Shown: in pieces, positions 1 through 33,727 of the stretch
Numbering within the stretch: position 1 is the first letter of the stretch
Layout: the number at the start of each line of letters is the position of its first letter
Assembly (NCBI GenBank): GCA_036985935.1
Contig: BTQP01000003.1
Location: 1 to 33,727, forward strand
DNA from: Acidimicrobiia bacterium
GTDB lineage: Bacteria; Actinomycetota; Acidimicrobiia; Spongiisociales; UBA5794
Length of the DNA stretch: 33,727 nt
Reading direction: 5' to 3'
Made by a program: the position numbers and the translations under genes
Notes under the pieces: generated by a model
What the model saw: the letters and a program-made list of their open reading frames with translations, nothing else
What the model was told of the DNA's origin: nothing
Database searches by the model: none

Positions 1-1
1 T

Positions 2-121
2 CTCGATCTCTTCGGCCTGCGTGTAGAGACCCCGGACGAACTCACCGCAGGAATGAAGGCGCTGTTCGCCCACGAGGGCCCGGGTCTCCTGGAGATCCAC
101 AGCTCACGGCTGCAGTATTGA
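2..121 (+). CDS. 3' end of a probable thiamine-pyrophosphate-binding enzyme (pyruvate oxidase/acetolactate synthase-like C-terminus), truncated by the window start
   Basis: Manual translation from position 2 gives LDLFGLRVETPDELTAGMKALFAHEGPGLLEIHSSRLQY*. This resembles the G-x-R-V...EL..A+...+GP.L+E+ C-terminal pattern of TPP enzymes. Only 39 aa are visible. Confidence 0.6.
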   Translation, partial: LDLFGLRVETPDELTAGMKALFAHEGPGLLEIHSSRLQY

Positions 122-124
122 CGC

Positions 125-162
125 CTTGGCGGTACCAAGTACCGGCGGGGCTTCGCTCCGCC
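125..162. terminator. Two small hairpins between convergent genes (putative terminator)
   Basis: cttgg-cggta-ccaag (125-139) and ggcggggc-ttc-gctccgcc (144-162) fill the 41-nt gap between two converging stop codons. There is no U-tract. Confidence 0.45.
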
Positions 163-3100
163 TCACATATTCCTTCGGTAGCGGCCGCCTACCTGGAATA
201 ATGCGTCCGAGAGCTGGCCGAGGGAGCACTCGCGTGTGGCTTCGAGCAGCTCCGCGAACACGTTGCCACCGCTGAGGGCAACCGCCTGGAGATCTGCAAG
301 GGAGGCGTCGGTGCGTGCGGGGTCCCGTTCATGCAACGCCCTGAGGTCATTGATGATCTGATTCTTGTCCCCGTCGGTGGATCGGATGACCTCGTCCGGA
401 CGAACGAACGGGGAGCCCTCCGGCGAGAGAAAAGTGTTCACGCCGATAATCTCGAGCTCGCCCGAGTCCTTGCGACGCTCGTACTTCAGGCTCTCCTCCT
501 GGATCTTGGAACGCTGGTACATCGTCTCCATCGCTCCGAGAACACCACCACGGTCTGTGAGACGATCGAACTCCACAAGGACGGCCTCCTCGACGCGGTC
601 TGTGAGTTCCTCGATGATGCTTGACCCTTGCAGCGGGTTCTCGTTCCTCGTCAGGCCCAGTTCCTTGTTGATGATGAGCTGGATAGCAAGGGCTCTTCGC
701 ACCGAGGCTTCCGTCGGTGTTGTGATCGCCTCATCGAACGCGTTCGTGTGAAGGGAATTGGTGTTGTCGTTTATGCCGTAGAGCGCCTGGAGCGTCGTAC
801 GTATGTCGTTGAACTCGATCTCCTGGGCATGCAAGGAGCGGCCCGACGTCTGGATGTGATACTTCAGCTTCTGCGACCGCTCAGATGCCCCGTAGCGCTC
901 ACGCATGGCCTTGGCCCAGATGCGGCGTGCAACCCTTCCGATCACCGCGTACTCGGGGTCCAGGCCGTTCGAGAAGAAGAAGCTGAGGTTCGGTGCAAAT
1001 TCGTCGATGTCCATGCCTCTCGAAAGGAAGTACTCGACGAAGGTGAACCCGTTGGCGAGCGTGAACGCGAGTTGTGTGATCGGGTTCGCGCCGGCCTCTG
1101 CCATGTGGTACCCAGAGATGGATACCGAGTAGAAGTTCCGAACATCGTTGTCGACGAAATACTGCTGGATGTCGCCCTGCATCGACAGTGCGAATTCTGT
1201 CGAGAAGATGCACGTGTTCTGGGCCTGGTCCTCTTTGAGGATGTCTGCCTGGATGGTGCCACGAACCGTCGAAAGCGTTTCTGCCTTGATCCTGTCGTAC
1301 ACCTCACGCGGAAGGACGTCGAACCCCGTAACACCGAGAAGGAGAAGGCCCGAACCATCATGACCCGGTGGGAGTTCACCGTGGTAACGAGGACGATCTG
1401 CTCCCGAGGCGTCGTACCGCCCGGCGAGAGCCGACTCAACAGTTGCAACGAGGTCGTTGTCGCGGATGTATCTCTCGCAGGCCTGGTCGATCGCGGCGTT
1501 GAAGAAAAAGGCCAGCATCATCGGGGCAGGCCCATTGATCGTCATCGACACCGATGTGGTTGGGTCGAGCAGATCGAAGCCTGAGTACAGCTTCTTTGCA
1601 TCGTCCAGTGTCGGCACCGATACACCCGAGTTACCCACTTTGCCATAGATGTCGGGACGCGGGTCGGGATCGTGGCCGTACAGCGTGACCGAGTCAAACG
1701 CTGTGGAGAGCCTCGTTGAGGGTGGCCCGGCCGCGAGGTAGTGGAACCGGCGGTTCGTCTGTTCTGGTCCGCCTTCGCCTGCGAACATCCGTGTGGGGTC
1801 TTCGCCATGCCGCCTGAACGGAAACACTCCACCGGTGTACGGGAAACGGCCAGGGAGGTTCTCCTGCCGGAGCCACCGAACTCTGTCACCCCATCCAGAG
1901 ATTGTCGGGTGGATCACTCGGGGAAACACCGTTCCCGCAAGACTCTCGACGCTGTTGTCGACCTCGATCGTCCTGCCGCGAACCTCGTAGTCGACGACGC
2001 CTCCTGCGTACCGTGCAGCCTCCGATTCCCAGCTGTCGAGTGCCCTACCGACTTCGTCGCCGATGGCGGTTCGCGCTGCATTCGCTGCTTGTGTCAGATC
2101 GGCATCCGAACCCAACGTCGCGATACGCTCGATGGCCTCGAGGTCGGACGCGGCACTGGCCATGAGCGCAGTGTCCGTGTCGTACGACCGGATCGACTCC
2201 GAGATCTCACTCAAGTAGCGAACGCGACTTCGCGGAATCACCGGCTCGACCTGGTCACGACCATCTCTGTGATCAACGGGCTCGAAGAGGTCTGGTGCCT
2301 TGGCGGCCACTGCATGCATGATCAGTTCGTACAGACGTTGTGTGCCATCGTCGTTGAAGTTCGAAGCGATCGTCGCAACAACGGGGAGGTCTGCGTCTGC
2401 AATGTCGAAGTCTGTCCGGTTGCGTCGTACCTGCTTACGCACATCTCGCAGCGCATCTTCGGCTCCGCGGCGATCCGATTTGTTGATCGCGATAACGTCG
2501 GCGAAGTCCAGCATGTCGATCTTCTCGAGTTGCGTTGCGGCTCCGAACTCCGGGGTCATGACATAGACAGACACATCGGAGGAGTCGACGATTTGCGTGT
2601 CAGATTGCCCGATGCCTGACGTTTCGAGCAAGATCAGGTCGAATCCTGCGGCTTTCGCCACCGCCACAGCATCGCCAACGTATGGCGACATCGAGAGGTT
2701 CGCCTGGCGCGTTGCAAGCGACCGCATGAACACACGATCTCCCCCTACAGAGTTCATGCGGATTCGGTCCCCGAGCAACGCTCCCCCGCTCTTGCGGCGC
2801 GAGGGGTCGACCGAGATGACGGCGATCGACTGGTCAGGGCTGTCTCTGCGAAATCGCAATACGAGTTCGTCAAGAATCGTCGACTTGCCTGATCCACCTG
2901 TGCCGGTAAAGCCGACGACAGGAGTCGCAGAATGGCTGGCGTGATCACGAATGGCCTCGAGAAGGTCTCGTGCTGCGTCGGGATCGTTCTCGGCAAGAGT
3001 GATCGCACGCGACATCGCCGCGTGGTCCGCTTTGAGGACACGGTCGAGCAGGTCGCTACCCGGAGACGGCTGCTGGTGACTTGCATGTGCGAGAAGATCA

Positions 3101-3492
3101 TCGATCATTCCCTGAAGACCCAGTTCCCTGCCGTCGTCCGGCGAGTAGATGCGTGCGACACCCTCTTGTGCGAGTATCTCGCCTTCTTCGGGAAGGATCG
3201 TGCCGCCTCCGCCGCCGAACACGACGATGTCCTCGCCTCCCCCTTCGTTGAGCAACTGCCGCAAGTATCGGAAGAACTCCATATGGCCACCCTGATATGA
3301 AGTGACCGCGACGGCGTGTGCATCCTCCTCGATCGCGGCCTCGGCAATGTCCGCAGCAGAGCGATCGTGACCGAGATGGATCACCTCTGCACCCGACGCC
3401 TGGAGGATCCTGCGCATGATGTTGATAGCTGCATCGTGGCCGTCAAAGAGCGAAGTCGCCGTGACGATGCGAACACGCGGGGCTGAGGTCAT
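163..3492 (-). CDS. icmF: Fused isobutyryl-CoA mutase / MeaB-type GTPase metallochaperone (AdoCbl-dependent)
   Basis: 1109 aa. N-terminal B12-binding domain ([13 protein letters not shown]), central GTPase ([20 protein letters not shown]) and C-terminal acyl-CoA mutase barrel ([34 protein letters not shown]). Confidence 0.95.
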
Positions 3493-3582
3493 GTGGAGAG
3501 GATAGAGCCTCAGCTGTCAGCCACGTCTGTGCTCGATCAGAACCGACAGCAGCGGTAGTGAATGCGGCATCTCGGACAACTG

Positions 3583-3705
3583 CTACATAGGTGTCGGCTT
3601 GTTGGAGTTGCCCGCTCTCTTGTCCTTTTTGGCCTGACGTTTCTCCTTCAGGCTCTTAGAGGCGGCCTTCTTGCTGCTCTTTCCGCCCTTGTCCTTATTC
3701 GCCAC
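3583..3705 (-). CDS. Small lysine-rich protein (40 aa), function unknown
   Basis: GTG at 3705 follows an SD-like AGGTAGGTGA. Product is MANKDKGGKSSKKAASKSLKEKRQAKKDKRAGNSNKPTPM, the C-terminal part of track ORF 3583..3921. Confidence 0.65.
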   Translation of the reverse strand: MANKDKGGKSSKKAASKSLKEKRQAKKDKRAGNSNKPTPM

Positions 3706-3886
3706 AGTTGCATCACCTACCTGATCGGCTGCGATTAGTTTCGACCCCATCATGTCATATTTCGGCATGGCGTGGCCCCAAGGATCGCCGGCATCAGCCC
3801 TCCACCTCATCGATGTTGGGGAGATCACGAGGGCCCCACTGGCAAGGTATGGGCATCCGAGCTGCGCGAGCGCACGTCCTCCTGAG

Positions 3887-4264
3887 TCAGATCCACTGAT
3901 CAGACGCTGCTGTGCGCTCATCGGCTGCTGCGTCTCCAGTGTTCACCAGGCCAGCCGGTTCGAGGAGTAGAACCTCACACTCTTCCTCCGCTTCTGGACG
4001 GTGCTCGACGCCCCGCGGGACTACGAAGAACTCGTCTGGACCGATGACAACGTCTTCCCTCCCCCGCATACGAATGGTCATGTGGCCGGATCGTACGAGA
4101 AAGAACTCATCCGTGTCGTGGTGTGTGTGCCAGACAAACTCTCCCTGGAGTTTGACCGCCTTGAGGTGCATGTCGTTGATCTCGCCAACGATCTTTGGCG
4201 TCCAGTGCTCGTCGAATGCGGCGAACTTCTCGTCGAGGTGAACAACGGTATCGGGTCCGGCCAT
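3887..4264 (-). CDS. Cupin-domain protein
   Basis: ATG at 4264 follows GGAGGAAG. Cupin motifs GEFVWHTHHDTDEFFLV and FFVVPRGVEHRP. Start trimmed from track ORF 3887..4510, which overlaps rimM. Confidence 0.9.
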   Translation of the reverse strand: MAGPDTVVHLDEKFAAFDEHWTPKIVGEINDMHLKAVKLQGEFVWHTHHDTDEFFLVRSGHMTIRMRGREDVVIGPDEFFVVPRGVEHRPEAEEECEVLLLEPAGLVNTGDAAADERTAASDQWI

Positions 4265-4370
4265 ATTTCTTCCTCCAGATGCTGCTTCTCTCCATGATTC
4301 TGTCATAGCTGGTTGATGTCGCCAGACCGCCGCTCTGAGATTCGGTGCCTGGAGATCCGCCGGACCTGAA

Positions 4371-4910
4371 CTACTCGATGAGCCCTTCGGGAAGATCAAC
4401 CGTGATTCGCCGTGCGGCGATATCGATGTCGGGAACGAGCTGGGCGACAAGCGGGATTTCTCCGTGCGTCCCGTCAGATGTTTCCACAACGAGTCGATCC
4501 TGTGCGGCACCCGATACGACCTCGGTCACAGCGCCAAGGCGCTTTCCATCTGCATCGAAGACGATGCAGCCGACAAGGTCTTCCACCCACCACTCGTCAC
4601 CGTCGAGCTCACGACGTTCCGATTTGTCCACGACGAACTGGATGCCGACGAGTGCCTCGGCGTCGTTTCGGGTATCGATGCCCGAGAGATGCAGCAAATA
4701 GTCATCACCGGTCATCCGGCGAGAGGCAATCCGCAGGATCCGCCCTGGCTGCTCTCCCGTGGTCAGAGCCACACCTTCTGCAAATCGGCCGGATGCGTCG
4801 TCTACGAGGCCGCGAACGACGACATCCCCACGGATGCCGTGCGCCTTGCGCACGTACCCGATGGGGATGCGATCAGTGTGAGCGTGATCGGATGTCGCTG
4901 ATGAACCCAC
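4371..4910 (-). CDS. rimM: Ribosome maturation factor RimM
   Basis: IGYVRKAHGIRG N-terminal motif, DLVGCIVFD and C-terminal PRC barrel ending VDLPEGLIE. Lies downstream of rpsP-khpA. Confidence 0.93.
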   Translation of the reverse strand: MGSSATSDHAHTDRIPIGYVRKAHGIRGDVVVRGLVDDASGRFAEGVALTTGEQPGRILRIASRRMTGDDYLLHLSGIDTRNDAEALVGIQFVVDKSERRELDGDEWWVEDLVGCIVFDADGKRLGAVTEVVSGAAQDRLVVETSDGTHGEIPLVAQLVPDIDIAARRITVDLPEGLIE

Positions 4911-4920
4911 GTTGTCAGCG

Positions 4921-5169
4921 TCAGTCGAGGAAGTCGACCTCTACGGAGAGACCCTCTTCGTCGCCCGCTGCGCCCGCAACATTGCGGATCGCCCGTGCGA
5001 CCCTGCCCCGTTTGCCGATAACACGACCCATATCGCTCTTTGCGGTCCGAACCTCTGCAACGACGGCGTCATCACCATCGGCAACGACGTTCACTTCGAT
5101 GGAATCCTGGTCGTCCACGATCTCAGAAACAACGTAGTTGACGACCTTGTCGACGATCTCACCGCTCAT
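4921..5169 (-). CDS. khpA: KH-domain RNA-binding protein KhpA
   Basis: 82 aa with [17 protein letters not shown] (GxxG loop), in the usual position between rpsP and rimM. Its ATG overlaps the rpsP stop. Confidence 0.9.
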
Positions 5170-5618
5170 GATTCATCCGAACTGTCTGCGACCTCATCGG
5201 CCGGTGCGGGTACTTCTTCTTCGGGAGCCTCTTCGACGACGTCTTCAACGACGTCTTCGGCAACCTCTTCAACAGCCTCTGCGACGACGTCAGCGACCGC
5301 CTCGACCTTGTCTTCTGCGACAGGCTCGGGGGTGTCCCCAACGGTGTGAATGTCTCCCTTGGCGATTCTGAACTGGGTCCAGGCACCGGAGATCTCAAGC
5401 AGCTTCTGCGCACGCTCGGTTGGCTGAGCACCTGTGTTGAGCCAGTAGAGCGCTCTCTCGTTGTCGATCTTGACGAGCGACGGCTCTTGTTTCGGATCGT
5501 AGATCCCGAGCTGCTCGATGTACTTTCCATCGCGCTGTTTGCGTGAGTCGATCACAACAACGCGGTACGTCGGCTGCTTCTTCTTGCCAAGCCGCGTCAG
5601 GCGGATCTTGACTGCCAT
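5166..5618 (-). CDS. rpsP: 30S ribosomal protein S16 with long acidic C-terminal extension
   Basis: [42 protein letters not shown]...[20 protein letters not shown] upstream. Confidence 0.97.
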
Positions 5619-5622
5619 CCGG

Positions 5623-6966
5623 TCACCTCTTCTTGTATTGGCGTGGCATGCCCGGCATCTCGAGTCCCGGTATTGGACTCTTTCCCCCGGCCATTGCCTT
5701 CATCATCTTCTGCGCTTGTGCGAACTGTTTGAGAACGCCGTTGACGTCCTGCGGCCGGGTACCTGACCCGGCGGCGATGCGGCGCTTGCGACTGCCGTTG
5801 ATCATCTTCGGGTTGTGGCGTTCCCCCGGGGTCATAGACCTGATAATCGCTTCCACGCGGTCGAGTTGTTTCTCGTCCACCTGGACATCGCGCAGCGCTG
5901 AACCTGCGCCTGGGAGCATACCAACCAGCTGTTGCAATGGTCCCATCTTCTTGAGCTGTTGGAACTGCGCAAGGAAGTCCTCGAGGTCGAACGTCGCGTC
6001 CAACATCTTCTTCGTCGCCCGTTCAGCCTCTTGCTCGTCGAACGTCTCCTCCGCCTTCTCGATCAAGGACATCACGTCGCCCATGCCAAGGATCCGGGAT
6101 GCCATGCGGTCGGGATGAAAGGCATCGAGGTCCCCGATCTTCTCACCGGTTCCTACGAACTTGATCGGCACGCCTGTGACTTCGCGAGCCGAGATCGCTG
6201 CGCCGCCACGGGCGTCGCCGTCGATTTTGGTCATGATCAGTCCAGTGATGTCGGTGTACTCCGAGAAGCCCTGAGCAACGTTGACAGCCTCCTGACCGGT
6301 CATTGCGTCAACAACGAGAAGGGTTTCGTCCGGCGAGGCCACCTTCTTGACCGCTGCGAGCTCCTTCATCAAGTCGGTGTCGACCTGAAGGCGACCCGCA
6401 GTATCGACGATCACCACGTTGGCACTTTCGTCGCGTGCGGCTTTCAGCGAGGACTTGACAACCTTTGCGGCGCTGCTCTTCCTATCGACAAATACCGGGA
6501 CATTGATCGACCTGCCGAGAGTTTCGAGTTGATCGATAGCTGCAGGGCGTTGGAGGTCGGCAGCCACAAGCATTGGGCGCTTGCCCTTGCCCTTGAGATG
6601 TTTTGCGAGTTTCGCTGCGGTTGTCGTTTTGCCCGATCCCTGGAGGCCGACCATCAGGATCACAAGCGGGGGGGCTGCCGGTCGCACAAGGGGAGCTTCC
6701 TTTTCGCCGAGTGTGACGATCAGCTCCTCATGCACAATCTTTACAACTTGCTGACCAGGAGTGAGGCTCTTCGTGACCTCGGCACCAAGTGCGCGCTCCT
6801 TCACCCTGGCAAGAAAAGTCTTGACCACCGCAAGGTTGACATCTGCCTCGAGCAGCGCGATTCGGACGTCGCGAAGCGCCGCATTGATGTCGTCCTCGCT
6901 CAGCCGCCCTTTGCTGCGGAGGCGATCGAACACACCTGCCAAACGATCAGATAGAGAGTCGAACAT
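5623..6966 (-). CDS. ffh: Signal recognition particle protein Ffh
   Basis: [39 protein letters not shown] and a Met-rich M domain with [11 protein letters not shown]. Confidence 0.98.
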
Positions 6967-7008
6967 GGCCAGGAGTGTATGGCCTGGTTGTCGCCACCGG
7001 ATCGCGTT

Positions 7009-8736
7009 CTAGCCGTCGATACGGCCGACGACGATGAAGGGCGCTGTCGCAGGATCGACCGCCGCGAATCCATGCGACTCGAACAGGGCGCGGCGATCAG
7101 GCGTCCAGGCACCGACCACGCCGAACCGACTCTCCCCGCTCTCAACGAGGCGATCGAGGTACACATCAAAGGCCTCTTCCGGGACAAGGAAATAGTCGAT
7201 GTCGTCTGTCGTCCTCCAGGCGTGTCGACCGATATGCGTTCGTGACGACAGGATGACGGGACTCTCTGAGCTCGAGCCTCCCACGCTGTCCGCGAGCTGC
7301 ACCAACCTGTGTGTGAGCTCAGCTGAATTCTCCCTACCGCTTCTCAGAACCACTGCCGCGTCGATCGTCAGGACCAGAACCGCAATAACAAGAGGGACAA
7401 CGACGAGCCGAGCGGCATGCGGAGCTGATTGGAGAAGCCGCCGAAGCAGGAGAATCGCCACCGGCACCAGGATTGCCACGATCGGCATCAGGTACCTACC
7501 ACCCCATTGCGCTCCTCCGCCTCCGCGCTCCTGGGTCAGGAACACGGCTGAAACGAACAGCACCGCTGTGGTCACGATGAGACGGATCGAGCGATCGGAA
7601 AGGTCCTCTCGCCGCAGGAGCAACATGCCCGCAACGAGGACAGGTGTGGCAGCAAGGAGTCCGCCAACAGGGATAGGGGCCAGGAAGAGGAGTGAAACCG
7701 AGCCAGCGATACTCAGTGAGGCAGCGACCAGGTGGAAACGACGGTTGTCTGGCTCTCGATGAACCGCGACCGCCACCAGGGCGGCGCCTCCCGTCATCAT
7801 CACGACAACACCGAGCAGAGCCACCGTGCCAAAATCAACAAGGATCAAGCTTGAGAATGCACCACTGACGAGCCGAAACCAGTCGAGGATTCGTTGACCT
7901 TCGGACACCGGATCGCCACCACCGACACTTGCGGCCCAGCGCTGATTCACGATCAAGCCCGCCAACGAGGCGGCCACGATGCTGACGGAAAGGGAACCAC
8001 GAACGCTCCAACGGACACCGCGCTGCGCGATGATCACCGCAACGCCGAGCGCGATTCCGAACGCGAAAGCTTCAGCGCGGAACAGGGGTGCGACAAACAT
8101 CGCTCCGATCGCGAAAAGCCACGTGGGCGAGAGACGCTCACCCCAACGAAGAACGACAAAGACGGCAAGTGCTCCGAGGGCAGCCGCCGCGGTGTGACCA
8201 AGGACGGTGTAACCATAGAAAAGCACCGGTGTGGCAAACGCAATGACCCAGAGGGTCAGATTCCGTATTCGAGAAGTGAACGATCCCGCGATCAGAGAAC
8301 CGATGACCGCCGCGAGCAGCGCCCCCAGAAGGGCAGGAAGCACCAACGCAGCCTCACCTGCCACCGATCGCACCGGCGCAAGGACGACCGGAAGCGCCGG
8401 TTGTTTGGTGTAAGGAGAATACCGTTCGCCCACGATCGTCGATGCGTGAATCGGAGATGTGATCTCTTCGGGGTCGAGATCCGAGAACGGTCTGACGGCG
8501 GACCACGATCCCTGCGTGGACAGGAGCTCTACTTGTGATCGTACGGCACCTTCGTCGGAGGTCCACGTACCGGTCGGATGAACAAGTGAAAGCCCGAGTA
8601 CGAGGAGGACAGCGACGACAACGACATGAGCCACAAGCGGAGTCGCTATGAACCACTCAACGAGCGCAAGGAATCGACTACGTCCAGGGTCACTTGAAGG
8701 GCGAACCGAGGTCGACGAGTCTGTCATGTTCGTCAT
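7009..8736 (-). CDS. Polytopic membrane protein, putative GT-C-fold glycosyltransferase
   Basis: 575 aa with many hydrophobic segments, an acidic WTSDEG motif after the first TM region and a late GGAQWGGRYLMP motif resembling the WGxRYL motif of GT-C enzymes. Start could be 8736 or 8727. Confidence 0.6.
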   Translation of the reverse strand: MTNMTDSSTSVRPSSDPGRSRFLALVEWFIATPLVAHVVVVAVLLVLGLSLVHPTGTWTSDEGAVRSQVELLSTQGSWSAVRPFSDLDPEEITSPIHASTIVGERYSPYTKQPALPVVLAPVRSVAGEAALVLPALLGALLAAVIGSLIAGSFTSRIRNLTLWVIAFATPVLFYGYTVLGHTAAAALGALAVFVVLRWGERLSPTWLFAIGAMFVAPLFRAEAFAFGIALGVAVIIAQRGVRWSVRGSLSVSIVAASLAGLIVNQRWAASVGGGDPVSEGQRILDWFRLVSGAFSSLILVDFGTVALLGVVVMMTGGAALVAVAVHREPDNRRFHLVAASLSIAGSVSLLFLAPIPVGGLLAATPVLVAGMLLLRREDLSDRSIRLIVTTAVLFVSAVFLTQERGGGGAQWGGRYLMPIVAILVPVAILLLRRLLQSAPHAARLVVVPLVIAVLVLTIDAAVVLRSGRENSAELTHRLVQLADSVGGSSSESPVILSSRTHIGRHAWRTTDDIDYFLVPEEAFDVYLDRLVESGESRFGVVGAWTPDRRALFESHGFAAVDPATAPFIVVGRIDG

Positions 8737-8889
8737 GCCCTACTCATCGGCCGACTCAGGCCTTTCTAGAGGACTTCGACGGGCTATCGGGCCACCATCA
8801 TTGCCTGTGAAGCGAAGCGAACTGTCCTGTACGATCAGGACTCACGATTGTGGTTCTTGGTACCGTATGGCAAGCGAACGAGGGAACCC

Positions 8890-9507
8890 ATGAATCTGAC
8901 CATTATCGATCATCCGCTCGCACGTCACTACCTGACCATTCTCCGTAACCGCGAGACCGATCCTCAGCAATTTCGAGCTGCCGCCAAGGGCCTCACCTAC
9001 ACCCTGGTCATGGAGGCGACCAAACGGTTGCCACTGCGCCAGTTCGAGATCGAAACACCAATGGAGACGACGACGGGATACGGCGTAGAACACGTAGTCG
9101 CCGTTCCCGTACTTCGGGCTGGTCTCGGCATGCTCGATGCTGTCCTCGAGACGATCCCGAACGTCAAAGTCGGGTTCGCAGGCGTCGCTCGCGACGAAAA
9201 GACCGCTATGCCACAGGAGTACTACGCGAAACTTCCTGACCTTTCAGATGCGTTCGTCCTCATCTGCGAACCGATGCTCGCGACGGGGGGCTCGCTGTCG
9301 TGGGCCGTTGACAAGGTCAAGGGCTCCGGTGCCAAATCGATCACGGCACTATGCGTCGTAACGGCTCCTGACGGTATCAAGAAGATGTACGAAGATCATC
9401 CAGACGTACACATCGTCGCGGCCGCATACGACAGAGAGCTCAACGAGGACTTCTACATCGTCCCCGGTCTCGGCGATATGGGAGACCGGCTCTTCGGTAC
9501 GTTGTGA
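8890..9507 (+). CDS. upp: Uracil phosphoribosyltransferase
   Basis: HPLARHYLTILR, VPVLRAGLGM, EPMLATGGS (PRPP loop) and YIVPGLGDMGDRLFGT. ATG at 8890 follows GAGGGA. Confidence 0.96.
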   Translation: MNLTIIDHPLARHYLTILRNRETDPQQFRAAAKGLTYTLVMEATKRLPLRQFEIETPMETTTGYGVEHVVAVPVLRAGLGMLDAVLETIPNVKVGFAGVARDEKTAMPQEYYAKLPDLSDAFVLICEPMLATGGSLSWAVDKVKGSGAKSITALCVVTAPDGIKKMYEDHPDVHIVAAAYDRELNEDFYIVPGLGDMGDRLFGTL

Positions 9508-9794
9508 CCGACAAAGTCTCTGACGATTTCACCGACGCAGTCACTGTGACCGTCCTCGCCATCCCACGCGGCGACATCTCGACATACGGCGAAGTTGCAC
9601 AAGAGGCAGGGTATCCAGGCGCGGCGAGAGCTGTGGGAACCTTGCTGTCAAGGACTTCTGGATTACCGTGGTGGCGCGTGATCGCTGCGAACGGTCGGCT
9701 CGTACCTGGAATGGAGGCCGAACACGCCGAGCGGTTGCGAGCCGAAGGCGTGGAAGTGATGAACGGAGCTGTGGTGATGCGGGGCAAGCTATGA
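9504..9794 (+). CDS. Alkyltransferase-like (ATL; MGMT family, YbaZ/Atl1-type) DNA-damage-binding protein
   Basis: IPRGDISTYGEVA...ARAVG...LPWWRVI. Trp replaces the catalytic Cys of the PCHRV motif. Confidence 0.88.
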   Translation: MTDKVSDDFTDAVTVTVLAIPRGDISTYGEVAQEAGYPGAARAVGTLLSRTSGLPWWRVIAANGRLVPGMEAEHAERLRAEGVEVMNGAVVMRGKL

Positions 9795-11098
9795 CGTTCT
9801 CAATGGTCGAGCTGATCCGCGCCAAACGCGACGGTGACGAACTCACACCCGACGAGGTCGCATGGATCATCCGACGGTACACCCAGGACGATATTCCTGA
9901 CTACCAACTGTCGGCCCTGCTCATGGCCATCGTGTTCAACGGCATGACGGCTCCCGAACTCGGTGCCTGGACGGAGGCAATGCTTCACTCGGGAGACGTA
10001 CTCGAACTTTCCGCGGTGGACAAACCCAAAGTCGACAAACACTCAACCGGTGGGGTTGGAGACAAGATTTCGATCCCCCTAGCGCCGATTGTGGCAGCGT
10101 GTGGTGTCGCCGTGCCGATGATGTCCGGTCGAGGCCTCGGTCATACAGGAGGGACTCTCGACAAACTCGAGTCGATCCCGGGATTCTCGGTGAACATCTC
10201 TCCCGATGCGTTCGTTGAACAACTCAACGATGTCGGGATGGTGATGGTCGGGCAGACGGAAACTCTCGTGCCGGCAGATCGGCGGATCTATTCGCTTCGC
10301 GACGCCACCGGGACGGTCCCTTCGGTTCCGCTCATTTCGTCATCGATCATGTCGAAGAAACTGGCTGAGGATCTGGATGGTTTGCTTCTCGACGTGAAGG
10401 TCGGCACAGGTGCCTTCATGAAGAACGTCGAAGATGCAACGGAGCTTGCGAACACGATGGTCGGTATCGGGAACACTCACGGAACGCCCGTGACGGCGAT
10501 GCTCACGAACATGGATCAGCCGCTCGGTGTCGCCGTCGGAAACGCGAATGAGATCCGTGAATCGATCGCGATCCTCAAGGGCGGCGGCCCGTCTGATGTC
10601 CAGGAACTGACCCTCGCTTTCGCCGCAGAAATGCTCGTGCTGGCAGGGACGGCTGAACCAGCAGATGCGAGGGCCGTCGCCGAAGAAGCGATCACCTCAG
10701 GGAGCGCGCTCGAGACATTTGCCCGAGCGACCGAGCTCCAGGGCGGAGACCCCGCCGCGATCCTTGATCCCTCCGTGCTCGAGATGGCACCGAACGAACA
10801 CATTATCGAGGCGGACCGCGACGGCTGGATAACGGCCTGTGATGCGTACGCGATCGGCACTGCCGCTGTGCGACTGGGTGCAGGGCGAGCCACCAAGGAA
10901 GACACGATCGATCCCGGAGTAGGGTTCTCGATCCATGCGAAGATCGGAGACCTTGTGACACAGGGACAGCCACTCGCGAGCGTTGTGTACCGCGATACAC
11001 ACCGGCTCGACAGCGCGCTCGCCGCCTCGCAAGACGCCTGGCTCATCGGGGAAGAGAAACCGGACGATGTTCGCCTCATCTTCGAGACGATTCGATGA
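9791..11098 (+). CDS. deoA: Thymidine / pyrimidine-nucleoside phosphorylase
   Basis: VDKHSTGGVGDK, MSGRGLGHTGGTLDKLESIPGF, SSIMSKKLA and LDVKVGTGAFMK. ATG at 9791 overlaps the ATL stop (ATGA). Confidence 0.93.
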   Translation: MTFSMVELIRAKRDGDELTPDEVAWIIRRYTQDDIPDYQLSALLMAIVFNGMTAPELGAWTEAMLHSGDVLELSAVDKPKVDKHSTGGVGDKISIPLAPIVAACGVAVPMMSGRGLGHTGGTLDKLESIPGFSVNISPDAFVEQLNDVGMVMVGQTETLVPADRRIYSLRDATGTVPSVPLISSSIMSKKLAEDLDGLLLDVKVGTGAFMKNVEDATELANTMVGIGNTHGTPVTAMLTNMDQPLGVAVGNANEIRESIAILKGGGPSDVQELTLAFAAEMLVLAGTAEPADARAVAEEAITSGSALETFARATELQGGDPAAILDPSVLEMAPNEHIIEADRDGWITACDAYAIGTAAVRLGAGRATKEDTIDPGVGFSIHAKIGDLVTQGQPLASVVYRDTHRLDSALAASQDAWLIGEEKPDDVRLIFETIR

Positions 11099-11928
11099 GC
11101 TATCACGCAATCGCTGCTGCTGCGACATTCCTTGCAGCCCGCACAGGCTTCGATCGCCACGATGCTGTTGTCGTGCTGGGCTCAGGGCTTGGGGAGTACG
11201 CGACATCCCTCCCCGACGCCGTTGCGATCGAATACAAGGACATACCCGGATTCCCCGTTCCAGGAGTCACAGGACACGGTGGCACGCTCGTCAGCGCCCC
11301 GATCGAGGACAAGCGGCTTCTGGTTCTCGCCGGCAGGGTCCACGCATATGAGGGCTGGGACATGAGCGATATCGTGTTCGGTATCCGCACCGCTGTGACT
11401 GCGGGCGCCAAGCGGGTGTTGTTGACCAACGCTGCTGGAGCGGTCAACGAGGACTACTCACCTGGTGATCTCGTGATCATTTCAGACCACATCAACTTCA
11501 CCGGTCTGAACCCCCTGATCGGTCACAACGACGACCGACTCGGACCACGGTTTCCTGACCTCACCGGCACATACACAGCGGGCCTGAGATGGGATCTCAC
11601 AGCGGTCTTCAATGACGCCGGACTTGCGGCACACGAAGGCACATATGGATGGTTCCTCGGACCCTCATACGAGACACCCGCCGAGGTGCGCATGGCACGA
11701 GCCGCCGGCGCAGATCTGGTCGGCATGTCGACCGTACCTGAAGCGATCGCGGCGACACACATGGGGGCGGAGGTGGCAGGCATTTCTCTTGTCACCAATA
11801 TGGCGGCGGGAATATCACCCACACCTCTGTCGCATGATGAGGTCACCTCGGCCTCGAAACGCGCCCGCGACACTTTCACGAATGTTCTCGATCGATTTCT
11901 TCCGATTCTGGTCAGCGATGCCACATAG
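11095..11928 (+). CDS. punA: Purine-nucleoside phosphorylase (trimeric type)
   Basis: VLGSGLG, GRVHAYEG, LTNAAG, GPSYETPAE, GADLVGMSTVPE and VTNMAAG. Confidence 0.93.
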   Translation: MSYHAIAAAATFLAARTGFDRHDAVVVLGSGLGEYATSLPDAVAIEYKDIPGFPVPGVTGHGGTLVSAPIEDKRLLVLAGRVHAYEGWDMSDIVFGIRTAVTAGAKRVLLTNAAGAVNEDYSPGDLVIISDHINFTGLNPLIGHNDDRLGPRFPDLTGTYTAGLRWDLTAVFNDAGLAAHEGTYGWFLGPSYETPAEVRMARAAGADLVGMSTVPEAIAATHMGAEVAGISLVTNMAAGISPTPLSHDEVTSASKRARDTFTNVLDRFLPILVSDAT

Positions 11929-11990
11929 TTCTTGAGCGTCCGCTCAAAGTAACATACGTCGACGATTTCCATTGAAGGAGCGGCAACGCC

Positions 11991-12749
11991 ATGAACATCG
12001 CGGTGTGCGTGAAGCAGATACCGGACCCGGCGACCCCGTATGAACTCGACTCCGAGAATCACTGGGTCATACGTCCGAACGATCAGGTCCTTGACGACAC
12101 CGACAGGGTCGGCATCGAGGTGGGACTCCAGTTGGCCGAGGCGTCTGAAGGCACCGTCACGCTTTTCTCGATGTCGCCTTCTGGCACTCTCCAGGGCATT
12201 CGCCAGGCTCTTGCGATGGGCGCCGACAAGGCGGTCCTCATCGACGACGAGTCCCTCAAGGGTGCAGACGCCCTGACGACGGCACGAATTCTCAGCGCTG
12301 CCGTGCAGCGGGAGGGATACGACCTCGTCATCGCCGGCACCGAATCCACGGACGGATTCACGGGGGTTGTACCCCAGATGATGTCAGAGATCCTCGACGT
12401 CCCCTGTCTGTCGTTCGCAAGGAAGGTCGAGACCGCTGACGGCCTGGTAACGATCGAGCGCCAAACATCCAGCGGATACGAAACCGTTACATCACCACTG
12501 CCCGCTGTCCTTGCAGTCACAGCTGGGGCTGAGGAACCTCGTTATCCGACTTTCAAGGGCATCATGCAGGCCAAGTCGAAGCCCGTGGACAACACGACAG
12601 CGGCAGAACTCGGCATCGAACCCACAAGCGGGCAGACGATCACGGCCGCCGAACCGGTGACGGCGAGGGCGGCAGGCGACGTGATCGAAGACGATGGCGA
12701 GGCGTATCTCAAGATCATCGAACTGCTCGAAGAATTGAAGGTGATCTGA
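11991..12749 (+). CDS. etfB: Electron transfer flavoprotein beta subunit
   Basis: MNIAVCVKQIPD, ALAMGAD, DLVIAGTESTDGFTG and EPRYPTFKGIMQAKSKP. SD AAGGAG. Confidence 0.93.
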   Translation: MNIAVCVKQIPDPATPYELDSENHWVIRPNDQVLDDTDRVGIEVGLQLAEASEGTVTLFSMSPSGTLQGIRQALAMGADKAVLIDDESLKGADALTTARILSAAVQREGYDLVIAGTESTDGFTGVVPQMMSEILDVPCLSFARKVETADGLVTIERQTSSGYETVTSPLPAVLAVTAGAEEPRYPTFKGIMQAKSKPVDNTTAAELGIEPTSGQTITAAEPVTARAAGDVIEDDGEAYLKIIELLEELKVI

Positions 12750-12750
12750 G

Positions 12751-13695
12751 ATGGCTATCTGGGTTTTCGCAGAGGAACTAGAGGGTGTCGCATCTGCGGG
12801 CTCGTTCGAACTCGTATCGAAAGCGGCCTCGATGGGAGAGGTGTCCGTCTTCTACGTCGGTACCGGTTCCGACGAGATCTTCGCCGCCCTCGGCGCTCAC
12901 GGGGCCACACATGTCCATCATCTCGACACAGGCGATGTTCTGCCGTCTGCTCCCGCCGCTGCGGCCTTCGCCGGACTGCTGGCCGAAGCGGGCGACGACC
13001 TCGTCCTGTTCGGGATGGGCAATACTGATCGCGATGTCGCGGGGCGTGTCGCGGCGCGTCTCGGCAGCCCCCTCGTCGCCAACGCACTCGATGTCACGCC
13101 AGACCGCACGATCACTTCAGAGATCAACGGGGGAACTCTTGCGATAACGACCCGGGTCACGTCGGATGGCCCTGTGATGGTCGTCACTCGTCCCAAGGCG
13201 TTCGCAGCGACCGACACGGGAGGCGGAGCCCCGGTTGTACACGCGGTGGATCTGCCAGATACCGGCCGATCCGGTGGCGCAACGATCACAGAGCGTCACG
13301 TCGAGGCGTCGGAGGGACCCGATCTCGAGGCTGCGGCCGTTGTTGTCTCAGGTGGCCGCGGACTCGGTGGCCCAGACAAGTTCGCGCTGATGCACGAGCT
13401 TGCCGGTCTCCTCGGCGGAGCGGTCGGCGGAACCCGGGCAGTGGTTGATGCGGGCTGGGTTCCGTACTCGTTCCAGGTAGGCCAGACAGGCAAGACGGTG
13501 AAACCCGATGTGTATATCGCGTGTGGAATCTCGGGTGCCATGCAGCACGTCGTAGGGATGAAGGGATCGCAGACGATCATCGCGATAAACAAGGATGCAG
13601 ACGCACCGATCTTTGGTGTCGCCGACCTCGGAATCGTCGGAGATCTTCACAAGGTTGTGCCCCAGGTGATCGAGGCGCTGCAAGCGAGGAATTAA
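12751..13695 (+). CDS. etfA: Electron transfer flavoprotein alpha subunit
   Basis: VVVSGGRGLG, RAVVDAGW, QVGQTGKTVKPDVYIACGISGAMQH and IAINKDADAPIF. Confidence 0.94.
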   Translation: MAIWVFAEELEGVASAGSFELVSKAASMGEVSVFYVGTGSDEIFAALGAHGATHVHHLDTGDVLPSAPAAAAFAGLLAEAGDDLVLFGMGNTDRDVAGRVAARLGSPLVANALDVTPDRTITSEINGGTLAITTRVTSDGPVMVVTRPKAFAATDTGGGAPVVHAVDLPDTGRSGGATITERHVEASEGPDLEAAAVVVSGGRGLGGPDKFALMHELAGLLGGAVGGTRAVVDAGWVPYSFQVGQTGKTVKPDVYIACGISGAMQHVVGMKGSQTIIAINKDADAPIFGVADLGIVGDLHKVVPQVIEALQARN

Positions 13696-14084
13696 CTTTC
13701 CAGTGCCTCGGGCCCGAAGGACATCGGCAGCAGGTCTTCGACCGAGAGCACCTGGGTAGCGCCGGTCGAAGTGCGGAGCAGGATTCGTTGAACGTTGAAC
13801 TCACGCATGATCTGGCGGCAATTGCCACAGGGCGTGCAGAGATCGCCGTCGAGACAGACCACGGCAATAGCTTCGATTGCCGTGGCTCCGGCCGCTATCG
13901 CGTTGCTGATCGCGTTGGCTTCGGCACAGATCGACGCACCGAAAGCCGCATTTTCGATGTTGGCTCCGCTGACAACGTCCCCGTCGTCGGTAACAACAAC
14001 GGCTCCGACGCGAAACTTCGAGTACGGCGAGTATGAACGCTCGGCAGCCTCGGCTGCGCGGTCCAGGAGTTCTCTATCGTCCAC
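13692..14084 (-). CDS. cdd: Cytidine deaminase (homotetrameric, Cys-ligated Zn type)
   Basis: YSPYSKFRVGA, GANIENAAF, CAE, PCGNCRQ and LLPMSFGP. Confidence 0.95.
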   Translation of the reverse strand: MDDRELLDRAAEAAERSYSPYSKFRVGAVVVTDDGDVVSGANIENAAFGASICAEANAISNAIAAGATAIEAIAVVCLDGDLCTPCGNCRQIMREFNVQRILLRTSTGATQVLSVEDLLPMSFGPEALES

Positions 14085-14086
14085 AA

Positions 14087-15112
14087 CTACCTCGCGATCA
14101 GTGCCTCTACGAATGCGACGGGGTCGAATGGTAGAAGGTCATCCATCCCCTCGCCTACACCTATGAATTTCACCGGGGTATCGAGCTTTCGCTCAACGGC
14201 TATTGCGATGCCGCCCCGGGATGTGCCATCGAGTTTTGTCAACACAAGACCGGTCACGCCGATGGCTTCGGTAAACGCCTCGGCCTGGCTCAAACCGTTC
14301 TGGCCGGTTGTGCCGTCGAGAACGAGTAGCACCTCGTCGATGCTGCCCGCCTGCCTCTCGAGGATTCGAACGATCTTGTCGAGCTCGTCCATCAGGTTCG
14401 CCTGACTGTGGAGCCGGCCGGCGGTGTCGATGATCACAACATCCGCACCTGACTCTTTGGCCTGTGTGTAGGCATCGAATGCAACGGACGCCGGATCTGC
14501 TGCCTGGGAGCCAGAAACCACCGGTACACCGACGCGGTCCCCCCACGTTCGCAGCTGCGTATCGGCAGCGGCGCGGAATGTGTCGGCCGCTCCGAGAACC
14601 ACGGACGAGCCCGAGTCAACGAGGCCCTTAGCGATCTTGGCGATACTCGTCGTTTTGCCCGTCCCGTTGACACCAACGACGATCAGGACAGCTGGTGACC
14701 CATCCAGGTGGAGCGATCGATCCTTGCCGGTGAGCACGTCGATGAGTTCACGTTTGAGCAACATGCGAGCTTGTTCCCCGGTTTCGGGCTTTCCAAGCTG
14801 CACGGCCTCGACGATCGCAGATGCTGTCGTGGGACCGACGTCAACAGCGACCAGCGTATCTTCGAGTTCATCCCAGTCTGCCTGGGACAGGTGTGCCGAT
14901 GCGAACAATGAAGCCAGGGCACTCGACATCGCTCCACGGGGCTTGCTGAGCCTGTCTGCCAGACCGTCGCCGGAGGTCGGCACTTGATCGACCGGCGTCT
15001 CACGACCGGCTGCCGGGGCTGATGGGGACTTTCGACGGGAGACGAGCGCGACCACGGCGACCGCGACCGCTGCGAGTACTACGACGAGTACGGCGATCAG
15101 GATCGGATCCAA
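14087..15112 (-). CDS. ftsY: SRP receptor FtsY with N-terminal hydrophobic anchor
   Basis: TTG start after GGAGGT. GVNGTGKTT, DTFRAAA, DTAGRL, TKLDGTSRGG and FIGVGE. N-terminal ILIAVLVVVLAAVAVAVVALV segment. Confidence 0.96.
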   Translation of the reverse strand: MDPILIAVLVVVLAAVAVAVVALVSRRKSPSAPAAGRETPVDQVPTSGDGLADRLSKPRGAMSSALASLFASAHLSQADWDELEDTLVAVDVGPTTASAIVEAVQLGKPETGEQARMLLKRELIDVLTGKDRSLHLDGSPAVLIVVGVNGTGKTTSIAKIAKGLVDSGSSVVLGAADTFRAAADTQLRTWGDRVGVPVVSGSQAADPASVAFDAYTQAKESGADVVIIDTAGRLHSQANLMDELDKIVRILERQAGSIDEVLLVLDGTTGQNGLSQAEAFTEAIGVTGLVLTKLDGTSRGGIAIAVERKLDTPVKFIGVGEGMDDLLPFDPVAFVEALIAR

Positions 15113-15156
15113 GCTCTACCTCCACATATGGTCGGCGCGATGCGCTGAGGCTCGGC

Positions 15157-18100
15157 CTAGACGCTAACGGAGGTCATGCGCTTGGAGAGAACCTTCGATG
15201 ACTCGCCCGGCTCCATCGTCACGCCGTACAGAACATCGGCGGCCTCCATGGTTTGCTGCTGGTGCGTGATGATCACCAACTGCACACTTTCACGCAGGGT
15301 GTGCACCAGCCGAAGGAATCGGTGCAGGTTCGCATCGTCGAGTGCCGCTTCAACCTCATCGAGGACGTAGAACGGACTGGGTCTGGCTCGGAACACCGCG
15401 AACAGGAAGGCCAGTGCGGCAAGTGACCTCTCACCCCCGCTGAGCAAGGAGAGTCTGCCGACCTTCTTGCCCGCTGGCTGTGCCTGCACGAGTACACCGG
15501 TTGCCAGCGGATCCGTGCCCTTGTCCAATCGGAGCTGGCCTTTGCCCCCGGGGAACACCAGAGCGAAGTTCTCCTCGTAGTACTTTGCAATGTCTGCGAA
15601 CGCTTCTTCGAACAACGCAACCATCTTCTCGTCAAGTGCCGCGATGACTTTCTTGAGCTCGCCACGGGACTCGGCGAGGTCGGCGAGTTGCTCCTCGAGC
15701 TCCTGGCTGGCAGAGGCGAGCTCCTCGTACTCCGCTGCTGCAAGCGGGTTGATCGGGCCCATCCGTCGTAGATCGGCAGTCAGAGATTCGAGCCGATGTT
15801 CAGGGTCGACGTCCTCGCCGATATCTGGTTCGACTGCCGATAGCGCCTGGGCCTCAGTCGCATCAGCGTCTCTTCGAATGGCCTCGCAGGCGGCCTCGTC
15901 CCGCACGTTGAGCTCGGCGAGCTCGACATCCAGAGCGTTCACCATCGCTGATGACGTCCGACTGGTCGTTTCGAGGGCCTCACGTCTGGCCTCCGCGTCG
16001 ACGAGTTCTGCGTTTGTGCTTCCGGAGCGGTCGCGCAGGGACCTCTGGCGTTCCCTCAGCTCTTCGATGAATCCCGACACTGTCGAGATAGCCACCTGTG
16101 CCACCTCGTCGATGCGGGTGAGGCTGTGGACCGTTTCGTCTGATCCGGGAAGCCATTGCAATTGGTTGAGCTCGGCTTCGACAGCCGCTAGCCGCGCCTC
16201 GCTCATCGTCCTTCGCTCGACAATCACTGCGACGTCGCCGGATGCCTCCTGCAAGATACGTTGTGCTTGCTCGCGCTGAGCCGCAACCTCGCCGCGGCGC
16301 ACGTTGAGGGCCTCCCAAGCGACGTGACGGGCAGCTTCTTCGCCCTCGAAGCCGGCGACGCGGTCACGCAAGGCGGAGATTCGATCATCCCGGATCTGTG
16401 CCGAATCTGCGATCGCCGCTATTCGAGATGCAAGCCTCTCCGACTCCTCGTTTGAAGCGGCGAGCGATCGGGCGTTCAACCCGAGAGCCTCGCTGAGTCC
16501 CCCGAGTTTGGCCTCGAGATTCTCGAGCAAATCCAGTGCCTGACGCTCTTCGGTCTTTGCGGCCTCGAATGATCGCCCGGTTGCGGTCGCGAGGCTCGAC
16601 GTTCTCGACAGGTCGCGTTCGGCGACTTCGAGCTCCACTTTCGATCCCTCGAGCGCGGCGGGTCCTGCACCGTCGGGCTGCGAGACGATCATCCCCGTCT
16701 GGGTGACGACGTCACCCTCGGGCGTCACAACACGGACATCTGGAAACACTTCGACGATCTCCCATGCCGTGTTCCACCCCTCCACGACAACAACATCCCC
16801 GAGAAACGCTGCAGCGAGGGCGCTGTCCGCGTTCTTTCCGAGCATGCCGACAAGTGTGTCGACACCGAATCGATCAGCGGCCCGCTGGGCAACCGATAGG
16901 TCGCCTTCGCGGTGAAATACGAAGGACACACCACCCGTGCCCGCCGTCTTGAGTGCGTTGATCGCGTTTCGCATCGGATCAGGCCCTAGTGTGACGAACG
17001 CGGAGCGCCAAGACCCGAGGGCCGCATCCACCGCGGGGCCGTATCGCGCTGGCACATCGAGGTGCGCTACCACCGCTCCGAGCACTCCGTCGTACCCGGT
17101 AGCGATTGTGAGAGCGACATCGTCAACAAGCCCCTCGAGCGCTGCTTCGAGTGCGTCGACACGAGCCTGGGACCTCGTCACAGCAAGCAGTGCCTCCTCC
17201 TTGGCAGCTTGAGCGAGGCTAAATGCGGTCTCTGCAGACTCGCGGCTGACCTTGCTGATCTCATATTTCTTCGCCAGAACGGTGACAGAGCTGTCCGAGT
17301 CGCGGATCTCGCGATTCAGCCGGTCCGCCTCTTCTGTCTCATCCGAGACGCGATCGGCAACGACCAGCATCCTTTGCTCGATTTGCTCCGCCTCGATTCG
17401 ATCGCGGTTCGCGGCCGTCTCGAGTGACCGGAGGTCACCTCGAAGGTTCGCTACGACGCCTTCAGTCGGAAGTTGGACCTGCTCGGCGAGGGCGCGCTCC
17501 TCGTCTTCAAGTGCGCGTAGCGCAGTGTCACGTCGCTCGACTTCATCGATCGCTTTGCGTTCGACGTCCGAGGAGTTGGCAAGAACATCTTTGAGATCAT
17601 GCAGCTCTGTTTCGAGATCATCCCTCCGCTCGTCCGCGCCGACCAGGCGCGACGTGATGGCCTGAGAACGCTCACGCGCGACGAGCGACGCTGACGTGAA
17701 CCGTTCCCGCACCGTCTCGAGTCTCGCAGCCGCTGCTGTATCCCTCCGCAGTTCGGCACCGACATGACCCGCTGCGGTACGCAGCCCCTCGAGCCCGTCG
17801 CGCAGTTCCTTCAATTCGCTATCCGAGGCATCGAGCTTCGCCGCTGCATCCGACCGCTCCGCTTTCGCCTGCTCGATGCGGGTTCGAAGCGCTCGAAGCT
17901 GTTCGCCGCCGAGCCATAGGCGCAGCGCCATCGCCTCGTCCTTGACCGAGTCATATCGCAGAGCGGCATTTGCCTGCCGCTTCAGTGGTCGCAGGGCTTT
18001 GCGCTGCTGCATCAAGATGTCGTTCAGCCGTTCGACGTCGAGGTCGGTGCGTTCGAGACGCCGGACGGAGCGTTCCCTGCGGCTGCGATGTTTGGTCACA

Positions 18101-18597
18101 CCTGCGGCTTCTTCGATCACCGCTCGGTGGTCTTCCGGGCTGGCGTTGAGGATGTCACCAACCTGGCCCTGGCCAACGAGAACGTGCTGCTGTTTACCGA
18201 TCCCGCCGTCTGACAAGAGGTCCTGGATGTCGAGCAGCCGGCAGGGCGCTCCATTGAGCTCGTACTCCGAGGTGCCATCGCGAAATAGCCTGCGGGTGAT
18301 GGTGATCTCGGCCAGGCCGAGTGGAATCAGTTGGTCGTCGTTCGCAAATGTGAGCGAGACCTCAGCGCGTGGCAGAGGTGGCCTGGTCTCGGTTCCGGCG
18401 AAGACAACATCCTCCATTCGCTCCGTTCGCAGCGACTTCGTTGCCTGGGTGCCCATCACCCATGCAATGGCGTCCAGGATGTTCGACTTTCCCGATCCGT
18501 TCGGTCCAACAACGACGTTGACACCCGACGTGAAGTCGAGACGAGTGCGGTCGGCGAAAGACTTGAATCCGCGCAGTGTCAGATGTTTGAGTTTCAC
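15157..18597 (-). CDS. smc: Chromosome segregation protein SMC
   Basis: Walker A GPNGSGKSN, long coiled coils around a central hinge, LSGGE signature and Walker B VLDEVEAALD. Confidence 0.97.
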   Translation of the reverse strand: MKLKHLTLRGFKSFADRTRLDFTSGVNVVVGPNGSGKSNILDAIAWVMGTQATKSLRTERMEDVVFAGTETRPPLPRAEVSLTFANDDQLIPLGLAEITITRRLFRDGTSEYELNGAPCRLLDIQDLLSDGGIGKQQHVLVGQGQVGDILNASPEDHRAVIEEAAGVTKHRSRRERSVRRLERTDLDVERLNDILMQQRKALRPLKRQANAALRYDSVKDEAMALRLWLGGEQLRALRTRIEQAKAERSDAAAKLDASDSELKELRDGLEGLRTAAGHVGAELRRDTAAAARLETVRERFTSASLVARERSQAITSRLVGADERRDDLETELHDLKDVLANSSDVERKAIDEVERRDTALRALEDEERALAEQVQLPTEGVVANLRGDLRSLETAANRDRIEAEQIEQRMLVVADRVSDETEEADRLNREIRDSDSSVTVLAKKYEISKVSRESAETAFSLAQAAKEEALLAVTRSQARVDALEAALEGLVDDVALTIATGYDGVLGAVVAHLDVPARYGPAVDAALGSWRSAFVTLGPDPMRNAINALKTAGTGGVSFVFHREGDLSVAQRAADRFGVDTLVGMLGKNADSALAAAFLGDVVVVEGWNTAWEIVEVFPDVRVVTPEGDVVTQTGMIVSQPDGAGPAALEGSKVELEVAERDLSRTSSLATATGRSFEAAKTEERQALDLLENLEAKLGGLSEALGLNARSLAASNEESERLASRIAAIADSAQIRDDRISALRDRVAGFEGEEAARHVAWEALNVRRGEVAAQREQAQRILQEASGDVAVIVERRTMSEARLAAVEAELNQLQWLPGSDETVHSLTRIDEVAQVAISTVSGFIEELRERQRSLRDRSGSTNAELVDAEARREALETTSRTSSAMVNALDVELAELNVRDEAACEAIRRDADATEAQALSAVEPDIGEDVDPEHRLESLTADLRRMGPINPLAAAEYEELASASQELEEQLADLAESRGELKKVIAALDEKMVALFEEAFADIAKYYEENFALVFPGGKGQLRLDKGTDPLATGVLVQAQPAGKKVGRLSLLSGGERSLAALAFLFAVFRARPSPFYVLDEVEAALDDANLHRFLRLVHTLRESVQLVIITHQQQTMEAADVLYGVTMEPGESSKVLSKRMTSVSV

Positions 18598-18605
18598 GAA
18601 TCTGC

Positions 18606-18635
18606 AGGTTACCAGGACGAATTACATGCGTGTAA
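18606..18635 (-). promoter_or_regulatory. Putative smc promoter (-10 TAACCT) with TTACA-N4-TGTAA inverted repeat over the expected -35 region
   Basis: Minus strand reads gggTTACAcgcaTGTAAttcgtcctggTAACCTgcagattcGTG. The -10 is at 18606-18611 and the palindrome at 18622-18635. Confidence 0.5.
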
Positions 18636-18651
18636 CCCAATTCCCGGCTCG

Positions 18652-19356
18652 TCAGCGGTCGTCCCCGGACGACGTGGGATCTTCGAGCGCACGACGGGCA
18701 GCCTCGATGGCAGCAGCCTTCTTCGAGGGACCGTCCGCGGTTGCGATGCGCTGTCCCTCGACGACGGCTGTTGCGATGAAGACAGCCGCGTGGTCGGGGC
18801 CTGAACGCTCATACTCGAACGTAACGGTCACACCTTGCTTCGCGAGCCGCTCCTGCAGTCGCGACCTCGGATCCTGCACGTCGCCGGATCCCACGACATC
18901 CTCGACCAGCGGACCCCACCACCGTCGCACGATGGTGTCCGCCTCGTTCCAGCCCCCATCGAGGTGAACCGCTCCGAGTAGGGACTCGACCACATCGGAG
19001 AGAATGGAATCACGTTGCCTGCCCCCGGATTGGTCCTCCCCTCGACCGAGACGTATCGCCCCGTCGAGTTCGAGATCCCTGGCGAGCGATGCAAGTGCCC
19101 TTTCGTCAACGACCGAGGCTCGGATCCTCGTCATCTCGCCCTCAGTTGCCGTCGGCAATCGAGCGTAGATGATGTCCGTTGTCGCGAGTTCGATCACTGC
19201 GTCACCGAGGAATTCGAGGCGTTCGTATGACGTCGTGTTGTGATTCTCAGCGACGAACGACGAATGCGTGAGTGCCTCAGAGAGCAGCGAGCTGTCAGCG
19301 AACGTATATCCGATTCGCTTCTGAAGTTCTGCGAGTCTGGTGTCGCTGCTGTCCAT
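18652..19356 (-). CDS. rnc: Ribonuclease III
   Basis: ALTHSS, ERLEFLGDAV signature, DVVESLLGAVHLDGG and C-terminal dsRBD (GPDH...F, GPSKKAAAIEAA). Confidence 0.97.
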   Translation of the reverse strand: MDSSDTRLAELQKRIGYTFADSSLLSEALTHSSFVAENHNTTSYERLEFLGDAVIELATTDIIYARLPTATEGEMTRIRASVVDERALASLARDLELDGAIRLGRGEDQSGGRQRDSILSDVVESLLGAVHLDGGWNEADTIVRRWWGPLVEDVVGSGDVQDPRSRLQERLAKQGVTVTFEYERSGPDHAAVFIATAVVEGQRIATADGPSKKAAAIEAARRALEDPTSSGDDR

Positions 19357-19358
19357 CG

Positions 19359-20336
19359 TCAGGATGATGCAGCGGCGATTCCCGAGGCGATCGTGCCGAC
19401 GAGATCCTGGGCGACACCCTCGGCGGCGATCTGAATTGCATTGTCGATCGCAATACGGTTTGCCCGACCGTGTGAGATCACGACGACACCCTTCGTTCCC
19501 ACCAGGTGTGCACCGCCGACGGTGTCGGGTGACAGCCGCTCCCTCAGTTCCATGAAGGCGGGTGTCAACGTCGCTACGAGTTCCTGGTACTCAGGTTTCG
19601 CCAACATCTCGAGCACCATCTTTTGGATCACTTTGCCTGCGCCCTCTCCAGTCTTGAGAAGGACATTGCCGGTGAACCCATCGGTAACGATGACGTCTGC
19701 TGCGGCAGTGGCGAGATCACGGCCTTCCACGTTGCCGATGAAGTTGATTGCTTCGGTCCGCGACAGGAGTTCGAACGCTTCCTTCTCGAGAGGCCGACCC
19801 TTCGATTGCTCTTCACCGATATTGAGCAGGCCGACCTTCGGGTTCTCGATACGGAGATACACAGTTGACAGTGCGGATCCCATCACGGCGAATTGCACGA
19901 GGTGTTTTGGTTTGCACTCGATGTTCGCTCCGACGTCGATTATCACGTGCCCCGTCGGAAAAATCGATGCGATTCCCGGTCGCGTGACACCCTTGAGCCG
20001 CCCGATGAGGAAAGCGGCGGAGGCGATCGCGGCACCCGTAGACCCGGCTGAAACGAGAGCATCTGCGTGCCCATCTGCGACCATACGAGCCGCAACAACG
20101 ATTGAAGAATCCTTTTTCTCACGAATGGCCCGCGCAGGATCGTCCTTCATCTCGATGGTCTCGCTTGCGTGGCGAAGAGTTATCGAGTCGCCCCTGCCTG
20201 CAAGAACCGGTTCGATCTGTTCGGTGTCGCCTACAAGGACGACGTCGATGCCGGCTTCGGCGGCGATAATCGCCCCCTCGACTATCTCGCGAGGAGCGCT
20301 GTCGCCCCCCATGGCGTCTACGGCGATCAGTGGCAT
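19359..20336 (-). CDS. plsX: Phosphate acyltransferase PlsX
   Basis: IAVDAMGGDSAP, SAGSTGA, DVGAN, LLNIGEE, GNVEGRD, TDGFTGNVLLK and ISHG. Confidence 0.96.
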   Translation of the reverse strand: MPLIAVDAMGGDSAPREIVEGAIIAAEAGIDVVLVGDTEQIEPVLAGRGDSITLRHASETIEMKDDPARAIREKKDSSIVVAARMVADGHADALVSAGSTGAAIASAAFLIGRLKGVTRPGIASIFPTGHVIIDVGANIECKPKHLVQFAVMGSALSTVYLRIENPKVGLLNIGEEQSKGRPLEKEAFELLSRTEAINFIGNVEGRDLATAAADVIVTDGFTGNVLLKTGEGAGKVIQKMVLEMLAKPEYQELVATLTPAFMELRERLSPDTVGGAHLVGTKGVVVISHGRANRIAIDNAIQIAAEGVAQDLVGTIASGIAAASS

Positions 20337-20341
20337 GTGGG

Positions 20342-20518
20342 TTACGACGCTTCGATGACTTCGCGTCCGTTATACATGCCGCAGTTCGAACACGCACGAT
20401 GCGGCGTGTGTGGAGCATTGCACGTCGAGCAACGGGCGATCGTGGGACGTGCGACCTTCCACTGAGCCTTGCGGCGTCGAGTCCGGGAACGCGACATCTT
20501 CTTTTTTGGCACTGCCAT
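20342..20518 (-). CDS. rpmF: 50S ribosomal protein L32 (Zn-ribbon, C+ form)
   Basis: MAVPKKKMSRSRTRRRKAQW...CSTC...PHRACSNCGMYNGR. SD GAGGA. Confidence 0.96.
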   Translation of the reverse strand: MAVPKKKMSRSRTRRRKAQWKVARPTIARCSTCNAPHTPHRACSNCGMYNGREVIEAS

Positions 20519-20520
20519 GA

Positions 20521-21042
20521 TCAATCCTCTTCTGTTCGTTCCGCGGGCTCGAGGAGGTCCTTGAGGACGGCGAAGGGCGAACGGGAATCGCCCTCTTCAC
20601 CCGGGAGATCAGTATTCAAGTCTATTCCCGGGCTAGTCACAACTTCACACGTGTCTTTCCCGCAATCCTGGGACACGGGAAGCGAGAGAATCACCTCGTC
20701 TCGCAGCAACTGCTCGACGTCGATATCGTGGCCATCGAGCGGGTAACTCTCATCATCGTCGTCCGCTGTGTCGAAGAGCGCGCCGATTGCGGCATGCCGA
20801 TCGGTCGAGAATTCGTCAAGGCATCGAAAGCACGTGTCGAGGGTTGTATGCCGAACGGTCCCCGTCACCGCGACACCACCGGACACGGGGTGCAACGTCA
20901 GATCGGCCACGATCGGGATGTCTGGGGACACCCTGCTCATCTCGATCCCCCAATCGACGGTCTGTTCGATCGTCACAGAACGCGGCGACGCATCCCTGCC
21001 AAGCAGGTCGGCAACATTGAGCACAAAGGGACCACGGATCAT
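20521..21042 (-). CDS. yceD: YceD/DUF177 family protein (23S rRNA accumulation)
   Basis: CFRCL motif, IDVEQLLRDEVILSLP and SPFAVLKDL. Sits directly upstream of rpmF, as is usual. Confidence 0.85.
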   Translation of the reverse strand: MIRGPFVLNVADLLGRDASPRSVTIEQTVDWGIEMSRVSPDIPIVADLTLHPVSGGVAVTGTVRHTTLDTCFRCLDEFSTDRHAAIGALFDTADDDDESYPLDGHDIDVEQLLRDEVILSLPVSQDCGKDTCEVVTSPGIDLNTDLPGEEGDSRSPFAVLKDLLEPAERTEED

Positions 21043-21068
21043 GCCACGCAGGGTACCCGTTGGGGACC

Positions 21069-21590
21069 CTATTGAGAGACCGGAGGCTCCTCAGCGGGCG
21101 GCAAAGCCTTGTGCAGCTCGGCTCTTGCCTCCGTCACGTACCGATAGAGCTCACCAAGAATCGTTTCGGCCTCGGAGAGGTGCCGTTCCGCGTAATCCTC
21201 GGCTTCAAGTCGAATCCGTCTGGCTTCGTTCTCAGCGCTCCGCACCAGAGTGTTTGCCTCTTCAACGGCCTCTTGAACGATGTAGTTTTCTGAGATCAGC
21301 TGCTCGGACTCCACCTTCGCTGCAGAAATGACCTCGCGAGCCTTCTCGTTCGTCCGGGTGATATACGATTCGCGCTCGCGAACCATCCATCGCGCGGCAC
21401 GTACCTCCTCCGGCAACTCCTCTGCGGCTGCATGCAACCTGTCGAGCAGGTCCTCCTGGTTGATCATTACGTTGCTCGACAGGGGCACGGCGCGGGCGGC
21501 CTCGATCTCTGAGATGAGATCCTCGATGAGTTCAGAGATCTTGCCGGGGACGGGTGGTGTCTGGCGTGATTCGTCCGGATGGTCGATCAT
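21069..21590 (-). CDS. sepIVA: Coiled-coil DivIVA-like protein, probable SepIVA orthologue
   Basis: IEAARAVPLSSNVMIN..LL..L....EELPEEVRAARW followed by a coiled coil and EAEDYAERHL. Located between coaD and DUF177, as in Streptomyces. Confidence 0.65.
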   Translation of the reverse strand: MIDHPDESRQTPPVPGKISELIEDLISEIEAARAVPLSSNVMINQEDLLDRLHAAAEELPEEVRAARWMVRERESYITRTNEKAREVISAAKVESEQLISENYIVQEAVEEANTLVRSAENEARRIRLEAEDYAERHLSEAETILGELYRYVTEARAELHKALPPAEEPPVSQ

Positions 21591-22063
21591 TCAAGACGCT
21601 CCTTTAAGGCTGCGGCGACTGGTTCAGGAACAAGCGCATCGACAGACCCGCCGAGCCTTGCTACTTCTTTCACAAGAGATGAGGATAGGTAGCCGTACTC
21701 CGGTTTCGTAGCGACGAAGAGAGACACGACGTCACCGGACAGATGTCGATTCATCTGTGACATCTGGATCTCGAACTCGAAATCCGTCACGGCCCGCAGA
21801 CCCTTGACCACGGTTTTCGCCCCAACCTCGCGAGCGAAATCGACCAGGAGACCCTCGAAACTGGCGACCCGCACGTTCGGCCACGCTGCACAGCAGGCCT
21901 CAAGCAACTCCACACGTTCTTGTGCGGTGAAAAGCGGCGTCTTTGACGGGTTGTGGACAACAGATACAACCACCTCATCGAAAAGTGACGCACACCGCTC
22001 AACGACGTCGAGGTGGCCCTTCGTCGGCGGATCGAAACTGCCCGGCACGAGCGCTGTTATCAC
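21587..22063 (-). CDS. coaD: Phosphopantetheine adenylyltransferase
   Basis: PGSFDPPTKGHLDV, KGLRAVTDFEFE and LSSSLVKEVA. Confidence 0.97.
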   Translation of the reverse strand: MITALVPGSFDPPTKGHLDVVERCASLFDEVVVSVVHNPSKTPLFTAQERVELLEACCAAWPNVRVASFEGLLVDFAREVGAKTVVKGLRAVTDFEFEIQMSQMNRHLSGDVVSLFVATKPEYGYLSSSLVKEVARLGGSVDALVPEPVAAALKERLE

Positions 22064-22596
22064 GATGTAGCCCTCTCCATCATGGTTAGTACAGCATCAC
22101 CGTAACGCCGCTGGTCTTTACAAGTGAGGAATTCAGGCAAAACGATGTCACTGGACGCTTGCCGGTGCACAACAACCAGGCCCGATGAAGCGAGCACCCG
22201 ATCCAATGCCGCAAGCGTCAACAACACATCCGCATCCGGGTCAGAGTATGGCGGGTCGACGAAGACCAGATCGAATGTTCCAGAGAGGCGTGAAAGAACC
22301 CCCGGAAGCGTTCCATGAGTCACCGTGCCACCGAGCCCAACGGCCACCACATTCTTGTGAATCTTTTCGACGGCCGTCCGGTCGCCTTCGACGAAAACCG
22401 CATCCGTTGCCCCTCGACTGAGTGCCTCGAGACCGAGAGATCCCGAACCGGCGTAGAGATCCAGGACGTGGGCATCGAAAAGTCGATCGCGCAGAATCGA
22501 AAATACTGATTCACGGGCGCGGCCGGTCATAGGCCGTGTGCCAGTCTCCGGCACGGCCAACCGCGTGCCCTTTGACCTTCCAGCGATGATTCGCAT
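22060..22596 (-). CDS. rsmD: 16S rRNA m2G966 methyltransferase RsmD
   Basis: MRIIAG, TRPMTGRARESVF, VLDLYAGSGSLGLEALSRGA and FVDPPY. Confidence 0.95.
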   Translation of the reverse strand: MRIIAGRSKGTRLAVPETGTRPMTGRARESVFSILRDRLFDAHVLDLYAGSGSLGLEALSRGATDAVFVEGDRTAVEKIHKNVVAVGLGGTVTHGTLPGVLSRLSGTFDLVFVDPPYSDPDADVLLTLAALDRVLASSGLVVVHRQASSDIVLPEFLTCKDQRRYGDAVLTMMERATS

Positions 22597-22599
22597 CTT

Positions 22600-24804
22600 T
22601 CAACTCCGTGACAACCATTCGGTATCTCGACCGAACAAGAGCGCCGCTTCCTCGATTATCCCCGCGACAAAGGATCCGTCCCGATCCCCATTCACCGCCA
22701 CCGTGGCAACGCTGCGTGCCGCTTCGAGCAGTTCGTGATCAGCAAGGATATCGCCGAGTTTGAGGTCGGCTGCCCCGGACTGAGACCCTGCAAACACCGT
22801 GCCCTGCCCACGAATCTCAAGATCAACTGTCGCGAGCTCGAAGCCGTCATTCGATGCGATCATCGCCTCGATCCGACGCTCGCCATCCTCGCCGTTTGCA
22901 TCTGTGGCGAGGATGCATAAACCACCGTGCTCACCGCGACCTACGCGTCCGCGAAGCTGATGCAGCTGACTGAGACCGAATCGTTCGGCACTGCGGATCA
23001 CCATCAACGTCGCGTTCGGAACGTCGATACCGACTTCGATCACGGTCGTTGCCACCAGGACGTCGATGTCCCCGTCGGCGAATCGGGCCATGATCTGTGC
23101 TTTGTCGACCGATTTCAGCTGTCCGTGAAGCAGCTCGATGCGTATGGCCGGCAACGACGAGCGCATCCTTGCGAACTCGGTTACTGCCGAGCGGGCCTCG
23201 ATCTTGTCGGAGGGCTCGACGAGCGGGCAGACAACGAATACCTGGCGGTTCTCCGCAACAGCGGCTTGCACGACCAGGTCGATCTCGTCGTCCGCGCTTT
23301 CAGGAACGGCTTCCGTCGCTATGGGCGAACGTCCCGGCGGTAGCTCGGCGATCACCGACACGTCGAGGTCTCCATAGAGCGTCATCGCAAGCGTGCGCGG
23401 TATCGGCGTTGCCGTCATGAGCAGAAGATCGGGGGTGCCCTCGCCCTCTGCCGCGTCTCGCAACACGACGCGTTGCTCAACGCCGAAGCGGTGCTGCTCA
23501 TCGACAACAGTCGTTCCAAGGGATCTGAACGCTACATCACTCTGTATCAACGCCTGCGTTCCGAAAGCGATGTCGATCGTGCCATCACGTAACCAGGCGA
23601 GTCCTTGATCCCTCGACACATCGCCTCTCACGAAGTTGACGGTCACCCGCCCCGACGTGAAAAGACCTATTCGCACCGGCCGATCCGCGGTCGACTCGTC
23701 CCCAAAGAACGACTGTGTGCCAGCAGCGCCGAGGTCCGTCGGCGCCGGCGCTAGGTCCGCAGAGCACAGCGCCCGCTCTGTGCCGAGATAGTGCTGCGTT
23801 GCAAGAACCTCGGTCGGCGCCATGACAGCGCTCTGATGACCACTCTCCACGGATGCGAGAAGTGCAACGATCATCACCACCGTCTTTCCGGATCCAACTT
23901 CACCCTGAAGCAATCGATGCATCGGTGTTGATTCGTCCATGTCCCCGAGAATCTCACCAAGAACCGTCTCTTGCGCTTCCGTGAGGTCGTATGGGAGCGA
24001 AACGAGGAACCTCTGCATCAATGGGCCCTTTGTCGCATTGCTGATGCCGACCTGTGACTCGAATTCATCATGAGCACGCACCCGCAAAGCCATTTGGATC
24101 CGAAGGAACTCGTCAAAGATGAGTCGGCGACGCGCCGGGGCAATATCGTCGTAGGCATCGGGCGAGTGAACATCGCGAATCGACTGGCTTCGGTCTACAA
24201 GCCCGTATGTCGCCAGAACGATGTCGGGGACCACGTCGGTGATTGGGAGCGAGCGCGCGACCGCGCTTGCGGCGACTTGCTTCACTCGTGCCGGGCCCAT
24301 CCCACCGATGCCGGCGTATACGGGCAGGATCTTGCCTGTCTGGCGGTCCCTGTCGTCCGAAAGTCGATCTACCGCTGGCGACTTCATCTGGAGCGACCCT
24401 TTGAACGAATCGATCTTGCCGCTCAGGGCTACCTGCTCGCCCTTTTCCAGCGAGATATACGGATTGAACCAGACGACACGGACGCTGGCAGACCCGTCCG
24501 AGACCCTTGCTTCAACCATCGTCCGACCGCGGGTTATCCGTCTCTTTGAGAAGGAGGTGACCGTTCCGCGTACGGTTACGTCCTCCCCGACGGGTGCCCC
24601 GGCGATCTCGGACATGTTCGACCGATCGAGATACCTTCTCGGCACCGTGAGAAGCAAATCGGCGATCGAGTCGATTTTCTGTTCGCTGAGTTTTCTCTTC
24701 GTAACTGCACCCACGCCCGTGAGCCGATCGACCTCGATGCCACAGAGGTAGGCAAGCGTGCGGTACGCATCTGCCCTCGTCGGTTCCTGTTCGGGAGTCG
24801 TCAT
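22600..24804 (-). CDS. recG: ATP-dependent DNA helicase RecG
   Basis: PRRYLDR, OB wedge domain, RLLQGEVGSGKT, VDEQHRFGVEQR, MTATPIPRTLA and QLHQLRGRVGRG. Start set at ATG 24804 because the longer track ORF would overlap rpmB. Confidence 0.96.
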   Translation of the reverse strand: MTTPEQEPTRADAYRTLAYLCGIEVDRLTGVGAVTKRKLSEQKIDSIADLLLTVPRRYLDRSNMSEIAGAPVGEDVTVRGTVTSFSKRRITRGRTMVEARVSDGSASVRVVWFNPYISLEKGEQVALSGKIDSFKGSLQMKSPAVDRLSDDRDRQTGKILPVYAGIGGMGPARVKQVAASAVARSLPITDVVPDIVLATYGLVDRSQSIRDVHSPDAYDDIAPARRRLIFDEFLRIQMALRVRAHDEFESQVGISNATKGPLMQRFLVSLPYDLTEAQETVLGEILGDMDESTPMHRLLQGEVGSGKTVVMIVALLASVESGHQSAVMAPTEVLATQHYLGTERALCSADLAPAPTDLGAAGTQSFFGDESTADRPVRIGLFTSGRVTVNFVRGDVSRDQGLAWLRDGTIDIAFGTQALIQSDVAFRSLGTTVVDEQHRFGVEQRVVLRDAAEGEGTPDLLLMTATPIPRTLAMTLYGDLDVSVIAELPPGRSPIATEAVPESADDEIDLVVQAAVAENRQVFVVCPLVEPSDKIEARSAVTEFARMRSSLPAIRIELLHGQLKSVDKAQIMARFADGDIDVLVATTVIEVGIDVPNATLMVIRSAERFGLSQLHQLRGRVGRGEHGGLCILATDANGEDGERRIEAMIASNDGFELATVDLEIRGQGTVFAGSQSGAADLKLGDILADHELLEAARSVATVAVNGDRDGSFVAGIIEEAALLFGRDTEWLSRS

Positions 24805-24934
24805 CGTTGCGATGATGGTCTCATCACGGACACATTGCCACATGCGTGTGACAGGAAAACTCGCCATCGAGCCAGGACCCGAATACTGTTGTGCCGGTAG
24901 TATCCTCGCTTCGCACCTCAGGAGGTTTCCCGTT

Positions 24935-25123
24935 ATGGCATACAGATGTGAAGTCTGCGGCAAAGAACCGTGGACAGGCAAACAGGTCTCGTTCTCGCAC
25001 AAACGTTCTTCCAAGACGTGGCGACCCAACATCCAGAAGATCCGTGTCAAACATGGCAGCAACTCACGTCGCGCACGGGTTTGCACTTCGTGCATCAAAG
25101 CTGGCAAGGTCGAGAAGGTATGA
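24935..25123 (+). CDS. rpmB: 50S ribosomal protein L28 (Zn-binding C+ form)
   Basis: MAYRCEVCGK...VSFSHKRSSKTWRPNIQ...VCTSCIKAGKV. Strong SD AGGAGG upstream. Confidence 0.96.
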   Translation: MAYRCEVCGKEPWTGKQVSFSHKRSSKTWRPNIQKIRVKHGSNSRRARVCTSCIKAGKVEKV

Positions 25124-25332
25124 GCCAGGGCGTCGTCAAGACGTATGACGATGCAACAGGCATCGGCTTGATCGTTCGCGACGACGACCGCAGCGAGGTT
25201 CTCCTGAAACCGGGCAGCCTCGACGGATCACTGTTCCGATTCCTTCGACAGGGACAGAGGGTCCGATTCGACCAATCAGACGATGAGAAGCCCGTCGCAT
25301 CGAACCTTCGATTCGGTTCAGACGGCTACTGA
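25120..25332 (+). CDS. Cold-shock-domain-like small OB-fold protein with degenerate RNP motifs (70 aa)
   Basis: MSQGVVKTYDDATGIGLI...FRFLRQGQRVRFD...PVASNL parallels CspA (GTVKWFN..KGFGFI...FKTL.EGQ.V.F...P.A.NV). ATG overlaps the rpmB stop (ATGA). Confidence 0.75.
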   Translation: MSQGVVKTYDDATGIGLIVRDDDRSEVLLKPGSLDGSLFRFLRQGQRVRFDQSDDEKPVASNLRFGSDGY

Positions 25333-25379
25333 GCAAACGTAGGACGACCCGGCAATTCTGCCTCTGCTAGCCTTCGTCC

Positions 25380-25613
25380 ATGGTTCAGGCGTACATACTC
25401 ATTCAAACGGACAGCGGTCGTGCATCTGAGGTTGCCAAGGCGATCGCAAAGATCGACGGTGTCGATTCTTCCGAGGCTGTGACCGGTCCATACGACGTGA
25501 TCGTTGCAGCAAAAGCCGCAGACGTCGATGCATTGGGACACCTCGTTGTCACGCAGATCCAACCGGTCGTTGGCATCGTCCGAACACTGACCTGCCCCGT
25601 CGTTCGTCTGTAG
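25380..25613 (+). CDS. Stand-alone Lrp/AsnC ligand-binding (RAM) domain protein
   Basis: 77 aa, MVQAYILIQT...VTGPYDVIV...IVRTLTCPVV, with no HTH. Adjacent to ddl, as in other actinobacteria. Confidence 0.88.
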   Translation: MVQAYILIQTDSGRASEVAKAIAKIDGVDSSEAVTGPYDVIVAAKAADVDALGHLVVTQIQPVVGIVRTLTCPVVRL

Positions 25614-25633
25614 CAAGTTCCTTCAGAGCTGGC

Positions 25634-26677
25634 TCAGCGAATGGCCAGGTTGCCGCGTTCGTCGTACCGCTCGATGGCCGCGTCCACGAGCCGGCTGCAC
25701 AGTTCTGGATACGTCAATCCGGATGCAATCCACACTTTGGGAAATCCTGATATCGATGTGAAACCCGGCAAGGTATTCACCTCATTGAACAGGAACCTGC
25801 GAGTGCCGTTTTCGTAGAAGAAATCGACCCGTGCAAGACCGGACAGGCCAAGCATCTCGAATATTCGCTCCGCGAGATCCCTCACCTGTCTCGACGCCTC
25901 AAGGGAAAGTTTGGCGGGCGCCTCGAACGAGCTCGTGTCGTCTTGATATTTCGCGTCGTATGTGTACCAACCGTCAGCGACGAGAACTTCGCCGGGAACC
26001 GAACTGATGGGTCCGTCAAGCACGCCAACCTCGATCTCACGAGCGGAGATGGCCTTCTCGACGACGACTTTCGTGTCGTATCGAAAAGCTTTGCTTATCG
26101 CTTCCTTCAAGGCGCCCTCGTCCGTCGCCTTTGAGATCCCCACCGAAGAGCCTTGTGCCGAGGGTTTCACGAATACCGGCAACCCGAGCGCTGTCATCGC
26201 CTCGCCGATAGCGATACTGGGATCGTCATCCCACTCCTTGCGGCGCACCGTGATCCATGGCGAGGTTGCGATTCCCTTCGAGGCCACGATCTGCTTCGTG
26301 AGATCCTTGTCCATGGCCAGTGCGCCACCGAGAACTCCACACCCGACGTAGGGAAGGTTGCACGTCTCGAGAGCACCTTGCACCGTCCCGTCCTCTCCAT
26401 ACGGTCCGTGGAGGACAGGGAACGCAACATCGAACTCGATCACGTCGTCCCCAACGGCGAGTGAACCTTCGGGAACCAGCAGCTCGACCTGGCGTCCTTC
26501 TGCTCGGAATGGTCGGAACGAGGGATCTGCGAGAAACCACGACCCGGATCGGTCGATGCCAACGGTAATCACCCGGTGTTTTGACTCGATGAGAGCGTCG
26601 TGCACGGACACTGCGGACGCGCACGAAACCTCATGTTCAGATGATCGTCCGCCGAAGAGAAGAAGCACTCGAGCCAT
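25634..26677 (-). CDS. ddl: D-alanine--D-alanine ligase
   Basis: FGGRSSEHEVS, FPVLHGPYGEDGTVQG, MDKD, FVKPSAQGSSVGI, YTYDAKY and NEVNTLPGFT. Confidence 0.96.
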   Translation of the reverse strand: MARVLLLFGGRSSEHEVSCASAVSVHDALIESKHRVITVGIDRSGSWFLADPSFRPFRAEGRQVELLVPEGSLAVGDDVIEFDVAFPVLHGPYGEDGTVQGALETCNLPYVGCGVLGGALAMDKDLTKQIVASKGIATSPWITVRRKEWDDDPSIAIGEAMTALGLPVFVKPSAQGSSVGISKATDEGALKEAISKAFRYDTKVVVEKAISAREIEVGVLDGPISSVPGEVLVADGWYTYDAKYQDDTSSFEAPAKLSLEASRQVRDLAERIFEMLGLSGLARVDFFYENGTRRFLFNEVNTLPGFTSISGFPKVWIASGLTYPELCSRLVDAAIERYDERGNLAIR

Positions 26678-26723
26678 GTCTGGAGGGTACCGTGTCAGTC
26701 AGAGAGAGCTAAGGATTGCGGTC

Positions 26724-28487
26724 GTGGGTGAACGAGATCTGATAATCGACTACCGGGTCAAAGTCGTCACCACGGGACTCATCGTCTCGTGGTTCGGCTT
26801 CGTCATCTTCGCCCTGTGGACCCTGTCCCTCGAGGACGTCGATACCGCTGCCACGATCATCGCTCTCGGTGGGTTCCTGTTCGGTCTCGTCATCTTGACG
26901 TTCGCCCCATGGCGATCACTTCTCGCCTCCCGCCTGGGAGACTGGCTTCTCGTGGTGTGGACCGTTGCCGCGATCCTGGCCGTGATGATGTTCGAGGTCC
27001 GGAGGGAGTTGCAACCCAACGGAATCGGTTTCCTGCTCGTCACGTTCTTCGCGGCAGCCACGCTCGTGTCGAATCGCACCCTGATCACGATCGGCGGGGT
27101 CTCTGGAATCGCATTTGCGGCCACGGTCATTGCCTTAAGCGGCTTCGACACCGCCACCCTTGGCGGGCATCTCTTGCCCTTCATCGGTGCGATCGTTTTC
27201 GTCCTACTGCTCTCGGTCGGTATCCGCGCCCAGCTCGACCAAACGAACGAGGCGTACCAACAGCTCGCCGACCGAGAATCGGCGCTCGCCATCCAGGAGC
27301 GTGAGCTCTCCCAGTTGTACGACGTGTCGCGAACCATCGGCGCCGGCTCGAAACTCAACGAGGTACTGCCAGAGCTCGTCGGCAGAGTCGCTCAGTCGGT
27401 CAACGCGCGGATCGGTCTCGTACTGCTCTACGACCCGGACGCTGAGCTCCTGGGCCTCATGTCCCCAATCTGGGTTTCCGGTCATACCGTGCATGCCGAC
27501 GACTTTCAGATGGCGCTCGACGAGTACGGAATCGGCCAGCGCGTCTTCATGAGCGGAGACGGTCAGATCCTCAACGAACTTGCGGAGGATGGCGTGAGGG
27601 ACCGTCTCGTTGGGGAACTCGAAGCTACCACGGTCGCGGCGGTTGCTCTCCGGATCGAGAACCGTACGATCGGTGTGCTACTCGTGGGCGACAAACCCGA
27701 CGGATTCTCAGAAAGCGACCTCGAGACACTCGAGTCAGTCGCAGCTCCGGCCGCTCTCGTCCTGAATCAGATGACGAGATACGAGGAAGCTCGTTCGGCG
27801 AGTGAGCGCATGGCCGAACTCGCCCAGATGAAGACAGATTTCGTGTCCGTTGTCTCTCACGAACTCCGAACTCCACTTACGTCCATCATCGGTGCCCTCG
27901 GAACACTCAAACGACCGGAGCTTGCGCCCGAAGATCCACGGGCGCGTTCCCTGATCGAAATGGCCGAGAAACAGTCGAACCGCCTCAGAACTCTGATCGA
28001 AGACCTGCTCGTGATGTCGCGCATCGAGGCGGATTCGTTGCCGATACGCCCGGAGGAAATCAAGCTCGATCCCTTCCTCGCCGATCTCATCGAGTCGTGG
28101 CCGAACGGTGACCGCGTCTCGTACGAGCCCGTCCCAGGAATGGGAACGGTGCGCTCGGACCCGGACCACCTCGCCCGGGTTGTGACGAACCTGCTTGACA
28201 ACGCTATGAAGTACGGCGGCGACGGTCAGATCGAACTGCAAACGACGGTGAGCAGGGGCGAGGTGCATCTGTCGGTCATCGATCACGGCCCGGGGATCCC
28301 GTACGACCAGCACGAGCAGATCTTCGAACGTTTCACACAACTTCAGCCGAACACGACTCGTTCAGAGGGCGGCGCGGGACTCGGTTTGTCGATCGTCAAG
28401 GGTCTTGTAGAAGCAATGGATGGACGGATCTGGTACGAACCGACCGTTGGTGGCGGCGCGACCTTCACCGTTGCAATCCCGACGTAG
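26724..28487 (+). CDS. Membrane-bound GAF-domain sensor histidine kinase (orphan)
   Basis: About 6 N-terminal TM segments, a coiled coil, a GAF-like region, H-box SHELRTPLTSI, N-box NLLDNAMKY, DHGPGI and GAGLGLSIVK. The GTG start at 26724 is inferred because upstream in-frame starts overlap ddl. Confidence 0.9.
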   Translation: MGERDLIIDYRVKVVTTGLIVSWFGFVIFALWTLSLEDVDTAATIIALGGFLFGLVILTFAPWRSLLASRLGDWLLVVWTVAAILAVMMFEVRRELQPNGIGFLLVTFFAAATLVSNRTLITIGGVSGIAFAATVIALSGFDTATLGGHLLPFIGAIVFVLLLSVGIRAQLDQTNEAYQQLADRESALAIQERELSQLYDVSRTIGAGSKLNEVLPELVGRVAQSVNARIGLVLLYDPDAELLGLMSPIWVSGHTVHADDFQMALDEYGIGQRVFMSGDGQILNELAEDGVRDRLVGELEATTVAAVALRIENRTIGVLLVGDKPDGFSESDLETLESVAAPAALVLNQMTRYEEARSASERMAELAQMKTDFVSVVSHELRTPLTSIIGALGTLKRPELAPEDPRARSLIEMAEKQSNRLRTLIEDLLVMSRIEADSLPIRPEEIKLDPFLADLIESWPNGDRVSYEPVPGMGTVRSDPDHLARVVTNLLDNAMKYGGDGQIELQTTVSRGEVHLSVIDHGPGIPYDQHEQIFERFTQLQPNTTRSEGGAGLGLSIVKGLVEAMDGRIWYEPTVGGGATFTVAIPT

Positions 28488-28497
28488 GAGCCTGAGG

Positions 28498-29283
28498 TCA
28501 GTACCCCTCGGTCTCACCTGCGGCCACGGCATGGAACCCGCCATCGACGTGAACGATTTCGCCCGAGGTCGCGGTAGCGAAATCTGAGAGCAGGACACAC
28601 GCCATCTTCGCCACCGGCTCGGGGTCCCTGGGGTCCCATCCAAGAGGGGCCCGTAATTCCCATAGGTTCTCAAACCGCTCGAACCCTGGAATCGATTTCG
28701 CCGCAACGGTTCCGAGGGGGCCCGCTGCCACGAGGTTGGCCCGGATCCCCTCCTTGCCAAGGTACCGGGCGAGGTAACGGTTGACCGACTGAAGAGCCGA
28801 CTTCGAGACGCCCATCCAGTCGTATGCGGGCCACGCGAGCGAGTTGTCGAAATCGAGCCCGACCACTGCACCCCCTCCTGCCTTTGCGAACAGTGGGCGC
28901 AGTCCAGCCGTGAGCGTCTTGTAGGAAAACGCCGACGTCACGAACGCGATGCTCGCCGACTCAGCGGGAGTGTCGAGGAACGCTCCCCCGAGCGCGTCGT
29001 TGGGAGCGTAAGCGATTGCGTGCAACGCACCGTCGATGCCTCCCCACTTCTCGTCGAGTGCCGCGACGAGTGATTCCATGTGCTCGGGATCGTTGATGTC
29101 CAACTCGTACACATCCGCATCGTTTGGAAGTCGTTTGGCGGATCGTCTGGTGAGGGACAGGCCCCGCCCGAACCCTGTCAGGGCGACCGTCGCGCCTTGC
29201 TCCTGAGCGACGCGGGCAGTGTGCCACGCTATGGAATCGTCTGTGAGGACTCCCGTTATCAGTATTCGCTTTCCAGAAAGCAT
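28498..29283 (-). CDS. fabI: Enoyl-ACP reductase FabI (InhA-like)
   Basis: LSGKRILITGVLTDDSIAW, GLDFD, AWPAYDWMGVSKSAL (YxxMxxxK), NLVAAGP and GEIVHVDGG. ATG at 29283 follows GAAGGG. Confidence 0.94.
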   Translation of the reverse strand: MLSGKRILITGVLTDDSIAWHTARVAQEQGATVALTGFGRGLSLTRRSAKRLPNDADVYELDINDPEHMESLVAALDEKWGGIDGALHAIAYAPNDALGGAFLDTPAESASIAFVTSAFSYKTLTAGLRPLFAKAGGGAVVGLDFDNSLAWPAYDWMGVSKSALQSVNRYLARYLGKEGIRANLVAAGPLGTVAAKSIPGFERFENLWELRAPLGWDPRDPEPVAKMACVLLSDFATATSGEIVHVDGGFHAVAAGETEGY

Positions 29284-29324
29284 CGAAGACCCTTCATCGT
29301 CAACCAGAAACAATAGACAATTCG

Positions 29325-29696
29325 CTACGCGACGTTAGCCCAAGCCCGCAAACCAAGTCCCATCACGAAGAGAAGAAGGATGCCGTAGGTCAGCGCCGGT
29401 TTGCGCGCCATCGTCGTGCGGTACAGGTACGCCAACGTCAGAGTGACGACGATCACGACGCCATAGAACACGTGGAAGGAGTTGCCGGGTTTCAACCCGT
29501 TGCTGTAGAGGTACACACCCGCCGCGACCTGGATCAGGATCGTTGCGATCGCGATCCCGCGGGCCCAGATGAACGCGGGGGGTAGCTCACGTTTCACGAT
29601 TGCGGTGACCAGCCCCCAGAGGCCAACGATTCCCGTTGCACCGATCGCAACAAAGAACCACTGTTCGTGAAATCGAAGAACGGTGCTGAGATCCAA
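29325..29696 (-). CDS. Small integral membrane protein (about 4 TM), function unknown
   Basis: 123 aa with four hydrophobic stretches and a HVFYG motif. TTG start, so the start is uncertain. Confidence 0.7.
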   Translation of the reverse strand: MDLSTVLRFHEQWFFVAIGATGIVGLWGLVTAIVKRELPPAFIWARGIAIATILIQVAAGVYLYSNGLKPGNSFHVFYGVVIVVTLTLAYLYRTTMARKPALTYGILLLFVMGLGLRAWANVA

Positions 29697-29768
29697 GACG
29701 GCTCCGATGTTGCGGGCTGCTTCAGTCGACTCCGCGAGCCGACATCATTGGGGTAGGTTATCGAAATC

Positions 29769-31001
29769 ATGGAACTGCACCCACACGACATGGCCCACGG
29801 AGGCGAAGCCGTTGCTCGCCACGATGGCAAGGCATATTTCATTCCAGGGGCGATGCCTGGAGAGGTCGTCGAGGCTACCGTGGTCGAGGACAAGGGGTCG
29901 TGGGCGAGAACCGCCCTCGTAGACGTCATCGCTTCGTCGCCACATCGTCGCGAGCCGCCGTGTCCGCACGCATCTGCGTGTGGGGGATGTCAGTGGCAGT
30001 TCGCCGACGAGGAAGAGCAGAGGCGCTGGAAGAGGGACACCGTTGTCGGGCAACTCACACACCTCGGAAAACTGAAGGACCCCAGGGTGAACGAGACGGT
30101 GGTTCCCGGCCCCGATCTTGGCTACCGAAACCGGATGGACTTTCGAACGGCCGACGGGAAGCCCGCGCTCTATCGATCTCGCTCCAACGACCTCGTGCCG
30201 CTCGACCAGTGTCTGTTGATGGTCCCGCAACTTCAGGATATGTTCGCGAAGCTCGGTGATCTTTCGGGTGTGGAACGCCTCACGCTTCGCACCGGCACAG
30301 CGACAGGCGATGTCGTAGCGATCATCGAGGGAGAGGTACCAGAAGAATCGGGGACGTGGGGAGCCCAGATCGTGCACCGCAAGGGCAGGGAGTTGACGGC
30401 CGTCGTCGGTGAAGGCAGCCTCACCGAGGTCGTTGACGGAGCGACCTTCACTGTCCCGGTGGATGGCTTCTTTCAGAACAACACAGCAGGGGCCGAAACG
30501 CTCGTCGCACTTGTTCGCGAGGCCCTCGAGGTCGAACCTGGCGATACGTTGCTCGATGGCTACTGCGGGGTCGGACTCTTCGGTGCCACCGTCGGGCGGG
30601 ACGCCGCACGAGTGGTCGGCCTGGACTCGACCCGATCAGCGGTGGACTACGCACGACACAACCTCACCGAAGCGGGTGTCGACCACAAGCTCATCACCGG
30701 GTCGTTCACCCAGGACATCGAACAGCTCGATGAATACTGGGATGTTGCGGTGGTTGATCCACCTCGCAAGGGCCTCGGCGAACGAGGCGTGGCCGCAGTA
30801 ACCGCGGCAATGCCGAGACGGATTGCCTATGTCGCATGCGATCCTGCGTCACTTGCCCGCGATACGCGAACACTCGCCAACTTCGGGTACGAGTTCGTCG
30901 AAGCGACCCCCGTCGACATGTTTCCGCAGACCTATCACATCGAGATCGTCGCGCGTTTCGACCGCGTGCAATCGGACGATGAGGAACCGCGCGCCACGTG
31001 A
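29769..31001 (+). CDS. TRAM-domain RNA (uracil-5)-methyltransferase, RlmD/TrmA family
   Basis: N-terminal TRAM domain, CPHASACGGCQWQ plus a later Cys (Fe-S ligands), FFQNN, LLDGYCGVGLFG, VDPPRKG, catalytic YVACDPASLARD and DMFPQTYHIE. Confidence 0.92.
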   Translation: MELHPHDMAHGGEAVARHDGKAYFIPGAMPGEVVEATVVEDKGSWARTALVDVIASSPHRREPPCPHASACGGCQWQFADEEEQRRWKRDTVVGQLTHLGKLKDPRVNETVVPGPDLGYRNRMDFRTADGKPALYRSRSNDLVPLDQCLLMVPQLQDMFAKLGDLSGVERLTLRTGTATGDVVAIIEGEVPEESGTWGAQIVHRKGRELTAVVGEGSLTEVVDGATFTVPVDGFFQNNTAGAETLVALVREALEVEPGDTLLDGYCGVGLFGATVGRDAARVVGLDSTRSAVDYARHNLTEAGVDHKLITGSFTQDIEQLDEYWDVAVVDPPRKGLGERGVAAVTAAMPRRIAYVACDPASLARDTRTLANFGYEFVEATPVDMFPQTYHIEIVARFDRVQSDDEEPRAT

Positions 31002-31777
31002 GGTTCGAACTCCCCCGTCAGCGGAGGCGACGCAAGGCGATCGAGGCCCCATTTCCGCAGGAATGGCGCGCGTACCTCGACGAAGGAATGGCGCATTGGC
31101 GGTGGCTCGACGACGTTGAACGGTCACGACTCGAGGAACTCATCAAGGGGTTCCTTCACGACAAACGATTCGAGTGGTCCAACAGCCTCGATCCCTCCGA
31201 CGAGATTCGCGTGCTCGTCGCCGCCTCGGCCTGTTTGCTCATCCTCGGACTCGAACGGGCGTACTTCAGAGACGTCGGCTCGATCATCATGTATCCAACG
31301 GGTGTGGTGGTCCAGGGCAAGAGAGGGTCACCCTCGGTTCGTGGACTCGAGACAGAGAGCATTGTGCCGATACTCGGCGAGGCCGCCCTCCACGGCCCGA
31401 TGGTGATCGTATGGGATTCAGCTCAGCGAGCAGCGGCACATCCCCAAACCGGCCACAACGTCATCTACCACGAATTCGCCCACAAGATTGACATGGCGGA
31501 CGGTTCTGCAGACGGGACACCGCCGATGAGCGTGACACTCCGCGAGTCGTGGGAGATGGTCGCCCAAGAAGAGTTCCGAAAACTCCAAGCAGGCGAGAAT
31601 CCACATCCGTTCCTGGATGCGTACGGCGGCGTCAACCGGGCGGAGTTCTTTGCGGTAGCGACAGAGTTCTTCTTCGACCAACCGGTCGCGATGGAAAAAC
31701 ACATGCCGGGACTGTACGCGGTCTTGCGTGACTTCTATCGACAGGACACCGCTGAACGCGAGCGGCGGCAAGAATGA
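30998..31777 (+). CDS. MtfA-like zinc metallopeptidase (M90 family)
   Basis: GHNVIYHEFAHKID (HExxH) and YGGVNRAEFFAVATEFFF. GTG overlaps the upstream stop. Confidence 0.88.
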   Translation: MRFELPRQRRRRKAIEAPFPQEWRAYLDEGMAHWRWLDDVERSRLEELIKGFLHDKRFEWSNSLDPSDEIRVLVAASACLLILGLERAYFRDVGSIIMYPTGVVVQGKRGSPSVRGLETESIVPILGEAALHGPMVIVWDSAQRAAAHPQTGHNVIYHEFAHKIDMADGSADGTPPMSVTLRESWEMVAQEEFRKLQAGENPHPFLDAYGGVNRAEFFAVATEFFFDQPVAMEKHMPGLYAVLRDFYRQDTAERERRQE

Positions 31778-32395
31778 CTAGATCTCGTCCAGCAGTCTCT
31801 GACGTTTCTCCTCGTACTCCTCCTGGGAGATGAGGCCCTCGTCGAGCAGCTCTGCGAGTTTCTTTATCGAATCCGCGGCATGCGGTTTGAGTTCCTGTGT
31901 CGTCTCGGTCCGACCCGACAGATCCATCGTTCTCCGCTCACGAACCTTGTAGAGCGTCGTCTGGAACCGGTCGGGTCGAGGGATGTTGTAGAAGGTGCTT
32001 TGCCCCGACGAACCGGCCGACTCGATCAACAGGTCACCGGCCCCAAGCATCCGTTCGAAGACCGTCTGGGAGAAGTTCACGTTGGTGATGTTCTCGAGCG
32101 GGATCTCGACCCCGGATTGAGCGATGAGACCGGTCCGGGTGATCAGACGCTCTGTGGTCAGCACATATCTCGTGAACCACCAGTTGATCAAGGGTCGCAC
32201 AATGAGGTAGAGACCGGCGAGCAATACCACGAGTGAAATCCAGACGGCTGCGTCGTCGGTGAACCCGAACGCCAAACCGATAACGATCAGGACGCCGAGG
32301 AACCACAAGAACGGGATGAACAACAATTTCCAATGAGGACGAAACGACGTAACGATCGTCTCGTCAACACTCAACGCATCTTCGGGCCAAGACAT
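31778..32395 (-). CDS. Membrane protein with bacterial PH domain and C-terminal SHOCT domain
   Basis: RPHWK, two TM helices, YVLTTERLITRTGLI...IPLENI...Q...ERMLGAGDLLIESAG and C-terminal KKLAELLDEGLISQEEYEEKRQRLL. Confidence 0.88.
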   Translation of the reverse strand: MSWPEDALSVDETIVTSFRPHWKLLFIPFLWFLGVLIVIGLAFGFTDDAAVWISLVVLLAGLYLIVRPLINWWFTRYVLTTERLITRTGLIAQSGVEIPLENITNVNFSQTVFERMLGAGDLLIESAGSSGQSTFYNIPRPDRFQTTLYKVRERRTMDLSGRTETTQELKPHAADSIKKLAELLDEGLISQEEYEEKRQRLLDEI

Positions 32396-32440
32396 GAGGC
32401 CAGCATAGAGAACTCGCGCAGCGAGCGCATTGACTACATG

Positions 32441-32490
32441 AACGCGAGAAACCCCAAGGAAGCCGAAGCCCCCTTGGGGTTCTCCACGTT
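32441..32490 (-). terminator. Long terminal hairpin / putative intrinsic terminator of structured RNA 1
   Basis: Minus strand AACGUGGAGAACCCCAAGGGGGC-UUCG-GCUUCCUUGGGGUUUCUCGCGUU forms about 22 bp. Its G-U wobbles are valid only on the minus strand. No long U-tract follows. Confidence 0.7.
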
Positions 32491-32791
32491 GCCTCGGGCC
32501 TTTCGGCCTCCGGTTCCGCTGCGTCCCTTCCGGTCTTTCAACCGTCCGTTTCGCTGCTCCGCAAGCGGAGCTGGATGTGGATCGAAACCCGCACCCTCCT
32601 CATGTGCCTCGTCGACCGAAGCCGAGCGGGCGGGGCCTAAGCCCTCGACACCCGAAGGTGCCTCACAAGGTCCCCGATTCGTCTCCGAACCGGCTGCCGG
32701 CTGTGACACCGGCCGCCTCCGGTTTCCCGTTGGCGCTCGCTCCCGAGTTGCCCCGTTTGCGAGCCGCTCAGGGTTTCCCCCTTGCGGTAAT
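32441..32791 (-). ncRNA. Candidate ~350-nt tetraloop-rich structured non-coding RNA (family not recognised)
   Basis: About 13 consecutive hairpins on the minus strand, capped by GAAA x4, GCAA, GAGA, UUCG x4, CUUG, UUAG and one larger loop. G-U pairs fix the strand. There is a candidate promoter upstream and a terminal hairpin, and no credible ORF. Confidence 0.8.
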
Positions 32792-32796
32792 AGTCA

Positions 32797-32824
32797 ATGT
32801 TGCAGACTTTGTAGCGTTCGGCAA
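32797..32824 (-). promoter_or_regulatory. Putative sigma-70-type promoter for structured RNA 1
   Basis: Minus strand TTGCCG (32824-32819), N16, CAACAT (32802-32797). The first hairpin starts 10 nt downstream of the -10. Confidence 0.5.
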
Positions 32825-32890
32825 GCCAGATCGCTGGTTCGTTTTCGCGAGTCACGACGAGTTTTCGCGCTCGGCTGGTAGCTTTCCCAG

Positions 32891-33541
32891 ATGCGGCGCA
32901 AAACCGGTCGATTTCCCGTCAAAATTCGATTCGTATGGGCACTTTTGCTCGCATTTGCGATGGTCGCGGCCGGATGCACAGTTAGCCAGTCACCTCTGCC
33001 GGACACGACAACAACACGACAGCCAGCGGATGTGCCCGTGGCCGATGAGCTCACACTTCACACCGAAGGCATCGGTCCGTACGAGGTCGGGGACGAGGCC
33101 GAGTTCGTCATTGCAGGCATCACAAACGCGATCGGCGGCTGGGACGCCGACTCCTCGGATGAGGCCTCTCCCGTTCAGCTCCCCGAATGCGGGGATGCTT
33201 CCTCGAGGGTCGTGTCATGGGGTTCACTCGCGCTCGTGTTCGTACGGGGGTACGCACGCGAGACGTTCGTGAGTTGGTCGTTTGGTTTCGATCCCGTATC
33301 GGGGAACTCCGACGACCTACGTGGGCTCGGTCTGCGCACCGAAGCAGGAATCGGACTCGGCGCGACGAGACAGGAGCTCGAAGATGCGTACCGAGCAGGA
33401 CTCGAAATCACGAATCAGCCTGCCATCGATTCAGCGATCTTCGCCATCGACAAAGCACAGGAACCGCACCTCTCAGGCAAACTCGATTCTTCCGGGCCAC
33501 AAGGCATCGTCGACCTCATCCAGATCGAGCCGACATGCTGA
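32891..33541 (+). CDS. Hypothetical lipoprotein
   Basis: Basic N-terminus, hydrophobic stretch ending VAAGC (lipobox-like), Pro/Thr linker and an acidic globular domain. -10-like TAGCTT lies 6 nt before the ATG. Confidence 0.8.
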   Translation: MRRKTGRFPVKIRFVWALLLAFAMVAAGCTVSQSPLPDTTTTRQPADVPVADELTLHTEGIGPYEVGDEAEFVIAGITNAIGGWDADSSDEASPVQLPECGDASSRVVSWGSLALVFVRGYARETFVSWSFGFDPVSGNSDDLRGLGLRTEAGIGLGATRQELEDAYRAGLEITNQPAIDSAIFAIDKAQEPHLSGKLDSSGPQGIVDLIQIEPTC

Positions 33542-33551
33542 GAGAACTCCC

Positions 33552-33604
33552 AAAAGAGAAACCCCGAGGAAGCTCGACCGAAGTCTCGCCCTCTCGGGGT
33601 TCTC
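33552..33604 (-). terminator. Terminal hairpin plus U-tract (intrinsic terminator) of structured RNA 2
   Basis: Minus strand GAGAACCCCGAGAGGGC-GA-GAC-UUCG-GUC-GA-GCUUCCUCGGGGUUUCUC-UUUU. Confidence 0.75.
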
Positions 33605-33727
33605 AATTGAAGTGAACAAGTTCACTCCAGTCCGAGATTCGCCAGTTGCCCGACTCCTCCCGGGGTGTTCTCGTCGCATTCGCAGACCGAAGTCGTCGCC
33701 TGTGACCAGAACCCGCTGCTCCGAACC
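33552..33727 (-). ncRNA. 3' part of a second tetraloop-rich structured RNA (5' end beyond the window)
   Basis: Minus-strand hairpins GAC-UUCG-GUC, CCGGGA-GGA-GUCGG-GCAA-CUGGC-GAA-UCUCGG and GGAGUGAA-CUUG-UUCACUUC, then a terminal hairpin homologous to that of RNA 1. Confidence 0.68.

Follow-up and report, generated by a model that had tools for sequence, protein, structure and literature searches.

A predicted modular structured RNA and its multi-copy family in one order of Acidimicrobiia

Based on folding, comparison with related genomes and predicted transcription signals, we consider it very likely that a stand-alone structured RNA, belonging to a family not in Rfam, is encoded in the Acidimicrobiia contig BTQP01000003.1 (assembly GCA_036985935.1). 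The window analysed here is the whole stretch of 33,727 nucleotides, and the RNA, designated RNA-1, is predicted on its minus strand. Together with its relatives it makes up a previously undescribed RNA family, which is missing from Rfam 15 and, as judged by pattern searches in genome sequences, is multi-copy and confined to a single order of Acidimicrobiia. The initial annotation had placed a hairpin array at 32441-32791; the array is indeed there, and its limits have been adjusted to 32443-32788, corresponding to a putative minus-strand transcript that would begin at 32788 and end at 32443. RNA-1 is located in a 495-nt gap (32396-32890) between two genes supported by homology. The gap stands as originally described, and its description as the largest gap of the window is approximate, because a rough tiling by open reading frames, which left no other gap above 345 nt, miscalled the gap region itself through a spurious ORF. 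The features discussed below are collected in the table.

Table. Predicted features of the RNA-1 locus and its surroundings (window coordinates).
Feature	Position	Strand	Description
bPH_2/SHOCT membrane protein gene	31778..32395	-	Assigned by Pfam; downstream of RNA-1
RNA-1, predicted structured non-coding RNA	32443..32788	-	346 nt; ends from -10 spacing and 3' hairpin
Conserved 3' hairpin	32446..32484	-	UUCG loop, then UUUCUCGCG; presumed terminator and family signature
H9-H12 block	32492..32595	-	
H12	32492-32513	-	GAAA loop; extra module, this genome and nearest relative only
H11	32521-32554	-	GAAA loop, purine internal loops
H10	32556-32571	-	CUUG loop
H9	32574-32595	-	UUCG loop
Four-way junction	32598..32670	-	Closing helix 32664-32670 with 32598-32604; holds H6 (UUCG), H7 (UUAG) and H8 (UUCG)
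5' hairpin array H1-H5	32674..32787	-	From the sequence, genus alignment and strict module search
H5	32674-32693	-	
H4	32696-32713	-	
H3	32715-32734	-	Stem, purine internal loop, short stem, GNRA module
H2	32736-32763	-	Stem, purine internal loop, short stem, GNRA module
H1	32764-32787	-	Stem, purine internal loop, short stem, GNRA module
Sigma-70-type core promoter, predicted	32796..32824	-	-35 TTGCCG 32819-32824; 17-nt spacer; -10 AACATT 32796-32801
Double box	32841..32869	-	CGCGAAAAC at 32861-32869 and 32841-32849; 20-nt period; presumed transcription-factor site
Gene without Pfam match	32891..33541	+	216 aa; lipoprotein-like N-terminus (by eye); between RNA-2 and RNA-1
RNA-2, second family member, 3' part	33553..33727	-	Cut by contig end; 3' hairpin 33560-33599

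All hairpins listed in the initial annotation could be located in the minus-strand sequence. The excess folding stability proposed for them was borne out when both strands were folded: the minus strand reaches -185.1 kcal/mol (z -6.07), a value equalled by none of 100 dinucleotide shuffles, whereas the plus strand reaches -148.1 kcal/mol (z -2.57; equalled by 1 of 100). The comparative structure, supplemented with the lineage-specific hairpin at 32492-32513, gives 13 hairpins with the loops GAAA, GCAA, GAAA, GUCACA, GAGA, UUCG, UUAG, UUCG, UUCG, CUUG, GAAA, GAAA and UUCG. In other words, 11 of the 13 are closed by canonical GNRA, UNCG or CUUG tetraloops, in keeping with the original description. 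A strict search for the module of purine internal loop and GNRA loop recovers H1, H2 and H3, and H12 corresponds to a 37-column insert found in two aligned sequences only (genomes G000, analysed here, and G003).

According to sequence comparison, the fold of RNA-1 is conserved through compensatory changes. An alignment of six sequences from the genus comprises 99 pairs, in which 95.8% of cells are paired; 13 of the 99 have changed on both sides, compared to 2-5 in slid controls. For the core, aligned in 27 sequences, the corresponding number is 17 of 24 pairs; none of 500 shuffles is as high, and slid controls give 4-6. The hand-drawn structures used in these counts derive partly from the window sequence and are to that extent favoured over the slid controls. 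They were used because MAFFT mis-registers bulges, which is also why RNAalifold recovered just three helices from the core alignment of 27 sequences. At the level of individual elements, covariation of H6-H8 is well supported in the 27 sequences, 7 of 9 pairs of H9 have changed on both sides, and so have 5 of 8 pairs in the apical stem of H11. H1 covaries in other genera, its stem reading CCGC/GCGG, CUGC/GCAG, UGCA/UGCA or CCGG/CCGG (read by eye). Consequently, the expectation that homologues would keep base pairs agrees with the counts for the genus, the core and H11. The multiloop considered possible at the outset is a four-way junction, the three inner hairpins of which are well supported by covariation, with moderate support for the helix that closes it. 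Since alignment shifts prevent column-wise counting of pairs in this helix, it was scored by duplex energy. A duplex is possible in all 27 sequences, with a mean of -10.1 kcal/mol vs -6.8 kcal/mol for shuffles, and 8 of the 27 sequences beat 95% of their own shuffles. G-U wobbles fit the minus strand only, as had been noted; two of them, in the 3' hairpin, are present in all six genus sequences.

The signals predicted around RNA-1 are those of a stand-alone small-RNA gene, having its own promoter and terminator at conserved positions. Upstream, two CGCGAAAA boxes 20 nt apart are followed at fixed spacing by the -35 and -10 elements, and this arrangement constitutes a conserved promoter. Each copy of the box in the window contains the palindrome TCGCGA. 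Among 72 unique promoters of the family, 62 have TTG[AC] beginning exactly 17 nt after the second box and 67 have a (T/C)ANNNT hexamer beginning at +40/+41; in RNA-1 the predicted transcription start is A32788. Within the genome, the pair at 20-nt spacing is unique, and one further pair, spaced by 19 nt, is found on contig C9. At the fetched loci, the double box is upstream of 39 of 53 occurrences of the 3' hairpin. Within the genus this hairpin hardly varies, another genus has it with 100% identity over 41 nt, and its apical stem covaries between copies. A simple consensus scan found no promoter at RNA-1 and did not call the 3' hairpin as a terminator; the sole terminator-like site that it gave is weak and lies elsewhere, at 32415-32429. 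From the conserved promoter and terminator, the downstream gene's own promoter and a paralogue that converges on an opposite-strand gene, we infer that RNA-1 is probably an independent transcription unit. Matches in RNA libraries, which can carry DNA, speak neither for nor against transcription: two runs matched, with 0.05 and 0.04 of the sampled words. They gave two short contigs of relatives; one of 162 nt aligns within the RNA body (32596-32770) at <90% identity, and one of 190 nt is identical over 32441-32482, in the 3' hairpin. As a separate observation, the near-invariance of the 3' hairpin sequence exceeds what a terminator needs.

RNA-1 is one of many. Family members share the promoter, a 5' hairpin module and the 3' hairpin. 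The 5' module consists of a stem, an all-purine internal loop of 2-3 nt (e.g. GA/GA or GAA/GGA), a short stem and a GNRA loop. Between the shared ends, the body is a variable set of GNRA- and UUCG-capped hairpins, so that the RNAs range from 146 to 708 nt and differ greatly in content as well. Among high-quality genomes, a generalised pattern of the 3' hairpin is found in 85 of 94 within the order and in 2 of 206 outside it. In a count over 201 genomes of the order, the hairpin pattern is present in 161; the family coded f11 has it in 4 of 14 genomes, and f4 in none of 2. Copy number per genome is 1-6 and tandem arrangement is frequent, the upstream copies then preceding another RNA promoter. 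Predicted hairpin loops in 74 unique RNAs of the family are of the GNRA, UNCG or CUUG type in 579 of 826 cases (~70%), compared to 29 of 510 after shuffling, and 371 of the 826 are GNRA loops. The same 74 RNAs hold 103 purine-loop/GNRA modules (0-4 in each; 0.03 per RNA after shuffling), and in 43 of them a module is found at the 5' end. The second member in the window, RNA-2, is convergent with the plus-strand gene at 32891-33541, and its full-length copies in relatives are about 410 nt long and have their own double box. The initial annotation had overlooked both this copy and the order-wide multi-copy family. RNA-1 proper is much narrower than the family. A covariance model of its core (R1, the four-way junction plus H9), with few first-look candidates scored per genome, matched strongly in close relatives only: in 5 of the 151 genomes drawn from the class and in 7 of the 41 drawn from the bacterial family, this genome being included in both counts. 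At fetched loci of other families its matches were weak (E 0.004-1), giving no support for homology between the bodies of different members.

Comparison with known RNAs was negative. The 4227 covariance models of Rfam 15 gave no match at the gathering threshold in the whole window or in 15 loci of relatives. Lowering the threshold to E<=10 for 32250-33050 yielded chance-level matches only (E>=2: a viral frameshift site, two plant miRNAs and DUF3800-XI), so the RNA remains unassigned by the very search that had been proposed to challenge its novelty. In particular, the Rfam 15 models of tmRNA, SRP RNA, OLE, ROOL, GOLLD and HEARO have no match in the window, and ARAGORN found no tmRNA or tRNA. 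The RNase P RNA model (RF00010) does not match the locus either; the genome's own copy is on contig C196 (273.9 bits), which agrees with the earlier view that RNA-1 is not RNase P RNA. RaiA RNAs are reported to occur in Acidimicrobiia (PMC10861870). Searching the locus at E<=10 gave nothing for the raiA motif (RF03072), and its model found nothing in the genome, a search in which the control matched in none of 14 genomes. In the literature, to the extent of titles, abstracts and passages, neither the RNA, nor its 3' hairpin, nor the box as an operator is described. One match to the box sequence came from a mere list of E. coli NagC sites.

Two other ways of reading the locus concern its status as an RNA gene. 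If the stretch were protein-coding, or if its hairpins were palindromes acting as DNA (as protein-binding sites or repeat elements, for instance), no RNA would have to be assumed at all. Long ORFs do occur on both strands (182, 231, 91 and 72 aa), as is usual in GC-rich DNA. However, none of the four has a Pfam match at E<=0.1, and the two closest sequences are separated by indels of 1, 2, 4 and 37 nt, the three short ones arguing against a reading frame. Moreover, substitutions preserve pairs, including G-U pairs that are possible on one strand only, and the z-score of folding is strand-asymmetric, leaving this reading with hardly any credibility. The other possibility is that RNA-1 is a cis-acting leader, i.e. 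the structured 5' region of the bPH_2/SHOCT mRNA, with the 3' hairpin acting as a regulated terminator of a riboswitch or attenuator. Such a role would fit the position of the RNA, which precedes this gene on the same strand, at a distance of 33-151 nt, in 30 of 31 unique loci, an arrangement that recurs in other families of the order, and it would fit the terminator-like appearance of the hairpin. Against it, the gene has its own -10 element, TATGCT (32402-32407), 6 nt before the ATG. In 38 of 38 loci, a TANNNT motif begins 12-13 nt upstream of the start codon and ends 6-7 nt from it; a Shine-Dalgarno-like sequence was not seen before this codon. These sequence features suggest that the bPH_2/SHOCT mRNA is leaderless, and hence RNA-1 is unlikely to be its leader. 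In addition, other family members precede another RNA promoter or converge on an opposite-strand gene, the length of the RNA and the number of modules vary freely, and no pairing alternative to the nearly invariant 3' hairpin was seen. Altogether we regard the leader as a very improbable explanation. The conserved closeness to the bPH_2/SHOCT gene could nonetheless mean a functional link. On the other side of RNA-1, a homologue of the 216-aa gene is divergent from it in 18 of the 31 unique loci, the window included.

The remaining alternatives accept an RNA gene and differ in what the RNA does. 6S and Ms1 RNAs fold into a long, irregular rod that opens into a large bubble at its centre, and Ms1 is about 300 nt long. 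A functional analogue of these abundant growth-phase RNAs, which bind RNA polymerase, might be expected in a genome in which no 6S RNA was detected (RF00013 matches neither the window nor the genome, which is 80.9% complete, and the control was likewise silent in Corynebacterium). The length of about 350 nt is within the Ms1 range, and an operator common with dnaA and nrdJ suggests growth-linked expression. We consider this analogy distinctly unlikely. A chain of 13 local hairpins with one four-way junction is not a rod with a central bubble, as had been recognised from the outset; there is also no 6S match at the locus. The abstract of the Ms1 paper describes Ms1 as structurally related to 6S RNA, and its passages on synteny place Ms1 next to HAD-IB hydrolase and oxidoreductase genes (PMC9130861). 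This synteny is absent here, the neighbours being the bPH_2/SHOCT gene, the gene without Pfam match, an M90 peptidase gene and an m5U methyltransferase gene, and Ms1 itself was thus rejected on both synteny, as far as those passages give it, and fold. Alternatively, the RNA might be a machine made of RNA only, a ribozyme or an RNA-only assembly of the kind formed by large ornate RNAs, in which contacts between GNRA loops and helices would build a defined three-dimensional object, alone or as a multimer. Such loops mediate tertiary contacts in large RNAs. The very high density of GNRA loops in the family, the conserved four-way junction of RNA-1 and purine internal loops at fixed distances from tetraloops would all suit such an object. 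Yet variation in body length and content is unusual for one precise tertiary fold, and none of the large RNAs in Rfam matches. Furthermore, neither long-range pairing nor a pseudoknot was detected in RNA-1, and the classical 11-nt tetraloop receptor is absent from the sequence as inspected by eye. We therefore consider an RNA-only machine unlikely.

Our preferred explanation is a stand-alone RNA gene whose product would act in trans as a structural RNA. It would be driven by the sigma-70-type promoter behind two TCGCGAAAA boxes 20 bp apart, and a factor would bind the double box. Because this box also precedes nrdJ and dnaA, levels of the RNA may follow the replication or growth state of the cell. 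Terminal hairpins at both ends would make the RNA long-lived. The purine-loop/GNRA modules probably represent multiple docking sites for one partner, given that their number varies between species, and multiple docking sites would in turn point to a protein-binding scaffold or decoy. Genes for CsrA (PF02599), Hfq and L7Ae were not found in this genome (80.9% complete); the scaffold or decoy idea is drawn from the repetition of the module, and we put it forward tentatively, as a mechanism somewhat more apt to prove wrong than right. Taken as one, the reading of a stand-alone RNA gene with a scaffold or decoy role is moderately probable. A bolder version, which we consider doubtful, is that these order-wide modular 'tetraloop-chain' RNAs, controlled by a factor shared with dnaA and ribonucleotide reductase, are multivalent and either titrate a replication- or growth-linked protein or assemble RNA or RNA-protein bodies. 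If this is the case, they would represent a new RNA class linked to replication-cycle control in Acidimicrobiia.

Independently of the mechanism, the double box exposes an uncharacterised regulon. Of 401 genomes of the class, 144 have it, vs 2 control matches with the reversed pattern. In this genome it is upstream of nrdJ, the gene for class II ribonucleotide reductase, and in a sister lineage (a family with genomes of ~1 Mb) it precedes dnaA. The regulon thus offers an experimental way of finding both the regulator and the conditions in which the RNAs are produced. Large conserved structured bacterial RNAs without known function are rare, and earlier cases have led to new biochemistry. Here, roughly nine good genomes in ten have such a family, within an order of abundant, mostly uncultured environmental Actinomycetota. 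Its build is unusual: canonical tetraloops prevail, a purine-loop/GNRA module is repeated, and members are united by the promoter and the 3' hairpin, not by a common body. Current annotation leaves these loci blank or under spurious ORFs, which a covariance model would fix.

Several known systems resemble the family in part. CsrB/RsmZ sponges have their own promoter and terminator and a repeated hairpin module in variable number, and often occur as several paralogues. RNA-1 and its relatives are similar in being predicted stand-alone RNAs with a repeated module that varies in number and with several paralogues per genome. However, the unit repeated in the sponges has a GGA-containing loop, whereas the one seen here combines a purine internal loop with a GNRA tetraloop, and a CsrA gene is missing from this incomplete genome. 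OLE, raiA, ROOL and GOLLD RNAs are likewise several hundred nucleotides long, rich in conserved helices and lineage-restricted, and their sequences do not reveal what they do. OLE RNA sits beside a membrane-protein gene, and so does RNA-1. In contrast to these RNAs, the family described here has no Rfam match and exists in several copies, the bodies of which vary widely, so that mainly the promoter, the 5' module and the 3' hairpin identify a member. With 6S and Ms1 it shares a stand-alone nature, a similar size and possibly growth-linked expression, the differences in fold and, as far as the Ms1 passages go, in neighbourhood having been given above. Streptococcal csRNAs, controlled by CiaR, and Qrr RNAs are short base-pairing regulators of about 100 nt with single-stranded seed regions. 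The likeness in this case concerns gene organisation: several RNA genes, often adjacent, have in common a direct-repeat operator, whose distance from the -35 and -10 elements is fixed, and a similar terminator. Unlike those regulators, members of the present family measure 146-708 nt and are almost fully paired.

The 495-nt intergenic space between the genes at 31778-32395 (minus strand) and 32891-33541 (plus strand) reads as consecutive hairpins on its minus strand, just as the initial annotation had described. The 360-nt minus-strand fold has an energy of -185.1 kcal/mol (z = -6.07), which none of 100 dinucleotide shuffles matched, and the plus strand of the same region reaches -148.1 kcal/mol (z = -2.57 against dinucleotide shuffles). 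Conserved signals predict an RNA of 346 nt (RNA-1), with the 5' end at 32788 and the 3' end at about 32443. Its comparative structure has 13 hairpins, of which 11 carry GNRA (6), UUCG (4) or CUUG (1) loops; the other two have a UUAG loop and a hexaloop. Hairpins H1-H3 are strict modules, defined as a stem of at least 3 bp, all-purine loops of 2-3 nt on both sides, a stem of 2-5 bp and a GNRA loop, and looser versions are found in H11 and H12. In one species of the genus (G002; L007:1404-1593), the whole four-way junction, in which a helix encloses H6-H8, is duplicated in tandem, adding ~85 nt; RNA-1 thus tolerates duplication at the module level.

All informative loci share a common upstream architecture: CGCGAAAA(C), a 12-nt gap, CGCGAAAA(C) (together, the double box), then -35 and -10 elements. 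Among 72 unique family promoters, the -35 element TTG(C/A) begins exactly 17 nt past the second box in 62, and a (T/C)ANNNT hexamer begins 17-18 nt beyond the -35 in 67. These positions predict a start near A32788, which is H1's first base. At the other end, RNA-1 closes with a long hairpin capped by UUCG, and UUUCUCGCG comes next. The tail past family 3' hairpins, e.g. TTTCTCGCG at 32443-32451, is similar to the reverse-complemented promoter box plus two bases. Parts of RNA-1 are overlapped by two short RNA-library contigs from relatives, which is no proof of transcription.

Predicted features of the RNA family in the window and in the rest of its genome (contig C9)
Feature	Position	Strand	Basis or remark
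Boxes of the double box	32861-32869, 32841-32849	minus	conserved promoter architecture
Predicted -35	32819-32824	minus	fixed spacing after second box
Predicted -10	32796-32801	minus	fixed spacing after -35
TANNNT hexamer of bPH_2/SHOCT gene	32402-32407	minus	kept in 38 homologous loci
RNA-2	33553-33727	minus	second family member; 3' hairpin 33560-33599; cut by the contig end at 33727
Sole other double box of the genome (locus L113)	C9:15791-15817	minus	19-nt period/spacing; upstream of class II RNR gene

RNA-1 is single-copy in its own genome. DNA searches detected full-length homologues (68-80% identity) in six of the nine other genomes of the genus; in three further genera of the family they detected only the 3' hairpin. 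When the genomes of 185,579 species were scanned for the 3' hairpin pattern, 43 stretches came back, all from metagenome-assembled genomes and nearly all labelled Acidimicrobiia, Acidimicrobiaceae, Actinomycetes or Actinomycetota; a few bear other labels. In the genus alignment (n = 6), evaluated on a hand-drawn structure of 99 pairs, standard pairs occupy 95.8% of cells and 13 pairs have changed on both sides; slid partners give 2-5 such pairs, and 13 was reached by 1 of 500 column shuffles. The core alignment of the three junction hairpins and H9 (n = 27) is 90.7% paired, with both sides changed in 17 of 24 pairs, compared with 4-6 for slid partners and 0/500 shuffles as high. The apical stem of H11 has both sides changed in 5/8 pairs; the 3' hairpin is invariant in the 27-sequence set by construction, since the loci were retrieved with it. 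Column-wise counting was not feasible for the closing helix of the junction, so duplex energy was used: a flank duplex is possible in 27/27 sequences (mean -10.1 versus -6.8 kcal/mol for shuffles), and it beats 95% of its own shuffles in 8/27 only. The proposal of selection at the RNA level is supported by the doubly changed pairs. Indels of 1, 2, 4 and 37 nt separate the sequences of close relatives and, like the conserved G-U pairs, argue against coding. None of four ORFs crossing the region has a Pfam match.

As the initial annotation had anticipated, RNA-1 matched no Rfam family. Across the whole window, none of the Rfam 15 models scored at its gathering threshold; this includes the next-largest gaps in a rough ORF tiling (25617-25961, 345 nt; 21332-21586, 255 nt; 25108-25325, 218 nt), which also lack tRNA matches. 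Permissive scoring of 32250-33050 returned chance matches only (E at least 2). ARAGORN found no tRNA or tmRNA within the window. The RNase P RNA of this genome lies on a different contig (273.9 bits), and neither the 6S nor the raiA model matched the 80.9% complete assembly, the raiA negative being weak because its control rang in no control genome. Full-text literature on Acidimicrobiia ncRNA, the 3' hairpin, the box strings and Ms1 yielded no description of RNA-1. We rate it as a new RNA class, outside every Rfam 15 family, although stand-alone structured small RNAs in general are already known.

The initial observation was confirmed, and the system turned out larger, with a second copy in the window, an operator shared with nrdJ and dnaA, and what sequence comparison shows as a predicted order-wide, order-restricted, multi-copy family with a repeated module. 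At other double-box sites in the order, the same promoter precedes other hairpin-rich RNAs with the same type of 3' hairpin at the end. A generalised 3' hairpin pattern occurs in 161 of 201 sampled genomes of the order (reversed-pattern control, 5 hits); when only high-quality genomes are counted, the figure is 120 of 140. Class-wide, among genomes at least 90% complete, it occurs in 85/94 inside the order and 2/206 outside, both of which look like chance. One unpublished genome (G298) is included, as a single count, in these tallies and in the class double-box tally; no claim depends on it. Copy number is 1-6 per genome, often as tandems of two to four, and a bPH_2 gene commonly follows the last copy (10/20 fetched loci). 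The 74 unique RNAs, taken from double box to 3' hairpin, span 146-708 nt (median 314). GNRA (371), UNCG (199) or CUUG (9) loops make up 579 of their 826 predicted loops versus 29/510 after mononucleotide shuffling. Strict modules number 103, versus 0.03 per RNA in shuffles; 57 RNAs have at least one and 12 have three or more, the commonest loop pairs being GA/GA, GAA/GGA and AA/GA, and in 43/74 a module lies no more than 12 nt from the predicted 5' end. A covariance model of the junction and H9 core (R1) matched strongly in close relatives only; the bodies of different members would therefore either lack homology or have diverged beyond recognition. Immediately upstream of RNA-1 in L009 (907-1106, minus; G021) and in L034, from another genus, we observed a ~200-nt paralogue. 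It has a double box of its own and a 3' hairpin with a longer stem, in which compensatory changes put G-C pairs in place of A-U pairs.

To the extent that computation allows, the first interpretation, a stable structural RNA transcribed independently, is supported: by comparison of sequences, the strand-specific fold, the promoter and the 3' hairpin are all conserved, and the neighbour has a separate predicted promoter. That neighbour, on the 3' side of RNA-1, codes for a bPH_2- and SHOCT-domain membrane protein and lies on the same strand, 33-151 nt past the adjacent RNA, in 30/31 unique loci, an arrangement that a cis leader would share. However, in 38/38 loci a TANNNT hexamer begins 12-13 nt ahead of its start codon (6-7 nt gap to ATG/GTG), and no Shine-Dalgarno-like sequence was seen there. 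In Actinomycetota, TANNNT just before a start codon without Shine-Dalgarno sequence marks a gene that has its own promoter and a leaderless mRNA, and the bPH_2/SHOCT mRNA looks like a conserved case. The gene's own predicted promoter strongly argues against a leader role. RNA-2 converges on the opposite-strand gene 32891-33541; its 3' hairpin faces the stop codon of that gene and may also terminate it. Full-length copies of RNA-2 in relatives (~410 nt) have their own double box, and RNA-2, being no gene's leader, supports the stand-alone reading of the family.

A 6S/Ms1-like polymerase binder is one rival reading. One description of Ms1 (PMC9130861) defines it partly by a HAD-IB hydrolase/oxidoreductase neighbourhood, which the RNA-1 locus lacks. 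Ms1 also has a rod-like fold, and RNA-1 does not. An RNA-only architecture is a further rival. The mechanism we favour is that of a stable, trans-acting structural RNA on whose repeated purine-loop/GNRA hairpins a partner would dock; RNA-1 would then be a scaffold or decoy, and a factor binding the double box would set its level. Searches of the 80.9% complete genome for CsrA, Hfq and L7Ae genes were negative, so a partner, if any, would lie outside the usual small-RNA proteins.

The double-box pattern occurs in 144/401 genomes of the class (reversed-pattern control, 2 hits), concentrated in the window's order and one other family with genomes of ~1 Mb and 30% GC. Each box holds the palindrome TCGCGA, and two turns of the helix separate the boxes, which lie near positions -58 and -78 relative to the predicted start; the full-text literature searched contained no matching motif. 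We infer that a dimeric DNA-binding activator may couple the family RNAs to replication-linked genes. In the small-genome family (L064-L092; GC about 0.30), a single double box lies ~200 nt upstream of dnaA, and a search of 12 such genomes did not find the family 3' hairpin. Six double boxes were seen on contig C1 of one genome (G401) of family f10, where the regulon may be larger; three stretches from its loci L099 and L100 have no family 3' hairpin after the boxes. A conserved DnaA-box-like word lies between double box and dnaA in the small genomes, nearer the gene. At L113 the gene downstream (nrdJ) encodes a class II (B12-dependent) ribonucleotide reductase, and between box and gene are two inverted repeats that, in our own impression, resemble NrdR boxes.

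Follow-up and report, generated by a model that had tools for sequence, protein, structure and literature searches.

The window, meaning the whole 33,727-nt stretch of DNA that was analysed, carries near its end two homologous hairpins which are probably the 3' modules of two sibling small-RNA genes, RNA1 and RNA2, with a shared promoter and a shared terminator/3'-end module. Both genes are previously undescribed and are carried by nearly every genome of this Acidimicrobiia order. Searches of the Acidimicrobiia literature on 6S RNA, small RNAs, terminators and structured RNA motifs led to no paper on the locus. RNA1 would be complete, running on the minus strand from about 32788 to 32440, and RNA2 would be truncated by the contig end. 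The features of the locus are the following:

31778..32395, minus strand: bPH_2-SHOCT membrane-protein gene (Pfam PF03703, PF09851)
32446..32484, minus strand: terminal hairpin of RNA1, short "T1" form (sequence, pattern search)
32485..32788, minus strand: RNA1 body of about 300 nt (fold z-score, homologous bodies, consensus structure)
32796..32869, minus strand: conserved putative promoter block of RNA1 (alignment of 37 blocks), with a CGCGAAAAC box at 32861-32869, a second box at 32841-32849, a -35-like TTGCCG at 32819-32824 and a -10-like AACATT at 32796-32801
32891..33541, plus strand: lipoprotein-like ORF without a Pfam family, between the RNA genes and convergent with RNA2
33556..33604, minus strand: terminal hairpin of RNA2, long "T2" form (sequence, pattern search)
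33605..33727, minus strand: 3' part of the RNA2 body, cut by the contig end (comparison with relatives)

The motif GAGAACCCC...GGGGTTTCTC was read on the minus strand at 32446-32484 and 33556-33604, and a pattern search of the window returned two matches of the full motif, against 0.00 expected from 100 shuffles. Over the entire assembly (1,857,804 bases, 205 contigs) the count stays at two, with both copies at the present locus, and the covariance model R1 also gave 2 matches on the source genome (G000). The initial annotation had placed the hairpins at these same positions, and its description of them proved accurate: the left arms, as seen on the plus strand, are identical at 17 of 18 positions, the single A/G difference is offset by T/C in the opposite arm, both loops are c-UUCG-g when read on the minus strand, and copy 2 carries an inserted GA/GA-containing extension. 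Hairpin 1 has an outer GAGAA/UUCUC stem in which a single U is bulged; its 12-bp core includes two G.U pairs and is capped by UUCG, and its 3' tail is UUUCUCGCGU, with only four U before GCG. Hairpin 2 (tail UUUCUCUUUUGG) has the core of hairpin 1 except for an A.C mismatch, and adds a 3-bp stem (GAC/GUC), flanked by the GA/GA internal loop and capped by UUCG. This mismatch corresponds to a second right-arm difference between the copies (c vs t on the plus strand), by which a G-C pair of copy 1 becomes A.C in the RNA strand of copy 2. The hairpin sequence is nearly palindromic.

The working strand of both hairpins is the minus strand, since the G.U pairs form there alone and the covariance model scores about 29 bits higher on it. 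Specifically, R1 gave 65.5 bits on the minus strand vs 36.4 on the plus strand for hairpin 1 (32438-32489) and 51.0 vs 22.2 bits for hairpin 2 (33548-33609). The minus-strand folds are also 7-10 kcal/mol more stable than the plus-strand ones, with minimum free energies of -35.1 vs -25.3 kcal/mol for hairpin 1 and -33.8 vs -26.8 kcal/mol for hairpin 2. With fold z-scores of -6.7 (hairpin 1) and -4.4 (hairpin 2), both have the stable GC-rich stem-loop of an intrinsic terminator. A DNA-level operator was rejected, as the arms of the short form are not spaced like those of the long form and the G.U pairs are compatible with one strand only.

Concerning the spread of the hairpins, 36 further genomes of the order were searched with R1 and 34 matched, against only 2 weak matches in 114 genomes from the rest of the class. 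In relatives the hairpins mostly form a same-strand tandem of two, with as many as three in G028 and G029, at one syntenic chromosomal place. The exact pattern was found in 58 stretches among 185,579 species genomes; these are mostly labelled Acidimicrobiia, Acidimicrobiaceae, Actinomycetota or Actinomycetes, and the remainder carry other labels or none. No match to the hairpin was found in viral contigs (0 matches) or in plasmids. This distribution bears on the reading of the hairpin as a generic repeat, be it a REP-like element, a common reused terminator or the end of a mobile element. Hairpin 2 does lie 15 nt past the stop codon of an ordinary gene on the opposite strand, and the near-palindrome would suit such an element. 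However, there are two copies here and mostly two in relatives, in tandem at one syntenic place; the Pfam scan of the neighbours contained no transposase or reverse-transcriptase family; viral and plasmid sequences were without a match; and the hairpin persists where the lipoprotein gene is missing. The generic-repeat reading is thus largely refuted, and we give it hardly any credence. The repeat following many ordinary genes, which the initial annotation had set against its own interpretation, did not materialise, and its suggestion of a mobility signal is not supported either, with two copies per genome at a fixed chromosomal place.

The pair at which the two copies carry compensating letters was followed in two sets of hairpins. 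In the pattern-based set (n = 65), where all four combinations were permitted at this pair, it is G-C in 34, A-U in 29 and G-U in 2 hairpins, while 57 order-wide model matches have G-C in 49 and A-U in 8; it is unpaired in none of either set. Over the 57 matches, 89.4% of cells are paired, against at most 67.5% with the partners slid, and two-sided changes occur at 8 pairs, a result equalled in 1 of 500 shuffles. The closing pair is C-G in 33, U-G in 15 and U-A in 9 of them. A G.U wobble is present in 57/57, CCC/GGG and an A-U pair are invariant, and the position facing C is mostly A.C (37/57 not standard), being A-U in 10 and G-C in another 10. The UUCG loop may be swapped for GNRA with the stem retained. 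Judged by its letters, the hairpin appears to be kept far more strictly than plain termination would require, a strictness which is partly a product of recruitment, because the pattern behind the first alignment (A1) fixed most of the core and the later alignment (A3) was gathered with a model trained on A1; the E-values of the model-derived set (A3) are rough. Common ancestry with structural selection, as first proposed, is borne out by the covariation, by G.U pairs that form on the minus strand only and by the same two hairpin types lying adjacent in many genomes.

Such strictness could also mean that the hairpin is chiefly a specific protein-binding site, the RNAs being decoys or RNA-protein scaffolds akin to CsrB/RsmZ, 6S or Y RNA and termination being secondary, which we hold to be possible but doubtful. 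Order-wide letters beyond the need for pairing (the invariant G.U, the kept A.C, CCC/GGG and the A-U pair) speak in its favour, together with bodies in which hairpin modules containing purine-rich internal loops recur, the presence of 2 to 3 co-regulated copies in each genome, and the switch of loop type over a kept stem. Nevertheless, a GC-rich stem with an immediate U-rich tail is what a terminator requires anyway, the single hairpin per RNA implies a low titration capacity, and the candidate partners were mostly not found, with CsrA in 1/5, Hfq in 0/5 and L7Ae in 0/5 genomes. A CsrB/Rsm-type sponge in particular is not supported, as CsrA (PF02599) was found in just that one of the five RNA-carrying genomes.

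Sibling genes with shared ends are further suggested by the region upstream of the hairpins. Of 65 hairpins, 51 are preceded on their own strand, at a distance of 116-577 nt, by a block with two CGCGAAAAC boxes, and nhmmer detected the block upstream of hairpins throughout the order. With the hairpins in tandem and the block at 51/65 of them, the arrangement is that of adjacent paralogous RNA genes with separate promoters. A simple sigma-70 scan of 32300-33727 called no promoter. The double CGCGAAA box is also found upstream of dnaA, in 8/8 genomes examined, and upstream of the gene for a B12-dependent ribonucleotide reductase (nrdJ). More speculatively, and with no great confidence on our part, the hairpin might be the docking site of an RNA-binding protein of this order and, together with the siblings driven by the CGCGAAA boxes, make up a system of RNA regulation that is coupled to replication or growth and confined to these uncultured Acidimicrobiia.

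The sequence between promoter and hairpin evolves freely. RNA1, whose start at about 32788 is deduced from the position of the putative promoter, has a body made of a series of hairpins capped by GNRA or UUCG. The claim that the twin hairpins terminate structured RNA bodies is supported by a fold z-score of -5.98 for RNA1 and by a consensus structure (18 of 28 T1 sequences) of 70 pairs, with compensatory changes at 23. Homologous RNA1 bodies were found in 6 of 9 same-genus genomes. Beyond the genus, BLAST with the 451-nt RNA1 region recovered the hairpin (100% over 41 nt in G016) and a promoter piece (window 32821-32850, from query bases 1-30; present in four other genera at 93-100% identity), and nothing else. 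Relatives' RNA2 bodies are about 400 nt long and carry the same promoter block; the T2 region of the closest relative aligns to window 33553-33712 alone, at 84% identity, and the remainder of RNA2 was not found on any other contig of G000. Profiles of T1 bodies matched 0/12 T2 bodies and the T2 profile matched 1/28 T1 bodies, weakly; the bodies of RNA1 and RNA2 have diverged past alignability. The bodies consist of repeated hairpin modules with purine-rich internal loops, and a k-mer count over 51 units in search of a common body motif gave tetraloop hairpin words only.

Comparison with known families gave no assignment. At the gathering threshold Rfam 15 had 0 matches in the window, and at E up to 10 it yielded three chance-level matches far below the cut-offs (a frameshift-site motif, a Brucella sRNA and a plant miRNA); no tRNA or tmRNA is present in the window. 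The Brucella sRNA match covers the terminator part only. An RNA polymerase-binding RNA of the 6S or Ms1 kind, with the hairpin as closing stem, is in our view very improbable. In its favour are the size of the RNAs, their conserved promoters and a niche that seems empty, Rfam 6S (RF00013) having matched 0/5 genomes tested. The consensus fold, however, is a row of separate hairpins with no rod and central bubble, the 5' and 3' ends are unpaired with each other, there are 2-3 copies with unrelated bodies, and Rfam offered no match for this reading even at E up to 10. An assignment to 6S RNA is not supported, given the 0/5 genomes with RF00013 and the row-of-hairpins fold. Ms1 was set aside on synteny: PMC9130861 describes Ms1 as flanked by HAD hydrolase and oxidoreductase genes, the Pfam families of the neighbours here differ from these, and Acidimicrobiia has 0 occurrences in that paper.

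The neighbouring genes point away from a regulatory leader. The bPH_2-SHOCT gene begins 50 nt downstream of hairpin 1, and in 27/35 loci it comes next after the last hairpin, in the same orientation and with gaps of 13-198 nt; as riboswitches usually have this layout, a big structured RNA with a terminator-like hairpin after it, RNA1 and its hairpin could be a cis-acting leader (riboswitch or attenuator) of this gene. Against it, the gene has its own -10-like TATGCT 6 nt ahead of the ATG and therefore looks leaderless, and a TANNNT stands 6-9 nt ahead of the start codon in 23/26 junctions (counted by eye), likewise in the window. The protein also occurs in 75/114 genomes of other orders, in which the promoter block was found upstream of the gene in 0/9 regions and the hairpin has but 2 weak matches in 114. 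Moreover, RNA2 shares promoter and hairpin with RNA1, but what comes after it is a convergent gene in the window and the promoter of the next RNA elsewhere, and bodies spanning 116-577 nt are too variable for one ligand pocket. In view of RNA2, the gene's own -10 and its presence without the RNA in other orders, we consider the leader improbable. The lipoprotein-like ORF, whose stop codon is 15 nt from hairpin 2, was recovered by tblastn in four relatives (G008, G004, G016, G011; loci L017, L018/L085, L020, L023) and in no other relatives' locus searched, e.g., G003 and G021, where the RNA genes abut with no such ORF between them.

Sibling small-RNA genes remain the preferred explanation. RNA1 and RNA2 would descend from one ancestral gene of this order and would have kept the shared ends, namely the promoter block with its two CGCGAAAAC boxes and the long GC-rich hairpin followed by UUUCUC. 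We infer transcription of both RNAs, their start and end points and their termination. The hairpin most likely acts as an intrinsic terminator, whose U-rich tail may pair with the upstream GAGAA at the hairpin base and so leave a nearly blunt, exonuclease-resistant 3' end. Termination at copy 1 is possibly weak or factor-dependent, given the four U before GCG in its tail. A terminator scan called neither hairpin in full; it listed only part of the interior of copy 2 and, at 32415-32429, a small stem that is unrelated. On the conserved letters, it is plausible that the hairpin is more than a terminator; since the invariant G.U and the usually kept A.C exceed the need of termination, our guess is that it also provides a surface which a protein, or the GNRA loops of the RNA itself, would contact specifically.

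Marine, sediment and vent samples are rich in Acidimicrobiia, which are mostly uncultured, and no published description of their regulatory RNAs was found in the literature searched. The locus offers an order-wide, readily recognised RNA gene pair, with experimental handles in the promoter element common to dnaA and nrdJ, the freely evolving body and the sequence-frozen 3' hairpin. If the hairpin binds a protein, it would be a pointer to an RNA chaperone or partner in a phylum lacking Hfq; if it is a terminator only, it would be a very strong, portable terminator model for high-GC Actinomycetota. Additionally, R1 could be used as a metagenome marker of this order.

Among known systems, OmrA/OmrB of Escherichia coli are sibling sRNAs encoded in tandem. 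Like them, RNA1 and RNA2 are adjacent paralogues with their own promoters under the same upstream element, conserved ends including the terminator hairpin and a divergent middle. Unlike them, the RNAs here are much longer (116-577 nt) and have a dense structure, conservation falls on promoter and terminator with no obvious single-stranded seed, and Hfq was found in 0/5 genomes. CsrB and RsmX/Y/Z are protein-sponge sRNAs and share with the present pair co-regulated paralogues, a conserved upstream element (activating in Csr/Rsm), repeated hairpin modules and an end terminator, but here the purine motifs lie in internal and not in hairpin loops, and CsrA occurs in 1/5 genomes. The raiA motif RNA (RF03072) resembles RNA1 and RNA2 in being large, structured and non-coding; it is reported from Acidimicrobiia as well as other classes, and its biochemical function is given as unknown in PMC10861870. 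According to the same paper raiA is single-copy and typically lacks terminator stems, whereas RNA1 and RNA2 are paired and each has a terminator-like hairpin; RF03072 matched 0/5 genomes, with control genomes likewise without a match. Finally, the twin hairpins resemble intrinsic (Rho-independent) terminators in the GC-rich stem, the stable UUCG loop, the position at the end of a putative short transcription unit and an upstream A-rich stretch able to pair with the U tract; a candidate U-rich tract stands directly after the stem. They differ in the short U tract of copy 1 and in constancy: ordinary intrinsic terminators drift freely, whereas this hairpin keeps its letters, its G.U wobble and its A.C mismatch order-wide.

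The two hairpins of the window lie exactly where the initial annotation had placed them, and each is the end of a structured RNA.

Features of the RNA locus, and double boxes elsewhere in the source genome (G000)
32446-32484, minus strand: hairpin copy 1, end of RNA1, from sequence and pattern search
33556-33604, minus strand: hairpin copy 2, end of RNA2, from sequence and pattern search
about 32788 to 32440, minus strand: RNA1, fold z = -5.98, start predicted from the promoter block
last 123 nt plus hairpin inside the window, minus strand: RNA2, truncated at the contig end
32861-32869 and 32841-32849, minus strand: promoter boxes of RNA1
C85:2767-2810, plus strand: double box upstream of a gene interpreted as dnaA
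C9:15780-15817, minus strand: double box upstream of a gene interpreted as nrdJ
C36:2539-2587, plus strand: double box upstream of a small unknown ORF

As reported earlier, 17 of the 18 left-arm positions are identical on the plus strand and the A/G difference faces T/C in the opposite arm; the right arms differ at one more place, which turns a G-C pair of copy 1 into an A.C mismatch in copy 2 on the RNA strand. That strand is the minus one. Folding yields -35.1 (copy 1) and -33.8 kcal/mol (copy 2) on the minus strand versus -25.3 and -26.8 kcal/mol on the plus strand, a gap that stems from two neighbouring pairs, G.U on the former and C/A on the latter, and R1, the covariance model built on the terminal hairpin, scores 65.5 versus 36.4 bits for copy 1 and 51.0 versus 22.2 bits for copy 2. 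The helix of copy 1 is unbroken: an outer GAGAA/UUCUC stem with a single bulged U leads into a core of 12 bp capped by a UUCG loop. Copy 2 shares the outer stem and core, and between the core and its UUCG loop it has a GA/GA internal loop and a 3-bp stem. The pattern GAGAACCCC-N(12-42)-GGGGTTTCTC has two matches in the window (0.00 expected, 100 shuffles), and the whole fragmented assembly (1.86 Mb, 205 contigs, 60% G+C, completeness 81%, the window being all of contig C3) holds two, both inside the window.

A motif search of the kind proposed in the initial annotation gave two copies in the source genome; in relatives the motif is found order-wide. A generic repeat following many ordinary genes, the alternative raised there, disagrees with these two copies and with the one syntenic site that the RNA genes occupy across relatives. 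BLAST with the RNA1 region (451 nt) recovered RNA1 in full, at 70-80% identity, from 6/9 same-genus genomes and two islands only in the family's other genera, namely the hairpin (100% over 41 nt in G016, 82% in G021, 96% in G022) and a 30-nt upstream piece (93-100% in G021, G022, G015 and G011). Scanning one genome per species (185,579 species) for the exact pattern led to 58 stretches, mostly labelled Acidimicrobiia, Acidimicrobiaceae, Actinomycetota or Actinomycetes; three bear no taxon name, and four come from public MAGs with non-actinobacterial labels, 'Kiloniellales' (L055, L066), 'Acidobacteria' (L061) and an 'Armatimonadetes' bin (L067), whose contigs are probably mis-binned Acidimicrobiia DNA. 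In an R1 census of 151 genomes of the class Acidimicrobiia, 34/36 genomes of the same order (G000 aside) were matched (families f1 5/5, f3 14/15, f9 7/7, f12 5/5, f5 1/1, f6 2/2 and f11 0/1), compared with 2/114 from other orders, both weak (E 0.001 and 0.006, these values being rough); with such recall within the order, few divergent versions are likely to have escaped. Most genomes carry two matches on the same strand, 0.3-1.2 kb apart, and G028 and G029 carry three consecutive ones. In the closed genome G059, the units (L125:4648-4687, minus, and 5188-5227, plus) are mutually divergent, one pointing towards the bPH_2-SHOCT gene and the other towards the PD-(D/E)XK gene, and the tandem layout is therefore not universal.

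The compensatory pair is G-C in 34, A-U in 29, G-U in 2 and unpaired in 0 of 65 hairpins retrieved with a pattern free at both positions, which fixed most of the core, and G-C in 49, A-U in 8, and G-U or unpaired in 0 of the 57 order-wide matches of R1, itself trained on the 65. The proposed common ancestry with structural selection is supported by this covariation, by the G.U pairs that form on the minus strand only and by the two hairpin types lying next to each other in many genomes. Within the 57, 89.4% of helix cells are paired versus at most 67.5% with partners slid, and both sides change in 8 pairs, a value reached by 1/500 shuffles; the closing pair is C-G in 33, U-G in 15 and U-A in 9. 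The G.U wobble is present in 57/57 and never replaced by G-C, and the A.C site is non-standard in 37/57 (A.C in most copies), A-U in 10 and G-C in 10. The long form (T2, seen in RNA2), a core with the A.C mismatch that leads through an internal loop into a short UUCG-capped stem, is the rule order-wide; the short form of RNA1 (T1), restricted to the family of the window and its close relatives, has apparently lost the tip. Some T1-like copies replace UUCG with a GNRA loop on an unchanged stem, and the stem, not the loop, is therefore the conserved feature. Hairpin letters are fixed, and the adjoining body stems vary freely by compensation.

Intrinsic terminators consist of a GC-rich stem with a very stable loop, directly followed by a U-rich tail at the end of a unit. 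Here a GC-rich stem runs directly into UUUCUC and closes a short unit that has a promoter of its own, and the hairpin would act as the intrinsic terminator of each RNA gene. The upstream GAGAA would pair with the U tract, so that the released RNA would end as a nearly blunt helix, which should shield it from 3' exonucleases. Termination alone leaves the fixed G.U, the kept A.C and the frozen letters unexplained, and a second role is plausible, even likely; it could be protein docking, or a helix receiving the RNA's own GNRA loops. We consider it probable that these are sibling sRNA genes with a common promoter and a common terminator and 3'-end module.

The bodies are rows of hairpins with GNRA or UUCG caps, often with a purine-rich internal loop. 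The T1-type consensus has 70 pairs, 23 with compensatory changes, in an alignment of 18/28 sequences, the other 10 having long insertions or being near-duplicates. T1 and T2 bodies could not be aligned: the T1 profile matches 0/12 T2 bodies, the T2 profile matches 1/28 T1 bodies (11 bits), and 51 units have no 8-mers in common besides tetraloop hairpin words. The remainder of RNA2 was not found elsewhere in the G000 assembly. In G017 (L086:1196-1572, plus strand), the 10-mer CCCGAGAGGG of the terminal hairpin's 5' arm has four further copies within the body, which fold as small hairpins with GAGA tetraloops, and the 5' arm could therefore in principle self-fold. The short RNAs of family f3 (about 150 nt; L087, L089, L094, L096 and L099) have a common hairpin about 40-70 nt upstream of the terminal one, and its nearly invariant loop GGGG(G)CCCGCUUUCC may serve as a single-stranded seed or pair in a pseudoknot.

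Both RNA types are preceded by a strongly conserved block (37 aligned), which reads CGCGAAAAC, about 11 nt, (T)CGCGAAAAC, about 16 nt, TTGC(G/A), 17 nt and a -10-like hexamer (CANNNT or TANNTT). For 51/65 hairpins its profile is matched 116-577 nt upstream, on the hairpin's own strand, and from the block we infer the transcription start; an E. coli-type promoter scanner called none at this locus. The exact double CGCGAAA box gave 10 matches in 5 genomes versus 0 for a reversed control: 7 lie at RNA loci, 2 precede dnaA and 1 precedes a class II ribonucleotide reductase gene, both identities confirmed by Pfam. In G000 the double box precedes genes interpreted as dnaA (on contig C85) and as nrdJ (on contig C9). 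Allowing one mismatch in one box, the double box precedes dnaA in 5/5 further genomes of four families; CGCGAAA(A)-N11-16-CGCGAAA lies upstream of dnaA in 8/8 genomes inspected (Pfam-confirmed in 7), and in G000 and G016 it also precedes the gene for the class II (B12-dependent) ribonucleotide reductase (further loci of the double box: L113, L120, L121 and L148-L152). One regulator may thus be common to the RNAs, to replication initiation and to dNTP supply. That the hairpin docks an order-specific RNA-binding protein, RNAs and double box forming a replication- or growth-coupled regulatory system, seems rather unlikely.

The RNA genes are flanked on one side by genes for a PD-(D/E)XK nuclease and an AdnAB-like helicase-nuclease, and on the other by a bPH_2-SHOCT membrane-protein gene, which in 27/35 loci comes after the last hairpin in the same orientation (gap 13-198 nt). 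In the window, as in the relatives G008, G004, G016 and G011, an opposite-strand lipoprotein-like gene separates the RNA genes; in relatives devoid of it they abut. Counted by eye, 23/26 bPH_2-SHOCT junctions have a TANNNT hexamer 6-9 nt ahead of the start codon and no Shine-Dalgarno, as does that of the window (32396-32445, minus); three relatives lack TANNNT, two of these having a GA-rich Shine-Dalgarno-like stretch. With its own TANNNT, the gene is therefore most likely leaderless with its own promoter. Between hairpin 1 and its start, over the presumed -10 region, sits a small terminator-like stem (32415-32429, minus; 5 pairs, then AGTTCTCTAT). The protein occurs in 109/151 genomes of the class, including 75/114 outside the order, and in 9 of the latter genomes the promoter block is absent from the 700 nt upstream of the gene. 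Given these 9 genomes and the near absence of the hairpin from other orders, the RNA cluster looks like an order-specific insertion into an intergenic region of greater age; cluster and gene are neighbours by inheritance, which points weakly to a functional link.

The mobility signal suggested initially was not sustained, as no transposase or reverse-transcriptase family was detected among the scanned neighbours, viral contigs gave 0 matches and plasmids none; a mobile element was rejected. Rfam had no match in the whole window at the gathering threshold and three chance-level matches in 32300-33727 at E up to 10. In 5 genomes, 6S RNA, raiA (searched without a positive control), Hfq and L7Ae were each found in 0 and CsrA in 1, and full-text literature gave no description of this locus. 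Concerning Ms1, the neighbours named in PMC9130861 are HAD hydrolase and oxidoreductase genes, different from those here, and Ms1 identity was rejected. The RNAs are a new RNA family, for which the new findings are the hairpin-RNA gene link, the order-wide census, the boxes common to the promoters and the frozen sequence of the hairpin.

Follow-up and report, generated by a model that had tools for sequence, protein, structure and literature searches.

In mycobacteria and Streptomyces, the RNA Ms1 binds the core of RNA polymerase. According to PMC4191392, this actinobacterial RNA is ~300 nt long, has a sigma-A-like promoter, ends in an intrinsic terminator, and lies close to the replication origin in 84% of cases. 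Its flanks are genes for a HAD-IB hydrolase and an oxidoreductase, to go by Tables 1-3 of PMC9130861 and passages of PMC4191392 and PMC6582537, and "PH" is the flanking-gene phrase given for the predicted Ms1 genes of the Cellulomonas group in Table 3 of PMC9130861. Water, soil, and sediment harbor abundant Acidimicrobiia, most of them uncultured, and our literature search returned no RNA regulator described in this class. Here we analyze a stretch of 33,727 nt from an Acidimicrobiia bacterium (GCA_036985935.1, BTQP01000003.1:1-33727; the window, from the genome called G000 below), which ends within a structured RNA, RNA2, and carries a second RNA, RNA1, one gene away. The pair represents an uncatalogued RNA family, new although its general kind is familiar, that is structurally well supported and very probably confined to one order of uncultured Acidimicrobiia.

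Hairpins and fold of the RNA at the contig end

An earlier note on this DNA, made from the sequence alone, had listed hairpins on the minus strand directly after the stop codon of a lipoprotein-like gene; on rereading the sequence, all four were found on the minus strand of 33552-33727 exactly where the note had placed them. We consider it highly likely that this segment forms the 3' end of a non-coding and highly structured minus-strand RNA that is transcribed independently and would be ~410 nt long when complete. R1, a covariance model built on the four window hairpins (169 positions, 48 pairs), was used to follow the RNA elsewhere. The features of the cluster in the window are as follows.

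33552..33727, minus: RNA2, the 3' ~43% of a structured non-coding RNA (R1 match, orthologue alignment A1, contig end)
33718..33727, minus: hairpin loop and 3' strand, the 5' strand falling past the contig end (alignment A2)
33664..33714, minus: long irregular UUCG-capped hairpin, R1 helices 1-3 (MFE fold and covariation)
33632..33663, minus: GNRA-capped hairpin with a conserved purine internal loop, GGA / GAA, R1 helices 4-5
33609..33628, minus: 8-bp hairpin, GGAGUGAA[CUUG]UUCACUUC, R1 helix 6
33552..33604, minus: intrinsic terminator with tandem G.U pairs, GA/GA internal loop, UUCG cap, and U tail
32891..33541, plus: lipoprotein-like ORF between RNA2 and RNA1, 216 aa, no Pfam match
32842..32869, minus: two phased CGCGAAAA repeats, 17 nt upstream of the RNA1 -35
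32796..32824, minus: putative RNA1 promoter (-35 TTGCCG at 32819-32824, 17-nt spacer, -10 AACATT at 32796-32801)
32444..32788, minus: RNA1, ~345 nt with about 13 hairpins in a chain (start predicted from the promoter, end from the terminator)
31778..32395, minus: gene for a bPH_2 + SHOCT membrane protein, the conserved downstream neighbor (Pfam, synteny)

At the contig end, nucleotides 33718-33727 align with a UUCG hairpin of the full-length orthologues (A2 columns 239-268). The hairpin at 33664-33714 reads GGGUUCU..GAC[UUCG]GUC..AGAACACCC, and that at 33632-33663 reads CCGGGA-GGA-GUCGG[GCAA]CUGGC-GAA-UCUCGG, a module that RNA1 has as well. In the R1 alignment of 24 sequences, changes on both sides were seen in 10/10 pairs of helices 1-3, in 7/11 pairs of helices 4-5, and in 7/8 pairs of helix 6. 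The RNA2 terminator, GAGAACCCCGAG-A-GGGC-GA-GAC[UUCG]GUC-GA-GCUU-CCUCGGGGUUUCUC at 33556-33604 followed by UUUU to 33552, combines the GC-rich hairpin and 3' U run of a Rho-independent terminator, although a simple terminator scan picked up its inner part alone (33564-33577). Nearly a palindrome, it terminates the convergent lipoprotein-like gene as well, the stop codon of which lies 11 nt before 33552. Its core, AACCCCGAG/CUCGGGGUU, is invariant or nearly so among the 24 sequences, and its two tandem G.U pairs are retained in 18 and 23 of them; together these fix the strand and indicate a constraint on sequence besides shape.

Folding of 33552-33727 favored the minus strand by 20 kcal/mol: its fold of -82.5 kcal/mol (z = -3.59) was equaled by 1/200 shuffles, whereas the plus-strand fold was weaker, -61.9 kcal/mol, yet also stood out from shuffles (z = -3.11). 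R1 scored 174.7 bits on the minus strand at 33552-33721 and 21.5 bits on the plus strand. Among its 24 best matches, all orthologous sequences, 95.4% of cells pair, compared with 84.6% after shuffling and 35.6-58.3% with slid partners, and both-side changes were present in 29/48 pairs, with any of five measures reached by 0/500 shuffles; these values come from an alignment (A6) fitted to R1 and so biased toward the structure. An independent RNAalifold analysis of five full-length RNA2 orthologues found compensatory change in 41/133 pairs. Compensatory changes, together with insertions and deletions of whole hairpins, argue against coding and hence against the tail of a protein-coding gene, an outcome that the earlier note had named as one that would count against it. 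The same holds for the trailer of an rRNA or tRNA operon and for a known Rfam RNA, none of which was present in the window or in the loci of six complete relatives.

Because the window is the entire contig G000:C3 of a fragmented assembly (205 contigs, 80.9% complete, 60% G+C), the truncation of RNA2 is an assembly edge, and the ~410-nt length of the RNA in relatives agrees with the earlier reading of 33552-33727 as a cut-off RNA. The missing RNA2 sequence was absent from the G000 contigs when these were searched with the orthologous 5' part and the nuclease gene (the assembly being 80.9% complete), and an exact 40-nt scan of metagenome contigs for sequence past 33727 gave no match; the relatives, on the other hand, supplied the 5' end, the promoter, and the copy number.

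Complete orthologues, the paralogue RNA1, and distribution

Of 41 related genomes searched at the DNA level, with G000 among them, 28 gave matches. One relative, G003, has a complete RNA2 orthologue with the RNA1 orthologue directly after it, and three others (G004, G008, and G016) have a lipoprotein-like gene between the two, as in the window. Six full-length RNA2 orthologues were aligned with the window fragment, and the order of elements is two CGCGAAAA repeats ~20 nt apart, 17 nt, TTGCnC, a 17-nt spacer, TACnTT, the ~410-nt RNA, and the terminator. The window thus holds the last 176 nt of RNA2 and lacks ~235 nt of RNA and ~85 nt of promoter. The RNAalifold consensus of five full-length sequences contains ~14 local hairpins. 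Judged from these hexamers, the RNA2 promoter would be sigma-A-like and sit behind two phased TCGCGAAAA repeats, with the start placed accordingly by prediction; two phased CGCGAAAA repeats 17 nt 5' of the -35 are present for RNA1 and RNA2 orthologues alike, the RNA2 promoter of G000 itself falling past the contig end. The missing part of RNA2 is expected to hold a CUCGAG-GAGGAGCCCAGCC-UUCGAGAG hairpin, then the promoter with its two repeats, and then a divergent PDDEXK_1 gene.

Two local peculiarities were seen among these loci. RNA2-type RNAs at 12/54 bPH-anchored loci (L003, L004, L005, and others) carry the hairpin CUCGA-GGAGG-AGCCCAG-CCUUC-GAGAG almost unchanged; it contains a GA/GA internal loop and is closed by a loop of 7 nt, and a G000 copy would fall in the unassembled part. 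In G003, the spacers after both terminators (L004 1376-1440 and 1936-2000) consist of short CAGAT/CCAGATA-like repeats that are absent from the other genomes read.

RNA1 folds with z = -4.57, and the alifold consensus of eight orthologues is again a hairpin chain, with compensatory changes in 25/95 pairs. Its putative promoter was read from conserved columns of alignments A7 and A1; a simple sigma-70 consensus scan of 32300-33727 called no promoter, and the repeat pair occurs once in the window against 0.01 expected. By blastn, the terminator alone is common to RNA1 and RNA2 (73% over 49 nt), and no further RNA copies were found in G000. R1, which represents the 3' domain of RNA2, nevertheless matches RNA1 at 32442-32596 with 34.3 bits (E 4.6e-10), and the alignment keeps the GGA-stem-GNRA-stem-GA hairpin and the terminator in order. 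The resulting terminator module, (GA)GAACCCCRAGRGGG..CUYCCUYGGGGUUUCUC after the GGA-stem-GNRA-stem-GA hairpin, is found in both RNA2 (174.7 bits) and RNA1 (34.3 bits). RNA1 and RNA2 relatives also have a common promoter layout and a common 5' hairpin design, in which a 4-bp stem leads through a 3x3 purine-rich loop into a short GNRA-capped stem; this design is present in every unit read. With the promoter layout, the 5' hairpin, the GGA/GNRA/GA hairpin, and the terminator in common, RNA1 and RNA2 are paralogues, as the earlier note had proposed for two co-oriented RNAs. RNA1 orthologues differ by gain or loss of whole hairpins. The G002 orthologue, for instance, has an insertion of ~80 nt with extra hairpins (L008 about 1740-1825; A7 columns 195-280), and G000 and G003 have an additional GAAA-capped hairpin ahead of the RNA1 terminator.

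In all likelihood, then, a gene of this family begins with two phased TCGCGAAAA(C) repeats, followed after 17 nt by a TTGCnn -35 and after another 17 nt by an nAnnTT -10; continues with a 5' hairpin and a body of UUCG- or GNRA-capped local hairpins that gains and loses hairpins; and ends with a terminator hairpin conserved in sequence, not merely in shape.

R1 was present in 27/28 same-order Acidimicrobiia genomes and in 0/92 genomes from other orders of the class, and a further set of same-order genomes was positive in 4/5, with two of the positives (G027 and G038) flagged unpublished. Over 72 sources, 143 matches were obtained at E<=0.01, all in Acidimicrobiia-type loci; among such loci around the bPH gene, 50/54 had an R1 match, and for three of the four misses the upstream flank is shorter than 200 nt. 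The repeat pair lies upstream of RNA units in 45/54 bPH loci, all matches but one being on the RNA strand. A strict version of the repeat pattern was found in 4/6 other same-order genomes, 0/24 genomes of other orders of the class, and 3/370 genomes of other classes, and its reversed control matched in 12 genomes. Neither two genuine Ms1 loci and a Streptomyces-like 6C locus (L123-L125) nor the three Rothia loci scanned (of 20 fetched) gave an R1 match; the Rothia "bPH" matches belong to a 612-aa protein inside an operon. Contigs titled Kiloniellales, Armatimonadetes, or Acidobacteriota (L043, L049, L071-L073, L078, and L085) carry the bPH gene, some with the RNA promoter repeats, and these labels probably do not reflect the true lineage of the contigs.

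Whole-genome scans found two RNAs per genome in 5/5 genomes, both in one cluster. A few genomes have three copies through recent tandem duplication, and unit length across the order ranges from about 110 nt (the first unit of G037) to about 480 nt. In G028, one RNA unit is present as two identical copies of ~590 nt in exact tandem (L026 6430-7560, minus), with degenerate CGCGACTCG/TAACTCG short repeats filling the spacer between them; the whole RNA gene has been duplicated recently.

At every locus checked, the cluster is flanked by a PD-(D/E)XK nuclease gene and the bPH-SHOCT gene. The lipoprotein-like ORF, in contrast, is present in some relatives and absent in G003. A divergent stand-alone PDDEXK_1 gene (~280-380 aa) lies upstream of the first RNA in 5/5 Pfam-tested loci from at least three families, with its start codon ~40-55 nt from the TCGCGAAAA repeats, and behind it follows a UvrD-helicase+PDDEXK_1 gene in both loci tested (L030 and L026). 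Since the divergent PDDEXK_1 gene is next upstream of RNA2 in relatives, the cluster ends at RNA2; the earlier suggestion that it might continue past 33727 was not borne out, and exactly two RNAs were present in 5/5 genomes. On the other side of the cluster, a TAnnnT hexamer stands 6-7 nt before the bPH-SHOCT ATG (TATGCT in G000, 32396-32407, minus; TAACAT in G003, L004 1985-2011), which suggests that the bPH-SHOCT mRNA may be leaderless and start right after the RNA1 terminator. Orthologues of the bPH gene were found in 118/301 sampled genomes of the phylum (7/301 flagged unpublished); R1 had no match at 22 bPH-orthologue loci from other orders and classes, and two bPH loci outside the order (L155 and L175) have no large intergenic region upstream.

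A promoter element shared with nrdJ and possible roles of the RNAs

The repeat pair also occurs upstream of nrdJ, the gene for class II (B12) ribonucleotide reductase, in G000 (contig C9), G017, and G021, three of five genomes, which belong to three genera, all of one family. The CGCGAAAA-N11-13-CGCGAAAA pairs are located as follows.

G000 C9 15791-15817 (= L118 1501-1527), minus: repeat pair at nrdJ
L110 1500-1529: repeat pair at nrdJ
L137 about 1520-1547, minus: repeat pair at nrdJ

In all three, the pair is 17 nt from a -35-like hexamer, and the gene was confirmed by Pfam. A second promoter-like site lies about 130 nt downstream of the repeats, and NrdR-box-like palindromes follow. Since the same repeats precede nrdJ, they would be a promoter element of a small regulon and not part of the RNA, and their shared arrangement suggests such a regulon common to the RNA genes and nrdJ. 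We found no description of the TCGCGAAAA motif in the literature. A looser repeat pair with a TTG is present upstream of an uncharacterized short ORF in G000 (C36 2540-2586; L132 1501-1547) and may be due to chance.

How the RNAs might act can be proposed only tentatively: they may be stable, abundant, trans-acting molecules that serve as a multivalent protein-binding platform, either a sponge or a scaffold. A protein partner would recognize the recurring combination of tandem purine mismatch, short stem, and tetraloop, or the invariant hairpin of the terminator, or both. A factor reading the TCGCGAAAA repeats, which have the same register at the nrdJ promoter, would govern transcription, and the RNAs would be co-regulated with class II ribonucleotide reductase; with such a factor in common, their expression would follow growth, replication, or DNA stress. 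The loops are generic stabilizing tetraloops with no common recognition motif, so the platform idea draws on an internal-loop resemblance seen by eye, and the fast evolution of the body could alternatively mean that only the ends matter. Taken together, the identity of the RNA and the platform mechanism make an explanation that we regard as probable. It is unlikely that the family is a new, order-wide class of modular hairpin-array riboregulators that is turned on along with nrdJ through an undescribed TCGCGAAAA-binding factor and, during replication or DNA stress, targets either the head-to-head nuclease/helicase-nuclease or RNA polymerase; if true, this riboregulator reading would add an RNA arm to a DNA-metabolism regulon, one without a described counterpart.

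Several other explanations were weighed against a trans-acting RNA pair. That there is no functional RNA here, merely a GC-rich intergenic stretch with a bidirectional terminator of the lipoprotein-like gene, would account for the near-palindromic terminator scoring on the plus strand (21.5 bits) and for a plus-strand fold that beats shuffles (z = -3.11); it is scarcely credible given compensatory changes in all four hairpins across 24 sequences, conservation of the element in G003, which has no lipoprotein gene, and order-wide conservation at a fixed locus. A role in cis, with the RNA1 terminator gating the bPH-SHOCT gene and RNA2 as a remnant, fits the short distance of ~50-100 nt between the end of the RNA1 terminator and the bPH start codon in most loci. 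We regard this as very improbable, because no co-oriented ORF follows RNA2 (a convergent gene or the RNA1 promoter is found instead), each unit has a strong terminator and, by prediction, its own promoter, the TAnnnT -10 ahead of the bPH ATG in G000 and G003 suggests a separate leaderless mRNA, and more distant loci have >2 kb between the cluster and the bPH gene. The RNAs might instead serve the neighboring DNA-repair genes or a replication or DNA-damage response, for instance by regulating, inhibiting, or scaffolding the PD-(D/E)XK nuclease and the UvrD-helicase/nuclease. The divergent PDDEXK_1 gene in 5/5 loci, the UvrD-helicase+PDDEXK_1 gene behind it in L030 and L026, a nuclease start codon just ~40-55 nt from the TCGCGAAAA repeats, and the presence of the same repeats before nrdJ, the product of which makes dNTPs, all point that way; gene order conserved inside one order is, however, a weak sign of a functional link, RNA1's own copy of the repeats is far from the nuclease gene, and the TCGCGAAAA motif does not seem to resemble actinobacterial SOS or RecA-NDp motifs, so we hold this to be quite unlikely.

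Finally, the RNAs could be functional analogues or diverged homologues of Ms1 or 6S RNA that buffer RNA polymerase in non-growing cells, which we find rather doubtful. In its favor, 6S (RF00013) and Ms1 (RF02566) were found in 0/5 genomes of the order, with control genomes positive for 6S, so that the role of a polymerase-binding RNA looks unfilled and the family becomes a candidate for the missing global RNA regulator of the lineage; the RNAs also recall the actinobacterial origin, ~300-nt size, sigma-A-like promoter, and intrinsic terminator given for Ms1 in PMC4191392, and RNA1 lies directly upstream of the bPH gene, as the "PH" flank of the Cellulomonas group in PMC9130861 would have it. 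Against it, the window gave no match at the RF02566 gathering score of 162 bits, and 32300-33727 and a full-length orthologue pair gave none even at E<=10, although the same model recovered 315.8 and 235.6 bits in L123 and L125 (Ms1 loci reached via the 6C RNA anchor); RF00013 (gathering score 46.4 bits) had no match in the window or in the orthologue pair; and R1 was blank at genuine Ms1 loci. Genuine Ms1 is a long rod, whereas the consensus folds of RNA2 (n=5) and RNA1 (n=8) are chains of local hairpins, with two weak long-range pairs each and no closing stem or central bubble. The flanks are PDDEXK_1 and bPH_2+SHOCT genes instead of the HAD flank that we confirmed at a genuine Ms1 locus, and the cluster is far from dnaA, at 33-38% of the chromosome in three near-complete genomes (0.79 of 2.3 Mb in G037, 1.32 of 3.5 Mb in G196, and 0.73 of 2.2 Mb in G472). 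A unit length of ~110 to ~480 nt and bPH orthologues outside the order without such an RNA also speak against this relationship.

Comparison with known RNAs

No Rfam family matched at gathering level in the window, in the loci of six relatives, or at 17 bPH loci elsewhere, and at E<=10 a search of 32300-33727 and of a full-length orthologue pair returned noise alone, whereas Rfam recovered Ms1 and 6C at the Ms1/6C control loci; neither tRNA nor tmRNA was detected in the window or in seven relatives' loci, and our literature search yielded no description of this hairpin-chain family. A mobile element or REP is ruled out by the fixed locus, the two copies per genome, and the absence of terminal inverted repeats. 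What emerges is a pair of large RNAs that is present across the order, backed by covariation, and equipped with a defined promoter element and terminator module. Annotators gain a new RNA family, the 169-position model of which already tells this order apart from the remainder of the class. Experimenters gain three handles: the RNA as bait, the TCGCGAAAA repeats as DNA bait, and nrdJ as a candidate co-regulated gene. The combination of conserved ends with a hairpin-swapping body is also informative on how structured RNAs grow.

With Ms1, the family has in common a stand-alone actinobacterial RNA of several hundred nucleotides with strong predicted structure, a sigma-A-like promoter, and an intrinsic terminator, and occurrence in genomes without detectable 6S RNA. 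It differs in being present as two paralogues per genome of very variable length, in the lack of a covariance-model match in either direction, and in its repeat element and terminator, genuine Ms1 loci having no such repeats and another terminator. Like 6S, these would be stable structured regulatory RNAs, but their consensus folds contain no open-promoter-like bubble. The raiA, OLE, ROOL, and GOLLD RNAs are likewise hundreds of nucleotides long, tetraloop rich, supported by covariation, and of unknown function. The hairpin-chain RNAs have no Rfam match to them, and no long-range helices or pseudoknots were detected in them; their body is modular and poorly conserved, whereas conservation is strongest in the promoter and terminator. 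Sponges of the CsrB/RsmY/RsmZ type differ in sequence, to which there is no similarity, and in their exposed GGA motif: the loops here are UUCG, GNRA, or CUUG, and the GGAG runs pair with CUUC/CUCC in stems. These sponges are nonetheless the closest analogy for how the hairpin-chain RNAs might work, as both kinds have paralogous genes, a variable number of hairpin modules, an upstream activating sequence (here, the putative role of the repeats), an ordinary promoter, and a strong terminator.
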